Assembly: GCA_965228855.1 (NCBI GenBank)
Contig: CBDDIJ010000002.1
Span: 1,024,001-1,088,000 of the forward strand
Length of the DNA: 64,000 nucleotides
From: Candidatus Obscuribacterales bacterium
GTDB taxonomy: Bacteria; Cyanobacteriota; Vampirovibrionia; Obscuribacterales; Obscuribacteraceae
Reading direction: 5' to 3'
Translations under genes and position numbers: made by a program
The notes under the pieces: model-generated
The model's database searches: none
The model's input: the letters and a program-made list of their open reading frames with translations, nothing else
Told to the model about the DNA's origin: nothing
In this document: one piece after another, positions 1 to 64,000 of the stretch
Layout: each line of letters opens with the position of its first letter
Position numbering within the stretch: the stretch's first letter is position 1

Positions 1-47
1 ACCTTTTGCTTCTCCATCCCGCTGCTCGACGAGAAATATCGTACCTG

Positions 48-2267
48 ATGGCGGATGCTTCCGAAGAGCGATGCTTTCGATGTGGTGGCACCACTGGTGC
101 CTCTTCGTCCGGCAGTATCACCCAGTGGATTGCCGTTTGTAGCTGCGTGAACTCGCCCTCTGTGTCAGAAAACGAGAGCGTCGCCAGTTTCAAGATATGC
201 GCCAGCTGCGGTAAGCGAGTCAACGAGGGGCGTGTGGGATCGCTGACCCAGTGGGTGTTCAGGCAAGATCTGTGTGCGTGCGCCCGGCCGCAGCCGGTTG
301 ATAGAAAAACTGAAAGTTTCAACACTCCGAATGCTCCCGGGGTGAAACCCTTCCGTCAAGGCGCTGCCAAAGCCGGCTTTGAGGCTCGTTCGATTCGACC
401 CGACCAACCGGCGTTGGAAGTCGACAGTGCAAGGTTTCCCCTCGACCGTTACACTCCGTTGATGGAAGTAGGCAAAGGCGGCTCTGGGACTATCTATTAT
501 TGCCGTGACAGAGTGCTTGATAAAGTGGTGGCGGTAAAAACGCTGCATCAATTAAGCGCCGAGGAACTTTTGGCCTTTCAAAATGAGGCTCGCGCACACA
601 GCAAGCTTACACACCCGGCGATCGTGAGAGTGAGAGACTTCGGTGCCACCGCAGGCGGTGTGCCCTATATGTCAATGGATTATGTGAATGGTGTTAGTCT
701 TTTGCAGCTGATCGCGGAGCACGGCACGCTGGCTACAGCTGATGCAGTCGAACTGTTTCATCAAGTCTGTATGGGGCTGGCGCATGCGCACGCCGTGGGA
801 ATTTTTCATCGGGACATCAAGAGTTCCAACCTGCTCGTCTATCGAAACGACCAGGGTCGCCTGTCTGCCAGCATAATTGACTTCGGTGTTGCTGTCTCGA
901 AGGGTCAGACGGAGAAGGGCGGAACGCTGGTTGGGACCCCGAGATATATGCCGCCTGACGTGCTCCGAGGTGAAATTTACGACGAGCGGTCTGAGATTTA
1001 CGAGCTTGGTTGCACGATGTTCGAAGCCCTGACAGGAGACACGCCTTTCATTGGTGAGGAGTCCGTCGAGCTTGTTCGCAGGCACGCGGATGAACCACCG
1101 CCTACGCTCTCATCGCGAAACGCTGATGGTGAGTTTAGTGACGAGTTGGAAGAGATAGTCAAACGCTGTTTGCAAAAGGAAAAATCCGAGCGTTATCAAT
1201 CGATGGAAGAACTCGGCGCGGCGCTTGCTGCTTTGCGCCGTGAGGATCCGGAGTTCGATGATAGCGCGAAACCGGTGACGAGCGCAGCGAGAAAAGGAGG
1301 TTACGCTTTAGCAACGGTCCTTCTGGTATCAGCTGTGGTATTAGTGGTAAAGCTCGGATTTGCGGTTTTTGAAGGAACGGAGAAACTGACGGAGGAGAAG
1401 GCCGTCGATGTGAAGGACCATCAGCTGTTCGGTGATGTAATGGTCGATGCCGCGACCGAATCGATCAAGCCACGATTCGAGTCTCGTGATCGGAACGGGA
1501 AAATGTGGACCTACTCGAAAGGAGCTGTCACAAACGATAGCTTGGTGGTATTGTCCAAGCGAAAAGATATCGAGCGGCTGTCGCTCATGGGTGACAGCGT
1601 GGACGGACGAGGTCTGGTGTTCTTGCTTGAGTTGCCGCTTGTTGAGCTGGATCTCGAGGCCACCCAGGTGTCGGATATGGATATGTCGCTGCTAACGCGT
1701 TTTAAAAAACTGGAGGTCTTGCGGCTGGCAAATTCTGAAGTTTCGGGCAAGAAATTGTCTGAGTTGAACCGTCTCAACCGTTTGCAAAGCCTGGGCATTG
1801 GCGGCCCTTTGATCGACGATGATGCGATGGCGGAAGTAGCGAAACTGAATTCAGTCGCTGAAGTTTATTTACGCAATGCTAAAAGAGTCACCGCAGGCGG
1901 TATCGCAAAGTTGTCCGCCATGCCTGGTCTGGAGCGTGTGGTGATTAAGGAAGTGCCAATCGAGGACGAGATGCTGACGGCGCTTAAGGGGGTGAAGAAA
2001 CTCACGGAGCTTGCCCTTTTCGAGTCGCGACTTGATTCACAGATATTGGCGCCTCTTCAAGGGCTGAGGCTGCAGCGCTTGTATTTCCATAATGACCGAA
2101 TCTCTGATGATGCGTTCGAACTCATGAGCGGGTTTAAGAAATTGAAATCCATCGAGTTCGAGGATTGTTTCGGCTTCTCCGATGCTGCCTTGACGCGGCT
2201 TCGGAAGGGTCTTCCAAAATGTCACATCGATGTGGTGGTGAAGAAAAAGGTGCGCCCCACTATTTAG
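48..2267 (+). CDS. Ser/Thr protein kinase with N-terminal Cys-rich region, TM segment and C-terminal leucine-rich repeats
   Basis: GKGGSG, VAVK, HRDIKSSN, DFG, GTPRYM motifs; hydrophobic segment near aa 435-455; LxxLxL repeats. Start taken at ATG 48 (ORF opens at 6). Confidence 0.92.
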   Translation: MADASEERCFRCGGTTGASSSGSITQWIAVCSCVNSPSVSENESVASFKICASCGKRVNEGRVGSLTQWVFRQDLCACARPQPVDRKTESFNTPNAPGVKPFRQGAAKAGFEARSIRPDQPALEVDSARFPLDRYTPLMEVGKGGSGTIYYCRDRVLDKVVAVKTLHQLSAEELLAFQNEARAHSKLTHPAIVRVRDFGATAGGVPYMSMDYVNGVSLLQLIAEHGTLATADAVELFHQVCMGLAHAHAVGIFHRDIKSSNLLVYRNDQGRLSASIIDFGVAVSKGQTEKGGTLVGTPRYMPPDVLRGEIYDERSEIYELGCTMFEALTGDTPFIGEESVELVRRHADEPPPTLSSRNADGEFSDELEEIVKRCLQKEKSERYQSMEELGAALAALRREDPEFDDSAKPVTSAARKGGYALATVLLVSAVVLVVKLGFAVFEGTEKLTEEKAVDVKDHQLFGDVMVDAATESIKPRFESRDRNGKMWTYSKGAVTNDSLVVLSKRKDIERLSLMGDSVDGRGLVFLLELPLVELDLEATQVSDMDMSLLTRFKKLEVLRLANSEVSGKKLSELNRLNRLQSLGIGGPLIDDDAMAEVAKLNSVAEVYLRNAKRVTAGGIAKLSAMPGLERVVIKEVPIEDEMLTALKGVKKLTELALFESRLDSQILAPLQGLRLQRLYFHNDRISDDAFELMSGFKKLKSIEFEDCFGFSDAALTRLRKGLPKCHIDVVVKKKVRPTI

Positions 2268-2318
2268 TTGAGAGCAATTCTCTATCCGCACCGCGAGTTG
2301 TCTTCGGTCGATCTCGAT

Positions 2319-3458
2319 CTAATTGAAGAAACCGTAGAGTGCCGGTGGAAGTTTCGACATGCCGAAACCTAAGAGAGTTCCTCCGGCCAAACCGCTCGCT
2401 AATCCCACGCTCGAGTTGAGAGCGGTGTTGCCCAGGTCAAACGGCCGCTGATAATAGGACGAATTTATCGTTTCGTGAATCCAGGGACTCGCGGCGCTGT
2501 AGGTGCTGTATGGTACGCCGAACCTTGCGAATGCGCTCAGGTACTTGATTCCAAGACCTTGTCCTTCCGTGGCGATTGCTGTACTCAAAGAGCCTGATGC
2601 TGTTTTCAAACTTAAACCGTAAACATTGGCCAGTCGAACGGAAGCCGCCGTACCAGCCAGTTCCGAGCCCAGAGCCAGCGCTCCCAAAGCCGCGCCTGTT
2701 CCAAAATCGTAAACCGGATCGGAGTACTGATAGTCGGTAAGCTTTAGTGTTGTTTTGACCGCGCCAGTGGAAACCGCGCTGAGTCCGGCTAATTCTAGAG
2801 CGGAACGTGCGGTGGCTCCAGGAATTTTCTTTGCCAGCATTAGACCGCCCACCATTGCGATACCATTGGCGGTGCTATCTATCCAATTGTGCTGAGAAGC
2901 TTTGTAGTTCGCCAGATCTGTGACCGAGCGCAGGGCATGCGACTCCTGGGGCTCATAACGGGCACCGGTGAGCTCGAAGTATGTTTTTTGAAACTGTGCA
3001 ACGTCCCCAAGCTCTGCTGACTGCCTGAGCACCGTTAGACGCGCGTTTTCAGTCTCCGCCTTCGATGCGAGACTACCTCTGGTTTCTTCCGGTTGGACGA
3101 ATGATTTTATGTAGTCGACGGTGTTGCCGATCCAGCCTTGAGAGTCTAACTCCGATTTGATGTTTTGTTTGACAATGTCTTGCTGTCGCTGCAGATCAGT
3201 GACTGTCTCCATGAGAACGTCGTGTGTCGTTTTGCTGCTGTCAGTGGAGACCGTTCCGTCGTCTGTTTTCGCGACCGCGGATGCACTGGTTTCTGTCGGT
3301 TTGAAACCGGGCGCGCCGACCGCGAGCAGTCCGGCACCATGGAAACTGTGCGCGCCACCTGCGAGCAGACCGCCACCATCAAGGATGGCAGCGGGTGAGA
3401 CAACTTGCGGCAGCTGTCCATCAGCCTTCGAAATAATTTCGCTGGATTTTGAACCCAT
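2319..3458 (-). CDS. Hypothetical protein with Gly/Ala-rich hydrophobic C-terminal half
   Basis: 379-aa ORF filling the gap; no recognisable catalytic motif. Confidence 0.75.
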   Translation of the reverse strand: MGSKSSEIISKADGQLPQVVSPAAILDGGGLLAGGAHSFHGAGLLAVGAPGFKPTETSASAVAKTDDGTVSTDSSKTTHDVLMETVTDLQRQQDIVKQNIKSELDSQGWIGNTVDYIKSFVQPEETRGSLASKAETENARLTVLRQSAELGDVAQFQKTYFELTGARYEPQESHALRSVTDLANYKASQHNWIDSTANGIAMVGGLMLAKKIPGATARSALELAGLSAVSTGAVKTTLKLTDYQYSDPVYDFGTGAALGALALGSELAGTAASVRLANVYGLSLKTASGSLSTAIATEGQGLGIKYLSAFARFGVPYSTYSAASPWIHETINSSYYQRPFDLGNTALNSSVGLASGLAGGTLLGFGMSKLPPALYGFFN

Positions 3459-3486
3459 TTGGTTCTCGACTTAATTGATGATCTTG

Positions 3487-3518
3487 ATCATTAGGGTTAA
3501 ACGTGACTGCATCGTTAC
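3487..3518 (-). promoter_or_regulatory. Putative OmpR/PhoB-type direct-repeat box with -10-like hexamer
   Basis: On - strand GTAAC-N6-GTCAC (11-bp period), 10 nt, then AATGAT, upstream of the 3458 start. Confidence 0.4.
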
Positions 3519-3695
3519 CGATATGGCTGCAAGCTTCGTACTCTTCCCAGGAGCGGGTTTTTGAAAGACCGGAAATTGGCATTGATTTTGCGCATGCCGG
3601 AAGAACGTTTTTTCAAACTGTTCCAGCAACGTGACGCTGTCGGCGTGGTCAGATACTCTGTATAATCAATTCGGTTGGAAGCTTGGGCGCGGAAG

Positions 3696-4385
3696 ATGGC
3701 AAAAATTTTGCTGATAGAAGACGATCTGACGATTGGCGAGTCGCTGAAGCTGCAGTTGCAGAAGCGCGGAAACGAAGTCGAGTGGGTTGAGGACGGCGTT
3801 GAAGGTTTAAGCCGCTTGCGTTTTTACCATTATGACCTTGCGTTGGTTGATTGGGTGTTGCCGGGCCTGGCAGGGCCCGAGATCGTGAAGCAATACAGGA
3901 GTCATGGTGGCTTATCGCCGGTGATGATGCTGACTTCGATGAATGAGGTCAATCAGAAAATCGAGGGGCTTGATTCCGGTGCGGATGATTACGTCACGAA
4001 GCCATTCAATGTCGACGAAGTCTGTGCGCGTATTCAAGCGCTGCTTCGGCGTCCGGTGAATCTCATGCCGGCAACGATTCGGGTCGGCAGTATTGAAATA
4101 GATGTAGGTCGGAAACTTGTTACGCGCGACGGTGTACCGATTAAACTCTTGCCTAAAGAATTTGCGTTGCTCGAGTTCCTTTTGCGGCATGCCGATCAGT
4201 TCTTTGAAGTGAACGCGCTGCTGGACCGGGTTTGGGGTTCTGAATCGGACGCGACGGATGCTGCTGTTTGGCAGGCCGTAAAACGATTGAGAAATAAACT
4301 TGATGATTCTACTGGTGAATCTATCATTGTCAATGTAAAAGGCATGGGTTACAAGATCGACAAAAGCCGCATCCAGAGCGGTTAA
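3696..4385 (+). CDS. OmpR/PhoB-family response regulator
   Basis: ILLIEDD, LVDWVLPG, GADDYVTKPF, winged-helix C-terminus; TATAAT at 3661-3666. Confidence 0.95.
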   Translation: MAKILLIEDDLTIGESLKLQLQKRGNEVEWVEDGVEGLSRLRFYHYDLALVDWVLPGLAGPEIVKQYRSHGGLSPVMMLTSMNEVNQKIEGLDSGADDYVTKPFNVDEVCARIQALLRRPVNLMPATIRVGSIEIDVGRKLVTRDGVPIKLLPKEFALLEFLLRHADQFFEVNALLDRVWGSESDATDAAVWQAVKRLRNKLDDSTGESIIVNVKGMGYKIDKSRIQSG

Positions 4386-4414
4386 AAAGGGCGTTTCGGA
4401 AACATTGCCTTTAG

Positions 4415-4446
4415 GTCAGCCAAATGTCAGGAAGCGATCGCATACT
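4415..4446 (+). promoter_or_regulatory. Putative OmpR/PhoB-type direct-repeat box with -10-like hexamer
   Basis: GTCAG-N6-GTCAG (4415-4430), 10 nt, then CATACT. Confidence 0.45.
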
Positions 4447-4595
4447 GTTGCTGTTCGATGAATTGCGAGTTGCCGATGCGTTTGAAGAACGTTTGCTTAA
4501 GCCAGTTCCGCGCGTCATTTACTAATTGCAACTGCTGAATGTTTCTACCGCTCCACTCATTTTTGTCCAACGCTGTTGGACAGGAGGATACTATC

Positions 4596-5213
4596 ATGTC
4601 TAATTTTCACGCTTTTGAGAATCAAACCGGTAAAACCGATACGGTTTCGTCCGCTGAGAATCCGCAGTTGAATCTACTTTCCGCTATTGGCGATGGAGAG
4701 TGGATGACTGGTGCGCGTGAGTGGATCTCGGAGGAGTTTCGTAAGTTGGCTAAGCCAGAGGCTTTGCGTGACGACCAGGCAAACAGCAAGGATCTCAAGT
4801 CGCTTTTAGAAGGGAATAAACTTCTGCCTCACGTTGAATTCGAGAACATGAAGGGGCTTCTGGAAGGCGACGTGGGCGGTTTTCTTGCAGGGAAACAAAA
4901 CGCAAAACGTGCCGCCGACATTATCTCTGATGATAGCGATCTTGGAAGTGATACGCAGAAAAAAGAAGTAGCGAAAATGTTCGAAGAAGCCTACAGAAAA
5001 GGGCCGGAGGCCGTTGCGAAGCTGGTGAAGGATATCAATGCTGAACTAGAGAAGCGTGGCTCCGATGTTCGAGTGGGCGTTGAACAGGATTTTAATCCCA
5101 AACCGACGTGGGGCGAGAAAAAATACGGCAATGTAGTGGTTCGCAAGGATGGAGTTGTGGAGGATAGCGTCGCTGTCTATGAAAACAACCCGATGAAGCG
5201 CAATCTGCTTTAG
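4596..5213 (+). CDS. Hypothetical protein between response regulator and sensor kinase
   Basis: AGGAGG RBS before ATG 4596; 205 aa. Confidence 0.8.
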   Translation: MSNFHAFENQTGKTDTVSSAENPQLNLLSAIGDGEWMTGAREWISEEFRKLAKPEALRDDQANSKDLKSLLEGNKLLPHVEFENMKGLLEGDVGGFLAGKQNAKRAADIISDDSDLGSDTQKKEVAKMFEEAYRKGPEAVAKLVKDINAELEKRGSDVRVGVEQDFNPKPTWGEKKYGNVVVRKDGVVEDSVAVYENNPMKRNLL

Positions 5214-5347
5214 GTTCCGGTTTGCACCAGCAGCGGTAAGGATTATGGGGACTGCATTTTGCGGTCTCCATTCCTTCACATCGTTAGAGTGGTGTGGTAG
5301 CGTATTGGAACTTACTACAGCGCCAGGTTTCGGGCTGCGAACTAAAG

Positions 5348-7159
5348 ATGCGTCTAAAGTCCTTAAATCCGATTCGCAATCTCAAGGCTTTCTATAAAGC
5401 TGCGACCATCGGCGTCGTACTGGTCGCATTTGTAACATTGTCCGGGTTTCAAATCCTTTCTATGCAGCGGGAGGTGGATGAAGCTTATCGAAAAGATCGT
5501 GACATCACAGATGGTGTCGTGCTTATTCACCGGGCAATGAAAGCCGCTTATGATGCGCTTCGCGAAATTGTTTATTATGAAACAGATCCTGCCAGTGCGG
5601 GCAAGAATTATGAGCAACGGTTTCAAAAAAGAATTGTGGAGCTTAGCGAACTTGAGGGTCAATTGGCACGCCAGAGAGCCACGAAGCAAACAAATTTGAA
5701 GACGTTCATCGACGATTTGAAAAAAGAGTTGGGAAAAGTAAATGAGCTAGCCAATGTTCCATACGAGTCGTTTACAAAGATAATGGCTGTTCAACGAGCT
5801 TCCTATTTAGGGCATGAGCTGACGCGTATTACTGAAAAGATGCTTGCGGAGCAGGAGCGCATGAGTGTTAAAACGCGGAAGGAACTCGATGAAAAGCGCG
5901 ATAAATTGCGGAATACAGTTATCTTTGAATTTGCCTCCGGTGTCAGTCTGGTGGTATTGCTGGTGGTGATATTCAGTTTTGATCAATTGATTCAACTCAA
6001 CATAATGATGGCGAACTCCAATCGGTTTGCGCGAGGTGAGGAGCTGCTTCCGCAGGTTCCCGGCTCCGATGAGTTTGCGCAGTTGGATGAAACGTTTCAC
6101 TCAATGGTTGCGTCGATCAATGCGCTCACGGAGCGCGAGAAAGCAGTGTTTCGCAACACGACCGATCTGATTTTTGTTCTGGATGGTACCTTCCGCGTGA
6201 CGTTTATCAACGACGCAAGCCGCTCTATGCTGGGGATTGCGCCCGAGGACTTGTTGCAGGTTTCGGTCGTCGAATGGAGTGGCACTATCGTTAAATCGCT
6301 TGAGAAGTGCGTCGAGCTGGAGAATTTTACGTTTGAAGAATTGTTGAAAGGCGCCGATGGGCAGGTTGCCGAAGTGGAGATTTCCGCGCACTGGTCTGAG
6401 CGGGATCGGTCGTTTTACTGCGTAGGGCATGATATCGGGTCGCGCAAAGAGCTCGAGCGCATGAAACAGGGTTTTCTGGCGATGGTGACTCATGATTTGC
6501 GCAGTCCGATTGCTGCCAATCAGTTGGCGCTGGAAATGTTGCTGGAAGAGCCAAAGATGGGCTCGTTGTCTGAGGATGGCGAACGATTGATTCATCGAAT
6601 TTTGTCGAGCGACAAGAAGTTGACGGCGCTGATTAATGACTTGCTCGATATTGAGAAATTGAACGCCGGGCAATTGAGTCTCGATATGGAGCTGGTTTCC
6701 TTCAACGACCTGATTGAAGAGTCGATTGGTTTGCTGGAGCCGCTCATCAAAGCTCAGAAGATTGAGTTGAAACGCGATGATGTGGATACGCTCATCTACT
6801 GCGACTCGGCACGGATCGTTCAGGTTGTTTCTAACATTTTTTCAAACGCGCTGAAGGTTTCAAAACCAGGTGATACCATCGAGCTGCGTTTCAGTGAAAC
6901 CCCCGAGGAGTCTATAGTTTCAGTAAAGGATAATGGTCCGGGAATTCCTATCGAGTTTCTTCCCATGCTGTTCGAGCAGTATACGCAAACTGGTGAGAAG
7001 TCGCTTATGAAGAAGGGAAGCGGCTTGGGGCTAGCGATAAGCAAAAAGCTTGTCGATTTGCACGACGGCGAAATCGTGGTGTCCACCGAAGTCGGCAAGG
7101 GAACCTGTTTCGAAATCCGCCTCCCCAAGCGACTTTCGCCCTCCAAGAACTACCACTAA
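5348..7159 (+). CDS. Membrane sensor histidine kinase (HAMP-PAS-HisKA-HATPase)
   Basis: Two TM segments, H-box THDLRSP, N-box NIFSNALK, DNGPGI, GSGLGL. Confidence 0.95.
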   Translation: MRLKSLNPIRNLKAFYKAATIGVVLVAFVTLSGFQILSMQREVDEAYRKDRDITDGVVLIHRAMKAAYDALREIVYYETDPASAGKNYEQRFQKRIVELSELEGQLARQRATKQTNLKTFIDDLKKELGKVNELANVPYESFTKIMAVQRASYLGHELTRITEKMLAEQERMSVKTRKELDEKRDKLRNTVIFEFASGVSLVVLLVVIFSFDQLIQLNIMMANSNRFARGEELLPQVPGSDEFAQLDETFHSMVASINALTEREKAVFRNTTDLIFVLDGTFRVTFINDASRSMLGIAPEDLLQVSVVEWSGTIVKSLEKCVELENFTFEELLKGADGQVAEVEISAHWSERDRSFYCVGHDIGSRKELERMKQGFLAMVTHDLRSPIAANQLALEMLLEEPKMGSLSEDGERLIHRILSSDKKLTALINDLLDIEKLNAGQLSLDMELVSFNDLIEESIGLLEPLIKAQKIELKRDDVDTLIYCDSARIVQVVSNIFSNALKVSKPGDTIELRFSETPEESIVSVKDNGPGIPIEFLPMLFEQYTQTGEKSLMKKGSGLGLAISKKLVDLHDGEIVVSTEVGKGTCFEIRLPKRLSPSKNYH

Positions 7160-7797
7160 AGAAGGTAGTAAAAAGATTTGGGGCGAGATGGAGTCGGCGA
7201 GGCATTCTTGGGCGATTGCGTTCGTTGGCTGAGTCTGTCTTGTCTATGGGAGAGCGCCGATTTTTTGCAATTGCGTCATAGCCAGATAGCCAAAGGTCTG
7301 GGCGCTAGGTAACCTGAATTCAGGTATTGTCCTCTCCATGAGGGTTTTGACCCCAGAAATAGCACTAGAGAAGATAGTAGGCAAATTTGGGGCGAGATGG
7401 CGTTGGCGAGGCATTCTTGGGCGATTGTGTTCGTTGGCTGAGTCTGTCTTGTCTACTGGAGAGCGCCGATTTTTTGCAATTGCGTCATAGCCAGATAGCC
7501 AAAGGTCTGGGCTCTAGGTGGGGTGAATTCAGGTATTGTCCTTTCCATACGGGTTTTGACTCCAGAAATAGCACTAGAGAAGATAGTAGGCAAATTTGGG
7601 GCGAGATGGCGTTGGCGAGCCATTCTTGGGCGATTGCGTTCGTTGGCGAGTCTGTGTTGTCTACGGGAGAGCGCCGAATTTTTGCAATTGCGTCATAGCC
7701 AGATAGCCAAAGGTCTGTACGTTTGGTAGGGTGAATTCAGGTATTGTCCTCTCCATGAGGGTTTTGGGACGCTCGTCGAAGCTAGATCATATAGTAG
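7151..7797 (+). repeat. Tandem array of about 3 x 209-bp units, each with the 53-bp four-box core
   Basis: Units start near 7151, 7360 and 7569; cores at 7241-7293, 7450-7502 and 7658-7710; ATAGTAG motif at unit junctions. Confidence 0.95.
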
Positions 7798-7806
7798 CGA
7801 GGTTTT

Positions 7807-7850
7807 GAAAAGGGAGGAGGCGCAAACCCGGGTGGGGTCTGCGTCTCCTC
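7807..7850 (-). terminator. Intrinsic terminator of the Bat-like operon
   Basis: GAGGAGGCGCA...TGCGTCTCCTC stem next to an A-run, just past stop at 7864. Confidence 0.65.
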
Positions 7851-7863
7851 TTGTTGCGCGCTC

Positions 7864-8763
7864 TTACTTGGCGCGTTTCCACTTGGACAGCACGGATTCC
7901 GCCTGTTTCCAGAGTGCGGCGCGTTCATCGTCCGACAGAGGTTGGTCGGAGTAGATCGCGGGCTCGTTGCCTGCCAGGAAGCGGGTCACGAGTATGTCGT
8001 AGAGCTTGTCGTTCTTCAGCTGCCCGGCCGGAATGGGGCCGATGCTGAATCGTGCGCGCACGATTCCGTCGAGCTCGAGGTGTTCCGCTTTCGAGCAGTT
8101 GCCATTCCGGATGAGACCGGTGATTGCGACTGCGCGCTCGTAGTCACGATCGACGACCGGACCTTTGACGCGGGTCTTGAGCCAGTGACGGAATGCCACC
8201 ACTGTCAGTGCCAGGAAGATGATGCTCGAGAGCGCGAGCGGGATGGCGTGACGAAGGGTGTACCAGAGAACCGGCACGCGCGGGTCCGCGCCTTCCATCA
8301 GCTCCTTGCGACCATCCCAGGTGTTGGAGGTGTAGAGCGAGAGCGGTTTGATCGTCAGATCTTGCCGCTTGTTGTCGACTCGATAGCTGACCGAGCCCTC
8401 CATCACCTGTTCAGGCTTGACGCGGAAGCTCTGCATGGCGAGAGCGAAGCGATAAACAGTCGAACCATCCTTCAGGTCCTTCTGCGAAACCGCCGGCTTG
8501 TCTGCCAGTTCGAAATCACCGCCGATGGACAGAGTCTTTGGGTCGACCACCGTTCCAGGAGCACTGCGCACGAACAGCTCGACCTCGATCAAGTCGCCGA
8601 GGTGGTGAGCATAGTCGCGCTCGACCCTGACGACGACCTGCGGTTCGTTCGATGCTGCCGCGGGAAAGTCCGGCCAGCTCGGTCTGGTGAAGAACCAGAA
8701 CGCGACGCCGACCGCGACGACGATTGCGAAAACCGCCGCCAGGGAAATCAGACGTTTCTTCAT
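7864..8763 (-). CDS. Membrane protein at the end of the MoxR/vWA operon (BatD-like position)
   Basis: N-terminal signal/TM and second TM; ATGA overlap with upstream vWA gene. Confidence 0.8.
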   Translation of the reverse strand: MKKRLISLAAVFAIVVAVGVAFWFFTRPSWPDFPAAASNEPQVVVRVERDYAHHLGDLIEVELFVRSAPGTVVDPKTLSIGGDFELADKPAVSQKDLKDGSTVYRFALAMQSFRVKPEQVMEGSVSYRVDNKRQDLTIKPLSLYTSNTWDGRKELMEGADPRVPVLWYTLRHAIPLALSSIIFLALTVVAFRHWLKTRVKGPVVDRDYERAVAITGLIRNGNCSKAEHLELDGIVRARFSIGPIPAGQLKNDKLYDILVTRFLAGNEPAIYSDQPLSDDERAALWKQAESVLSKWKRAK

Positions 8764-9926
8764 GTCTTGTTCCTCCGTCCGAAGCTGCCGAGCTGCCACT
8801 GGTTGGTGACGGCGATGGACAGCGCAAGAGAGATGAACGCTGCGATCAGCGCCCATGGGAAGAGTTCGACGGTGCCGCCCACGGTGGCAGTCGACTTTTT
8901 GCCGACGTACTTGAGCAGGTCGACGTCGGTGTCGTTCTGGAGGTGAATGAACTCACCGCCCGAGATGTTCGCCAGGTTCTGGAGCAGGGCGGCGTTCATG
9001 CCTGACTTCTCGATCTGCCCGTCGGTTTCGAGCCAGCGCTTGCCGTTGTCCTTGAGGGCGATGGCAGTGGCGTCGTCGGCGGCGAGCTTGCTGACCGGGA
9101 TCTTCGAGGGCATGACGTTGCCCATCGCGACCACGATTACCTTCACTCCGCGCTCCTTGGCTTTCTGGGCGAAGTCGACGAGCTTTTCTTGCTTGTCGTC
9201 ATTGCCTCCGTCGGAGAACAGGATGAGAACCCGTTCGTGCGTTGCCGGTGAGTCGGCATCGAACATGGCGAGCGCCAGCTCGAGTGCTTTGCCCATACCC
9301 GAACCTTCGCCCGGGGCGCTGGAAATCGTCAGACCGCGGTCGACGACCCACCTGAGGGCGGAGGCGTCCTTGGTCAGGAAGGCTTGCGGAAAGGCTTCGC
9401 CTGCGTAGCTCACCAGTCCGAGATAGTTTCCGTCGAGCTGCGCGATGAGCTTGTCGAGGAGGATGTGGCGGACCATCTCCAGACGCGTTCCCGCGTCCTT
9501 GTCCTCTTTTTCCTCCTTGCGCGCGATCGGGCGCCCGAAGTTGTCGAACTCACGGGTAGGCTCGATCAGGCGCTTCGCCACTGCCGACGGTGGCACCTTG
9601 CCGTCGTAATCGAGCGCCGCCATGCTGCGACTCACGTCGGCGACCGTGATCACGTCGACGGTGCCTTCTGCGATGGTCTTGGTCCCGTTGGGGATGACCG
9701 GACGGGCCAGCGCAACGAAGAGCAGACCCGTGGCGAGGGCGGCGAAAGCGGCGCGCGCCAGGTAGCGAGCAGACGAGAGCGGTTTCGACGTCTGGGAAAT
9801 CAAATCCCGGTCGCCGAACTGTGCCTGCATCGCTTTGCGCCGCCGCCAGTTTGCGAACACCAGAACACCCGCCAGAATGGCGGCGACCGGTGCTTGAAAC
9901 AGCAATTCTTGGTTCAGGAAAAACAT
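8760..9926 (-). CDS. vWA domain protein (BatB-like)
   Basis: ALARP, MIDAS DVSRS, LILFSDG, terminal TM segments. Confidence 0.9.
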   Translation of the reverse strand: MFFLNQELLFQAPVAAILAGVLVFANWRRRKAMQAQFGDRDLISQTSKPLSSARYLARAAFAALATGLLFVALARPVIPNGTKTIAEGTVDVITVADVSRSMAALDYDGKVPPSAVAKRLIEPTREFDNFGRPIARKEEKEDKDAGTRLEMVRHILLDKLIAQLDGNYLGLVSYAGEAFPQAFLTKDASALRWVVDRGLTISSAPGEGSGMGKALELALAMFDADSPATHERVLILFSDGGNDDKQEKLVDFAQKAKERGVKVIVVAMGNVMPSKIPVSKLAADDATAIALKDNGKRWLETDGQIEKSGMNAALLQNLANISGGEFIHLQNDTDVDLLKYVGKKSTATVGGTVELFPWALIAAFISLALSIAVTNQWQLGSFGRRNKT

Positions 9927-9935
9927 ATGGCGCTC

Positions 9936-10421
9936 CTAAATCTTGTGCTGGATTTTGCCCTTATCGGGCTGTCCACCACCTTTGCCGCCCTGCGCCTGGA
10001 TCATCTCCAGGTTGTACTTGGCGGGAAGGTGATCGGGGTTCATCCGCAGCGTGTCTTCGTAGTTCTGGATAGCCTTGTCGAATTTCTCCTGCTTGTGGTA
10101 GATCTTGCCGAGCAGGAAGTAGGTGCGTTCGAGCTTCCAGCGGTCGAGACGGTTGTATCGGCCGCTTTTGTCGATCAGCTTCTCGAGCTGGAGTTCCAGC
10201 ACCCGAGCGGCTTCGTCGAGCTTGCCCTCGTCGTACGCTTTGGCGGCGCCGTTGAGGAGGATTTCGGTTTGGTCGGCGACCAGGCTGGTGCGCGCCTCTC
10301 GGAAGTTGTCCTGCGAGAGGGGGAGCGCGTAGGTGAAGAACCCGTAGAAGCCGTAACCGAATGCTAAAGCGATTGCCAGGGATAGAACGAGCCTCCCCAG
10401 CGGTTTTGCTTTGTTGAGCAT
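9936..10421 (-). CDS. TPR protein with N-terminal TM (BatC-like)
   Basis: TYFLLGKIYHKQEKFDKAIQNYEDTLRMNPDHLPAKYNLE TPR motif. Confidence 0.85.
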   Translation of the reverse strand: MLNKAKPLGRLVLSLAIALAFGYGFYGFFTYALPLSQDNFREARTSLVADQTEILLNGAAKAYDEGKLDEAARVLELQLEKLIDKSGRYNRLDRWKLERTYFLLGKIYHKQEKFDKAIQNYEDTLRMNPDHLPAKYNLEMIQAQGGKGGGQPDKGKIQHKI

Positions 10422-10425
10422 GTTG

Positions 10426-11460
10426 TTACCTCGTGAGTACAAACACCTCCGAGAGCAGGAACAGCCCGAGGAAACCCAGGGCAGCCCACGCGAAGATGAA
10501 GAACACATCGTTGCGTGTTTCCTGTTCGGAGATAGTTACGGCAGACTTTTCCAGCCTGTCGATTGTGGCGAAACAGTCGTTGAGCGCCTCGGTGTTCTCC
10601 ACGCGGAAGACGCTGCCGCCGACGCGGTTGGCGAGTTTGACGATGCCGACTTCCTTCTGCGCAAGCGTCTCGCCGATGCCGACCAGGTACAACTTGATGT
10701 TGTTCTCCTGGAGGACCTGGATGAGGCGGCGCTCCGTCTGCGAATCGATGTCATCTTCGCCGTCGGTGACCAGAATCAGAACGCGCGACTTCGCTTGACC
10801 GGACTCCTTGAAGTGCTCGGCGGCCAGGTCGATTGGACCGGGCGGCACTTTGCCGAAGTTGGTGCCGGTGCCGAGGTTGTTCTGGATGAACTGCGCCTTG
10901 CGGTACAGCATCCGGAGGTCGTCGGTGATCGGCCAGCCGTAGCGCGGGTTGACGTCGAACAGGATGAGTCCGATGCGGTCGCCGGTCTGCTTCTTCCAGC
11001 GGTTCTCGATGAAGTTGAGGAGCGCGACTTGCGTTGCATGGATGCGCTGCAGGCGGCCGTCGGTCGGCGGCTTGAACTGCAAACCCTTCCATTCGCGGCG
11101 CCGGTCATTGAAGTCCGACTTGAACGCGAGTTCGGGCGGCGTCTCTTGCGGTGCCAGCTTGCCCTTCCAGGGGAAGCTCATCGAGTACGAGATGTCGACC
11201 GCGAGGATGATGTCGCGGCCGGGGATGGTCTTGTGGACCGGATCGCCGGGAACTTGCGGGCGAGCCAGTGCCACCACGAGCAGTGTCAGGGCGATGGCCG
11301 CGAACGCAGTCGGCGTCCGTGCCAGCATGCGCAGAAACCGCGAGTTCGTCGCGGTCAGCAAACGATGGTCCGAGTATCCGAGATACCCTCGCTTCTTCAG
11401 GACGAAGAGGAAGGGCACAAGCAGGATAGCCGCGAACCAGAGAGGTTGCGCGAATGTCAT
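10426..11460 (-). CDS. vWA domain protein (BatA-like)
   Basis: MTFAQPLW N-terminus, ALARPQ, DISYS MIDAS, LILVTDGE. Confidence 0.92.
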   Translation of the reverse strand: MTFAQPLWFAAILLVPFLFVLKKRGYLGYSDHRLLTATNSRFLRMLARTPTAFAAIALTLLVVALARPQVPGDPVHKTIPGRDIILAVDISYSMSFPWKGKLAPQETPPELAFKSDFNDRRREWKGLQFKPPTDGRLQRIHATQVALLNFIENRWKKQTGDRIGLILFDVNPRYGWPITDDLRMLYRKAQFIQNNLGTGTNFGKVPPGPIDLAAEHFKESGQAKSRVLILVTDGEDDIDSQTERRLIQVLQENNIKLYLVGIGETLAQKEVGIVKLANRVGGSVFRVENTEALNDCFATIDRLEKSAVTISEQETRNDVFFIFAWAALGFLGLFLLSEVFVLTR

Positions 11461-12521
11461 TGTTTCCTTCCCTTCTCGACTCTGTTGAGAAGACCGACCT
11501 CGTCCAGGAACACGTCCTGGTCGATGGTTTCTGGCGTGCCGCCGGTCTGCTCCGAGACGATGGTTGTGCCCGCGGCGTCGTAAGTCGTGGTTTTCACGAC
11601 CTTGTCGCCCACATCGAGCTGTTTCACGGTTGCGAGGGTGCCGTCCGCGCGGAACTGTTGAACTGCGCTGACGATGCCGCGGTCGTCATCGATGAGATAG
11701 ATGCGAGTGATCCGACCGGTGTCGAGCGAGTACTCTTCCACCTTCACCATGCCCCAGCCCTTGTAGTACTGGCGCAGGCGGAGCTTGCCGGAATCGGGTT
11801 CGTAGACTTCACGCACCTTTGCCTGCAAGTTGCCGGTGAGCTTGAACAGGAGCTTGCCGGAAGGCGTGAAGCCCTCGCTCTCCTGTTCGCCGTCGAGGCG
11901 GGTGGTCTTGGAACGATACTTGAGCGAGCCGTCGTCCCAGAGCATCTCTTCCCAGCTGTCGCCGTTCGCCTTGAATATGCTGCGGCTGGTGACCTTACCG
12001 TTGCTGTACATGCTTGTGACCGCGTCGGCATTGTCGAGGATCTTGCGCTCCATCTGGAGATTACCCTCGCGGTCGTACTGGCGCACTTCCGCCGGCACCA
12101 GTCCATCTTCGGTGTTGATGGTTTCGGTGCTGATTTTGCCGTTGTTCGGCCAGAAGGTCCGCTCCGCCCGGAACGTGAGTTCATCACCGTTCCAGAGCTT
12201 GTGAAGCACGAGGATTTTGCCGTCATAGGTGAACTGCTTCTCCTCGACGGTTCCGTCTTCGATGCTGCGCTGCTTCGAATGAATCAGCGCACCGCGCTCG
12301 TTCCACTCGTTGAGGGAGATGACGGTGGTGCCGTCGTCGCCGAATTCGACTCGCGAGGCGAGCTTGCCGTTGGGGTAGCGCACCTCTTTGGACGCTACTG
12401 TGCCGTCCCACCAGCGCGTTTCCACGCCCCGAGGGTCAGCTGTCACACCCTTGTGGATGAGGGTGGCGAAAACAAATGCTAGCATCAGAGCGCCCGTGAA
12501 GGCGCACCATTTCAGCGTCAT
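11457..12521 (-). CDS. Membrane-anchored MORN-variant/YwqK-like beta-repeat protein
   Basis: Repeats of the type (Y/W)xxxGxL (YPNGKL, WNERGAL, YDREGNL, WDDGSL); GGAGG RBS before ATG 12521. Confidence 0.8.
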   Translation of the reverse strand: MTLKWCAFTGALMLAFVFATLIHKGVTADPRGVETRWWDGTVASKEVRYPNGKLASRVEFGDDGTTVISLNEWNERGALIHSKQRSIEDGTVEEKQFTYDGKILVLHKLWNGDELTFRAERTFWPNNGKISTETINTEDGLVPAEVRQYDREGNLQMERKILDNADAVTSMYSNGKVTSRSIFKANGDSWEEMLWDDGSLKYRSKTTRLDGEQESEGFTPSGKLLFKLTGNLQAKVREVYEPDSGKLRLRQYYKGWGMVKVEEYSLDTGRITRIYLIDDDRGIVSAVQQFRADGTLATVKQLDVGDKVVKTTTYDAAGTTIVSEQTGGTPETIDQDVFLDEVGLLNRVEKGRKQ

Positions 12522-12532
12522 GATATGCCTCC

Positions 12533-13456
12533 TCATCGGGTGGGAGCCTGAAGTTGTGTGAGTACGCGGGTTGAGGCGGTGTCGCCCTCCTCGGTGCTCA
12601 CGTTGATGGCAGTGGCGCGGCAGTCTTTCAGCCGCTCCATCACCTGGATCTGGCGTGCCTCCGCGGCGGCCTTGTGGCGCGCAGCGGTTTTCTTCGTGAC
12701 CCAGAGGTCGCGAACGACGCCGCCGGCATCCTGCACCGTGTAGAGAACGGGCAGCCAGCCGACCTTGGGCAGCTCGCGTTCGAGCTTGTCCTGCACGAAC
12801 ATCGCGATCACCCGGTGTCTGCGCCCAGCGCGCTTGAGCGCCTCCCAGTCGGCTTCGGTCGTGTTGATGAAATCGCTCACGATGAAGACGATGGACGGGC
12901 TGCGCGGCAGGAGCGCGAGCCCCTTCGCCAGACCGCTGTGATTGTCCGGGCGGACCGTGTGTTGCGACTTGAGCGTGTGCAGGATGACGGGCAGCATCAT
13001 CGAGGCGGGTGAGCTGCTCTTGACGCGCCGCTCCACACCCCATTGCGAGTACGTCACCAGTGCGATCGGATCGTGCGTCGTGGCGAGCGAGCGAACGCCG
13101 CACGCCGCCAGTTCAGCTGCCAGAACGCGTTTGGTCACGCGGCTGCTTCCGAAGTTCATGGTGGGCGAAACGTCGCAGAGAATCGTGCTCTTCACATGCG
13201 ATTCTTCTTTGAACAGCGCCACCAGTATCTGCTGACCGCCCGTCAGAGCGGTCGCATTCCAATCGATCGTGCGCGGATCGTCGCCGGGCACGTAGAGTTC
13301 GTGACCGTCGAAGTCGTCGCCTTCACCGCGGTGGATAGAACGCCTGTCGCCAGGAAGCCGCTGATGCGACTTCATTCTGCCGACGGGAATCTCCACTGCA
13401 GCTACTCGGCGCGCGATCTCGCGAACGATCCCCATTGTTTGAGGGTCGGTTTGCAT
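12533..13456 (-). CDS. DUF58 family protein
   Basis: GEGDDFDGHELYVPGDDPRTIDWNATA, DVSPTM, IVSDF. Confidence 0.92.
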   Translation of the reverse strand: MQTDPQTMGIVREIARRVAAVEIPVGRMKSHQRLPGDRRSIHRGEGDDFDGHELYVPGDDPRTIDWNATALTGGQQILVALFKEESHVKSTILCDVSPTMNFGSSRVTKRVLAAELAACGVRSLATTHDPIALVTYSQWGVERRVKSSSPASMMLPVILHTLKSQHTVRPDNHSGLAKGLALLPRSPSIVFIVSDFINTTEADWEALKRAGRRHRVIAMFVQDKLERELPKVGWLPVLYTVQDAGGVVRDLWVTKKTAARHKAAAEARQIQVMERLKDCRATAINVSTEEGDTASTRVLTQLQAPTR

Positions 13457-13501
13457 GAGCACATCTCCGTTTAGCTAATAAGAAAACACCCGAAGGCGCT
13501 C

Positions 13502-14533
13502 TCAGGCAGCCTTGGGAGCGTACTGGTCGGTGTCCTTCGAGAACTTGACGTTCTCGACGATCTTCTCGATCACCGAGTCCGACTTGGTACCGTTGGCGGT
13601 GGCTTCGAAGGTGAGGGCGACACGGTGGCGCAGGGTCGGCAGCACGACCTCCTGGATGTCCTCCGGCGTGACGAACGCGCGGCCCTTGATGGCGGCGAGA
13701 ACGCGAGCCAGACCGCGGATGGAGAGCTGGCCGCGCACGGAGCTGCCGACTTCGATCAGGTTGTTGAACTTGGAGTCCGCCTTCACGATAGCCGCGTGCT
13801 CTTCGAGACCCGGACGGGTCGCGCGCACCAGGGCGACGATGTACTGCATGGCGGCGGGCGAGACGTAGACGCCCTTCTTGATGAGCTGGCGCAGCTCGAT
13901 GACTTCCTCGATCGAAATCACCTGCTTCACCACGTCCTGCGGATCGCGGCTGTCCAGCGCCTCGTTGGAGAGGATGAGTTCTTCGTCCTCGGCCGTCGCA
14001 TAGGGTACGACCAGTTTCATGGCGAAACGGTCGACGGCGGCTTCCGGAAGCGGATAGACGCCTTCCTGCTCGACCGGGTTCTGCGTCGCCATGACGAAGT
14101 ACGGATCGGGCAGGACGATCTCCTGGCCGGAGATGTAGATGCGCCGCTCCTGCATCGAGGAGAGCACGGACGAGAGGGTCTTGCCGGGGGCGCGGTTGAT
14201 CTCGTCGATCAGGACGAAGTTCTTGCCGCTGAGCGGACCTTCTTCGGTGACGAAGGCGGCCATTCCCGGGTTCCAGACCTTGACGCCGACGAGATCCATC
14301 GGCTTGACGTCGGCGGTCATCTGAACGCGAACACTCTTCGAGTTCTTGACGGACCGCTGGAACACCTCGACGAACAGCGACTTGGCCGTGCCGGGGAGAC
14401 CTTCGAGGAGGACGTGCTGATCGGCGAGCATGGAAGCGATCGAAAGCCGCTTGACGCCGGCGTATCCGATGACGACCTTGTCCATTTCGGCGGTCAGGCG
14501 AGAAAACGAGTCACAGACATTCTGAGTAATCAT
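13502..14533 (-). CDS. moxR: MoxR family AAA+ ATPase
   Basis: HVLLEGLPGTAKS, LIDEINRA, ATQNPVEQEGVYPLPEAAVDRF, LRHR. Confidence 0.95.
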   Translation of the reverse strand: MITQNVCDSFSRLTAEMDKVVIGYAGVKRLSIASMLADQHVLLEGLPGTAKSLFVEVFQRSVKNSKSVRVQMTADVKPMDLVGVKVWNPGMAAFVTEEGPLSGKNFVLIDEINRAPGKTLSSVLSSMQERRIYISGQEIVLPDPYFVMATQNPVEQEGVYPLPEAAVDRFAMKLVVPYATAEDEELILSNEALDSRDPQDVVKQVISIEEVIELRQLIKKGVYVSPAAMQYIVALVRATRPGLEEHAAIVKADSKFNNLIEVGSSVRGQLSIRGLARVLAAIKGRAFVTPEDIQEVVLPTLRHRVALTFEATANGTKSDSVIEKIVENVKFSKDTDQYAPKAA

Positions 14534-15818
14534 TGCTAAGCCTCGGTTTTGGGTGCGTTGCGCTACCCGGTTAACGATGTGGAGGTCTTGCGACCTCGTG
14601 CGATGAGAACGAGATTTGAGAACCTCGTGATGCGACGAGGTCTGGTGACCTCGGGACGTGCAAGGTTGTGGGCCTTGTGCGATGAGCGTGTCGAAAACCG
14701 ACGCGCGGCCGGAGGTGTAGAACCGTTCGGCTGAGCGTGTCGAAACCGCTTGCTGCGCGGAGTTTGGACCTGACGCGGAGCATTCGGGCTGCGAGAATAA
14801 AACTCGGCCGTCTGAACAGCCGGAAGCTTCGTTGTCCTTTTGCAATGCTCTCCAGGCTGGTGCTCAGCCCAAATGCGCGCCGTATAGCGTGCTTTAGACC
14901 AATCACCATGTTCGAAACCTCTAGCCTTGTTCAAAAGCTTCAGCCGAGCTGCACCGCCATACTTGCGTACTGGTGTCGCGGAGGGCTGGAGGTTGGAACT
15001 ATTCTTGGTTTCGGAGAACGTACGCGGAAAGGAGAGACGGAAGAGACAAAATGAAAGTAGTTGCAAAGAGGTGAGATCTGCAATGAAGTGGTTAATAAGA
15101 TTTTGCGAGCGGTTGCGAGCTCTCAAAACTCATAACGCCTTACTGGTCTTGACTACCGGGTTTTTGGCAAACGTGTTGGCTTAAGAGTGGTTGTCAATAT
15201 GATCTAAAACTTAGGATCTTGTCGGGTAATAAGGCTCGCGCTAGTCCTGCCCATAACTTTTGGATTTATCTGCTGAAACAGGCTAGTGTAAACAGTTTTC
15301 ACTTCTGGAAACCGATGAGAACCGCATTTTTCGATTTGCGGTTTGATTCGCAAACTCCGCTCTAATTTCAACTCAAAAAGTTTTGTCTGGTGAATCTGGT
15401 ACTGAACTAACTGCGCGAGTGTTGTCTAACGAGTTGAAACGTATTTGAAGTGCACAGCTGGTGGGGGGTTGTGGTGCTGTAACGGAATTTTGCGGGCTGT
15501 GCTTTGCAAAACTTTGTCTCCGTTCTGTCCCTAAACCCATAAGAAACTCTGCTAGTAATATTCATCAGCCAAATCGTTCTCTTGATTTAAATTCTCGGAA
15601 ACCTACCAAACAGTCAGACTTTAGAAAACCTCCGCCCGAGCTTTCGTGCTCTTGAGGGAATCGGTCTGCACTATTGGTGGTGGCATCGACGCTAGGATTT
15701 GATGAGCTGGGGAACGTTCTGCGTTCGCTCGTAGCTCGTCGTTTTCCGCGATGTCTCCGTGATGACGAGTCTGGACGAGTGGTTGACCCCGTAAACCTGT
15801 GAAACTAGGAGACACACC

Positions 15819-16025
15819 ATGTCGAAGAATCCGCTCGAAGGCCGTGGTCGCGCCGAAGAGGAGCGTTGGGCTCGTGAGCAGGACGCTCGTGCGATCGAGG
15901 AGATGAAGAAGAAGGACGCCGCCAAGAATGGCGGTGCCGAGCCGGACAAGAAGAAGGGCTGCGGCTGCGGCGGCAAGCGCAAGCAGGCCGACGGCAAATG
16001 CCCCTGCGGTTCGTGCGGCAGCTGA
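15819..16025 (+). CDS. 68-aa protein with IF1/zeta-like N-terminal helix and Cys-rich C-terminus
   Basis: GGAGA RBS, strong codon bias; LEGRGRAEEERWAREQD followed by CGC...CPCGSC. Confidence 0.8.
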   Translation: MSKNPLEGRGRAEEERWAREQDARAIEEMKKKDAAKNGGAEPDKKKGCGCGGKRKQADGKCPCGSCGS

Positions 16026-16138
16026 TTTGCTGCTGACTGAGTGAGTGCTCGAGCGCCTGGAGCTGGTTGCGACAAAGTCGTGATTGGTTTCAGGCGCAGA
16101 GCTTCGCTCCGAGAAAGTGAAAAGTAGGAATTAGGACA

Positions 16139-16612
16139 ATGTCCGCCAAGAATGTGCATGCCAGCAAGGCGTTTCAGGCGAGCCTGGAGCGCGTCAATGG
16201 CGTGCTAGAGAATCCGAGCAAGCGTTTTCGTGCGGCGGGTCCTCGCAGTAAGTTAGCGTTCATCGGCATGCAGCTGGTTGCTTCGCAGCTTGCCTTGTTT
16301 GCCGCCGAACTTTCCTTGCTGACTGACGAAGTCGAAATCCAGCTGGTCAACGAGCACAAGGCGACCATTCGCCGTGAGCTGGTTGTGCCCGAAGTTGCAT
16401 TCGAGGCGTTTGCCACGATGTTGCTGAAGGCAGACGGCGCGCTCAAGACGTCCACGGGCAGCAAAGACAAGAATCTCATCGGCACTTATCGCGTCCCCGT
16501 CGTCCTCGATGTCGCCGCGCTCAAGAATGCCGAAGCCTTCATGCAAGAGATGCGCGCGCTTGTCGACGCTCTCTACGGTGAAGGCATCGAGACGTTGGAT
16601 AAAATCAGCTGA
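16139..16612 (+). CDS. Hypothetical protein
   Basis: AGGA RBS, coding-like codon bias, followed by a terminator. Confidence 0.8.
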   Translation: MSAKNVHASKAFQASLERVNGVLENPSKRFRAAGPRSKLAFIGMQLVASQLALFAAELSLLTDEVEIQLVNEHKATIRRELVVPEVAFEAFATMLLKADGALKTSTGSKDKNLIGTYRVPVVLDVAALKNAEAFMQEMRALVDALYGEGIETLDKIS

Positions 16613-16637
16613 CCAAGCGTCGGTTGATTGATGATTC

Positions 16638-16683
16638 GCGGTGAGGATGCGCGTGCAAACGGCGTCTTCACCGCCTTTTCTTT
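16638..16683 (+). terminator. Intrinsic terminator
   Basis: GCGGTGAGGATGC/GCGTCTTCACCGC stem plus T-run. Confidence 0.8.
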
Positions 16684-16769
16684 ATTGGGCTTGGGCGAGG
16701 TTCAACTATCGAAAGTAGCGGAGCGCTCCGACCTCTGTTGATCGGGGTGTGATTGGAGGACCCAAGCGG

Positions 16770-16946
16770 GATTCAAGTGTCCAAGCGGGTCGCTGCAAAT
16801 TAGATTGCGGGATTAGCGGCAAAAGCTGCAAACCAATTTGCAAGCGCCTGATTTAGAACCCAAACTAGCCCGATTCAAGTATCCAAGCCGGTCGCTGCAA
16901 ATTTGATTGCAGGATTAGCGGCAAAAGCTGCAAACCAATTTGCAGG
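16770..16946 (+). repeat. Two tandem units of the 102-bp family, inverted relative to 19742-20104
   Basis: GATTCAAGT at 16770 and 16872; core GCTGCAAAT(T)...TTAGCGGCAAAAGCTGCAAACCAATTTGCA is a near-exact reverse complement of the 19.7-kb array core. Confidence 0.92.
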
Positions 16947-17429
16947 CGCTCGATAGCGGAAGAGAAGTGCGATATCGAAAGGCATTAAGTCGACCAGATT
17001 TGTCGATAATGGTCGGCTGGCCGAGCTCCCGCTAATTGTCAAGAATTTGAGTTTCGCCATATTATCCAAAGCACCAGAGCCCACGACATGAGCTCTGACG
17101 CCGTTCGTTTCATGGGGCTAACGTTCAAGGGCGGGTGGAATGAGCTTTTCCAGCCCTGGAAAGGGTGGTGTTTTGCGGTCGGCGCTGGTAGGTTCGAATC
17201 AACTCTATTATTCGTTGCCTAATGAACCCAGGTTTTCTTTAAACGAATATCGCTGCGCTGCACAATTCGGATTAGATTTTTCGCTGAGACGCGAGGAGAA
17301 ACAACCCGTTTTGCGATACCGAATTTTGGTATTACTGGCGGTGCCGGTCGCGGCAAGAGTTGGATTGCGGGTTCGCTATTGTTTCACGGACAGCGGCATG
17401 GTGCCGCTGTGGTAGTTCGGAGATTTGTT

Positions 17430-18485
17430 ATGACTAAGAAGAACAACATCGCTGTTTCCGCCACCATCGCCCGTCTCGGCGTGGTGCTCGAGCCCGATGG
17501 CAGCATCGAGGAAGCGGAAGGGATTCTGAATCCCGCTTGCTGTCGCAGTCGCGACGGCGAACTCATCATTTACTCTCGCAGCGTCGAGAAGGGTAACATC
17601 TCGCGCGTCGGTCTCATCACCGCCTCCGAGGAAAACGGCAAGCTGTCGGTCAATCGTCGCGGTTACGCGCTTGTGCCGGAAGCTGACTACGAGCTGCGCT
17701 CGAAGCCAGGCGGTCAGGGTGTCGAAGATTGTCGCGTCACTTTCGTGCCTGCGCTCGACCTGTATCTCATGGCTTACACCGCCTTTGGAAATGACGGACC
17801 GCGCGTCGCGGCTGCCATTTCCAAAGATGGTTTCAACTGGGAGCGGCTCGGCCCGATGCACTTCCCGCGCCTGCGCAATTGCGCGCTCGACGATAAAGAC
17901 GCGGCGTTCTTCCCGGAACCTGTTCTTTCGCCGTCCGGCGAGCTCTGCATCGCGATGTATCACCGTCCGATGGTGTTCCTGCCTGACGTCAGTGACAGCG
18001 TGACTGCGGCTCTGAGCCTGCCGTTCAGCAAGCGTCAGTGCATGCGCATCGCGTATATCCCGTTCGATGCGGTGAAGGGCGACATCAAAAACCTGACCAG
18101 GGTCAAGTCGTCGCGTCTGTTGCTGCCGCCGAACCGCAAGTGGGGCTCGCTGAAGAACGGCGCCGGCACTCCGCCTGTGCGGACTTCGCTGGGTTGGCTG
18201 TCCGTCATGCACGGCGTCGACGCTGTGCCCAAGGGCGACGGCAAGTGGTCGATGCGTTACAGCGCCGGTCTCGTGATTCACGACATCGAGCGCCCTGACC
18301 GCATCATCTACGAATCGCCGGAGCCTCTGTTCTTCCCGGAAACTCCGGAAGAGCTGACCGGTGTCGTCAACAACGTCGTCTTCCCGACCGGCATCGACCC
18401 GCTGAGTGACAGCGAATTCGATGTTTATTACGGGATGGCTGACTTCCGTATCGGACGCGTTCGGCTGACCGTGAAGGCTGGCTGA
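17430..18485 (+). CDS. GH130/DUF377-like glycosidase or glycoside phosphorylase
   Basis: ILNPA, GVEDCRVT, DKDAAFFPE, YHRP, GAGTPP, NVVFPTG, YYGMAD. Confidence 0.92.
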   Translation: MTKKNNIAVSATIARLGVVLEPDGSIEEAEGILNPACCRSRDGELIIYSRSVEKGNISRVGLITASEENGKLSVNRRGYALVPEADYELRSKPGGQGVEDCRVTFVPALDLYLMAYTAFGNDGPRVAAAISKDGFNWERLGPMHFPRLRNCALDDKDAAFFPEPVLSPSGELCIAMYHRPMVFLPDVSDSVTAALSLPFSKRQCMRIAYIPFDAVKGDIKNLTRVKSSRLLLPPNRKWGSLKNGAGTPPVRTSLGWLSVMHGVDAVPKGDGKWSMRYSAGLVIHDIERPDRIIYESPEPLFFPETPEELTGVVNNVVFPTGIDPLSDSEFDVYYGMADFRIGRVRLTVKAG

Positions 18486-18500
18486 GTAGGCGCGTTAACT

Positions 18501-18561
18501 AAGAAACACCGGGTAAGGGAGTCGGGCTTGAGGGCTCGATTTGCTTACCCGGTGCTTCTTT
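18501..18561. terminator. Bidirectional terminator between convergent genes
   Basis: AAGAAACACCGGGTAAG...CTTACCCGGTGCTTCTTT long stem. Confidence 0.8.
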
Positions 18562-18617
18562 CTCTTGTGCGCAAGGCAACGAGTCGATGTAGTAGCGCTA
18601 AAGGTTCGAGATTCGCG

Positions 18618-19481
18618 TTATTTGACTATCGTTGGATTTGAGATCGGCGCGATGATTATGCTAGAAGTTTCCCGCCCAGATTTCTTTGAACGGCTCGGCG
18701 TCCTCTTTTGCGGAAGAGGGTTCAGTGTCGGAACCTCATCCCAGTAGCTTCGCGTGATGTTTAGAACTGCTGCAGCCGTGTCCTCAGGAACTACTGCAAG
18801 CTTTAGATCGAGAGCTTTGAAGACACTCAAGAATGCGTCCATGTGACAGTTTTTTCCTCTCTCCATAGCTCCAATGGTTTGATGCGGCACTCCGGAAAGC
18901 CGTTCTAGGTCGACTTGCGAGAGATTGAGGCGAACGCGCTGCTTCCTAAGCAGCACGCCAAATTGTGTCATGGGAGCATTGACGCTGCTGTTGCCCCAGA
19001 GTTCGTTGTTTTGTTTCATACATTCCTCACAGTAATCTAGATCGAATTTTTCACAAGCTTCCTCGATTTCAGCAGGGTCTTCGGTTCGTCGCATGCACTC
19101 AGAAGTGTTGAAATGGCTAAAAACGTTCATGCTCCCGAAGTACATGACGCGTTTGTCGATGAGCACGAACTTGTGGTGAAACTTACGTGCATTGAGGTGA
19201 AACCTCCATGACCTCAGAATGTCCAGGGACGTTGTGCGGTTTTGTGCGTAGTCGGACTTCAAATCGTCTGGGAGCGCTTCTTCCATTGCGCCAACGGATT
19301 GTGTCGTTAGGCACGATGCCACCCCTCTGTCTTTGAGAGAACTGAATAGTCGAGAACCATCGGCGAGCCGCCTCGGATGCAGAAATGGGCTGTGGATAAT
19401 CAATCGAGATCTAACGCCAGGTAGGTCTGCTTTGAACGCGGACCAGAATTCTGCCGAGTTTAGAAGTTCGGCTGTGCGCAT
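18618..19481 (-). CDS. Single-HKD phospholipase D-like (nuclease-type) domain fused to C-terminal XRE/HipB-like HTH
   Basis: IIHSPFL, HHKFVLID...YFGSMN (HxK-x4-D-x6-GSxN); FGVLLRKQRVRLNLSQVDLERLSGVPHQTIGAMERG. Confidence 0.88.
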   Translation of the reverse strand: MRTAELLNSAEFWSAFKADLPGVRSRLIIHSPFLHPRRLADGSRLFSSLKDRGVASCLTTQSVGAMEEALPDDLKSDYAQNRTTSLDILRSWRFHLNARKFHHKFVLIDKRVMYFGSMNVFSHFNTSECMRRTEDPAEIEEACEKFDLDYCEECMKQNNELWGNSSVNAPMTQFGVLLRKQRVRLNLSQVDLERLSGVPHQTIGAMERGKNCHMDAFLSVFKALDLKLAVVPEDTAAAVLNITRSYWDEVPTLNPLPQKRTPSRSKKSGRETSSIIIAPISNPTIVK

Positions 19482-19741
19482 AGAAGCAATACCTCGGTTA
19501 TGGATAATAGACGCCAGAAACGAGGACTGCGCCTCATTGCTCGGAAGTATGAGGTAGGGTACGAAAAATTTTGCGGTCGCGGAATCAAGAAGTATTGCCG
19601 GAGATGATGATGGGACGCGAGGTTAGAGGCTCGCGCAGTCGTTTTTTTGATGGGCTTGCAGGAATCTACCGAAAATGCCCATTAATAAATTTGGGCGGTA
19701 CAGTGGTTTTCGATACTTAGAAACAAGGATAAGTGTGTGTC

Positions 19742-20104
19742 CCTGCAAATTGGTTTGCAGCTTTTGCCGCTAAACCTGCAATCAAAATTGCAGCAAGCCG
19801 CCGGGTCACTCGAATCAGGCTGATTTGAGGCGCAAATGAAGAACCTGCAAATTGGTTTGCAGCTTTTGCCGCTAAACCTGCAATCAAAATTGCAGCAAGC
19901 CGCCGGGTCACTCGAATCAGGCTGATTTGAGGCGCAGATGAAGAACCTGCAAATTGGTTTGCAGCTTTTGCCGCTAAACCTGCAATCAAAATTGCAGCAA
20001 GCCGCCGGGTCACTCGAATCAGGCTGATTTGAGGCGCAAATGAAGAACCTGCAAATTGGTTTGCAGCTTTTGCCGCTGAACCTGCAATCAAAATTGCAGC
20101 GACC
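19742..20104 (-). repeat. Tandem array of about 3.5 near-identical 102-bp units
   Basis: CCTGCAAATTGGTTTGCAGC starts at 19742, 19844, 19946 and 20048; each unit holds two CTGCAA-N6-TTGCAG palindromes. Confidence 0.97.
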
Positions 20105-20392
20105 GTTCGGATAGCCTATCGGCGAGTCATTGACGCCGCTTTTGAACCAGGTTAGAAGCAGTGGCATCCTCAAAATAGCGTGCCAGCCGTTGTTTGCGGT
20201 AAATGGATGGTACTAAAGAATTTAGTAGGCAGGCCGCGGAAGCGAAAGGGACAAGAACATCAGGCTTGCGCGCCTAAAATCTTGCCCTCCCGCCCGGTCG
20301 AGCGCAGGTGTCTGGTTTGAACAGACACCTGGCTTTGAACCGTTGTCGTCGTCGGAGTTTTTCTTTTGTTCGCATCAACGCACTTCTCCCGC

Positions 20393-20995
20393 TTAGGCCG
20401 CCGGAGCGACGGACGCGGGAGCAGGCTGCGTTGCGAACGGCGCGATGGGCTCGATTTCGTCGATCAAGCCCTCGGCGAGAGCCTGCTCGGCGGTGAGCCA
20501 CCAGTCGACGCCGCCGGCGACGTTGGTGTTGATCTTCTCCAGCGTCAGACCGTTGGCGACGTTGCCCGTGCGGCTGCACAGGATGGCGCTGGTCTGGGCT
20601 TGGAGCTGCTCGCAGCGGCGGAGTTCCGCGCGCATCTGGGACAGGGTGCCCTTCATCTCGGAGCTGACTTCGTGAATCAGCAGCCAAGCGTGGGCGCCCA
20701 TGACGCGCACGTCGCCCGCCTGCAGCAGCCAGCCGGCGCAGGACGCGGAGCGACCGTGGACGACGACGGTCACATGGTGACCGGCAGCGCGCAGCATGTT
20801 GATCTGGTCATACATGTACAACGCGTCCAGGATGTTGCCACCCTGACTGTTGAGGACGATCTTGACCTTCCGGTTCGGGTTGTCCCGGCACCAGTTGATG
20901 ATCATGATCATGAAATCCACCGCCGACGTCTGGTTGATGCCGGTGGCGAACACGAAAACACCCTTCAGAGGGTCAGTTTGGATTGCGTTTTCCAT
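20393..20995 (-). CDS. clpP: ClpP-family (S14) peptidase, divergent
   Basis: NSQGG, GRSASCAG (Ser), LIHEV (His), DWWLTAEQALAEGLIDEI (Asp). Confidence 0.88.
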   Translation of the reverse strand: MENAIQTDPLKGVFVFATGINQTSAVDFMIMIINWCRDNPNRKVKIVLNSQGGNILDALYMYDQINMLRAAGHHVTVVVHGRSASCAGWLLQAGDVRVMGAHAWLLIHEVSSEMKGTLSQMRAELRRCEQLQAQTSAILCSRTGNVANGLTLEKINTNVAGGVDWWLTAEQALAEGLIDEIEPIAPFATQPAPASVAPAA

Positions 20996-21152
20996 AGCTT
21001 TCTACTTTCGTCCGGCAGGTCATGCGGCTGCGACGCGCCTCTTGTTGGGCGCTGCAGCGGCTAAACCCTTGGGATGTTTGGGTTGAAGCTCGGAAAGAAA
21101 GTCTCCGAGCCGGTTAAGAAAACAAGTTATGCGCGCGCTGCGTTGAAGACAG

Positions 21153-21980
21153 CTACTGCGCCGTCCAGCCGCCATCGACTGTTATCGAGGAGCCGGTGAT
21201 GTTCGAAGCGGCTTTGCTGGCGAGGAAGACGACTGTGTCTCCCAATTCGTCGACTTCGACGAACCGCTTGCTGGGCTGCTTCGCCGACAACAACTCTTCG
21301 GCGGCAATCTCTTGCGAGACGCCTTTCCGCTGAGCCAGGTCGGTTATCTGCTTCTCCACGAGCGGGGTTCGCACCCAGCCGGGGCAGACTGCGTTGACCG
21401 TAATTCCGGTCTCCGCATTTTCGAGCGCTGCGACTTTCGTGAGCCCGATGAGCCCATGCTTGGCAGCGACGTACGCGGCTTTCTGGGCTGACGCCACGAG
21501 ACCGTGTACGGATGCGATGTTGACGATGCGCCCGAAGCCGTTGCGTTTCATATGCGGCAGTGCTGCGCGCATGGTGTGAAACGCAGAGCTCAGATTTATC
21601 GCCAGAACGGCGTCCCACTTTTCGACTGGAAAGTCCTCGACAGAGGCTGTGTGCTGGATACCGGCGTTGTTGACGAGGATGTCGACGCTGCCCAGCTCGT
21701 TCACGGCGAATTCGACCAGTTCCGCGATTTCTTGCGGCTTGGTCATGTCGGCACCGTGGTAAACGATTGTGCGTTGCGAGCTTTCGGCGAGTTCGGTCTT
21801 TACCCGCTCCACCTCAGCTGTGTCCGCCAAACCGTTCAGCACAATGTGGCAGCCGTTTGCAGCTAGACGTCTTGCGATACCTAAACCGATACCGCTTGTC
21901 GAGCCGGTCACGACTGCCACTTTGTTATCGAGAATTTTTGAGTGCTGTTCTTTTGTTGCACTCGCTTCCAGTTGAGACAT
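21153..21980 (-). CDS. bdhA: D-3-hydroxybutyrate dehydrogenase (SDR)
   Basis: TGSTSGIG, NNAGIQH, ASVHGLVAS, KAAYVAAKHG, PGWVRTPLV, DGGWTAQ. Confidence 0.95.
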   Translation of the reverse strand: MSQLEASATKEQHSKILDNKVAVVTGSTSGIGLGIARRLAANGCHIVLNGLADTAEVERVKTELAESSQRTIVYHGADMTKPQEIAELVEFAVNELGSVDILVNNAGIQHTASVEDFPVEKWDAVLAINLSSAFHTMRAALPHMKRNGFGRIVNIASVHGLVASAQKAAYVAAKHGLIGLTKVAALENAETGITVNAVCPGWVRTPLVEKQITDLAQRKGVSQEIAAEELLSAKQPSKRFVEVDELGDTVVFLASKAASNITGSSITVDGGWTAQ

Positions 21981-22006
21981 CCGTTCTCCTCTTCCTCCGC
22001 GCCAGT

Positions 22007-22879
22007 TCAGGCGCTACACAGGCGTCCTTCGGCCTTCGCGTGAGCGATGACTTGCTTCGCGGTATTGTAGCCGTTTTCCACCATCCGCATGCAGGTTGCT
22101 TCGGAGATTCCGAAGTTGAGACCAGCCACTTCCGGCAGACCCGTCTCGATGACGAGGTGACGCTTGGTGTCGACGTAACGCGAGTTGCCGGCGACAGGGA
22201 AGAAGAGTTCGCGGCAGTGGAAGTACAGGTCGATCGGGTACTTCCACTCCTTGGGCATCGCCGACGCCGGGCGGAACTTGCTGACGAACGCCGGCCGGTC
22301 GAAGAACTCGGTCGGGTTGTAGTGGTAGTAGGCGCCATCGACGAGCAGGCGCGGACGCCCGTTGTCCATGAACCACTCCGGCTGGAACACGCCCGGTGGC
22401 GAGCCCGAAGCCGTCAGCGCCGTCGCCAGGTCGTAGTCCTCGCCCTCGAACAGCACCGGGTCACGCGTGAAGTAGTCGCACGCGAGAATCTTCAGGCGCT
22501 TGTTCGGCTTGAGACCGTACTGGGCGATGAGCTTGGTGATGAACGGCTTGAGCGAGAACGTGCCGCCGACCGACATGGCGATGGGGTCAGCGAGGCGAGT
22601 GCCCTCGAGAACAGCCGCAAGGTCATCCCGCATCCCGCGCATGGCGAGGAACACCGGAATCATGTCCTTGGGCTTGTAGCCGTTGGTGAAGAAGGCAGCG
22701 GTCATGCTGCCGGCCGAGACGCCGAGAACATCACCGACTTCGATGCCCTCTTCCATGAACGCCTCGATAACGCCGAAGTGGTGGAAGATGTTCCAGCCAC
22801 CGGCACCGAAAACCATCGGGGAGCCGTTATGCAGGCATTGGTCCTGACGGTTGTCGGCAACTTGGAGAGTTTTGGTCAT
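22007..22879 (-). CDS. Patatin-like phospholipase/esterase
   Basis: GAGG oxyanion motif, GVSAG nucleophile, LVDGA; GGAGG RBS. Confidence 0.9.
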   Translation of the reverse strand: MTKTLQVADNRQDQCLHNGSPMVFGAGGWNIFHHFGVIEAFMEEGIEVGDVLGVSAGSMTAAFFTNGYKPKDMIPVFLAMRGMRDDLAAVLEGTRLADPIAMSVGGTFSLKPFITKLIAQYGLKPNKRLKILACDYFTRDPVLFEGEDYDLATALTASGSPPGVFQPEWFMDNGRPRLLVDGAYYHYNPTEFFDRPAFVSKFRPASAMPKEWKYPIDLYFHCRELFFPVAGNSRYVDTKRHLVIETGLPEVAGLNFGISEATCMRMVENGYNTAKQVIAHAKAEGRLCSA

Positions 22880-23416
22880 GATGACCTCCTCTAGTTGCAG
22901 GTTGATCAATAGTCGCCTGGTGTGAGCCTCGGAGAGTACCCAGCAGTTCAGCGACAGCGTAAAGAACAAACCCCGTGACCGTCCGAATGTCCATCGACAA
23001 GGCTATTTGAGCGCATGTTGGTGATTCGGGATGGCTTTTGGCTTTTGATCCAAATTTCTTTATGAGGGATTGCAACATCACCGTACACAAAGCACTTGCA
23101 AGAACGAATAGTATTTCCAAGCGCTTCGAGTGTTTGTCTTCCTTGAGTGAAATCATGAAACGTAGAAGGCGTCAACGTTTCAGACTTCTCATAGACCTCT
23201 TACTTAAAGCTGTTCTAGAACTCTTTGAACATTGCATAGTTCGCATAGCATCAGAAGCTCATAGATCTTTCAAACGGCAAGAGACTGAACCTGCGGCAAT
23301 TTGGCCGATCCGTTAGTGACTTGATGAGCTGCGCTAGGATTTTCGGAGCGAGGTGTTTTGGTTCAGTCGTGGCAGGGATGGCATCTCACTCGCCTTTCTG
23401 GCTTTTCGAACTGCAA

Positions 23417-24727
23417 CTAACGTGATTGTCCTCGGAAAAACTGCCAGATCTCCTCGCCCGTGTTTATGTCCTGGCAACAGGTGCTCTGACGCTTCCCGGC
23501 TAGTAATATGCAGCCCGGCCAGGTGTGTCCGCCGCCCTCGATCGTGTACAGGATGACTTCGCGGCCCCGTGTTCCCCAGACATCTTTCTTGACGCGCATG
23601 CCGTCGCGCGGATCGAGGTCTGGAAGATAATTCGAGCTGGGAGACCCCTGGCAGTGGTTGTGTGTGGTCCAAAACCGAATCACGTCAGGAACACTAAACC
23701 ACCCGCCGTACTGCACTAGGCTCAAAAACGAAGGGTCGATTTCGGAGATGCCCAGCTTCGAGGCGTATTTGCCAAGTTGCTTTGATTTGCCGTCTCCCCA
23801 GTTTATAAGCGGGTCTTGCGAGCCGATGAAAAAGACAATGGGGATTGGTTTGTCTCCGCTACTCCGCGTGACGGCGCCCTCCATGCCTGTCGACGCAACG
23901 ACAGCCACCGCTGCGATCTTTTCAGGACGGCTGGCGGCTAGTAGCTGAACGAAGTATCCGCCGTTGCTCAAGCCAACCGCGTACACTCGATGAGTGTCGA
24001 TGTTGGTTGTCTGGCCAAGTTTTTGCAAAACAGCGTCGACGTACCCGACGTCGTTGTGCCGCTGGTTTTTCATGCCGTCTTCCCACTCTCCGCCAAGGGC
24101 TTGGCAGTAGACCGCGATGAAGTCATTTCGGTTGGCTGTTCCGCTTAGGCCAGTTACGCCAATCATTGACTCGCCGGACATGTTCAAACCGGGAAAAACA
24201 AGAACTACTGGTGTTGCACGCGATTTGTTGTGGTTGCTGGGAAGGTGTACCCAGAAGGGTCGCGAACCTCCGTCAACCTTTACGAAGTCGCAGTAGTCCT
24301 TTGATGATCCAGTCTTCTGGCGTGTGTCTTGAGTGGAACCGGCACTGTTTTGGCGCGATGACGTGGACGTGCTATAAGTGGCGGCTGGAGCCTGTCTCCA
24401 ATTGGCAGGGGCTTGTCTGGAAGGATATGGCTGAGATGAAGATGCGCTCTGCTGGCGACTATACGCGGGGGGCTGCTGATATGCTTGCGTTCCGCTGCGT
24501 CCTCCCATGCCGCCGGAGGTCCTGTAATAGCCCCGCTGCTGCGTAGCTTGCTGTGCCTGGGGGGAATCGGCTCTAACAGCCTGGCGGCTTCCTGGAACGA
24601 AGACATACTGCTGCGAGCGAACTGGTGCAATGGTGAATGCGACCGCCATTAGCACCGTGGGTAGTACCAAACTTCTTTTTGCTGGTGTTGTGACTTTCAC
24701 GATGTTCGGGTGAGCGGAACGGCGCAC
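23417..24727 (-). CDS. Secreted LpqC/PHB-depolymerase-family alpha/beta hydrolase with Q/S-rich N-terminal linker
   Basis: GLSNGG, GSQDP, GGGHTWPG; start uncertain. Confidence 0.88.
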   Translation of the reverse strand: MRRSAHPNIVKVTTPAKRSLVLPTVLMAVAFTIAPVRSQQYVFVPGSRQAVRADSPQAQQATQQRGYYRTSGGMGGRSGTQAYQQPPAYSRQQSASSSQPYPSRQAPANWRQAPAATYSTSTSSRQNSAGSTQDTRQKTGSSKDYCDFVKVDGGSRPFWVHLPSNHNKSRATPVVLVFPGLNMSGESMIGVTGLSGTANRNDFIAVYCQALGGEWEDGMKNQRHNDVGYVDAVLQKLGQTTNIDTHRVYAVGLSNGGYFVQLLAASRPEKIAAVAVVASTGMEGAVTRSSGDKPIPIVFFIGSQDPLINWGDGKSKQLGKYASKLGISEIDPSFLSLVQYGGWFSVPDVIRFWTTHNHCQGSPSSNYLPDLDPRDGMRVKKDVWGTRGREVILYTIEGGGHTWPGCILLAGKRQSTCCQDINTGEEIWQFFRGQSR

Positions 24728-24801
24728 ATGGTTTTGCTACTGTAATGGGCGAAAGATTTGCTAAACGTTCGCAGTGGTGAGTCAACGTCCGCAGTATTAC
24801 G

Positions 24802-25449
24802 TCAACGTCCACCCTGGTAACGTTTCATCAGCTCCTTCGCCTGGTCGCTGTTGAGCATGCTGGGGTCAAAGTTTGCTGGAATTTTCTTCTTGATGGAGTC
24901 CGGTATTTCACCACCGAACCACTTCTCTTTCACCTTTTCGATCAGATTGTCAGCGTTGCCGCCCTGAAGAGCGTTTTTAAATCCCGATGGAATCTGCATC
25001 GAGCTTGGTGGCGGCGAAGACTCGGCGATTGGGGGAGCTGGCTTTTGAATCTTCAGCTGCTGGCTGCGCTTCAATTGCTCTGTGAGACCGGAAACAATCG
25101 AGTTAAGCCTGTTCTGGACGTCTTTTTCGCTCGCTCCTGCCTTCACGCTATCTTCAAGAGAGTTGAAAGCCGACATGTATGCCGTGATTCCGAAGCCGTA
25201 ACCCTTGGCGGTCATGATCGTTTCGTAAAGCTTCTTGCGTTGATCGAGGAGCGGTCCTGGTGCGAGTTCCGGCGTATCGGCTGACGCGGTGGCTGCCGCC
25301 TTGGGTGCTTCAGTGTCCGGTGCCGGTGCATCTTCCGTTGCAGTCGGCGTGGGTGGCAGGTCCTGACTAAATGCAGGAAGTTGGTTGGTTATTATCAGCG
25401 CGATGGACAAAAAATATGCAGCTGTGCGTGCGGAAGGAAAGTTGGACAT
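24802..25449 (-). CDS. Hypothetical secreted protein
   Basis: GGAGG RBS, signal-like N-terminus, Pro/Ala/Thr linker. Confidence 0.8.
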   Translation of the reverse strand: MSNFPSARTAAYFLSIALIITNQLPAFSQDLPPTPTATEDAPAPDTEAPKAAATASADTPELAPGPLLDQRKKLYETIMTAKGYGFGITAYMSAFNSLEDSVKAGASEKDVQNRLNSIVSGLTEQLKRSQQLKIQKPAPPIAESSPPPSSMQIPSGFKNALQGGNADNLIEKVKEKWFGGEIPDSIKKKIPANFDPSMLNSDQAKELMKRYQGGR

Positions 25450-25751
25450 CTGAAGCACCTCCGTTTGTACTATTCCCAGGATTCGTGATTTGTAGCCTCA
25501 TCTTCCATCCTTTAATGTTTTACTATATGGCATCAGAGAGGCGCGACAGGAACGAAGACTGCACCGCCCTGATATAGAGGTGTGCAGCTTCGTTACGAGG
25601 AAGGCTCTCGCTTATTGCCCGAGTCCTGTCAATCCTGGAGCGACGGTTTTAGCGAATTCCGTCGCTCTCTCGTTAATGGGTGGATTGTTCCGAGGATTCA
25701 TTGGCGGATGGACTTCAGGAGGACTGGCAAGCTAGCTACTCGTCGGACCTG

Positions 25752-26438
25752 CTAGTCATCCGGCGTGCTGCGGGGCGGCGTGCGCGGCTGTTTGTCTTCA
25801 AGGCGTTTGCGCAAGAACTTGGCGAGGAGCACGGTGAAGAGCAGTCCGCCGATGAATCCGCCGAGGTGGGCGAAATAGGCGATGCCGTTTCGCGTTCCGC
25901 TGTCCAGGTAGATGCTGATCAGCTGGTCCGTCACCCAGTAAAGGACGAACAGGGAGCCGAGCATGCGTGGCATGGTGAGGCGCTGTCCGAGGCAGAACGT
26001 CACGACCAGGAACGCCCCCATTACGCCGGAGATAGCACCGGAAGCGCCAACCAGCGGTGTGTAATCGAAAGCGTGAAACAGGTAATGACCGAACGAGCTC
26101 GCAAAGCCGCTTACCAGGTAAATGGCGAGAAAGCGCGCTGAGCCTAGCTCGCGTTCGACCAGTATGCCCATGACGAGGAGGAGCGCCATGTTGTTGAAGT
26201 AGTGGTCGAAGCCCGCATGCAGGAAGGTAGAGGTCAGCATGGTAAGCAGGTTGTAACCGATGTCCGGCAGGCTGCCCGACATAATCGCCTCGGTCAGGCG
26301 ACGCGGAATCAGTCCCCATTCGATTGTCATCCAGGGAATCCGAGTGGCGATTTCCTGGAAGATCGAGAGGAAGAGTACGGCGAGGTTCGCAAGGACCAAG
26401 CCTGGCAAAACAAACAGGTCAGATCTGCGAGTGTTCAC
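25752..26438 (-). CDS. Rhomboid intramembrane serine protease
   Basis: FLHAGFDHYFNNM, GASGAISG, AHLGG. Confidence 0.93.
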   Translation of the reverse strand: MNTRRSDLFVLPGLVLANLAVLFLSIFQEIATRIPWMTIEWGLIPRRLTEAIMSGSLPDIGYNLLTMLTSTFLHAGFDHYFNNMALLLVMGILVERELGSARFLAIYLVSGFASSFGHYLFHAFDYTPLVGASGAISGVMGAFLVVTFCLGQRLTMPRMLGSLFVLYWVTDQLISIYLDSGTRNGIAYFAHLGGFIGGLLFTVLLAKFLRKRLEDKQPRTPPRSTPDD

Positions 26439-26613
26439 TGCGGATACTCTCTTTGCGAGTTCAGTTATTGTGAGAAAGGCGAGCCGACCGTGTTCCGCTG
26501 CTGAGCCGGTTTCGGCTCGTGAGCAAGTTACGGTTTTGACCGGGTTCCGGCTCTTAGCAGGTTCCGGCTACTGACCGGGATTTCGGCGGCTCGCCCCTCA
26601 CGTGGAAAAGCAG

Positions 26614-27393
26614 TTACTTCGTGTCGTCCTGGTCGGCCAGGGAAGTCGTGTCGCAGGCAGGACCGGTGATGCCGTCCTTCAAGCGTTCGATCAGAGCTTC
26701 CGGCGTGACAGGTTCGAGTTCGTGCACAAAAATGGGCTTGCCGAACGTGATGGTCACGCCATGACGCCAGGTAAGCTTCATCTTCAGGAAGTCGGTCGCA
26801 GACTCTGGATCGCGTGTCCCGTAGCAGATTTGAATCGGGACGATACCGACGGTTTCCTTGTGCTCAAGCGCATCGCAGGCGCCAATCGCAATCCAGGCGG
26901 CGCCCTTCTTGAACTCGAGATACTGGCCGGTCGGGCTGATCTTGCCCTCGGGGAAGAGCGTTACCGGCGCTCCTTTCACGACCAGGTTGATGGATGCCGG
27001 AATCACTGAGCGTCCGCGGGAGCGGTCCACAGGATAGGAGCCGGCAGCTCCCATCAGGATAGCCTTCAAGCCGCCCATGCCGCGCATCTCTTCGACGGCG
27101 CTCATGAAGCGGGTTCCAAGAGGCATAAACGGGTATAGAACAATCGCATCCAGCATGGCGCTGTGATTCGGGCAGTAGATGATTCGTCCGGCGGCTTTGA
27201 GATTCTCGCGACCGACGATTGTCACTTTGCCGACCTGAATCCAGGTCCACAAGCGCGACAAACCTTTCACGAATCTCTGGAAACCGCGATGTTCGGTCGG
27301 AATAAAGCCACTGGTCGTACAATTCGCCGCATATTCGCGGTAGCGCGCCAGCCATGATTTTCGTGGCTTGGCGTTTCGGTTGAAGATACCCAT
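26614..27393 (-). CDS. 1-acyl-sn-glycerol-3-phosphate acyltransferase (PlsC family)
   Basis: NHSAMLD, VDR, FPEG, FKKGAA. Confidence 0.92.
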   Translation of the reverse strand: MGIFNRNAKPRKSWLARYREYAANCTTSGFIPTEHRGFQRFVKGLSRLWTWIQVGKVTIVGRENLKAAGRIIYCPNHSAMLDAIVLYPFMPLGTRFMSAVEEMRGMGGLKAILMGAAGSYPVDRSRGRSVIPASINLVVKGAPVTLFPEGKISPTGQYLEFKKGAAWIAIGACDALEHKETVGIVPIQICYGTRDPESATDFLKMKLTWRHGVTITFGKPIFVHELEPVTPEALIERLKDGITGPACDTTSLADQDDTK

Positions 27394-28099
27394 GAGTTAA
27401 CTCCCGCCCGGGGTGGGGCATGGTTGTGCGCGTGCCTGACGGCAGCGCGAATGACTCGGCTGTTGTTGAGCGCTCGCCGTGTTGATACGGATGCAGGCGC
27501 CGGCGTGAATTGGATGCTCGCCGGTGGCGGATTCCGGTTCTACGTCAGCGGTTTGGGGCGCGGCACGAGTCGAAACTGGGTTACGGTTGGGACCATAACG
27601 CAGGGCTTTCAAGTAAATTTGCTGAATGAATTAGCTGAGGTGCTTCTGCTTGAGTTTCTATTTGAATAAAAGGCGATAAACACTAGCAAAGGTCGGCCAG
27701 GGGTTTAAACGCTTCGTGCGAGGTGAACTATTTATGTTTTCTTTAGTATTCAAGGGTGCTGAAGGTAAAATCGGCGGCGAAAGGCAGTGAATTCGGGCTG
27801 TTTACGGCAGGGCGTTCAAGTGAACTGAACGCTTGGAAACCGCGCCCCGTGGGCGGCTTTGGATATTTCACACTTAGCGCAAGGTTGCTGAATCAGCCGC
27901 CGTCAGGCTGCCAGTAGGAGTCTCGGGTCTGTTTGTGCCTGACTCCGCTTTGTGTATGGTGGATATATATCTGCACTCGCTTTGCACTCAAGTAAAAAAC
28001 CGAGCAAAACTCTAACCACGCTGCCTCACAACGGAATAAGATCTAGACGCTACACGGCGACTAGTGACTCACTCCGTGCCAGCGAAAGGGAGATAGCCT

Positions 28100-28786
28100 A
28101 TGGGCGTGATTATCAAAATGCTGCAATGGCTGTTTCTGCCCTGGCTGAATCGCAAGTTCAAAGGACTTGCAGCAGCGTATGGACAGGAACAAGCGAAGCC
28201 TCACTTCGAGGTCGAAAGAAAGTACCCCGTTTCGCCAGAAGAATTCCACAAGTTGTCCGGACGTCTCAGAGACCTCGGCTTCTCGAAGAAATCGAAGGCG
28301 ACCATCGTTGACACTTTCTTGCCGGCCGAAAAGGACGGCGACATGGTTCGTCTTCGTGAAGAAACCGTGGACGGGCTCACCGTGACTGTCATCACACTCA
28401 AGGAGTGGGTGGACGTCGACGGCGAGCGCGAACGCAAAGAACGCGAAAGCGACCCGATCGACTCTGTCACCAAGGACACCCTCATGTCCCTCGGGCGCCG
28501 TCTTGCGACGGAACCGCTCATGTCCTTCAGCAAAGACCGCACCACATTCGTCGGCCGCCGCGACAAGCGAGCAGTCACAGTGGCGCTGGACGTTGCTTCC
28601 GGACTTGGTGATTACTCCGGCAATTACCTCGAAGTCGAGTTGATTGTCGAGCGTCAGGAAGACGTCGCCGAAGCCAGAGCCTTCGTCGAAAGTTTCGTCA
28701 CGGAACTGCTCGACTCACATCGCGAGTGCGCCATCTCCTACATGGAGATGCTCAAGCGCTCTCGGAAGCCGTCGAGCAAGAACTAA
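28100..28786 (+). CDS. CYTH (class IV adenylate cyclase/triphosphate tunnel) protein
   Basis: EVERK, VRLR, ITLK, YLEVE, ISYMEM. Confidence 0.88.
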   Translation: MGVIIKMLQWLFLPWLNRKFKGLAAAYGQEQAKPHFEVERKYPVSPEEFHKLSGRLRDLGFSKKSKATIVDTFLPAEKDGDMVRLREETVDGLTVTVITLKEWVDVDGERERKERESDPIDSVTKDTLMSLGRRLATEPLMSFSKDRTTFVGRRDKRAVTVALDVASGLGDYSGNYLEVELIVERQEDVAEARAFVESFVTELLDSHRECAISYMEMLKRSRKPSSKN

Positions 28787-28858
28787 ACGAAACGAAGTCG
28801 GACAGGAGCCAAAAGCTCTTGTTTGGCGAAACCGAAAACAGCTAAGCGCAGTCTGAAG

Positions 28859-28884
28859 CGAGTTCCGAAAGGAGCTCGTTTTTT
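28859..28884 (+). terminator. Intrinsic terminator
   Basis: CGAGTTCC-GAAA-GGAGCTCG plus T6. Confidence 0.8.
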
Positions 28885-29188
28885 GTTGTGCTGAAACTGT
28901 TTCACAACACAGGTTTGTTCACGACCTGCAACCAAACTGAGGAAAGTCCTCGTGCGGAGTGGATAGGCGTGGGCAACCGCGCTTGTAACCAGGGTATGTC
29001 ATTGCGCCGAATTCGACGCCGTAGCGATACGGTGTCGCGTTCTACGCTGACTGTTACCCGTTTTCATTAACCCGGGTGTGTCTGGGGCGAGACGACGATC
29101 GCGTGTGCGGTCGAGCTGTTCGCGCCCTAATTGCCCCACAAAGACTTGGACCGGGGCTTTTGCACGGTCCGCCAAAAAGGAAATAGTT

Positions 29189-30676
29189 ATGAATACGAGA
29201 ACTAACAACGCAGCACCGGAGCGCGAACTTCCGTTCGTCGTCGTCAACCTCGACACAATGACTCCGGCAGAAGAGCAGTACGCCGAACGCTTCGACAGCC
29301 GTCTCATCGGACAGCCCGAAGCCCGGCAGATCGCACTCGACGTGCGAGCCAAGTATCGCAACCCGCTTCGCAACAAGGAATACCCGCTGGGCGTTTACTA
29401 CTGCGTCGGCAAGTCCCGCCGCGGTAAGTCGCTCCTGGCACAGGTCCTGGCGGAGCTGTTCCACGGCAACAAGAAGGCTCTGACTCGCATCACCGCCGAG
29501 GATTACCTCGACGACAGTCAGATGTCTGATCTCACCGGTGCGACGCCGAAGTATGTCGGCTACCGCGCTCCGGTCGACGTGAGCAAGATGTCCAGCGAGG
29601 AACTCGCGAAGACTGACGGCTACAGCAAGGTGTCGCAGTGGAACCGCACCCGTGTGCGCCTGGGCTCGAAAGAGTTCATCGACGTGGTCGTCATCGAAGA
29701 GTTCGAGAAGTCGGGCTACGACTTCTTCAAGTTCTGGATGGAGATCTTCGACAAGGGCGCCAAGACCCTGGGTAACGGCGAGGAATGCGACTTCAGCAAC
29801 ACCGTGTTCATCCTCACCTCCAACATCGGCATGGAACGTGTCGAGCGCGAAGAGAAGGGTGGCATCGGTTTCACCAGCACGCAGAAGACGCTGACCCACA
29901 AGGAAATCGTCAACATCGTCTCCCAGGAGATGAAGCGTGCGTACAAGCCCGAGTTCCGCAACCGTCTCGACGGCGTGGTGGTCTTCCGTGAGCTCTCCAA
30001 CGAAGATGTTGCGAAGATCGTCGATGTCGAAGTCGACAAGATCGAGCAGCGCATCGTTGACCAGATGCCCCGCGGTCAGGACTTCACGCTCGATGTGCAG
30101 GCTTCGGCCCGCGAATTCCTGCTCGCCAAAACGGGTGGTGAAGTCGCGGAACTGAAGCGCGTCATCGAAGCGCACGTGATGAACTCGCTGGGTCGTATGC
30201 TCGACCCGGACAACGAGGAGCGCATCCTGGGCGGTGATCTCGTGCGCGTCAGCTGGGACGGGAAGTCGGACAAGCTCACCTTCGCCATCGCGCGTGGGCA
30301 CGGCGACGTCGACGGCAACCTGGAAGGTCTCAAGCTGTACGGTGGCGACACGGCTGGTTCGCTTCGCGGACTGTCGCTCCAGCGCCGTGTGGCAAGAGCC
30401 CGCATGCAGGCTCGTCGCGAGGCTGACAAGGAATGGAACCTGGTTCTGACCTTCGCCAGCAAGGACGAGTTCGAAGAGGAGGCTCCCGCTCTGATCCATG
30501 ACGTGAAGAGCGTCTTCGAGATCCGGGTGAAGGGCTATGCGATCATGGAAGAGGCGCCGTATTCGGTGACTCTGATGGTGGTCGCCTCCGACGACCAGAT
30601 CAAGCTGGCCAAGGAGCTCTATCCGGAGCTGGAGGCCAAGCCGATCACGCGTGCGCTCGTGCCCGTGAAACAGTAA
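29189..30676 (+). CDS. Clp/Hsp100-like ATPase with only the second NBD (D2) plus an unknown C-terminal domain
   Basis: LIGQPEA, GKSRRGKS, YVGY, IEEFEK, ILTSNIG, GGIGF, KPEFRNRLD. Confidence 0.88.
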   Translation: MNTRTNNAAPERELPFVVVNLDTMTPAEEQYAERFDSRLIGQPEARQIALDVRAKYRNPLRNKEYPLGVYYCVGKSRRGKSLLAQVLAELFHGNKKALTRITAEDYLDDSQMSDLTGATPKYVGYRAPVDVSKMSSEELAKTDGYSKVSQWNRTRVRLGSKEFIDVVVIEEFEKSGYDFFKFWMEIFDKGAKTLGNGEECDFSNTVFILTSNIGMERVEREEKGGIGFTSTQKTLTHKEIVNIVSQEMKRAYKPEFRNRLDGVVVFRELSNEDVAKIVDVEVDKIEQRIVDQMPRGQDFTLDVQASAREFLLAKTGGEVAELKRVIEAHVMNSLGRMLDPDNEERILGGDLVRVSWDGKSDKLTFAIARGHGDVDGNLEGLKLYGGDTAGSLRGLSLQRRVARARMQARREADKEWNLVLTFASKDEFEEEAPALIHDVKSVFEIRVKGYAIMEEAPYSVTLMVVASDDQIKLAKELYPELEAKPITRALVPVKQ

Positions 30677-30840
30677 CAACTGCAGCGGAGGTTGCTATTG
30701 CAAAACGGACCTATTCGACTTCGCGCCAGTCCGGTGAAAACGCCGATGACGACTGGCGCGAAGTGCGGAGGCGAGCCTTCGACCGCAAACCGAACACGCT
30801 GATAGCCCCCGGCTCTCAGCGTGTTCTCCTTTCGAAATAC

Positions 30841-30983
30841 AGCACTATATAAGATAGTATGCATGATTCAGACAGGGCGGGAGTTTCGAGTGTTTTGTCA
30901 GAATAGAAAAGACTAGCACTATAGAAGATAGTAGTAATGATCGAGACAGAGTAGTAGTTTTCGAGTGTTTTGTCAGAATGGAA
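30841..30983 (+). repeat. Two tandem units with a 74-bp period
   Basis: AGCACTATA(T/G)AAGATAGTA...TTTCGAGTGTTTTGTCAGAAT at 30841 and 30915. Confidence 0.9.
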
Positions 30984-30991
30984 TGCTCCGG

Positions 30992-31337
30992 TGCCTACGC
31001 CACGATGCCGGAATTTTCGAATTCCGTCATAGCCACATAGCCAAGACAGGAAATTCCGGTGTCCTGTTTAGTCGCGGAGGGGGCCGGGTACTGACACCAC
31101 AACGATTCTCGGACTTCTGAAGATATGAAGGCATATAGTAGCGAGATTCCTGTCTACGCCACGATGCCGGAATTTTCGAATTCCGTCATAGCCAGATAGC
31201 CAAGACGGGAAATTTCGGCGTTCTGTCTAGTTCGGGAGGGCTCCAGGTGCTGACACCACAACGATTCTCTGACTTTTGGAGATATGAAGGCATATAGTAG
31301 CGGGATGGGTGAAGATATGGAGGCATATAGTAGCGAG
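30992..31337 (+). repeat. Two tandem 159-bp units (53-bp core plus tail ending ATATAGTAG) and one extra tail copy
   Basis: Cores at 30992-31044 and 31151-31203; GATATG(A/G)AGGCATATAGTAGCG three times. Confidence 0.95.
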
Positions 31338-31515
31338 GTTTTTGGGGACTACGTAGTTTCCCCACTGACTTTTTGATTGGGGTTGTGTATAAACGGTAAA
31401 AGCGCCCTGTTAGACCACTTACTACTTACTAAACGCAAGCTGCACTCAGACCTCTGAGCCGAAGGCGTGCTGCAAATCCGTACTCGTGTTTAGCTGCGCG
31501 AGTTTAGGAGCTATT

Positions 31516-32070
31516 ATGGACAATTTGAAAGTTGATTTGAGCGCAAGCGATTTCGCGTCCGACGGTAAGCTCGGTTCCGGAGAATCGGGCACTGGGATGT
31601 GGACCGAGGCGATGATGCGCGAGCTGCTTGCGGAAGTACCGAGAGGCTCATTCGAAGACCTTCTTCGGGAGGCGAATCAGAAGGAGAGCGAGCGTTCTAT
31701 CAAGTTGGAAGCGGCGACCGAACGTTTGTATCAGGCGATTCTGAGCCGGCGGACGGAGGAGTTGATTGACTTGCTCTGCGATCTGCCTTCGAAGGATTTG
31801 CGCGCGGTGGTTTCCGACGTGGCAAACACCTTCCAGCAAAACGGTCTTCGTTCCGTTGACGTTCGAGTCGATGATTTCGATCGGATTGTGCTGTTCGACC
31901 AGGACAAAAACCGCGGATTTGCGGTCGCTGCGAGTGGAAGCTACCAGCGTGTCTCGAGGTTTTACGACTCGTCTTATCGCTATGGTCTGGAAGTTTGGCT
32001 TGACGATTCAATGTTTGAAACAGTTGAAGTGGTTTTCGACGCCATTCGTGAGCAGTTGACTGTTCACTGA
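31516..32070 (+). CDS. Hypothetical acidic protein
   Basis: AGGAG RBS before ATG 31516. Confidence 0.75.
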   Translation: MDNLKVDLSASDFASDGKLGSGESGTGMWTEAMMRELLAEVPRGSFEDLLREANQKESERSIKLEAATERLYQAILSRRTEELIDLLCDLPSKDLRAVVSDVANTFQQNGLRSVDVRVDDFDRIVLFDQDKNRGFAVAASGSYQRVSRFYDSSYRYGLEVWLDDSMFETVEVVFDAIREQLTVH

Positions 32071-32177
32071 GGTTTCAACGATTAATCAAGCACAGGAATT
32101 CCGTTGACAACTGCGTCTTCATAAATCGAGCCGCCCGTTCTGATAGAGTATTTCTGGTTACCAGGACAGGCGGAAGC

Positions 32178-33284
32178 GTGATGAATAAACGGCTTAAGAA
32201 GTTGCAGGGCTCGCTGGCGAAAGCGAAAGTTAAAGGGCTTTTGCTTCGAGTTAATGAGTCCGGGCAATCGACTCAGCCGAATAATCAAAACGTTCTCTAT
32301 TTGAGCGGGTTCGGCGGTTCGACTGCCGTTCTCCTTGTCACGGCGGACAAGGCTTTGATCGTCGCCGATGCGCGTTACTGGGCGCGCTGTAAAACCGAAG
32401 CGAAAGACTTCGAGCTGGTCAAGGTGGAGCGAGGCAAGAAAGTTTCCGGCGCTATCAATCAGGCTTTGCAGCAAGCTGGACTGACTGCGAAGAGTAAAGT
32501 CGGTTTTGAATCGCACCGCTTGCCTCACCAGATTTGGGAAGACTGGCAGAAGGATTTGAGGGCTACGCTTGTTCCGACAACCGGTCTGGTCGAAGCGCTA
32601 AGGCAGTATAAAGAGCCGCATGAAATCGAAGAGTTGCGTGCTGCCTGCAAGGCGACGAGCAAGGTTTATCAGGAAGTGGTGGCACTGATGAAGCCCGGCA
32701 TGACCGAGAACGATGTGGCCTTCGAAATAGATATGCGACTTCGGAAGCATGGTGCGGTCGACAATAGTTTCAGCTCGATCGTGGCTGCCGGACCAAATTC
32801 TGCAATTCCGCATCACGCGACTGGAAACAAAAAGCTGAAGGCGGGTGAGCCTGTGGTCATGGATTTTGGTGGTGTCTTCGATGGTGGCTATTGTTCGGAT
32901 ATCACAAGAACGGTCTTTGTTCCAGGAAAGGCTCCTACAGCCAAGATGAAGGAGATTTACAACATCGTTCTTGCGGCTAATCAGGCGGCGCGCAAAGCCC
33001 TGCGTCCTGGAATCATGTATCGAGATTACGATAAAGTGGCGCGAGATTACATTGCGGAGCGCGGCTATGGGCAATACTTCACGCATGGTCTCGGTCACAG
33101 CTTAGGTCTTGAAGCACACGATCCGTTCGACTATGAAAAAGCTCCTCTTAACGAAGGCGCGGTGTTCACGGATGAGCCCGGCATCTACATCGACGGCGTC
33201 GGTGGTGTGCGCATCGAGGACGATCTGGTTGTCACCGCCACTGGTGCCGAGCGATTGACGATGGCTCCATACTGGAAGTTCTAA
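32178..33284 (+). CDS. Xaa-Pro aminopeptidase/dipeptidase (M24B)
   Basis: YLSGFGGS, AIPHH, DFG...YCSDITRT, HGLGH, EPGIY, GVRIEDD. Confidence 0.95.
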   Translation: MMNKRLKKLQGSLAKAKVKGLLLRVNESGQSTQPNNQNVLYLSGFGGSTAVLLVTADKALIVADARYWARCKTEAKDFELVKVERGKKVSGAINQALQQAGLTAKSKVGFESHRLPHQIWEDWQKDLRATLVPTTGLVEALRQYKEPHEIEELRAACKATSKVYQEVVALMKPGMTENDVAFEIDMRLRKHGAVDNSFSSIVAAGPNSAIPHHATGNKKLKAGEPVVMDFGGVFDGGYCSDITRTVFVPGKAPTAKMKEIYNIVLAANQAARKALRPGIMYRDYDKVARDYIAERGYGQYFTHGLGHSLGLEAHDPFDYEKAPLNEGAVFTDEPGIYIDGVGGVRIEDDLVVTATGAERLTMAPYWKF

Positions 33285-33384
33285 GCCACCGCGTTTGCGC
33301 TTCAAATTTTCAGCGACCCTGTTTACTGATACCGCTTCAGTGAATGAACTGTTTCAACGGTCTGCTTTGCTGTATGTTTTGAAA

Positions 33385-34464
33385 CTAGCTCCAAGCCTCG
33401 CGTTTCGCGATGATGTCGTCGGCGACAGTGCGCATCAGTTGTTCAACAGGTCCGACCGTTGTGCCCAAAATCCCCATTGATTTGCGAACCTGGAGCCAGT
33501 GGAGGAAACACAGTCGCTCAAGCGCTGCGGCGTAGGGGAGCGCCTTTTGAACGTCTTCCGTTTTTCGCCCTGACTCGAAACAGTATGCTTCCAAAATTTC
33601 GTCCACGTGTTTTCTCAGCTCGCCGTTTTTAGGATGGTCCGAGATAAGAGACGCCAGATCCATCGTGGGCACGCCGATTTGAGTGAACCATGACCAGTCG
33701 ATGATAAAGGTGCGCTCGTTTCGTTTAATAATATTCTCGGCATACAGATCACCGTGAACCAGCGTGGTGGGCTCGCCGGCAAGCGCGTGCGCTATCTCTT
33801 TGGCTGCTTGTGCAATAGTAATCACGTCGTCATCTTTCAAATCACCCCATTCCAGAAGTGGCTTGGTGACTTGATTTGCAAATGTTTCAAAATCTATGGG
33901 ATTGAGCGTTCGCAAAACATTCATCTGAATCAGTTCGTCTGTGCGGTACGAATAAGCGCGGTGCATGCGCGCGATATCTTCGCCGAGGTGGCGGGCGGTT
34001 TTGGTTTCCACTGCCTGATCTTTCAAACTGACGCCGCCGAGGTCTTCGAGGAACATCGTCGTGAGCTGCCCGCTGTGCGCGGTCATATAGAGCTGCGCGG
34101 AACTGGCGATTGATGGAATCAGAATGCGTTCGTGCAAGTCCTGTTCCACGTCCCAGGGCGGCAAAACCTGTTTATAAATCAGCGAATCCGGCAGGCAGTC
34201 TTTGAGGACGATTCGCTCAACATAGCTTAAATCCCGATGGCGCAAAAGCTCACGGCTGACAATCTCGACTGTTTTACCATAGAACTCGGATAGCCATGAC
34301 TGGAGCTTCTCGTCCGGTGCGGGCGTGAGAAGGTGGAGCGAGGGATCTTCTTGAGGAGCTTGCAATGCTTGTCTCCACTGGTTTCCATGAATCGCGGCGA
34401 GTGCTGCGCGATTGTTGAGAGTGACGGCTGGGCTGGAGCGGAACGGGGCATGCACCGTCGACAA
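33385..34464 (-). CDS. APH/choline-kinase-like phosphotransferase
   Basis: LVHGDLYAENI, IIDWSW, DLA. Confidence 0.85.
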   Translation of the reverse strand: MSTVHAPFRSSPAVTLNNRAALAAIHGNQWRQALQAPQEDPSLHLLTPAPDEKLQSWLSEFYGKTVEIVSRELLRHRDLSYVERIVLKDCLPDSLIYKQVLPPWDVEQDLHERILIPSIASSAQLYMTAHSGQLTTMFLEDLGGVSLKDQAVETKTARHLGEDIARMHRAYSYRTDELIQMNVLRTLNPIDFETFANQVTKPLLEWGDLKDDDVITIAQAAKEIAHALAGEPTTLVHGDLYAENIIKRNERTFIIDWSWFTQIGVPTMDLASLISDHPKNGELRKHVDEILEAYCFESGRKTEDVQKALPYAAALERLCFLHWLQVRKSMGILGTTVGPVEQLMRTVADDIIAKREAWS

Positions 34465-35117
34465 TGCTTATCGTAGCAGCGGTCGAGTGTCGCGTAGCCA
34501 TTCAATGGCATTTGTGTACAAGCGTGATGAGATCGATCTCATGACAATGGCTTGAAACCTTGATTTTGCGTGAATTTCGTATCGCGCGAGCTGGAAGACG
34601 TGCGCTAGATGAGCTTGCCAAGCGGAATCGTAGCGATAACTAGCGCAGGTTTTCAACATAACAATCTAGTAAGAGTATCAAAGAGGAGCGAATTATAAGC
34701 TCATGAGCGTTTACGAACGTTGAAACCACCTGCGCGCACTTAATAGCTTGTGCTTGTATCTGATTCGATTTTCTTTGAGGCTCTTGGCACTAAACACAGG
34801 CAAAGTTTCACCCGACAAGTATTAGCTTTTAACTACACGCGACGTGTGTTTTAGCTGATCGCAGTCGGTGTGCCGGTGGTTTGGCATGAGCGCTCACGAC
34901 ATCAGCCGACCCGGTGTACCTCTGGTGCTCTCTGGTTGTGCAAGTCTCTTGCTGACTGCCGTTAAACGCAGTCTGGCTGTTCAAAGTCGAAGAGAAAACC
35001 GAGGAGGATTTTTCCCGAACGTCCGTGAGTCGAGCGCAGGTGGATACTTCGGTTTCCATCCGCTGTCGCAGTTCTCCGCTCGTTCGCAACTCCTGAACTC
35101 AGGCAAAGGAAGGACAC

Positions 35118-35978
35118 ATGTTCAAGCATATCCAATGGAAGAAGGCGGTGCCGCTCGTCATCATCGCGCTTCTGGCGACAGTTTTCGCCGGTACCGATGT
35201 GCTCAGCGCTGCTGTGCAGACGCAGATCATCGACGTCTTCAAGACGTACGTGAGCGGCATCGTTCCCTACACCGCCAACATCTTCGTCGGCCTCATCTTC
35301 ATCTGCCTTGCCAACCTGCTCTATGACCCGCTGAAAGCCGGCATGGAGAAGGCGCTCAATCTGAGCAATGCAGACGAACGCGGTCGGCGCATCGTATCGC
35401 GCGCGGTGCTCCTGATTTACTGGCTCATTGCCATCATTGTCGGCGTGAGCTTCATCGCTCCGGACTTCCTGTCCAAGCTGGTCGTTGGTTTCGGTCTGTT
35501 TGGTGCGGCCATTGCACTTGCACTGCAGGGCATCGCCAACGACTTCATCGCCGGCGCATTGCTCAATTTCCGCCCCAAGTTCTGTGTGGGTGACGAGATT
35601 GAGCTCATCGGCGTTGCTGTGAAGGGCAAGGTCACGGACATCGGCTATGTGCTGACCGTTCTTGAAACCGAGAACGGCACGTTCACGGTTCCGAACCGAG
35701 AGGTCTGGTCGCGACCGGTCAAGGTCACGAAGCCCGGCGTCGGCACGGTCACACCGTCCGGCGGCTTGAGCTGCACGACTGCAGAGGATGGCAAGTCGGG
35801 CAAGGGCACCGCTGATGGTGCTGCCGCTGCCGCTTCGTCGGTCACCGGTCAGTCGCCCGGTTCAACGGCGCCCTCCACGTCGGCACCCGGCACCACTACC
35901 GGTGGCGAAGCCGAGGGCAAGGACGACGGTGGCAGTGTAGCCCCGCCTGCCGACGACAAGACGCCTCCGGCGAAGTGA
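35118..35978 (+). CDS. MscS family mechanosensitive channel with low-complexity tail
   Basis: AIALALQGIANDFIAG, FCVGDEI, GKVTDIG, VPN. Confidence 0.9.
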   Translation: MFKHIQWKKAVPLVIIALLATVFAGTDVLSAAVQTQIIDVFKTYVSGIVPYTANIFVGLIFICLANLLYDPLKAGMEKALNLSNADERGRRIVSRAVLLIYWLIAIIVGVSFIAPDFLSKLVVGFGLFGAAIALALQGIANDFIAGALLNFRPKFCVGDEIELIGVAVKGKVTDIGYVLTVLETENGTFTVPNREVWSRPVKVTKPGVGTVTPSGGLSCTTAEDGKSGKGTADGAAAAASSVTGQSPGSTAPSTSAPGTTTGGEAEGKDDGGSVAPPADDKTPPAK

Positions 35979-36061
35979 TTCGTTTTCTTCGTGCGACTCA
36001 TGTAATAACGCGCAGCTCTGCCAAGGCAGGCTGCGCCTAACTCTACGAAAAGAGGGTAGCA

Positions 36062-37588
36062 ATGAAATTCCAACTCGATACGAAAAGCTGCGCTGCGAAA
36101 TCCGCAACCGGCCAACTGCTCATCGTCCCCTGTTTCGAGAGCGACCTGAAAGCGGTCGCCACCGCCGGTGAGACCTTCGCCGCTCTCAACGCCGGTTCTG
36201 CCATCGTCACCGCCGCCGCCGAACAGCAGTTCTCCGGCAAGGCTGGTGAGCTGTTCCCGCACTTCAACGTCAACCACGGCGGCAATGTGCTGCTCGTTGG
36301 GCTGGGCGATACCGCGAAGCTGACGCTCGCCGTGCTCGAAGGTGCGATGGTCAAGGCGCTCAAGAAGGCGAAGGAAACGAAGGTCGCGGAGCTGTCCGTG
36401 GACCTGCAGCCCATCCTGGCGCAGTCTCTGGACGCCTACGCTGTCGGCCGCCTGCTCGGCTCCAGCGTCGTCACGCTGGACCACAACGCGAAGAGCTTCA
36501 AGACGAAGCACTCGAACCCCAGGGGCGACCACAACATCAAGTCGATGCGTGTGACCGCTCCGCAGAGCCTGGCCGAGACGGTCAAGAAGGGGCTGCTCGA
36601 CGGTCGTTCGCTCGGCTCGGGTGTCACCTGCGCCCGCGACCTGGTCACGCTTCCGGCCAACCACCTGACGCCGTTCAAGCTCATGGAAGCGGCCAAGGAT
36701 GTCGTCGCTCAGAGCAAGGGGCTCATCACGGGCAAGTACTTCTGGGGCAAGCGCTTGCAGCAGATGGGCGCCCATGCGCTCCTGGCTGTCGCCCGCGGCT
36801 CCAGCGAACTGCCCGTGCTCATCGAGCTCGACTACACGCCGGAGACCGGCCCGACGAAGGAGACGCTCTGCCTGGTCGGCAAGTCGGTCACCTTCGACAC
36901 CGGCGGCGTCAATCTCAAGCCGGCTGACGGCATGCGCCACATGAAGCGCGACATGGCCGGCGGCGCTACGGTGCTCGGCGCGCTGAAGGCAATTGCGGCG
37001 CTCAAGCTGCCGATCTCCGTGAAGGTGATCATGGCGGCTACCGAGAACATGCCCGACGGCAAGGCTTACAAGCCCGGCGACGTCATCAACACCATGAATG
37101 GTATCACGGTCGAGATCGACAACACCGACGCGGAAGGGCGGCTGACGCTCGCTGATGCGATCGAGTACGCCAAGCGCTCCGGCGCGACGCGCATCGTCGA
37201 CTTCGCGACCCTGACCGGCGCGGTGAAGATGATCGCCGGCGACGTCGGTGCTGCTGCGTTCGGCAACCATCCGGAATTCACCGCCAAGGTGGTGGAAGCC
37301 GGAGCGTCGGTCGGCGAGCTCATGGTCAATGTGCCGATGTGGGCTGAACTGCGCCGGCAGAACGACTCCGACATCGCCGACCTGAAGAACTCGGGCGGCT
37401 CCGGTGCCGGTGCGACTACGGCGGCGTGGTTTATCCGCGAATTCGCCGGCGAAGAAATCGATTGGGTGCACATCGACATCGCCGGTGTGGCCTGGCGCGA
37501 GCGTTCGCTCGGCGTCGATCCCAAGGGCGCAACCGGCTGGGGTGTTCGCACCGCCGTCGCGCTCGCTGAGTCGCTGGCTGCGAAGTAG
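36062..37588 (+). CDS. pepA: Leucyl aminopeptidase (M17)
   Basis: GKSVTFDTGG, MKRDMAG, NTDAEGRL, ATLTGA, WVHIDIAG. Confidence 0.96.
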   Translation: MKFQLDTKSCAAKSATGQLLIVPCFESDLKAVATAGETFAALNAGSAIVTAAAEQQFSGKAGELFPHFNVNHGGNVLLVGLGDTAKLTLAVLEGAMVKALKKAKETKVAELSVDLQPILAQSLDAYAVGRLLGSSVVTLDHNAKSFKTKHSNPRGDHNIKSMRVTAPQSLAETVKKGLLDGRSLGSGVTCARDLVTLPANHLTPFKLMEAAKDVVAQSKGLITGKYFWGKRLQQMGAHALLAVARGSSELPVLIELDYTPETGPTKETLCLVGKSVTFDTGGVNLKPADGMRHMKRDMAGGATVLGALKAIAALKLPISVKVIMAATENMPDGKAYKPGDVINTMNGITVEIDNTDAEGRLTLADAIEYAKRSGATRIVDFATLTGAVKMIAGDVGAAAFGNHPEFTAKVVEAGASVGELMVNVPMWAELRRQNDSDIADLKNSGGSGAGATTAAWFIREFAGEEIDWVHIDIAGVAWRERSLGVDPKGATGWGVRTAVALAESLAAK

Positions 37589-37762
37589 CCCGCGACTACA
37601 ACCGTAACAGGACTGCTCGGCGCGGTTTTACACGCGTCGAGCAGCTGGTTATACCCATGAAACACAAACGAAGCCTTTCTTTCTCGAGCTCCCAAAAGCT
37701 CTGTTTAACGTCCGGATTCTCTCTGCGCGTGAGTGCGGGGATAACGATTTGGAGGAATAACA

Positions 37763-39211
37763 ATGGACGGACCTGATCACGGCGGCGACCACGGTGGTGG
37801 TCACGGCGGCGGTTTTGGCGGCGGTCACGGCGGGGGCGACCATGGTCACGGAGGTGGACACCACGGAGGTGGACACCACGGCGGCCATCACGGAGGTCAC
37901 CACGGTGGCCATCACGGCGGTCATCACGACCATCACGGCGGGCATCATGGCGGTCACCACGGTGGCCATCATGGTGGCAAGGGCGGTAGCATTACCGCTC
38001 AGTCGATCAGTGTTGCTGGTCCCAGCAGCTCTGGTCCGCAGGGTGGTGGCTCCGGTGCCAACGACCTCGGCGGCGACCACGATTTCGCCAACCACAGCCG
38101 CGATAGCGGCGGACCTTTCAACACCGGTCTGGACGATCACCTCTCGAACCTCGAGATGGACCAGTTCGGTGGCAGCCGACGTCTCTTCGACATCGACGCT
38201 GCAAACGATCAACTCATGCTCTCCTACGACCACTGCGTGGTCTTCGACGGAGGGCAGACCTGCGAGGGTGGCGGCTACCGGCTGGTGGACGCTGTTCGTG
38301 GCACCTTCGAGGATGACGTGTATGACCCGGACGGCTCAACCTCTCCGGTTCACACCACGCACCAGCTCACGCCGGAGCAAATCGAAATCGTCAAGGCGAT
38401 GGCGGCTGACCCGCGCCGGCGCATGTACGGTGTTCACGTTACCAACCACGGGCTCATCCACCTCAAGGACGAGTTCAAGCGCATCGCTGAGGCGTGCAAC
38501 TGTGTCCGCATCGACACGGTAACGCCGAACTTCTTCGCGTCCGACGATCAGCTGCCCGAGCTGGCCGACTGGAACATCTGGAAGCCGCCCTTCAGTCGCA
38601 AGAAGGTGCCGGCCGGTTACTACCCGAACGCGACCGGTTACACCAGGATCTGGAAACAGTACTGGCAGGTGAAACATCCGGACCCGACCTGGTGGGAGAA
38701 ACTCTTCATCCAGTACGGTCCGAAGCACAACCCGAACTGGCGCTTCGACCGCTTCTGCAACACGATTCTCGAGGTCACCTGCGTGACCTGGTATTACCGT
38801 GAAGCTTGCGACTATGAGACGCGTTTTCACGTCCGCGTGATTTCGCTTCCCTACCTGGACCCGCACGACAAGCGCTGGGGTTACCTGAAGGAACCGTTCG
38901 CGAAGTATCAGCTTGCCGCCAAGCAGCTGTGCGAACAAGTGCTCCGCCGGCTCAAGGCCTGCCCGCCTCATCCGATTGCGGTGCAAAACCGCGGCGAAAT
39001 CCTCAAGAAAACTCGCGAGGAAGCGGAGCAGCGTCGGGCGGAAGCTCAGTTGATGCGCGCCAACAGCGGCTTAAACGTGCCTGCCGGTGCGACGCCGCCC
39101 TCGGTCGATGCAGACGGCTGTCCGGTGAAGTCCGGCGCCGATATCGGTGCGGCACTCAACGCCAACCCGGACATGGTCACGGTGAAGCTGAAGCTGCCGC
39201 GACGCAGCTAG
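37763..39211 (+). CDS. Hypothetical protein with N-terminal Gly/His-rich (GGHH)n tract
   Basis: GGAGG RBS; about 70-aa G/H tract, then an aromatic-rich globular region. Confidence 0.85.
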   Translation: MDGPDHGGDHGGGHGGGFGGGHGGGDHGHGGGHHGGGHHGGHHGGHHGGHHGGHHDHHGGHHGGHHGGHHGGKGGSITAQSISVAGPSSSGPQGGGSGANDLGGDHDFANHSRDSGGPFNTGLDDHLSNLEMDQFGGSRRLFDIDAANDQLMLSYDHCVVFDGGQTCEGGGYRLVDAVRGTFEDDVYDPDGSTSPVHTTHQLTPEQIEIVKAMAADPRRRMYGVHVTNHGLIHLKDEFKRIAEACNCVRIDTVTPNFFASDDQLPELADWNIWKPPFSRKKVPAGYYPNATGYTRIWKQYWQVKHPDPTWWEKLFIQYGPKHNPNWRFDRFCNTILEVTCVTWYYREACDYETRFHVRVISLPYLDPHDKRWGYLKEPFAKYQLAAKQLCEQVLRRLKACPPHPIAVQNRGEILKKTREEAEQRRAEAQLMRANSGLNVPAGATPPSVDADGCPVKSGADIGAALNANPDMVTVKLKLPRRS

Positions 39212-39219
39212 AGTGAGTG

Positions 39220-39260
39220 GGCGGCGATCGGTCAGTCTCATAAAACGACCGGTCGCCGCC
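39220..39260 (+). terminator. Hairpin after the Gly/His-rich gene
   Basis: GGCGGCGATCGGTC/GACCGGTCGCCGCC stem; weak U-tract. Confidence 0.55.
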
Positions 39261-39341
39261 GCTTCCTGGCGCGCTAATTATTCGCCGTGTGCTATCCTTG
39301 CCTTGCTTCAAGCCCCTGCAAGTCAAGGTCTCCATCTCGAA

Positions 39342-40100
39342 ATGGCAAAAACGCAAACGGCGAAGAAATCGAACGTCAAACTAACCGTCGCAGGCTTGAG
39401 CGACGTTGGTTTGTTGCGGTCTGAGAATCAAGACCGGCTGTACATAAGCCGCGACAAACGGATTCTAGTTGTCGCCGACGGCATGGGTGGACATAATGGG
39501 GGTTCGGTCGCCAGTCAGCTTTTCATCGACTGGTTCGAAACCGAATTCAAACGCAAAAGTCCGCTTCTGAGCAGTCGACGTTCAATCAAAACCTGGGCGC
39601 AACGCGTCATTACGATGGCGAATTCGGAAATATACAAATGGGGCAGGACCGAGCTCGACCTCTGGGGAATGGGCACGACAGGCGTCGCGCTCGTTGTCGG
39701 AGACGACTTCGTGCATTGCTCTCACGTTGGGGACTCCCGAATTTACCGCGCCAGGCAAGGAAAGCTTGTTCAGCTGACGAAAGACCACTCGGCTGTTCAG
39801 GACATGATCGATGCAGGAGAATGCACTGAGGCTGAGCGCAAAGGCCACCCTCGGTCGCACATCGTCACTCGGTTCGTCGGCGACATCGCTGTCAACGTCG
39901 AACATCATGCGTATAAATGGCAGGAAGGTGATGTTTACCTCCTCGCCTCTGACGGCTTGACCGATATCGTCGAAGACTCGTTCATACAGTCGGTCTTATG
40001 CAGTCGGATGAGTATCAAACGCATGTGTGCCGAACTTGTCGATCGTGTTTTGATGTCGGGAGCTCCGGATAACGTCACGGTTTTAGTAGCGGGCATGTAG
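39342..40100 (+). CDS. PP2C-family Ser/Thr phosphatase (Stp1/PrpC-like)
   Basis: RSENQD, VADGMGG, GTT, HVGDSR, DHS, SDGL, DNVT. Confidence 0.95.
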   Translation: MAKTQTAKKSNVKLTVAGLSDVGLLRSENQDRLYISRDKRILVVADGMGGHNGGSVASQLFIDWFETEFKRKSPLLSSRRSIKTWAQRVITMANSEIYKWGRTELDLWGMGTTGVALVVGDDFVHCSHVGDSRIYRARQGKLVQLTKDHSAVQDMIDAGECTEAERKGHPRSHIVTRFVGDIAVNVEHHAYKWQEGDVYLLASDGLTDIVEDSFIQSVLCSRMSIKRMCAELVDRVLMSGAPDNVTVLVAGM

Positions 40101-40250
40101 CAACGCCTCCTCTAAACTTTGAGAGCCGACCGTGAAGGTTGGCTTTTCGTGCTGTGTTCGCTGCTTCCCGGCACTCTCTCGAATTCGTTTTATAAACCGC
40201 GCCTCCTCAAAACAGGCGAATCTTTAGCAATCAACGCAAAGGGATCGTCT

Positions 40251-41999
40251 ATGCACGATATGAACTTCCTGCAGGACATGCTGGTCCTGTTCGCGCTGGG
40301 CATATTCACCGTGGTGATCTTTCACCGCGTGAACCTGCCTCCGGTGCTGGGATTTCTCCTCACGGGTCTGCTGTGCGGACCCTACGGATTTAAGCTCGTG
40401 GAAAACATCCACGAGGTCGAGGCTCTGGCGGAACTCGGAGTGGTTCTGCTCCTCTTTACGATAGGCATCGAGTTCTCCTTTGAGAAACTGAAGAAGATGC
40501 GATACTTCCTGCTCATCGGCGGAAGCCTTCAGGTTCTTGGAACGATCGCGGCGACCGCCGTAATCGGAGGACTCTTCGGGTTGGCGCTCAACGTGGCAAT
40601 CTTCCTCGGCATGCTGGTCTCGCTGAGCAGCACCGTTCTGGTCGTGCGACTGCTTCAGCATCGCAACCAGATGACGGGCGGACATGGTACAGCATCCGTC
40701 GGCATCATGGTCTTCCAGGACCTCTGCATCGTGCCGATGGTGCTTGCTGTTCCCTTCCTCGGCGGCACCGAGCTGGACATGACCGAGATCCTGCTCATCA
40801 CCGGCAAGTCTGTCGCCTTCGTCATCGTTGCCGTTGTTCTGGCGCGCTACATGGTGCCCTGGCTTCTCGACCACGTCGCCAACACGCGCAAGCGCGAAGC
40901 GTTTGTGCTGAGCGTCATGCTGCTGTGCCTGGGTACCGGCTACGCCACCTCTCAGGTCGGTCTGTCGCTGGCTCTGGGCGCCTTCCTCGCCGGTCTGGTC
41001 ATCTCCGAATCGAAGTACAGCCATCAGGCCTTCAGTGACATCCTGCCGTTTCGTGAGGTGTTCAACTTCCTGGTGTTCGTGTCGATCGGAATGATGTTCG
41101 ATGCGCGCACGCTACTGGCAGAGCCCTGGCTGATCGCCTGGTGTCTGGTTCTGCTCGTCCTGATCAAGGCTGCCATCACGGCCGGTATCGCCTTCGGTTT
41201 CGGCTATTCGTTAAGAGTTGCCGTGATGACTGGCTTTACGCTGGCTCAGGTTTCGGAGTTCTCGTTCGTTCTTGCCAAACAAGGTTTGGCTGAGAAAGTT
41301 TGGGACGCCAGTGCCAATCAGGTATTCCTTGCGGTCGCCATTCTCTCGATGGCGGTCACGCCGGGGGTCTGGGCTATTGGCGAAAAGGTCGCGAAACTTC
41401 TCGAGCGCATCCTGCCCGACCGTTGGGTGGGTGGTCGACGCGCGGCGCCCGCCGATACCGGACAGGTCCTCGAAGGGCACGTGATCATCGTCGGCTACGG
41501 CATCAGCGGTCGCACGCTGGCTCGCGTCCTTACGGACGTCAACACACCGCACATCGTCGTGGAACAAGATCCTGACCTGGTTCGCATCGGTCAGGCGGCC
41601 AAAGAGCCAATCTTCTACGGGGACGCTGCCAGTCAATCGGTTCTCGAACATGCCGGCATCGGCACGGCGAAACTGATTGCAATTACCACAATCGACGCTC
41701 GCTCGGCTGCGCGGACGGCGGCACTGGCACGGGGGCTCAACCCCAACGTGCAGGTGATCGCTCGTGCCCGCATGCTCGATGAAGTCGACCCGCTTGTGAA
41801 AGCTGGTGCGCACGAGGTCGTCCCTGAAGAACTTGCAGGCAGCGTCGAGATGTTCGCGCGTGTCCTGATGACTCTTCAGGTGCCGGACCCGGTCGTCGAA
41901 TCCTGCATCGACCACGTGCACAAGGACTGGGCCGGGACTTACCCTCCCACCATCCTGGGTTTCGTGAAGTCGAACAAGAAAGAAGGAGAAGAAAAGTGA
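40251..41999 (+). CDS. CPA2 cation:proton antiporter with TrkA-N domain (KefB/KefC-like)
   Basis: AELGVVLLLFTIGIEFS, LSST, FQDL, GAFLAG, IVGYG, YGDA. Confidence 0.93.
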   Translation: MHDMNFLQDMLVLFALGIFTVVIFHRVNLPPVLGFLLTGLLCGPYGFKLVENIHEVEALAELGVVLLLFTIGIEFSFEKLKKMRYFLLIGGSLQVLGTIAATAVIGGLFGLALNVAIFLGMLVSLSSTVLVVRLLQHRNQMTGGHGTASVGIMVFQDLCIVPMVLAVPFLGGTELDMTEILLITGKSVAFVIVAVVLARYMVPWLLDHVANTRKREAFVLSVMLLCLGTGYATSQVGLSLALGAFLAGLVISESKYSHQAFSDILPFREVFNFLVFVSIGMMFDARTLLAEPWLIAWCLVLLVLIKAAITAGIAFGFGYSLRVAVMTGFTLAQVSEFSFVLAKQGLAEKVWDASANQVFLAVAILSMAVTPGVWAIGEKVAKLLERILPDRWVGGRRAAPADTGQVLEGHVIIVGYGISGRTLARVLTDVNTPHIVVEQDPDLVRIGQAAKEPIFYGDAASQSVLEHAGIGTAKLIAITTIDARSAARTAALARGLNPNVQVIARARMLDEVDPLVKAGAHEVVPEELAGSVEMFARVLMTLQVPDPVVESCIDHVHKDWAGTYPPTILGFVKSNKKEGEEK

Positions 42000-42394
42000 T
42001 TATCCTTGTTCACCTCGTATTTCTGACGCTCGTGTATCTGGTGCTGCCTGCCCTCAGCGCAGTGCTAGGCGACGGCGGTGTCATCGCTGATGGTGGCATT
42101 CTCGCTGCCGTCGGTCTGGCCGTTGCGTCGGAAGTCGTCCTCGTCATCATGTCAGTGCTGGCGAATGTGCTCACCAGGCTCGCGGGAATCAATCCGCTGC
42201 TGCAGCGCCGGAAGGCTGAGACGATAGCTCAAGTTGCGATCGGTCTCGGGCTGGCGGCGTTCCTTTCGCTGTTGCCGGCAAGTGTTCTCGGTCTGGCATG
42301 GTACTGGGTGCTGATCGTGCCCGCGTTTATCTGTCTGGGAATGCAGGTTATTGTGACGGTCAAGCGTCGTATGATCGCGCGTTCCTATCGCTAG
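41996..42394 (+). CDS. Small multi-pass membrane protein
   Basis: GTGA overlap with the antiporter gene; about 4 hydrophobic segments. Confidence 0.75.
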   Translation: MIILVHLVFLTLVYLVLPALSAVLGDGGVIADGGILAAVGLAVASEVVLVIMSVLANVLTRLAGINPLLQRRKAETIAQVAIGLGLAAFLSLLPASVLGLAWYWVLIVPAFICLGMQVIVTVKRRMIARSYR

Positions 42395-42437
42395 GAGCCC
42401 GTGCCTGGACCGGCAAGTCCTGCTCTCAGGTTTTGTG

Positions 42438-42500
42438 GCGTGGTGGCGCTGGCGGTGGCGGAGTTTTCTCCCCATCGCCGGTAGCCACTACGTTTTTTTT
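42438..42500 (+). terminator. Intrinsic terminator
   Basis: Long GC stem (CGTGGTGGC...GCCACTACG) plus T8. Confidence 0.75.
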
Positions 42501-42788
42501 CTTTGGTATTACGGGTAGTGCAAACTAGAGAATATAGTAAAATGGGCAGCTCGGCCGCCATTTTTTCGTCCGCATCCAGGACTTCAGGAGCCCCTTTAGG
42601 TTGGGCCTGACAATTCAAAGGCTGGATGTATTCAACTCGCTACAAGTTTCACGACAACTTGCGAATAAAAGTCTCTCAAAAAATTTTGAAAAATGGGAAA
42701 CAAAAAGTAGCCTTTACGAGTCCCGGTAGCAAAACGATTTATGATAGGTGAATGCGGCAAACACTGTGACCGCGCCAATCGGAGCCCC

Positions 42789-43547
42789 ATGAAACGCAAA
42801 ACTGTTTTTCGCGATTGTATTAGATCTGACCTGAAAGTTCTTCAAAAACTGGTTGAGGAACTGTATTACACGGACGCGGGACCGCGCGCCGATGTGCCGG
42901 AGATTGCGTTCACTTATCGCTCACTGTCTGCTAAGCCGGAAAAAGGTCGCCTTATCGTTTTCGAGAAAGGGGATGAACTGGTCGGTTACGCCATTTTGAT
43001 TTTCTTCTTCAGCAGTGAATTTGGTGGAGACATCATCGATATCGACGAGATTCTGGTCACAGAGGATGCACGTGGGCAGGGCGTCGGCAGTGCCTTCTTC
43101 GAGTGGATTTCCAAGACTTACAAAAAAGCGGTGGGCTGGAGCCTTCAGGTGCGCCCTGGCAATAAAAGGGCGCGAAAACTCTACGAGAGTTTCGGTTTCT
43201 TGACCTCAGCCAACCTTCATCTCTACAACATTTTTGCATGGAACGATCGTCATCTTTTGCGAGGCGAGTCGGCCAAGAGAAAGGAATTCAGCCGGAAAAA
43301 TACAACACCAAGCAAAACCGAGCCCAGGAGTGTCAGCAAAAAATCGACAGCCGAACACGGTTCACCAGCGGGACATGCAGAAAGTAAATCGAAGCCAAAC
43401 AATAAGACTCGTGCCAAGTCGACGGTAAAAACCAGCTCCAGCAGTGCGAAGGTAAAATCTCGAAGCCTCGGCGGTCGGTCCACTAAAACCGGATCATCCA
43501 GAGCCCAAGCTGCCGCCAAGAGTGCCGCCCGAAAACGAAGTCGATAG
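42789..43547 (+). CDS. GNAT acetyltransferase with Lys/Ser/Arg-rich C-terminal tail
   Basis: EILVTEDARGQGVG, NKRARKLYESFGF. Confidence 0.88.
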   Translation: MKRKTVFRDCIRSDLKVLQKLVEELYYTDAGPRADVPEIAFTYRSLSAKPEKGRLIVFEKGDELVGYAILIFFFSSEFGGDIIDIDEILVTEDARGQGVGSAFFEWISKTYKKAVGWSLQVRPGNKRARKLYESFGFLTSANLHLYNIFAWNDRHLLRGESAKRKEFSRKNTTPSKTEPRSVSKKSTAEHGSPAGHAESKSKPNNKTRAKSTVKTSSSSAKVKSRSLGGRSTKTGSSRAQAAAKSAARKRSR

Positions 43548-43579
43548 GCAATCGAGATCAGATTTCTCAAGAGTCCCTA

Positions 43580-44071
43580 TTATGCTTGCGGAAAGAACAG
43601 ATAATCTTTTCCGTCTTTGCTCGGGCGAATGATAACAACCTTGCCCTCAGTGCGTTTCGGGCGTCCTGATTTGTTCAGTTCCATAAACATGTTTGAAACG
43701 ATGTCTTCAGGAACTATGCGGTCGCGCGATCGGTTTCGCTCCAGGCAAATCTCCAGAGGTATGTCCAGGAGCCAGAGTTGGATATCCGCGTATCCGAATT
43801 TTTCGCAGCGCTCGAGAATCGGTTTGCGTTGTTTGGGATTGAGATTGGTGTTGTCGATAATGACGTCGACGCCCTCCAGCATGAGCTCTTCGAGTCTCGT
43901 AAAGAAGAGTGCGAACACTTCTTCTTTATCGCCCTGCTCGGCAGCGTTGCCATAAAGTTCCAGGCGGATGCTGTCCGCGTTGATGTATTTCCAGCCCTTC
44001 TCGGCGATTTTTTGCGCGAGCGTGGTTTTACCTGAGCCAGGAACACCAATCATGAGAATAATCCGCTTCAA
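43580..44071 (-). CDS. AAA_33/polynucleotide-kinase-like P-loop kinase
   Basis: GVPGSGKT, NADSIR, IIDNTN, CLERNRSR. Confidence 0.9.
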   Translation of the reverse strand: MKRIILMIGVPGSGKTTLAQKIAEKGWKYINADSIRLELYGNAAEQGDKEEVFALFFTRLEELMLEGVDVIIDNTNLNPKQRKPILERCEKFGYADIQLWLLDIPLEICLERNRSRDRIVPEDIVSNMFMELNKSGRPKRTEGKVVIIRPSKDGKDYLFFPQA

Positions 44072-44083
44072 AGATTCATCTCC

Positions 44084-44539
44084 TCAAGAGCCAGTTTTCG
44101 ATGATTGCACGGAGTTCGGCCGGTTCTTCGTTTCCTCGACGACCCACTTTGTCCAGACTCCTGCAAGATACATACTAAAGATGAAATAGGTGATCATCAA
44201 TATGCGCTCGGTGCGCATGTTGTCCTCGGTGGCGATTGAGATCCTGTGCCCGAGCCAGGCGTTGCCGAAATAAACGCCGCCGATTGTCAGAAAATAGAGG
44301 CAGGTCGAAACATAACTCATGCGCGCCCATTTGTTCAGTTTTTTATACGACAAGAGCGTTTCAAGCAGCCAGCCGCAGCCAAAGATCAGGAGAGACAGCC
44401 CGTAGTGCTGAAAGCGGCTGATTGGCATGTAGTTTTGCACATGCGTGAAAAAAACCGCAAGCGCGATCGCTGCAAACAGAAGAACCAGCCGGCAGCGGCT
44501 TGTAGATTGCCACAAAGATTTGATCGAGATGCGCGCCAT
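44084..44539 (-). CDS. Hypothetical membrane protein
   Basis: About 4 TM segments; lies within the pyrBC transcription unit. Confidence 0.75.
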   Translation of the reverse strand: MARISIKSLWQSTSRCRLVLLFAAIALAVFFTHVQNYMPISRFQHYGLSLLIFGCGWLLETLLSYKKLNKWARMSYVSTCLYFLTIGGVYFGNAWLGHRISIATEDNMRTERILMITYFIFSMYLAGVWTKWVVEETKNRPNSVQSSKTGS

Positions 44540-44547
44540 TGCTTAAA

Positions 44548-45858
44548 TCATAACCGATCTTGATAGACGATCTTTCCGTTGGCGATGGTGGCGACCACTT
44601 TGGCTGAAAGCATGACGCCGTCGTAGGGGGAGTTCGAACTCTTGGAGAAACCTTTTGTCGTCTGGTAAGTCCAATCGCGTTTCGGATCAATGACGGCGAT
44701 GTCTGCGCGAGAACCTGCAACCAGGGCGGGATCGGGAAGACCGATGACAGATGCCGGACCGCTCGTCAGTAAATAAATCAGCTCATTGATCGTCAAATGA
44801 TCTTCCTTGACCAGTCGCTGATAAACGACGCTGAAAGCGGTTTCTAACCCGATGATGCCAAACGGTGCGCTGGCAAAAGCCTGTGCTTTTTCTTGCTTCG
44901 TATGAGGCGCATGGTCCGTGGCGATGGCGTCGAAGATGCCCTCTTTAAGCGCTTCTACGAGTTGGTTTTGATCGCGCTTGCTGCGCAGCGGCGGATTCAT
45001 TTTGAATCTGGTGTCGAAGTCGCGGATGTCTTCGTCTGCGAGCGTAATATGATGCGGCGAGACTTCTGCCGTGACTGAGAGCCCGTCTTCTTTCGCGCGT
45101 TTAATCAGTTGAATTGCTTCGCATGTAGAAACATGCGCGAAGTGCAAGCGTCCGCCGACCGCCCGCACTACTTCGATTTCACGGGCTACGCAAGCCGATT
45201 CCGACACGGAAGGGATGCCTTCGAGTCCAAGTTTGGTGGCGTACTGCGAGTCGTGCATGCAACCTTTTTTTGAAAGCGCATGGTCTTCAGGATGGCTTAT
45301 GATGGTCTTGTTGAGCAGTTTTGCAAATTGCAGTCCGCGCGCCATCACGGCAAGATTGTGCAACGGCATGCCGTCGTCGGAAAATGCGATTGCTCCCAGC
45401 TCCGCTAGCTGAGCCATTTCCGTGAGCTGTTCGCCTTTCAGTCCGAGCGTGACGGCTGCGAGAGGTAGCACGCGAATGCAGGCGGTTTCTTCGATCTTGT
45501 CTTTGATGATTGAAAATATGCGCGGCGTGTCGGTGGGCGGATCCGTGTTCGCCATTGAAACCACGGTAGTGAAACCGCCTGCAGCGGCCGCTCTGGTGCC
45601 GCTCTCAATCGTCTCCTTGCCTGCCTGATTCAGATCGCGCAGATGGGTGTGAATGTCGATCAGCCCTGGTGTAATCCACAAGTCATTGGCTTCGATGACG
45701 GTTTCATCGCTTGCTTCTGCGAGTTCTTCGCTGATTTCCTTGATGACACCATCGGCGATGCGCACATCGGCTCTGTGAAACTCTTTCTTGCTGCCCTTTC
45801 CCGGCTGATGGGGCGGGACGATCAAGCCGCGCCGCAAGAGGATCTTTTCTGTGGTCAT
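44548..45858 (-). CDS. pyrC: Dihydroorotase
   Basis: DIHTHLR, AAAAGGFT, FSDDG, KMNPPLR, ATDHAPH; ATGA overlap with pyrB. Confidence 0.96.
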   Translation of the reverse strand: MTTEKILLRRGLIVPPHQPGKGSKKEFHRADVRIADGVIKEISEELAEASDETVIEANDLWITPGLIDIHTHLRDLNQAGKETIESGTRAAAAGGFTTVVSMANTDPPTDTPRIFSIIKDKIEETACIRVLPLAAVTLGLKGEQLTEMAQLAELGAIAFSDDGMPLHNLAVMARGLQFAKLLNKTIISHPEDHALSKKGCMHDSQYATKLGLEGIPSVSESACVAREIEVVRAVGGRLHFAHVSTCEAIQLIKRAKEDGLSVTAEVSPHHITLADEDIRDFDTRFKMNPPLRSKRDQNQLVEALKEGIFDAIATDHAPHTKQEKAQAFASAPFGIIGLETAFSVVYQRLVKEDHLTINELIYLLTSGPASVIGLPDPALVAGSRADIAVIDPKRDWTYQTTKGFSKSSNSPYDGVMLSAKVVATIANGKIVYQDRL

Positions 45859-46877
45859 CGATGTGAATCCTCTGAATTTAATAGAAGAAGTAAGACTGCC
45901 ATTCGTACGGGAATGCCGTTGGTTACTTGCAGATGGATGGCTGAAATGTTTGGATCGTCGGCAAGCTCCGACGTCAACTCGACTCCGCGATTGATTGGTC
46001 CGGGGTGGAATAGTCGAACCGTAGACTTTGCCTTCTTCATTCTGGCATGGTCCAGACGCCAAATTTTGCGATAGTCATCGAGGCTGGTTATCAGTCCGTC
46101 TTGCTGGCGCTCCAATTGCATGCGCAATGCCATGACGAAATCGGCGCGCTCAAGGGCTGGTGCGAGTTCATAATGAGTCGTGACGCCCATCTCTGATAGT
46201 CCTTCCGGCATCAAGGGTGGTGGCGCGCAGACATGAACGTCAACACCGAGATTGGTCAGAAGGCGTATGTTGGAGCGCGCTACGCGACTATGTTTAACAT
46301 CGCCGATGATCGCGAGTTTGCGCCCTTCGACGTTGCCGCATATCTCTTGCATCGTGAATAGATCAAGTAGTGCTTGCGTAGGGTGAGCGTTCCAGCCGTC
46401 GCCTGCGTTTACAACCGAGACATAGGAGGGTACTGCGTTGGAGAGCTGGGAAGCGGCACCTGAACTGGCGTGTCGTTGAATAAGGGCGTCGGCTCCCATT
46501 GCGATCAGGGTCGAGGCGGTATCGAATATGGTTTCACCCTTGGTGACCGAGGATGTGTTTATGTCCAGATTTATGACCTGGGCGCCTAGAGTCTGAGCCG
46601 CTAGAGTGAAGCTGCTCCGAGTGCGCGTGGAGTTCTCGTAGAAAACGTTGGCGACCACTTTGTCATTTAACAGATTGAGCGGAGATTTATCGCGGGCAAT
46701 GATGTGCTTCGCCGTTTCCGCCGTCGCCATTATGCTTGACACCTCGTCCCTGGTTAGGTCACCGGTGTCTATCAAATGTCGTCGTTGGTTGAATTTCCGA
46801 GCGCCGTCGCTGCGCGTGGTGGCGAGCAAAGCGGCTCTGTTTGTTTCTTGAGAAGGGTTGCTGATGTTCGATGGCAT
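45855..46877 (-). CDS. pyrB: Aspartate carbamoyltransferase catalytic subunit
   Basis: FYENSTRTRSSF, KGET, HPTQALLD, HSRVARS, HPGP; start uncertain (46877 or 46913). Confidence 0.96.
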   Translation of the reverse strand: MPSNISNPSQETNRAALLATTRSDGARKFNQRRHLIDTGDLTRDEVSSIMATAETAKHIIARDKSPLNLLNDKVVANVFYENSTRTRSSFTLAAQTLGAQVINLDINTSSVTKGETIFDTASTLIAMGADALIQRHASSGAASQLSNAVPSYVSVVNAGDGWNAHPTQALLDLFTMQEICGNVEGRKLAIIGDVKHSRVARSNIRLLTNLGVDVHVCAPPPLMPEGLSEMGVTTHYELAPALERADFVMALRMQLERQQDGLITSLDDYRKIWRLDHARMKKAKSTVRLFHPGPINRGVELTSELADDPNISAIHLQVTNGIPVRMAVLLLLLNSEDSHR

Positions 46878-47041
46878 TGACCCATTTTCCCAATCCGGCA
46901 GAGCGAATGTCAATTAAAGCCAAGCGGTTTAACTCTGCTAAACCAAAGGGGCAGTCAAGCAGCTGGATACAATTTGCAGGGTGGCTGTCGCCCGGATGCC
47001 TCGCGTGCGTTTCGAGTTCGTGAAACGGCATTTCTATGTCG

Positions 47042-47306
47042 TCGAGTGTTTTGTCGGTTTTGGCTACGGCTCGTAGACGCTTTTTTGAAAATCCGGCATC
47101 GTGGCGTAGACAAGCGGGGGTGTTCTGGGTCTAGCTGGGAGGGTGAATCGCTGGAAAGACCCTCTATGGCTGGGTTGTGGTCTTGAAGGGAATACGAAGA
47201 AATATAGTAGGGATTTGGGTGGGAGGATGAATTGAATCTCTGGAAAGGCTCTCTATGGCAAGGTTTTGGACTCGAGGTGAGCACGAAGGAATATAGTAGA
47301 CGATTT
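47042..47306. repeat. Mosaic repeat locus: 74-bp-family fragment, inverted 53-bp core and two tails with an 89-bp period
   Basis: TCGAGTGTTTTGTC at 47042; core at 47060-47112 (- strand); GAATC...AATATAGTAG at 47145 and 47234. Confidence 0.85.
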
Positions 47307-47313
47307 TGTTAGC

Positions 47314-47344
47314 GCCACGGTCGAGAAGTCCCGTCGACCGTGGC
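47314..47344 (-). terminator. Hairpin after the small basic protein gene
   Basis: GCCACGGTCGA/TCGACCGTGGC perfect 11-bp stem. Confidence 0.6.
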
Positions 47345-47375
47345 TTTCGCTGGGAGCGTTTATGCTCCCGACAGA

Positions 47376-47639
47376 TTATTTGCGCATGAGCTTGATGACA
47401 CATGCGGCATCGTCGCCGGTCATGTCGGTGCCGAACATATTGCAGCGGCCGTCCTTGGGCGAATCGTAGATGTTTGAAAGCTCGCGCTTCACCGGAAGGA
47501 CAATGCTGTCGTTCGGCGCGAGCACGAGTTTGGCGAGCATGACGTGCACGCGAGTGCGCATGCGGCGATTCGCCTGGGAATTGAACTTCTTGGAGGAGCT
47601 AGGGGAAACGACCGGCGACTTTTTAAACGAGCGAGACAT
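47376..47639 (-). CDS. Small basic hypothetical protein
   Basis: AAGGAG RBS; MSRSFKKSP...ANRRMR; strong codon bias. Confidence 0.75.
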   Translation of the reverse strand: MSRSFKKSPVVSPSSSKKFNSQANRRMRTRVHVMLAKLVLAPNDSIVLPVKRELSNIYDSPKDGRCNMFGTDMTGDDAACVIKLMRK

Positions 47640-47770
47640 GGCGGACTCTCCTTCTGAGAGCGGCGCAGCCCGCCGGTCCACTGGAACCGGCTTTCAGAGA
47701 TGCGCCCAATCAGAAGAAGGGCAAATGAGTTTTGAAAGACATTCATTTCTCCTTGTGTGGAATCGTTTGG

Positions 47771-48244
47771 TTACTGAAAGAAGCGAACGCGCACCGCGAG
47801 CTTTTCCAGTACCGGAATGGTGAGTGTGGTCAGCACGAGCAAAATCGTGCCGAAGAACGGTTGGTAAATCTCCGGCCAGGTGACCTCGAACGGTCCGCCG
47901 AGCGCGAAGACCCAGACGGTGAAGGAAACCGACGCCGCAATCGCGTGAAATTTGCGCGAGGGTGGCTCGTTCAGAAAGAAGATGTAGGTCGGTTTCAGGC
48001 AGACGTAGAGAGGCGTCAATATCAAGATCGCTACGAACACGACCCAGTAAAGCGGGACTTGGTAGTCGAGGGTCTGGGTTTTGATGACGCCGTCCAGGAA
48101 CATGTACGCTGTCACAAGAGGTCCGGGGATGTAGCGAATGATTTTCTCGAAGTACGAGACTTCGCGGCTGTCCGGCGGAATGATTTTGTGTTTGTTGGGA
48201 CAGTTGGGGTCGCAAACACACGTGCAAGACACAGGGGGTTTCAT
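47771..48244 (-). CDS. Hypothetical 4-TM membrane protein
   Basis: GGAGG RBS; YFEKIIRYIP...WVFALGGPF. Confidence 0.8.
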   Translation of the reverse strand: MKPPVSCTCVCDPNCPNKHKIIPPDSREVSYFEKIIRYIPGPLVTAYMFLDGVIKTQTLDYQVPLYWVVFVAILILTPLYVCLKPTYIFFLNEPPSRKFHAIAASVSFTVWVFALGGPFEVTWPEIYQPFFGTILLVLTTLTIPVLEKLAVRVRFFQ

Positions 48245-48845
48245 GATGAACCCTCCGGGAGTTAATTGATGGTAAATCCTCGAAGAGGAACAGTGCGTAT
48301 CGAATCGACAGCGGCTCGGACCCGGGCGCCTTTGCGTCGTTTGGCGGTTTCAGTAGTGGAGGCGCTGGCTAGGTTGCTGTTAAATACTCGAGCTCAATGG
48401 TTTCGATACAGATGTCATGCTCATGGTGAGTGTTGTTATGCGATCAAATCCAGCGTTTTGCGGAGAAAATGCAAATCTAATCCGGAAATTTTGCGCAATT
48501 TAGATTGCAAACAGCGCTATGCCAATGGGGGGCGTTATTGCAATATCAGTATCTTCATTTGATTCTGAACTGTTCTGGTCTCTGCTTTCAGATGTCTTCG
48601 ATTTGCCCATGATCGAGTCGGTTCTTGAACCGAGCCCGCTTATCTTTCATTAATTCTCGACCATAGGGCGTCGCTGTTTCAAAATGGTACTACATACAGT
48701 ATTACTGACCCCTCCCTCTGACAACGCTTACAAGCCGCTTTCTGACAGGTATAGATTTGTTTTAAAGTACTCCTGAATGAGTCTCGTTTAATGCTTGAGA
48801 ACGGAATGAGGTATACCTTGCCAATGGTGACAGAAGGAGCCCGAT

Positions 48846-49535
48846 TTGAAATTTTTAGGATGGATAGTTTTCTCCTGTGGTTTGATGTCGTTTATCGAAC
48901 ACCAGGTTCACGCCCGCTTGATGCACCGCAGAAACTTTCTAAGTGAACGTTCGCCAAAGTACAAGCGCGTTTTCGAATCGCACGCTATCGTGCACCATAA
49001 GCACTACTCGAAGATATTTCATGACGAGCCGGTGCCGCCAGGCGAAGACAAAGAGATACGCCTGACTGTTCACAAAGCGCCAATCAAAGGACTGCCCGCA
49101 GCGTTGATCCTCGCCTGCTTCTCGTGGAAAGCGGCGGCAGCATTTACCGCTGTTATAACCGCCCACCATTGGATCTGGAACAAAATCCACCTTGAGATGC
49201 ACAAGCCCGAACAGCGCAAGTTCAGCAAGTGGCCTGTTTACCGCTTTCTCGCTCGCTATCACTGGCTGCACCACAGATATCCGGATAAAAACTTCAACGT
49301 TGTTTTCCCGTTCGCTGATTACGTTCTCGGCACGGTCGCCAAGGCGACGCCTGAGGATGAGCGGGCGATGATTTTGGAGTTCGAGTCAAATCAAGTTGCG
49401 GCGGATGCCGCTGATGCCGTTTCCACGGGCTTGCCTGGCGAAGAACCAGTGGCGTCTGTGTCCGTCGACGCTTCGGTGTCGAATCCGGCGCCACAGCCGG
49501 TTGCTGCCACCGCGACTGTTGACCTGACTGCCTGA
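48846..49535 (+). CDS. Fatty acid hydroxylase/sterol desaturase superfamily protein
   Basis: His boxes HARLMH, HAIVHH, HHWIWNKIH, HWLHH; NFNV...DYVLGT. Confidence 0.85.
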   Translation: MKFLGWIVFSCGLMSFIEHQVHARLMHRRNFLSERSPKYKRVFESHAIVHHKHYSKIFHDEPVPPGEDKEIRLTVHKAPIKGLPAALILACFSWKAAAAFTAVITAHHWIWNKIHLEMHKPEQRKFSKWPVYRFLARYHWLHHRYPDKNFNVVFPFADYVLGTVAKATPEDERAMILEFESNQVAADAADAVSTGLPGEEPVASVSVDASVSNPAPQPVAATATVDLTA

Positions 49536-49631
49536 ATTCAAGCGCAAATTTAAATTTGAAAGATTTTGAGTGGCGCAGCTGTTGATGCTACGATAGGTCC
49601 GAACGACGTTTTCGTAGCGGCTTGGTGAACG

Positions 49632-50522
49632 ATGCCATCAATTCTTTCGGCCGACGATATTATAGAGATTGCCGGCGGGCGGCTGGCGCAGGGTCTGGTA
49701 CCGAGCGAGTCCGGACGAATCGTGACGGACACTCGTCAAGATTTAGAGGGCGCCTGGTTTCTGGCCCTCCAGGGGCAGGTCTACGACGGTCACGATTTCC
49801 TGGGCGATGCTTACTCCGGTGGCGCCATTGGGTGCATTGTCGAGGAGCGTCAGAATTACCCATTGCCTGCCGAAGCGCCTTTCCCGCTCATCGCAGTGCC
49901 GGAGACGTTGATTGCGCTTCGCGATTTGAGCAGAAACTGGCGGCGCCGGTTGGCGCTCAAAATGATTCTTGTCGTCAGCGCCGAGCGTGAGCGGGCATTT
50001 GGTTTAGCGGGCTACACCGCCAAAATCTTGTCTTCACGCTTTCCGACAAAGCTCATCGACTTCAGCACTTCTCCCGGCAATCCGCTCTCTGAGCTAATCG
50101 CGCTCGATGAGTCGACTCAGTTCGTTGTGGCGAGCATGGTGCCGCCTTGTATTGATGATGTTTTGTTCGAGTCCGCAGCGTTGTGTCCGAACATTCTGAT
50201 TTTCACGGACGAGCCTTTCGCGTACATGCGTCTGACCACGACGCCAGAGGAACTTGAGAAAGGCATGATGAATCTTCTGTCCTCAATGGATCGACGACCG
50301 GGTCTGGTGCTGGCTTGTGGAACTGCGTCCGCGGTCGTGCGTGGTTTTGAAATGCCGCAAAACGCTACCTTCAAGGCGTTTCCGGGTGCGGCTTCCAATC
50401 CGCACGTGACCGGCGACGGCGAAGAACACTTTATGCCCAGTGCCGAAGAGAGCTGGTGTGTTGCGGAAGTCTGCAAGGATTGCGGAATTCCGGATGATAT
50501 CATATATGGTGCTTTTGTTTAA
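49632..50522 (+). CDS. Truncated/degenerate MurF-like protein (Mur ligase N-domain)
   Basis: TDTR...FLALQG..YDGHDF and ETLIALRDL match the MurF N-terminus; the P-loop is absent. Confidence 0.75.
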   Translation: MPSILSADDIIEIAGGRLAQGLVPSESGRIVTDTRQDLEGAWFLALQGQVYDGHDFLGDAYSGGAIGCIVEERQNYPLPAEAPFPLIAVPETLIALRDLSRNWRRRLALKMILVVSAERERAFGLAGYTAKILSSRFPTKLIDFSTSPGNPLSELIALDESTQFVVASMVPPCIDDVLFESAALCPNILIFTDEPFAYMRLTTTPEELEKGMMNLLSSMDRRPGLVLACGTASAVVRGFEMPQNATFKAFPGAASNPHVTGDGEEHFMPSAEESWCVAEVCKDCGIPDDIIYGAFV

Positions 50523-50600
50523 TTGGCTGGCAGGATGCGTCTAGCCGCATGGTTAGCGGCAGGAGCGTTATCTGTTGCTGTTAAACCTGCTCCGGTGCCT

Positions 50601-50993
50601 TCACGCCCGTTGTTCTGACGGATGTAAATGCCCTTTGCTGCGCGACACAAACAGGTAGAGCTGTTGAGTGAGCCACATTGTCCCAGGCAGAATGTAGAAA
50701 ACTGCGGCGATCTTTCCGAACGGCAAATTTTTGAGAATTATCGGCACGGCTTCCGGACCTTCCCATTCCAAGCCGTTCTCGTCGATTAAGAGCAGGCTCC
50801 ACTTCGAGCTATCCAGACGCTGAATCAGGTCAGTGGCACGCGGGCTCGTCGAGTCGCGATCGACAAAGACGAAGGATTGCTGCTTGTCCCACCATTTTAT
50901 GAGCGCGCCGAAATTTCGCACGACAGTGCAGCGCTCATCGCAAACGATGGTGAATGATAGGGACTCCTGGCATGCATTTGCGACAGTGTTCAT
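50601..50993 (-). CDS. DCC/DUF393-like thiol-disulfide protein, degenerate motif
   Basis: IVCDERCTVV, KWWDKQQSFVF, GPEAV, QLYLFVSRS. Confidence 0.7.
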   Translation of the reverse strand: MNTVANACQESLSFTIVCDERCTVVRNFGALIKWWDKQQSFVFVDRDSTSPRATDLIQRLDSSKWSLLLIDENGLEWEGPEAVPIILKNLPFGKIAAVFYILPGTMWLTQQLYLFVSRSKGHLHPSEQRA

Positions 50994-51315
50994 GTCAAGT
51001 GCACCTTCCCGGAAATTTTTTGAGTTGGTTAAGTTTAGCATTGGTTCACCTTTCCTGAGAAGCCGGTAGGATCAAATTTTTTGTGTTTTTTGAAAGTTTC
51101 AAAGTGTTCTTGGCAGCATGTTGTCATACTTAATTCTGTTGAATAAACCCTCTGCTTGAAAAGGGTGTTGGCTCAGAAAATGGGCATAACAAGTAAGTCT
51201 AGAGCGAGGATAGGTTGCTCTTTTCGGTCAATAGCACAGTAATCGCTGGAAGATGCTCGGGGTGTCGTTTTCGACTATGCCGGGCTTCTATCTCCATTGT
51301 CGAGGCATCTCTTAC

Positions 51316-54075
51316 GTGAGTGACGAACAACCGGAGGGAACGCTCCAATCGTCTGATAATGACGATGTCCTGAACACCGGTACGCATGAGCTTGCCGGTG
51401 AGTTGATTGCAAAACACTACGAAATTATCGGCGAGGCTGGATCCGGCAATGTTTCGCGAGTGTATCGAGCCAGGCATCTCTTGATCAATAAGATAGTGGC
51501 CATCAAGCTTCTGCATAAGCACAATCTCGCCAAGGCGAATACGATTATGCGTTTCCAGCGGGAAGCCACTATTGTTGCGCTTCTCGACCATCCGAACATA
51601 GTGAAGTTCTATGAGTTCGGTGTGCACTCGACTGAACAACCGTATTTGATCCTTGAGTTTGTCGAGGGCAAAACCCTTTCGCAGATCGTGGACGAGGGCG
51701 GTCCGCTGGAGCCGCGTCGCGCCTGCAGTCTGTTTATTCAAATCTTGGATGCGATAGAACACTTGCATCAGAACGACATTCTGCATCGTGACATCAAGCC
51801 CGACAACGTCATGCTTAACGAGAAGGATGTTGTGAAACTAGTTGATTTTGGTTTTGCCGGAAAACATCATCGAGATGAGGAAGAGCAGTCTCTGACAAAG
51901 GTAGGAGAGATTTTCGGCACGCCCAATTACATGAGCCCTGAGCAGCAGATGGGCAAAGAGCTTGATGAGCGGAGCGACATTTACTCGCTCAGCGCGCTGC
52001 TGTTTTTTCTTCTTGCCGGACGACCGCCGTTTCAAGCACAATCTACATTGACTACGCTGATGCAACATGCAAGCGAGGCACCGCCATCGGTGGCGTCGAG
52101 AGTTTCCGATTCTGAACTCGCAAAAAGGCTCGACGATGTAATAGCTCATGGATTAGCCAAGGAGCCGGAGAATCGAATTCAAACAATAGAGCAGTTTCGA
52201 TCCCAAATCGAGAAGATAGTGGGAGTCGATTCATCCGCAGTTAGAAAAACATCTGCAATGTCTCCGATTTCGTCTTCGTCGAAAGACCAGGTAGAACGCG
52301 CACCTCGTTCAACTGCCAAAGTGATGAAGGTCACGGCCGGCGCGGCTGTTTTACTTCTTATCGTTGGCGGATTTATTGTGATGAGCAATGCCAAGAAAGC
52401 AGATCGAGAACGCGAGGAACGAGCAGCGAAGGCGAAGTCGGAAGAGAATCGTCCGCAAACTCGTGAGGAGATGATCGCGCTCTGGAAGCATCTTGATATG
52501 AAAGGACAGACGCAGTTTAACACCGGACAGTACGCGCTGAGTGAAAAAACGTTTCGTCATGCTCTAGAGTTGGGGCGACAAATTGATCCTGATGGACCGC
52601 AAGTTCAAAACGCTCTGGAAGAGTTGATCGATCTCTCGACGGCTCAAAACAAGCCTCCGGAGCCAACCTGGGAGAAAGCGCTGAAACGCATAACGTCGGT
52701 CGCGCTGAAACTGCAGCAGAAAGAAAGTGCTGAACTCAAGCGAGATGCGGAACGTTTAGCCGGAGGTAAGAATCCAGGAACCAAGGCTGATTTGGCTGAG
52801 GTGAAGCGCGTGGTTGGTGGCTCGATCGAGTGCGCCCAGGAGTTGTATTGGCTCGGTGATATCGATGGAGCCTTGTCGTTGTTGAACAGCCTGGATGCTG
52901 TGGGGAAGAGGTTTCCTGAGATTCATAGATCGTGGGATGCAGTGGTTCGATATTTGAAGACAGAGGAAAGTTCTTATCGTTCTTCCGTGGATGTTGCTGC
53001 GGAGGCGCGTCCAACGCTGGTGGCTCTGGAACGTGATATTGCGAATGCGAAAAAAATGCCTGACTACGATCGGGCGCAGTTGGCAGAACATTATCGCGCG
53101 GCTTCTTTGATGGCGCGCCGGCTGAACGACTATCCGAAGGCAATGCTCTATCTGAAAGAGTCGACCGACGCTGTATTGAGCGCGTCCGGACCGACAAGTT
53201 CTCGCTATGGCAACGCCTTGATTGCCGAGGCTTTTCTCTACGATGATCTCGGGCAGCGCGGCAAGGCTCAGCAGAAAGCGCTTGCAGCCTTGAAAGTCTA
53301 CAAGGGACCGAAAGTTTCTGAGGCTTCGGATCCGAGCAATCTGAACCGGGTGGCGGACATCTACACTTTCCTTGGCGACTACAGCAATGCTGCAAGTACG
53401 CTCAGCGAGTCGCTCGCGTTGCAGCAAAAAGCGGAGATGAAAAACTATGCTCGAATTGGTGACTGTTTAGTCCAGATTGCGCATGTTGGTGTTTTGCAGA
53501 AACGCACTGAGGGACTGGCTCCGCTTCTGAAGCGCGCGATCGCTATTCGGAAACGCATTTATCCGGAAATTGTAAATTACATCAGCGCTCCTTTGCGAAC
53601 GCTAGGAACCATCGCGCTTCTGGAAGGTAGAGCTCAGGCAGCCGAGGGCTTCTACAAGCACGCGTTGGAGTTGGATCTGTCGGATAGAAGGGATCCGAAA
53701 CATGCTTCTGCAGCCGAGGATTACGCCGCGCTTGCTAAGGTGTACGCCAGTTATGGCACCAGGGGTGGTGACGAAAAAGCGGTGGCGGCTTTGAAATCTC
53801 AAATTGAAACTGTTTTGCGTACATACGGAAATCGAGGCGGGGTCGTGATTCCAGTGCAATTAGAGATTGCGCGCATCTATGAAAAGCGCGGTGAGTACGA
53901 TGCTGCTAGCAAAATTTTGATTGAAGCCGAAAAGTTGGCGGAAAAGTCGGAAGTCCCTATCGCGCCTCGAAGTCTGGCGCGTGTGTACATGCAGCACGCT
54001 AAGGTTTTAGAAGAGCTGGGTCGCCCCGACGAAGCCGCAAAACTGCGAGAGAAGTCGAACCAGGGCCGCTACTAG
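51316..54075 (+). CDS. Ser/Thr protein kinase with TM and C-terminal TPR array
   Basis: GSGNVSRV, VAIK, HRDIKPDN, DFG, GTPNYMSPE; TPR-like helices; start uncertain. Confidence 0.93.
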   Translation: MSDEQPEGTLQSSDNDDVLNTGTHELAGELIAKHYEIIGEAGSGNVSRVYRARHLLINKIVAIKLLHKHNLAKANTIMRFQREATIVALLDHPNIVKFYEFGVHSTEQPYLILEFVEGKTLSQIVDEGGPLEPRRACSLFIQILDAIEHLHQNDILHRDIKPDNVMLNEKDVVKLVDFGFAGKHHRDEEEQSLTKVGEIFGTPNYMSPEQQMGKELDERSDIYSLSALLFFLLAGRPPFQAQSTLTTLMQHASEAPPSVASRVSDSELAKRLDDVIAHGLAKEPENRIQTIEQFRSQIEKIVGVDSSAVRKTSAMSPISSSSKDQVERAPRSTAKVMKVTAGAAVLLLIVGGFIVMSNAKKADREREERAAKAKSEENRPQTREEMIALWKHLDMKGQTQFNTGQYALSEKTFRHALELGRQIDPDGPQVQNALEELIDLSTAQNKPPEPTWEKALKRITSVALKLQQKESAELKRDAERLAGGKNPGTKADLAEVKRVVGGSIECAQELYWLGDIDGALSLLNSLDAVGKRFPEIHRSWDAVVRYLKTEESSYRSSVDVAAEARPTLVALERDIANAKKMPDYDRAQLAEHYRAASLMARRLNDYPKAMLYLKESTDAVLSASGPTSSRYGNALIAEAFLYDDLGQRGKAQQKALAALKVYKGPKVSEASDPSNLNRVADIYTFLGDYSNAASTLSESLALQQKAEMKNYARIGDCLVQIAHVGVLQKRTEGLAPLLKRAIAIRKRIYPEIVNYISAPLRTLGTIALLEGRAQAAEGFYKHALELDLSDRRDPKHASAAEDYAALAKVYASYGTRGGDEKAVAALKSQIETVLRTYGNRGGVVIPVQLEIARIYEKRGEYDAASKILIEAEKLAEKSEVPIAPRSLARVYMQHAKVLEELGRPDEAAKLREKSNQGRY

Positions 54076-54100
54076 AGTGTCCGTGTGTCCGTAACTGTTA

Positions 54101-54467
54101 CTACTATATGCCCTCGTTAGGGCTGATGGGCGAAAGTTTTACAGAGTAAGGATCCAGGGAGTCGGTCCCTTTAGGGATGACTTGAAAAGTGGTTGTTTGG
54201 CTACGCCAAGATGACGGAATTCGCAATTTTCGGCATTCTGGCGTAGACAACTTTCCCGAGCGGACCGGCCGTTCATCGGAACTGATGATTCGCATGGGGT
54301 GCCAGAGCGTGAGGAAGATGTCTATCCTGCGATGCCAGATTCCGCGAATTCCGTCATCGTGGCGTAGCCAAAACGCTTTTTTTCAAGGACTCTCTTAAGT
54401 GTTGATCCTGCAGATGCCGACAGTATGGGGAGTCTGGGCAGATCAACGGAGCTAGATCATATAGTAG
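54101..54467. repeat. Back-to-back inverted pair of 53-bp core plus ATATAGTAG modules
   Basis: Cores at 54197-54249 (-) and 54319-54371 (+); CTACTATAT starts at 54101 and ATATAGTAG ends at 54467, each 96 nt from its core. Confidence 0.88.
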
Positions 54468-54480
54468 GCATGTCCTGGTG

Positions 54481-54523
54481 AAAAAGAGGCACCCAGGCTT
54501 GTTTTGCAACAGGCCTGGGTGCC
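54481..54523 (-). terminator. Intrinsic terminator of htpX
   Basis: A5 plus GGCACCCAGGC/GCCTGGGTGCC stem. Confidence 0.8.
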
Positions 54524-54529
54524 GGAAGG

Positions 54530-55588
54530 CTACATGATGCGGGGACAGCTGCCGCCGGACATCTCGTCGAGCATCTTGAGGCGCTCGGGGATCGGCGGGT
54601 GGTTTTCGCCCAGACCCTTCCACCAACGGCGGATGGAGGCGAAGACACCGCCCTTGTTCTTCTTCGGGTCGCCGGTGAACTCGTTGTCGAAATCCGACAC
54701 GAGAAGCAGCGGGCTCAGACCGGAGATGAGGAAACGCGTCTTCATGTCGGGTCCGCTGTGGAAGGTCATCCAGAGGACGATCTTCTGGAGCGAGGTCGAC
54801 AGCGCGCAGGGATTGTTGGTCCACAGCGCGGCGAGCGCGTCGGCATGGCTTTCGCGGCAGCGGCTCACGAACAGCGTGACGAACTTCGCGAAGATGCTGA
54901 CGATGTAGAAGAGAATCGCCATGACGATGAAGCCGGCGATGCCGCCAGTCGTCGCGAAGAAGCCCTTCTTCTGCTTGTTGACCTTGTTCTCCAGCTTGTC
55001 GAGCAGCGTCGCCGACTTGCGGGAACTGAACACGCCGTGAAACAGCCAGGGCAGACCCTGCGCAACGATCAGGCTGAACGCCGAGCCGAGCACCGCGGTG
55101 AACGAAGTGATCGCGACGTCGTGAGCCTTCACGTGCGCGAGTTCGTGAGCCAGAATGGCTTCAAGCTCGTCATCGTTGAGACCGACTTCGAACAGTCCTT
55201 CGGTTGCGGCGATGAAGGCGTTCCGCGGGTTGCGGCCGGTGGCGAAGGCGTTCGGCACGGGCAGCGGCGAAACATAAACCGGCGGCTTCACGGGAAGCCC
55301 GGTCACGGGGTAGAGCTTGTCGACGAGGCGCACCAGACGCGCGTGGTCCGGGTCGTTGAGATTCGGCGCCTGGCATCGCATCAGCTTCTTCACGAGAGTG
55401 CCTGAGTGATACCAGCCGAGCAGCGGAAAGAGAACCCAGAGGCCCAGGATGATCATGCCGAACGACCAGTGGAACCCGAGGTACCACAGACCGCCGACCG
55501 AGAGGGCAGCCAGGAACAGAACACCGAGCGCCGTCTGAATCCAGGTCATGGAGATTCGACGCTTGATGGCGGAGTGATTGTGTGCCAT
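54530..55588 (-). CDS. htpX: HtpX-like M48 zinc metalloprotease
   Basis: PNAFATGRNP, LAHELAHV, SRCRESHAD, HPPIPERL. Confidence 0.92.
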   Translation of the reverse strand: MAHNHSAIKRRISMTWIQTALGVLFLAALSVGGLWYLGFHWSFGMIILGLWVLFPLLGWYHSGTLVKKLMRCQAPNLNDPDHARLVRLVDKLYPVTGLPVKPPVYVSPLPVPNAFATGRNPRNAFIAATEGLFEVGLNDDELEAILAHELAHVKAHDVAITSFTAVLGSAFSLIVAQGLPWLFHGVFSSRKSATLLDKLENKVNKQKKGFFATTGGIAGFIVMAILFYIVSIFAKFVTLFVSRCRESHADALAALWTNNPCALSTSLQKIVLWMTFHSGPDMKTRFLISGLSPLLLVSDFDNEFTGDPKKNKGGVFASIRRWWKGLGENHPPIPERLKMLDEMSGGSCPRIM

Positions 55589-56174
55589 CCGAAAGTCCCT
55601 TTATGTGAGAGTTGTTGTTTCAGGTGCAAGAAAACAGCCACCGCGCCGACTTTGGAGAGCAGCGTGACGACTGGGTTTTAGCGATCCTGTATGACTTCAC
55701 CCACGAATGAGTGGGCTAACAGAGAGAAAAGTAGCGTGGGGGGAACGCTTTAGAAGGCCTGCAGTGAAACCAAAAGAAACTGAAATAAGAACTTTGGAAG
55801 TCTACTTAACTCGCTATTCTTGGCTCAAGAAGAAATAATTAGAGAGTCTATAAGTAATGACCAAAGTTACTAATTAGCGCGTCTTGACATTTTGGAACAT
55901 AGTTTGCGCGGCTCGCGATATGGAGGGATTGACCACGGATGGTTTCGGTTTCGCTTGTGGAAGCCTCTTGTCAAGCGGGTTTCCCGCGTGTTGTTTTGAA
56001 GTTTCTGTTTCAAAACAACCAGACCTTAATCGACCGCTGATACTAAATACGGTGTCAGTGATGTGTCGTTTTCGACATGAGCTGGCAGCCTGTGTTTCAA
56101 AAACTTATGGCTAGCTGAGTCGCGATGAACCGGAACATAGCCATTCTGACATCATTGAAAGTCAGAATTGACGA

Positions 56175-56396
56175 TTATTTTTTATAGCCTTCGGCGGCGA
56201 GCCGCTCAACTGTCCACATGCGTACGAGCGTGCCGAGAGGCATCTTCTTTTGATCGGCAGCCTTCATTAGAAGTAGCATCGTTTCTTCGTCAACCCTGAA
56301 CTGAACAGTGCCTGCAACACTGACTTCTTTTTTAGCCTTTGCTCTTAGGTTGTCTAACCGGTCTTGGGCGCTAAGTTTGTTATTATGCAATTTCAT
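56175..56396 (-). CDS. Probable ribbon-helix-helix (CopG/BrnA-like) antitoxin
   Basis: TVQFRVDEETMLLLMKAADQKKMPLGTLVRMWTVERL pattern; directly downstream of a toxin-like ORF. Confidence 0.7.
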   Translation of the reverse strand: MKLHNNKLSAQDRLDNLRAKAKKEVSVAGTVQFRVDEETMLLLMKAADQKKMPLGTLVRMWTVERLAAEGYKK

Positions 56397-56399
56397 TGT

Positions 56400-56735
56400 T
56401 CATAACCTGTCTTCGAAGTCGTTTTTGTATTTCTTGCCTGCATCCATGGCATGAAAGATGTGCTCTCTATCTTCATCTTCAAAGTACTCAATGCCAATTT
56501 CTAAGATACGTCCTTCATAGGTCCATCCGATGATCATGGCTCTGGTATTGCCTCGGACGCTAGGGTCCAAGTCCTCGGCATAGGTGAGTTCTGAGGCAAA
56601 AACCTGTTGAATTTCCGACCGGGTGACTTCGTGTTTTGCTAGTTGGGAATCTTCGTAGGTTGTGTCAGGTAAATGATCCTCCGTCTGTCCTTTATTGTAA
56701 TACAAAACAGGACGACTGTGCGGACACCTCCTCAT
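56400..56735 (-). CDS. Probable BrnT/RelE-superfamily toxin (start uncertain)
   Basis: LAKHEVTRSEIQQVF...RAMIIGWTYEGRILEIG...IFHAM pattern; small two-gene arrangement. Confidence 0.65.
   Translation of the reverse strand: MRRCPHSRPVLYYNKGQTEDHLPDTTYEDSQLAKHEVTRSEIQQVFASELTYAEDLDPSVRGNTRAMIIGWTYEGRILEIGIEYFEDEDREHIFHAMDAGKKYKNDFEDRL
56687..56713. promoter_or_regulatory. Palindromic operator overlapping a TACAAT -10 hexamer
   Basis: GTCCTTTATTGTA-A-TACAAAACAGGAC (11/13 inverted match). Confidence 0.6.
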
Positions 56736-57829
56736 TTCTGCTGTCGAAAAAAGCGGCTGAAATTACCGTCTAGGTTGTATAGATGGTCGGGTATTTGTGG
56801 AAAAACAGTGACTAATTCGTCGGGCGTTTTTGGCCTAGGTCCAAGTTGTAAAACAGACTGAAGGTCAATGTGTTCGATGTACGGTGCAACGCGCTCGCGG
56901 AGGTCCGGGCCAAACCAACTAATCCATGTCCTCACATCGGGAATTCCGGCCCAATAGCTTTCATTACCAAATCCCCACTTCGTTCCTATGACTTCATTCT
57001 GAGAGTACAGTACGGGCGAATTTACGAGGCCACCCGCATAGATAGCACTTAAGGCGTCGGCAATTTTCGGAATTAAACCAGTTAGAGTATCCAGTTGGTC
57101 GTTCTTGATAGCTTCTAAGCAATTTAATTCTAGAGTGAATGTTGATAGCGGTCTCTCGTTGGAAAGAAGCCGAGATAAGCTGTTCGCGGTAGGAAGGCTC
57201 AGTTTTCCTTCAATGCATGGTTGGTCGGCAGTCCACATAAGAAACCCATCACTCAGCTCTTGTTGTCTGGTGCAAGTTTTGATGAAGCCCTCTAGCCCAT
57301 CTCTTTCATAGTTACCTTGAAAAGGCGGAGCCCCACCGAATCGCCGAGGAAGGCAGAATGACGCTTCATCCTGCAGAATCGATATCACCTTTCTGACTTG
57401 GCTTGTGTTCATACTACCTATCGCAAACCATTTGAGAGTGAGCAAGCAAATTTCTTGTTTGATGTCCTTCCGGAAAGAGAAGACCTTGTTTCTTGGAAAT
57501 AAAAGCTCATTTGTCAGGGGCGCATATAGTAGACCCTGCAGCTGAGATGCTAAATCGCACCCAAACTGTATTGCCTTATCCAGGTACCGATCTGATGATG
57601 TGAGCGTTACTAAAGTATTGAAATTTTCAGCATCGGCGATTGGAACATCCTCCGGTTCAACATTAAGAGAAGGCCAATCGAAATAAAATAGCGAGCGACC
57701 TTCCGAGTCGATAAAATGTAGCTCGGTCATTTCTTCAACTAAAGTTAGGTTGTGATTGCAAGCCACGACTTTAAGAAAAGCCACATCTACTGGCAACTCA
57801 AGATATAAATCGAGCCAAATTATTTGCAT
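56732..57829 (-). CDS. Hypothetical protein with AT-rich codon usage
   Basis: Long ORF; GAGG before ATG 57829. Confidence 0.75.
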   Translation of the reverse strand: MQIIWLDLYLELPVDVAFLKVVACNHNLTLVEEMTELHFIDSEGRSLFYFDWPSLNVEPEDVPIADAENFNTLVTLTSSDRYLDKAIQFGCDLASQLQGLLYAPLTNELLFPRNKVFSFRKDIKQEICLLTLKWFAIGSMNTSQVRKVISILQDEASFCLPRRFGGAPPFQGNYERDGLEGFIKTCTRQQELSDGFLMWTADQPCIEGKLSLPTANSLSRLLSNERPLSTFTLELNCLEAIKNDQLDTLTGLIPKIADALSAIYAGGLVNSPVLYSQNEVIGTKWGFGNESYWAGIPDVRTWISWFGPDLRERVAPYIEHIDLQSVLQLGPRPKTPDELVTVFPQIPDHLYNLDGNFSRFFRQQK

Positions 57830-58086
57830 ACAAACCTCAATCCGTTGCAAGGGATACCATTATTACAATATGTCCGACCAGGCTAGTAAGACCAAGCGCT
57901 CTTCGGAAGCTGTGAAGTGGACCCGGTCCGTAGACAACCTCACACGGGTTGGCTAAGGTATAAGTGGTGGTACTACTGGCGGTGTCCTTCGGCGGCAACG
58001 TGACAGACCGCCTGGCGCATTTTGTTACAACCCATTGAAATGAGATAATCAAGCCTCACCGCCGAGGCCACTGCTGGAGACGGTCA

Positions 58087-58647
58087 ATGTTTAGAAGACT
58101 TTATTTGTCTGCATTTTCATTTTTTTGTTTGTCCATGTTTCATATTCTGTTTTTCCTTCCAAGCTCGGCATTCGAAGAACCGACAGAGTCGATTTTTCCT
58201 GACTTATCTTTTTTGGTAAATGAAGGTAAGTTTCCGGATTACAATGCGAGATGGTTCAGGAAGCTGGACACGATAGGTTTCGACATTGATTTTGTACCCA
58301 ATGCCTTTACCCGCGACGAAGAAGTACTAATAAAAGCTAATGCACGTAAACGATTGGAATCAAGCGGATTGAAGATTGTTGATCGCTTTGAGGCGAGCTC
58401 GAAAAAGTACCCGTTTTTTTTAATTAAGGTATACGCACTGTCTGGTTCCGCGAAAAAAATGACTTTCATTTCTGCGGACTTAATCCGAGAAGTTAGCCTT
58501 TGCGATGTTGATACGGAGCGTGGATTCACCTCCGTATGGCATAAATACTATTTCTGCAAATCAGAAGTGGTAGCAAATACGGTGCTAAAGGAAGTGATAG
58601 AGGAATTCCTGGACTTGAACACGCGATCAGAAAGAGTTGGAAAGTAG
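58087..58647 (+). CDS. Hypothetical secreted protein, AT-rich
   Basis: GGAGA RBS; signal-like N-terminus. Confidence 0.7.
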   Translation: MFRRLYLSAFSFFCLSMFHILFFLPSSAFEEPTESIFPDLSFLVNEGKFPDYNARWFRKLDTIGFDIDFVPNAFTRDEEVLIKANARKRLESSGLKIVDRFEASSKKYPFFLIKVYALSGSAKKMTFISADLIREVSLCDVDTERGFTSVWHKYYFCKSEVVANTVLKEVIEEFLDLNTRSERVGK

Positions 58648-58728
58648 GATGCATTAGCCAATATTTCGCCACCTGCTGTTTGGGAAGTATGCGGGGAACA
58701 GCTACTATTAGACGACCTAACTTCTACA

Positions 58729-59328
58729 TCACTTCTTGTTCACGTCAGAACCGCAGCACGACTCGCCTTTCGTTCTTCCTTGCTTAAGCTTCGGCTCGGC
58801 ACCGGCTTCTGAATTTTGCTCGCCTGTCGTTTTAGAAGCTGACTTCTTGCCGTTATCCCAGAGTCGCTCGCGCTTGTATTTTTGCAAGGTCGGACTTTCC
58901 GTTTCAAACGGATACTCCTTCGCGTAGCGTTTATCAATGAACTTTTGAATGTCGGAGATGCTCTTGCCCTTGCGATGAAACTTGAGCGCGAGAATCGCCT
59001 CTTCCTGGCAAATGTGACAATCCACGCCGTGGTCGCTCGTAAAGCAGTCGAGCAAACTGCCGTGGCAGTCCGTCATGTCGCAACCGCAATAACAAAAAAG
59101 TTTCTCGCAAACTTCCGGAACTTCCTTTGCGGCAAGATATCCGGCTTTGACCTGACCGACGTAATTGCCGGCGTCCAGAACTTCCTTCCTTGCAGTTTTG
59201 TCGCCGGCAGACGGCGCGGCGGCGTTCGCGAAGGCTGGCGGTGTAAACAAAAGCAACGCCGCGGATAGCGCGAGGACGCCTGACGGTTTCAAACTGAAAC
59301 GAGATTTTGGTTGTGTCGGAATCGCCAT
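58729..59328 (-). CDS. PCYCGC-motif secreted protein
   Basis: LFCYCGCD...HGSLLDCF...HGVDCHIC; signal peptide (AFA). Confidence 0.85.
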   Translation of the reverse strand: MAIPTQPKSRFSLKPSGVLALSAALLLFTPPAFANAAAPSAGDKTARKEVLDAGNYVGQVKAGYLAAKEVPEVCEKLFCYCGCDMTDCHGSLLDCFTSDHGVDCHICQEEAILALKFHRKGKSISDIQKFIDKRYAKEYPFETESPTLQKYKRERLWDNGKKSASKTTGEQNSEAGAEPKLKQGRTKGESCCGSDVNKK

Positions 59329-59478
59329 GCATCTAGTTGTAGCAGGTTTTTGTGCGGACGAAAACGTTTGTGCGCCGGAGCTTATGAGCGCGGAGTAATT
59401 TTAAGATCGTAAAGGTTTACAAGCGGCTCTAAGATCTATTTGATATGATCACTCATCCTGATGAACTGATCAGCCTTT

Positions 59479-61400
59479 ATGGGTGTCGACATGGATTTTG
59501 ATGTAATTGTTGTTGGCGGCGGGCACGCCGGAGCCGAGGCGGCGAACGCATCTTCGAAGATGGGTCTCAAGACTCTGTTGCTCGCGGTCAACCTCGACAC
59601 GGTGGGCGCGATGCCTTGCAATCCGGCTGTTGGCGGACCCGGCAAATCACATCTAGCTAAAGAGGTCGATGCCCTTGGTGGCGTAATTGGTATCGCCGCT
59701 GATGCTACATACTTGCAGTTGCGAACGCTCAACTCCAGTCGCGGACCTGCTGTGCAAGCCCTGCGCGCCCAGTCCGACAAGCGCGAGTATAGCAACTGGA
59801 TCAAAAATTATTTGGAAACCTTGCCGAACCTGACGCTCAAACAGGGCATGGTTAACCGCTTTATCGTAGAAGGGCGCCGTATCTGTGGTGTGGAACTGGC
59901 TTTCGGCGAGCGCATCAAAGCCAAAGCAGTTGTACTATGCGCCGGAACATTCCTCGAAGGAACGATTTGGATTGGGAAACAAACCCAACCCGCCGGCCGC
60001 GCCGGTGAGTTTCCCGCTGTCGGGCTGTCTGAAAACCTTCGTTCGATGGGCTTCACGACCGGTCGTTTGAAGACCGGAACGCCGCCACGCATCGATGGGC
60101 GCACAATTGATTACACCAATTTGCCTGTTGTTCCAGGCGATGAAAACCCTGATTTCTTCTCATTCCTCGACAAGCGTCCGGTTTTGGAACAGGTACCGTG
60201 CCACCAGACCAGAACCACCGAGAAGACGCACGAAATCATCCGCGCAAACCTGCATGAGTCGCCGATGTACTCGGGAATGATTCATGGAATCGGACCGCGC
60301 TATTGTCCTTCCATCGAAGATAAGATTGTTCGTTTCGCTGATAAGGACAGCCATTCGTTCTTCCTGGAGCCGGAAGGTCGCTCGACTTACGAGATTTACT
60401 TGCAAGGCTGCTCGACAAGTTTGCCGGTCGCGGTTCAACAACAGATCGTCAATTCGTTGCCTGGTCTGGAGAACGCTTCAATGGTTCGCGCCGCATACGC
60501 GGTTGAGTATGATTACTTGCCGGCAGTGCAGTTTACCCACGCGCTGATGGCTAAAGACCTTGATGGTTTCTTTGCTGCCGGGCAGATTTTGGGAACGTCC
60601 GGTTACGAAGAAGCCGCAGCGCAAGGTATCGTAGCTGGTATCAACGCCGCCCGCTATTGTCTCGACAAAGAGCCGATGATCCTCGCGCGTTCCTCCAGTT
60701 ACACCGGCACTCTCGTGGACGATCTGGTTACGAAGGAGATTGGCGAACCCTATCGAATGATGACGTCGCGCTCTGAATACAGACTGTTGTTGCGCCAGGA
60801 CAACGCTGATTCCAGGCTGACTCCGATCGGTCGAGAGATCGGTCTGGTCGACGAATATCGATGGAGACTTTTCTGCGAAAAACAAGATGCGATTCGCGCG
60901 GAGAAAGAGCGTTTGTCCTCGACCCGTGTTAAGCCTGATGAAAACTGGATTGCCGCGTTATCCGAAATAGGCGAGGAGATGAAACAGTCGCTGACGTTGG
61001 AAGAACTTTTGCGTCGTCCGCGCGTTCCTACTCTTTGATCGAGAGCCTCAGTCCGTCTGAGGAAGGCTGCGAATTCCCGCACGCCATGCCGGTTGAAACC
61101 GACATCAAATATGCCGGTTATATCGAACGTCAACGTCATCAAGTCGAGCAGGCTGAAAAATATGACAGTGTAAAACTGCCTGCCGACCTCGATTACACAA
61201 CGTTGGTGCATCTGTCTAAAGAGACACGCGAGAAGTTGAATCGCATACGTCCGGAGACGCTCGGACAAGCCGCTCGTATAGGCGGTGTTCGTCCGGCTGA
61301 TGTTTCGGTGCTCATGATCTTTTTGGAAACCGAACGACGCAATCGCACTCACGCCGAGCGCGGCAAGAATAAAACCGATCTGGCTACCGCAGGAAGTTAG
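59479..61400 (+). pseudogene. mnmG: tRNA U34 carboxymethylaminomethyl modification enzyme MnmG/GidA, split by a 1-nt frameshift near 61026 (may be a sequencing error)
   Basis: GGGHAG, PCNPAVGG, RLKTGTPPR, GPRYCPSIEDK, GYEEAAAQG; the C-terminal IKYAGYI...[11 protein letters not shown] continues in another frame. Confidence 0.93.
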
Positions 61401-61402
61401 GC

Positions 61403-62353
61403 GTGCAGAGTCGCATGGAATCAATATCTCGCGCGATCTCGTTGAGCCTCAAGTCCAACTGGATGCGCGTTTCAGTTCTCGCTATAACTGTTTCGCTGAT
61501 ACCATGTGCTGCTTCGGCACAGCAAAACAGTACGGCAGTCAACCCGTTCGGGAAGCCGATGACGCCTGCATCTCAGTCGGCAGCGAAAGCGGTTTCTTCT
61601 AAAAATGAAAGTGGTGCTGCTCGCAAAACATCAGCATTCGTTTCTCCTTCTCTCGAAGGCGCAACATCTGCGCAGCCGGCGAAACCGGCATCACAGGCTG
61701 CTGTATCGCAAAGTCCTCACCTGCAGGGAGTGATTCAACACAGTGACACGCTTCCACCCTTGCCCGCAAAATATCGAGCTGGTGCTTTCTTTGGTGCGTA
61801 TGGATTGCCCTCTCCAACCGGTCAGCGTGAGCCTCGCGTCAATGTTCAATTTAAAATTCCAGACTGGTTGGCCGGTAAATGGGAGCGCAGTCATTCGGTC
61901 GAAACGCAGAGAACCGAGTTGCCATCTAATAAAGCGTTGAAGCCGGCAGGAATGACAACAGCGAAGTCGCAAGATGTTTTCGGCACTTATCGCGATAAAA
62001 CTGGACAGATATGGCAAGTCTTTTCTTCCGATCATGCGACCGGAGAAATCGATCGCGGCGAGTTTGTCGACCGGCACACAGTCACGAAATACAATCTCGA
62101 CGTCCTCAACGCGAAAACCGCCGTTGTTGAAGTGCGCGCGTTTCACTTGATCGTTAGCAAGAAGACGCAGCGCATCGTTCAAAGCTATCAGGACGAAGAA
62201 TTCAACACATACAATTTGCTGGGCGAGGGTGTGGTGAAGACCGACAGTTCCGTCAAAGTTTTCGATGGGGACGGCAATCCACAGCTCCTGACGCGGGGCA
62301 GCTCAGATGTAGTCAGAATCAGCCGTTTCGAAGATGTGCAGGCGGCGAGATAG
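61403..62353 (+). CDS. Hypothetical secreted protein
   Basis: Signal-like segment, low-complexity linker, IPDWLAGKW domain. Confidence 0.8.
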   Translation: MQSRMESISRAISLSLKSNWMRVSVLAITVSLIPCAASAQQNSTAVNPFGKPMTPASQSAAKAVSSKNESGAARKTSAFVSPSLEGATSAQPAKPASQAAVSQSPHLQGVIQHSDTLPPLPAKYRAGAFFGAYGLPSPTGQREPRVNVQFKIPDWLAGKWERSHSVETQRTELPSNKALKPAGMTTAKSQDVFGTYRDKTGQIWQVFSSDHATGEIDRGEFVDRHTVTKYNLDVLNAKTAVVEVRAFHLIVSKKTQRIVQSYQDEEFNTYNLLGEGVVKTDSSVKVFDGDGNPQLLTRGSSDVVRISRFEDVQAAR

Positions 62354-62623
62354 GTTTAGTCCATGAAAGTGCAGCTGATAAAACTGCAAATATTCGATTG
62401 AAAAATTTCTGTCAAGTTACACAACATTCGCCTTCCGCGATGTTATTACTGTATATATCTGCGGGTAGATAGTTAGCAGTGATACGTTTGCGCTTGTCAT
62501 CTTGGCGACGAAATGTGGCAGGAAACGGCAACACTGGCTGTTTTAGCTTGTGTCCAGGCGGGGAACGTAAGTAAGTGAAAGCAATCAGATTATTCGCACA
62601 AAAAAGAGGTTGGTCCAATTCCG

Positions 62624-64000
62624 GTGAGCTTCTTCAAACCAAAACAGTCCACAAATAAGCCTCAAGATGTGATGATTGGCGAGCTTCTTGTGAAGGCGCA
62701 AATTATCAGTCAGAAGCAGCTCGACGATTGTGTCAGGCAGTCGGGCATGAAGCGCCTGCATCTCGGGCAGATGCTAATGATGTCCGGCTACATCACTCCG
62801 CGCGATTTGCAAGCGGCGATGGATGCCCAGACGATGTTGCGGGATAATCTGATTGACGGCGAAATGGCTGTCAAATGCCTGAGAATGGCTTACAAACAAG
62901 GTCTTACATTCGCCGACGTAGTAAATAATCAGCAAGCGATCGACCAGGAGAAAGCGGATTCGGCGGTCTGGACGCTTGGTCATCTGTTGCACGAAGCGGA
63001 CGTCGCGACGCAAATGCAGCTGGATGCTGCTTATCAGCGGAGCAACGCAACCAATATTCCGACTGGTCGGATATTGATTTTGAACGGCGTTATCACCGAG
63101 CATCTGCTGTCGCGGGCGCTCGATTTGCTGGTGAAGGCGCGCGATGAGGTTTGTACTCGAGAAGAAGCGGTTGAAGCGATGCGCGTCGCCGCCGGAATGT
63201 CGCCCGGAACTCCCTTGACTCAAAGTCTGCTTTTGCCGAGTCCCAGCAAGCGCCCGCGGCTCGGGCAGCTGATGCTGTCTGCTGGAATCATGAGCGAAAC
63301 CGATGTTATGAACGCGGTCGAGTTCGGTTTAACCTATAACATTATGATCGGTCAGGTTATGGTCGAGCAGGGCTATGTGTCCGTTCAGATGGTCGAGGCT
63401 GCGCTGGAGCTGCAACGTTATGTGGAAGATGGGCAGATTGACGAGGCTCGTGCCGGTGATGTGCTTGAAAAGGTTTATCATGGCAACGGCAATGTTAACG
63501 ACCTGATTACGAGTCTCCAACCGGTTCTTCGCATGGCTGCCGATAGTCAGCCGAAGCTATCATTTGAAAAACTGCTTACGCTGGCTCGCGTTGTATCGCA
63601 GGAGCAAATTCATGAGGCGTTCGACATTTGCCGGCAAACTCCGGAAGCTCTTGCGAAGATCCTGTGTCTGACTGGTTTTATCGAAACCAGTACACATGAC
63701 TCCGTATTGCGGTGTCACGAGCTTCTCGAGTCTGGACGCCTGACTCAGGACGATGCGCTTGTTGCTCTGGACTATTGTTTCAGCAAGAGTACCGGATTCG
63801 ACGAGGCTTTGAGTGACCTCGGCTGGTCGGATCATGGATTGGCGCATAGCGAGCATGCCCAGCTCGCCCACGAACAAGAATTCGATCCCGACCGAACTGC
63901 AGATGAGATGCCGGTTCTGGCTGGGGATGCCGTTCCTGGTTTCAATCTTCTCGATCACTTCGGATTGGGTGGCGGAGATTCGGAAAGCACCGACGCCGAA
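62624..64000 (+). CDS. MshEN-like (c-di-GMP-binding) repeat protein, runs off the window end
   Basis: Translated by hand (absent from the ORF track): IGELLVKAQII, HLGQMLMMSGYI, TLGHLLHEADV, RLGQLMLSAGIM, IGQVMVEQGYV; no stop seen in the segments read through to 64000. Confidence 0.85.
   Translation, partial: MSFFKPKQSTNKPQDVMIGELLVKAQIISQKQLDDCVRQSGMKRLHLGQMLMMSGYITPRDLQAAMDAQTMLRDNLIDGEMAVKCLRMAYKQGLTFADVVNNQQAIDQEKADSAVWTLGHLLHEADVATQMQLDAAYQRSNATNIPTGRILILNGVITEHLLSRALDLLVKARDEVCTREEAVEAMRVAAGMSPGTPLTQSLLLPSPSKRPRLGQLMLSAGIMSETDVMNAVEFGLTYNIMIGQVMVEQGYVSVQMVEAALELQRYVEDGQIDEARAGDVLEKVYHGNGNVNDLITSLQPVLRMAADSQPKLSFEKLLTLARVVSQEQIHEAFDICRQTPEALAKILCLTGFIETSTHDSVLRCHELLESGRLTQDDALVALDYCFSKSTGFDEALSDLGWSDHGLAHSEHAQLAHEQEFDPDRTADEMPVLAGDAVPGFNLLDHFGLGGGDSESTDAE

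Follow-up and report, generated by a model that had tools for sequence, protein, structure and literature searches.

The closest described systems are REPtrons (RAYT/TnpA-REP with REP, BIME and REPIN repeats) in which (PMC8266576, PMC3733652) an enzyme gene adjoins the palindromic repeats cognate to it, further copies of these repeats are scattered through intergenic DNA, frequently as tandemly arranged inverted pairs, and several co-evolving enzyme-repeat pairs occur per genome. The system described here resembles them in each of these respects, with few of its pairs being phylogenetically independent, and also in that no plasmid or viral contig was matched and that IS elements insert into the repeats. 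The differences lie in the enzyme and its target. RAYT is an HUH/Y1 tyrosine enzyme and reads a hairpin of single-stranded DNA tagged with GTAG on its 5' side, whereas here an HKD (PLD) nuclease is fused to an XRE helix-turn-helix (HTH), no GTAG is found at the stem, what is conserved is the identity of bases together with their helical spacing, and the genes themselves are gained and lost among strains. PMC8266576 describes the spread of REP-like repeats as an unresolved question; in the present system this becomes directly testable, because the sites are probably double-stranded and have a visible protein-DNA code.

The nuclease half resembles Nuc, NucT, Zucchini and BfiI in its fold and in its HxK(x4)D, GSxN and downstream Glu motifs, and by analogy would be expected to act as a dimer that shares a single active site and passes through a phosphohistidine intermediate; PLD enzymes form this intermediate covalently and BfiI can resolve it by transesterification (PMC2853115, PMC2475615). 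Nuc differs in being non-specific. BfiI has a different DNA-recognition domain and a methyltransferase partner, and we know of no dispersed repeat family tied to Nuc, NucT, Zucchini or BfiI. Proteins with an XRE/Cro-type HTH (e.g. HipB, 434 repressor, R-M controller proteins) share the HTH type, the 16–20-bp palindromic sites and the placing of two sites about three turns apart, but here the HTH is fused to an intact nuclease, there is no HipA, and the sites are mostly at gene 3' ends and not at promoters. The same two domain types, or the same PLD subtype, are present in TrmB/TrmBL2 (HTH plus PLD-like), Mokosh and DISARM DrmC. However, TrmB has its two domains in the opposite order and a PLD-like domain without catalytic function, and the helicase or defence-operon partners of Mokosh and DISARM are missing here. 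To our knowledge, the chemistry of transposases and recombinases is of the DDE, HUH/tyrosine, serine or DEDD type. The literature searched (largely restricted to papers free of subscription) gave no description of this system and no report of PLD chemistry in mobile DNA. A repeat-propagating PLD enzyme, if real, would bring in a phosphohistidine route, which until now has been demonstrated solely as a BfiI side reaction. The PLD-HTH system reached its REP-like genome pattern independently.

The DNA analysed (the window) is a stretch of 64,000 nt, positions 1,024,001–1,088,000 of contig CBDDIJ010000002.1, from a Candidatus Obscuribacterales bacterium (genome G000) whose family comprises non-photosynthetic relatives of cyanobacteria. 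We call two palindromes of 16–20 bp placed 29–36 bp apart a doublet, and distinguish doublet families by letters. Features are given below in window coordinates.

7241..7709, no strand assigned: three C-type doublets, the cognate type of the paralogue at C2:103 kb; TAGTAG lies 82 bp past each of them
16703..16709, minus strand: ATAGTTG, putative degenerate arm-end motif, 83 bp outside the left array
16770..16946, plus strand: left array, family A, two palindrome pairs (16793-16843 and 16895-16945)
17430..18485, plus strand: GH130-family glycoside phosphorylase/hydrolase gene (PF04041, E 1.7e-23)
18501..18560, no strand assigned: hairpin with 27-bp arms, likely a terminator, between the convergent GH130 and PLD-HTH genes
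18618..19481, minus strand: PLD-HTH gene, 287 aa, with PLDc_2 and HTH_3 matches
19742..20104, minus strand: right array, family A, four pairs (19743-19793, 19845-19895, 19947-19997 and 20049-20099)
20223..20228, plus strand: TAGTAG, putative arm end facing outward, about 123 bp past the last doublet of the right array
30992-31202, 47061-47112 and 54198-54370: further C-type copies

ATAGTTG at 16703..16709 lies just downstream of the terminator-like hairpin of the upstream gene.

An earlier note, made from the letters of this stretch, had described two mutually inverted arrays around the GH130 and PLD-HTH genes, and these are real. The two arrays share 81% identity over 182 nt, and all 12 window matches to CTGCAA-N6-TTGCAG (at most one mismatch) fall inside them, against 0.25 expected by chance; none of 100 shuffles reached 12. 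The right-array unit consists of two such palindromes separated by N15 and repeats with a period of 102. As the note had also observed, the palindromic part is conserved and the rest has diverged (46/51 identical positions in the core and 30/51 in the linker of representative left and right units). In an independent public sequencing run (X6) the contig breaks coincide precisely with the two arrays, and both genes lie on the contig DNA in between, so the layout is not an assembly artefact; among the contigs of public runs no informative joint was seen. Coding repeats were considered and rejected, since alongside 102 there are periods of 101 and 103, even though some arrays have open frames, and the sole match to a known RNA family was a microRNA at chance level.

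The note's further idea, that the arrays bracket a composite element with the glycosidase as cargo, or else mark an autoregulated defence or toxin module, now appears very improbable. The right array does lie 262 bp upstream of the PLD-HTH start and is its cognate array, and each array finds its best match in the other, if narrowly (the core value is tied, and linkers range from 14 to 30). The bracket nevertheless fails, because the two arrays are only 2 of 11 in the genome, a 95%-identical PLD-HTH homologue (L243) that keeps the right array and GH130 has no left array, and GH130 is an ordinary neighbour, a bystander. The nine other arrays adjoin unrelated genes, an 84%-identical GH130 orthologue shows no such arrays in the flanks seen, and local repeats on both sides were found at only 2 of 58 PLD-HTH homologues. 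Looked at as a general feature, similarity between left and right flanks gave a weak signal (6/58 PLD-HTH genes, 16/393 controls), and GC3 is 0.75 for GH130 and 0.54 for PLD-HTH. Unlike a composite transposon or IS, the paralogues are 20–30% identical and not near-identical, and no target duplication was seen. As for defence, PADLOC returned only weak single-domain matches, to the PLD domains of Mokosh and DrmC, and the PLD-HTH gene stands alone: among its seven scanned neighbours (Pfam: GH130, ClpP, SDR, patatin, MoxR and two without family) there was no toxin or defence-system partner. Nor was there a HipA or methyltransferase, as the note had said, which sets the locus apart from HipBA and from type II restriction-modification with its cognate methyltransferase; the HipB-like model TIGR03070 scored 34.8 bits against a cut-off of 71.65, the HTH being of the PF01381 type.

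The window protein is a predicted nuclease with a complete HKD active site and an HTH that probably reads double-stranded DNA. The HTH_3 match (E 9.8e-7) is accompanied by a PLDc_2 match below the cut-off (E 5.9e-5), and a single HKD set is present (H102, K104, D109, G116-S117-x-N119, E128), together with CxxC at 151/154 and a recognition helix placed at 200–207 by the structure model, with His200 as first residue. These catalytic residues are near-invariant in the family (H 224, K 223, D 225, N 225 and E 214 of 225 rows, some of them duplicated). The model matched the folds of Zucchini, NucT and Nuc, and best of all the chromatin protein TrmBL2; its homodimer prediction scored 0.26 against a mark of 0.42, and a protein atlas search returned nothing at 0.9 or above. 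The dN/dS of the gene against two strains is 0.11–0.16, indicating purifying selection. The family is large, with up to 10 divergent paralogues per genome, and among the genomes searched is confined to the host's own family, in which 47 of 103 genomes had no match. Neither plasmids nor viral contigs, the latter searched with a single peptide pattern, contained a relative.

Gene and repeat are linked across the family. Allowing at most 2 mismatches over four half-sites, and up to 330 bp upstream or 230 bp downstream, a doublet was found beside 22 of 58 PLD-HTH genes of related genomes vs 6 of 170 neighbouring genes (Fisher p 3e-10), and at least three of these six control matches are copies of a cognate doublet. 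With controls rich in non-coding flank (4/65) the difference held (Fisher p 2e-5). Doublets lay downstream in 14 cases and upstream in 9, a preference at odds with the bracket idea; for 30 of the 58 genes none was found at up to 3 mismatches. Each doublet-flanked gene has its own half-site, and the first residue of the recognition helix tracks one base of it. Residue 200 paired with the base 7–7.5 bp from the palindrome centre ranked top of 1,715 pairings (245 x 7; z 11, next 6.0), as Gln with A in 15 of 18 cases, three Gln proteins not fitting, and Arg with G in 8 of 8, these resting on two well-supported independent pairs (four in all), too few for a sign test. All three held-out loci with a doublet fitted. 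Gln-adenine and Arg-guanine are classical protein-DNA contacts. The window protein has His200, a residue for which no rule could be drawn. The test that the note proposed, covariation of flanking palindromes with the recognition helix among homologues, thus had a positive outcome. Dozens of matched protein-site pairs make a natural dataset for HTH specificity, whether or not the repeats are propagated.

Where tested, a given doublet recurs elsewhere almost only in genomes with such a PLD-HTH gene. Family A, the sole near-perfect doublet family in a strict de novo scan of G000 (the B, C and D families are quasi-palindromic and were recovered by clustering), comprises 46 units there and, of 41 genomes, has arrays only in G000 and its close relative G007. 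In an exact scan of the genome collection with the A doublet, among the matches listed (80 of 109 loci), arrays occurred solely in the records of one close relative, and elsewhere there were 1–4 matches per locus, in unrelated taxa. The C pattern has 132 and 93 copies in G000 and G007 and 0–4 in 102 other genomes. Similarly, the GATTGC doublet has 47 matches in G013 and none in four other genomes, TATAGC 41–45 in G079 and none in four others, and GATCTC is found in G077 only, of five genomes. TATGC has 14 in G041 and 16 in G043, both with PLD-HTH genes, and one in the congeneric G042, where no PLD-HTH match was found; G016 also has two loci of this type. Other doublets are rarer, TTACC having just 1–2 exact loci per genome and that of G016 two. 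About 20 D-type copies are present in G000, where the D-type gene, found in G007 only, is missing. Within G000 three paralogues each adjoin a family of their own (67k-B 237 bp, 103k-C 38 bp, and the window gene with A as given above), all other gene-family distances being at least 3.4 kb. The note had named repeats scattered independently of the gene as evidence against its proposal; they are indeed scattered, but at genome level the scatter depends on the gene, as that of REPs does on RAYT. We favour, with a probability of about 0.6, a system of the REP/RAYT kind in which the enzyme is an HKD nuclease whose HTH reads dsDNA, the arrays being copies of a genome-wide paired-palindrome family. 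Of the note's suggestion that the protein binds and propagates its palindromes, binding of its own doublet is likely and spreading is possible, in the manner proposed for RAYT and REP but by different chemistry; the bracket and its cargo are lost.

Copies also share flanking arms. The motif (T)ATAGTAG (at most one mismatch) is found in 177 of 264 arms of C doublets, at 67–69, 77–81, 88–93 or 99–104 bp, an 11-bp series into which the window TAGTAG at 20223..20228 fits. This arm end is common to different doublet types, about 57–123 bp from them, and a similar spacing was seen in another genus with another doublet. Where distant loci have an arm in common, 12 of the 48 alignments stop at TAGTAG +0 to +3, the remainder being mostly IS110 or tandem-unit matches, and both arms were common to both loci in only one of 47 locus pairs. 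Most A arrays and the G079 arrays have no phased TAGTAG, and the bases 5' of A units vary. Tandem periods lie close to multiples of 10.4 bp, R being 0.53 (n=67) against 0.07 (n=40) for control arrays; in this set the periods of other genomes were picked by eye and those of A are not independent.

Where tested, the copies lie in intergenic DNA, for the most part close to the replication origin and at the 3' ends of genes. Near the origin of G000, C doublets occupy 54 of 75 convergent and 11 of 110 divergent intergenic regions, which argues against operators and accounts for a large share of the intergenic DNA of this uncultured lineage. In G000, where the PLD-HTH genes too are concentrated around dnaA, 167 of 201 C doublets lie within 750 kb left to 500 kb right of dnaA; in G041 (dnaA at 2.83 Mb) PLD-HTH genes are at 2.86 and 2.99 Mb and 13 doublets at 2.28–3.06 Mb; in G012 the gene is 8 kb from dnaA. 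This clustering, the TrmBL2 fold match and the purifying selection would suit proteins that bind doublets in the service of the host, organising or protecting the origin region (centromere- or chromatin-like) or marking gene 3' ends, the repeats spreading passively by gene conversion and slippage. We consider this rather unlikely given the number of divergent paralogues, their gain and loss between strains about 95% identical, the family genomes without a match, the sharp copy boundaries at TAGTAG and the near-invariant catalytic residues. Local repeats are common near the origin regardless, 92 of 224 stand-alone genes having one adjacent.

Close strains differ by gain, loss, exchange and tandem amplification of genes and arrays. 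Between G000 and G007 (about 95% identical), three of six distinct PLD-HTH genes are in only one of the two, and three A arrays of G007 are missing at the corresponding G000 site. The right array has five units in G007 and is present in L243; the left array has four doublets in G007 and is replaced by a C-type doublet in L243, and is therefore a dispersed copy and not a fixed end. No clean empty site was found, nor by eye any target duplication, the strain differences being replacements. Another enzyme (IS110 recombinase, tyrosine recombinase or unknown transposase) might move the doublets, with PLD-HTH genes as passengers or maintenance (addiction) genes co-inherited with the neighbouring doublet. 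G000 does have IS110-type elements and 17 tyrosine-recombinase matches, the arm end is common to several doublet types, and D-type copies persist without their gene. But co-inheritance predicts a link to any clade-marking residue, while it is the first residue of the recognition helix that gives the strongest signal, and with the chemistry to be expected, and the IS110 copies lie inside C doublets as parasites, making this explanation quite improbable. RAYT/IS200 as mover was rejected, as G000 has no match to PF01797 or NF047646; Y1/RAYT matches are likewise absent from G007, G013, G016, G041, G043, G077 and G079.

Under the favoured RAYT-like reading, each 17–19-bp palindrome would be read by the paired recognition helices of one dimer, with a second dimer three helical turns away on the same DNA face. 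The bound complex would loop out over an integral number of turns to reach its target, the TAGTAG arm end at copies that have one, and nick through a phosphohistidine intermediate; strand transfer, or repair of the break from another copy, would then yield copied doublet-plus-arm units, tandem arrays with helical periods and swapped doublet types. More tentatively, and at somewhat less than even odds, these may be mobile elements of a new class, in which an XRE HTH directs a transposase-recombinase of phosphohistidine (PLD/HKD) chemistry, with a full form arm-doublet-gene-doublet-arm (as at G000 C2:103 kb), a solo form arm-doublet-arm, two dimers three turns apart reaching an end motif whole turns away, and one recognition-helix residue helping to set the target. 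If so, nature would already offer over 100 variants as a library of site-specific nickases or joiners whose sites are long and readable. Variable core positions of C-type doublets show no excess of long-hairpin pairing and their spacers a modest one, and Y1 matches occur in 15 of 104 family genomes, including G087, G107 and G111, which have PLD-HTH genes as well.

At no more than one mismatch, the palindrome CTGCAA-N6-TTGCAG matched the window 12 times (0.25 expected), always inside the two arrays described in the earlier note, which we could confirm along with the genes enclosed. The arrays contain palindrome pairs (two in the left array, four in the right) with a period of 102 bp, and are mutually inverted. 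Two genes lie between them, one for GH130 and one of 287 aa (PLD-HTH) whose product joins a single-HKD PLD domain to an XRE helix-turn-helix:

16770-16946: left array of CTGCAA-N6-TTGCAG pairs (family A)
17430-18485, + strand: GH130 gene
18618-19481, - strand: PLD-HTH gene
19742-20104: right array of family A pairs

Contigs from an independent sequencing run end at both arrays, and GC3 is 0.54 in the PLD-HTH gene vs 0.75 in GH130. Window 9936-14539 carries a MoxR AAA ATPase gene followed by ORFs that, by eye, resemble DUF58, vWA and TPR proteins.

This locus exemplifies a family that seems not to have been described before, in which PLD-HTH genes are accompanied by their own dispersed palindrome doublets (two 16-20-bp palindromes 29-36 bp apart). 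This pairing is the part of the earlier interpretation that stands; the bracket as one unit with GH130 does not. A metagenome locus (L243) encoding a 95%-identical protein retains the right array and GH130 with a different doublet at the left-array position, and an 84%-identical GH130 orthologue in G006 has no arrays in the flanks covered (some 800 bp on the upstream side, 365 bp on the downstream side).

The source genome (G000) contains 58 exact palindromes with spacing 6; the count is 15 for the linker spacing of 15 and 0-3 for most of the rest. The palindromes make up 46 A pairs in 11 arrays, invariably 33 bp apart (excluding two 5-mismatch hits on contig C3 and one overlapping hit). The terminus-side contig has no A unit; dnaA lies at C2:793 kb. 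Six arrays are in convergent, four in tandem and one in divergent intergenic regions, four of the 11 sharing theirs with a doublet of another family, C. Among 41 genomes compared, the A unit occurs solely in G000 and its ~95%-identical relative G007, and A arrays among the matches listed in the genome collection belong to the order Obscuribacterales. Unit numbers vary by strain (G000 vs G007: left 2 vs 4, right 4 vs 5); three G007 arrays are absent from the corresponding G000 sites and one G000 array from G007, a comparison that leaves out four other arrays because the G000 origin region is perhaps partly unassembled in G007.

Clustering of intergenic DNA yielded three more families, B, C and D, whose box-spacer-box geometry is similar. 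In G000 each of three genes has one family close by: B at 237 bp for the 67-kb paralogue, C at 38 bp for the 103-kb paralogue and A at 262 bp for the window gene, every other gene-family distance being at least 3.4 kb. The check proposed in the earlier note, on homologues beside palindromes co-varying with the recognition helix, came out in its favour. From 60 regions around relatives' matches, after removal of five orthologous duplicates, we scored 58 genes with full flanks, using a four-half-site detector by which the window's A unit has no mismatch. Doublets lay beside 22 of the 58 at up to two mismatches (6/170 sampled neighbouring genes) and 28 at up to three (13/170), and a long hairpin (at least 17/20) beside 29, vs 10/170 neighbours; for about half of the 58 this detector found no doublet. 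Seven patterns besides A were searched across genomes, as follows.

C: 132 copies in G000, 93 in G007, 0-4 in 102 other genomes
GATTGC: 47 matches in G013, 0 in four others
TATAGC: 41-45 matches, confined to G079 (0 in four others)
GATCTC: four contigs, G077 alone (5 genomes searched)
TATGC: G041 14, G043 16, G042 1, G016 2 loci; G042 has no PLD-HTH match
TTACC: 1-2 loci in two of three congeners
TATTCC: 2 copies in G016

In G079 (L275-L283) the repeat unit is a palindrome quadruplet spaced 31-33-31 bp, not a doublet.

A covariation scan of 30 loci (up to three mismatches; 245 protein columns against bases 3-9 bp from the palindrome centre) gave its strongest link (z 11, runner-up 6.0) between residue 200 and the base 7-7.5 bp out, Gln going with A in 15/18 and Arg with G in 8/8. 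In the AlphaFold model this residue is the first of the recognition helix, and Gln-adenine and Arg-guanine are classical protein-DNA contacts; the window protein has His. All three held-out loci with a doublet fit the rule, the doublet being absent from three more. A formal phylogenetic test lacks power, since the tree holds just two supported independent pairs and six Gln/Arg changes. We consider it probable (roughly 0.85) that the PLD-HTH protein binds its own doublet.

The model (pLDDT 75.8) structurally matches TrmBL2, Zucchini, NucT and Nuc. G000 has five paralogues (20-30% identity). Profile matches, some of them PLD domains within longer proteins, occur in 57 of the order's 107 genomes, exclusively members of the host's family, with at most 10 per genome. 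A search of 300 genomes from elsewhere in the phylum gave no match at E 1e-40; 294 clusters of a representative library match at E ≤1e-30. Over 225 aligned rows, some duplicated, the active site and a CxxC hardly vary. PLD-only genes stand in tandem to PLD-HTH genes at L190 and G003:C770 (L175), and ~900-950-aa ORFs in other genera, a possible source of the domain, hold the same PLD subtype. In the region ~45-75 bp upstream of the start (L189, L190, L212, L216, L229, L238-L241), one set of PLD-HTH genes carries CTGT-N8-ACAG/ACGG, which resembles the LexA box of proteobacteria; TTGAACTTTTT is common to another set. SOS control is possible.

Three of the six distinct PLD-HTH genes are found in G000 or G007 but not in both. 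For two of the three, the strain without the gene carries a C-type doublet at that place, and both strains have the same outer ends at the 1,002-kb site. Outward from C doublets, (T)ATAGTAG lies at 67-69, 77-81, 88-93 or 99-104 bp, in steps of one helical turn, and is found in 177/264 arms (up to one mismatch); 183/247 intergenic CTACTAT sites of the origin region are followed by a C doublet at 55-125 bp. Beyond the motif there is often, by eye, a terminator-like hairpin of the host. Spacing is similar for a different doublet in G041, but not in G079. Around the 103-kb gene all the elements are in place, in the order motif, 91 bp, doublet, gene, doublet, 79 bp, motif. Arms common to distant loci stop at the TAGTAG motif in 12/48 alignments, the rest being mostly IS110 or tandem-unit matches, and both arms are shared in 1/47 locus pairs. 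Tandem periods cluster near 10.4-bp multiples, unlike control arrays (other-genome periods chosen by eye, A periods non-independent). In the long hairpin, the spacer pairs modestly and the variable core bases not at all. Given this phasing, these arm ends and periods and the modest pairing, a double-stranded nucleoprotein complex seems to fit better than a single-stranded hairpin. Near the origin, C doublets occupy 54/75 convergent vs 11/110 divergent intergenic regions, and in G041 PLD-HTH genes and doublets also concentrate near dnaA.

Single-HKD enzymes are dimers around one active site that cut through a phosphohistidine intermediate (PMC2853115), which BfiI can resolve onto a 3'-hydroxyl (PMC2475615). 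With its two HTHs, a PLD-HTH dimer would face one palindrome, so that a doublet would seat two dimers three turns apart; the complex might loop to a phased distal site and nick there, the strand then being transferred or the nick repaired from a second copy. This would account for arms with sharp ends, for tandem gains in phase and for swaps between doublets. We lean towards such active spreading. The chief alternative is that the system serves the host in the origin region and the doublets spread passively.

PLD-HTH genes with dispersed doublets show the overall REPtron (RAYT/REP) pattern (PMC8266576, PMC3733652) but fall outside that group on two counts, the enzyme, which is not of RAYT type, and the missing GTAG tag. 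Searches for a Y1 enzyme drew a blank in G000 and in seven further genomes that carry doublet families, and the literature searched gave no description of a PLD-HTH/doublet system. Two IS110-type elements, one within the doublet and one at its outer end, lie in C-type doublets (G000 C2:197 kb, 987 kb, C5:861 kb, 1,461 kb; C2:775, 859, 1,121 kb), much as some IS elements insert in REP repeats. At C2:298,981-299,043, the 48 bp that separate CTACTAT from ATAGTAG contain no doublet, possibly a deleted or empty element.

Elsewhere in G000, the palindrome ACCGATATCGGT forms tight clusters, with 19 copies on C3 (0.9-1.1 and 1.4-1.6 Mb), 21 on C5 (1.1-1.2 Mb) and none on C2; one cluster coincides with the GC-skew switch on C3, and these are possibly terminus-organising sites or island markers. 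The origin-proximal ~1.2 Mb (C2:50 kb-1.15 Mb and the end of C5) has GC 0.52-0.60 vs 0.50, few tRNAs, and tenfold more genes with adjacent intergenic repeats (153/813 vs 87/4,699). GC of 0.66 in C2:1-50 kb and of 0.29-0.66 along C4 suggests contamination or chimeric joins. At C3:724.5-728.0 kb, 21 tRNA genes are arrayed on one strand, and the anticodon loops of some are unusual.
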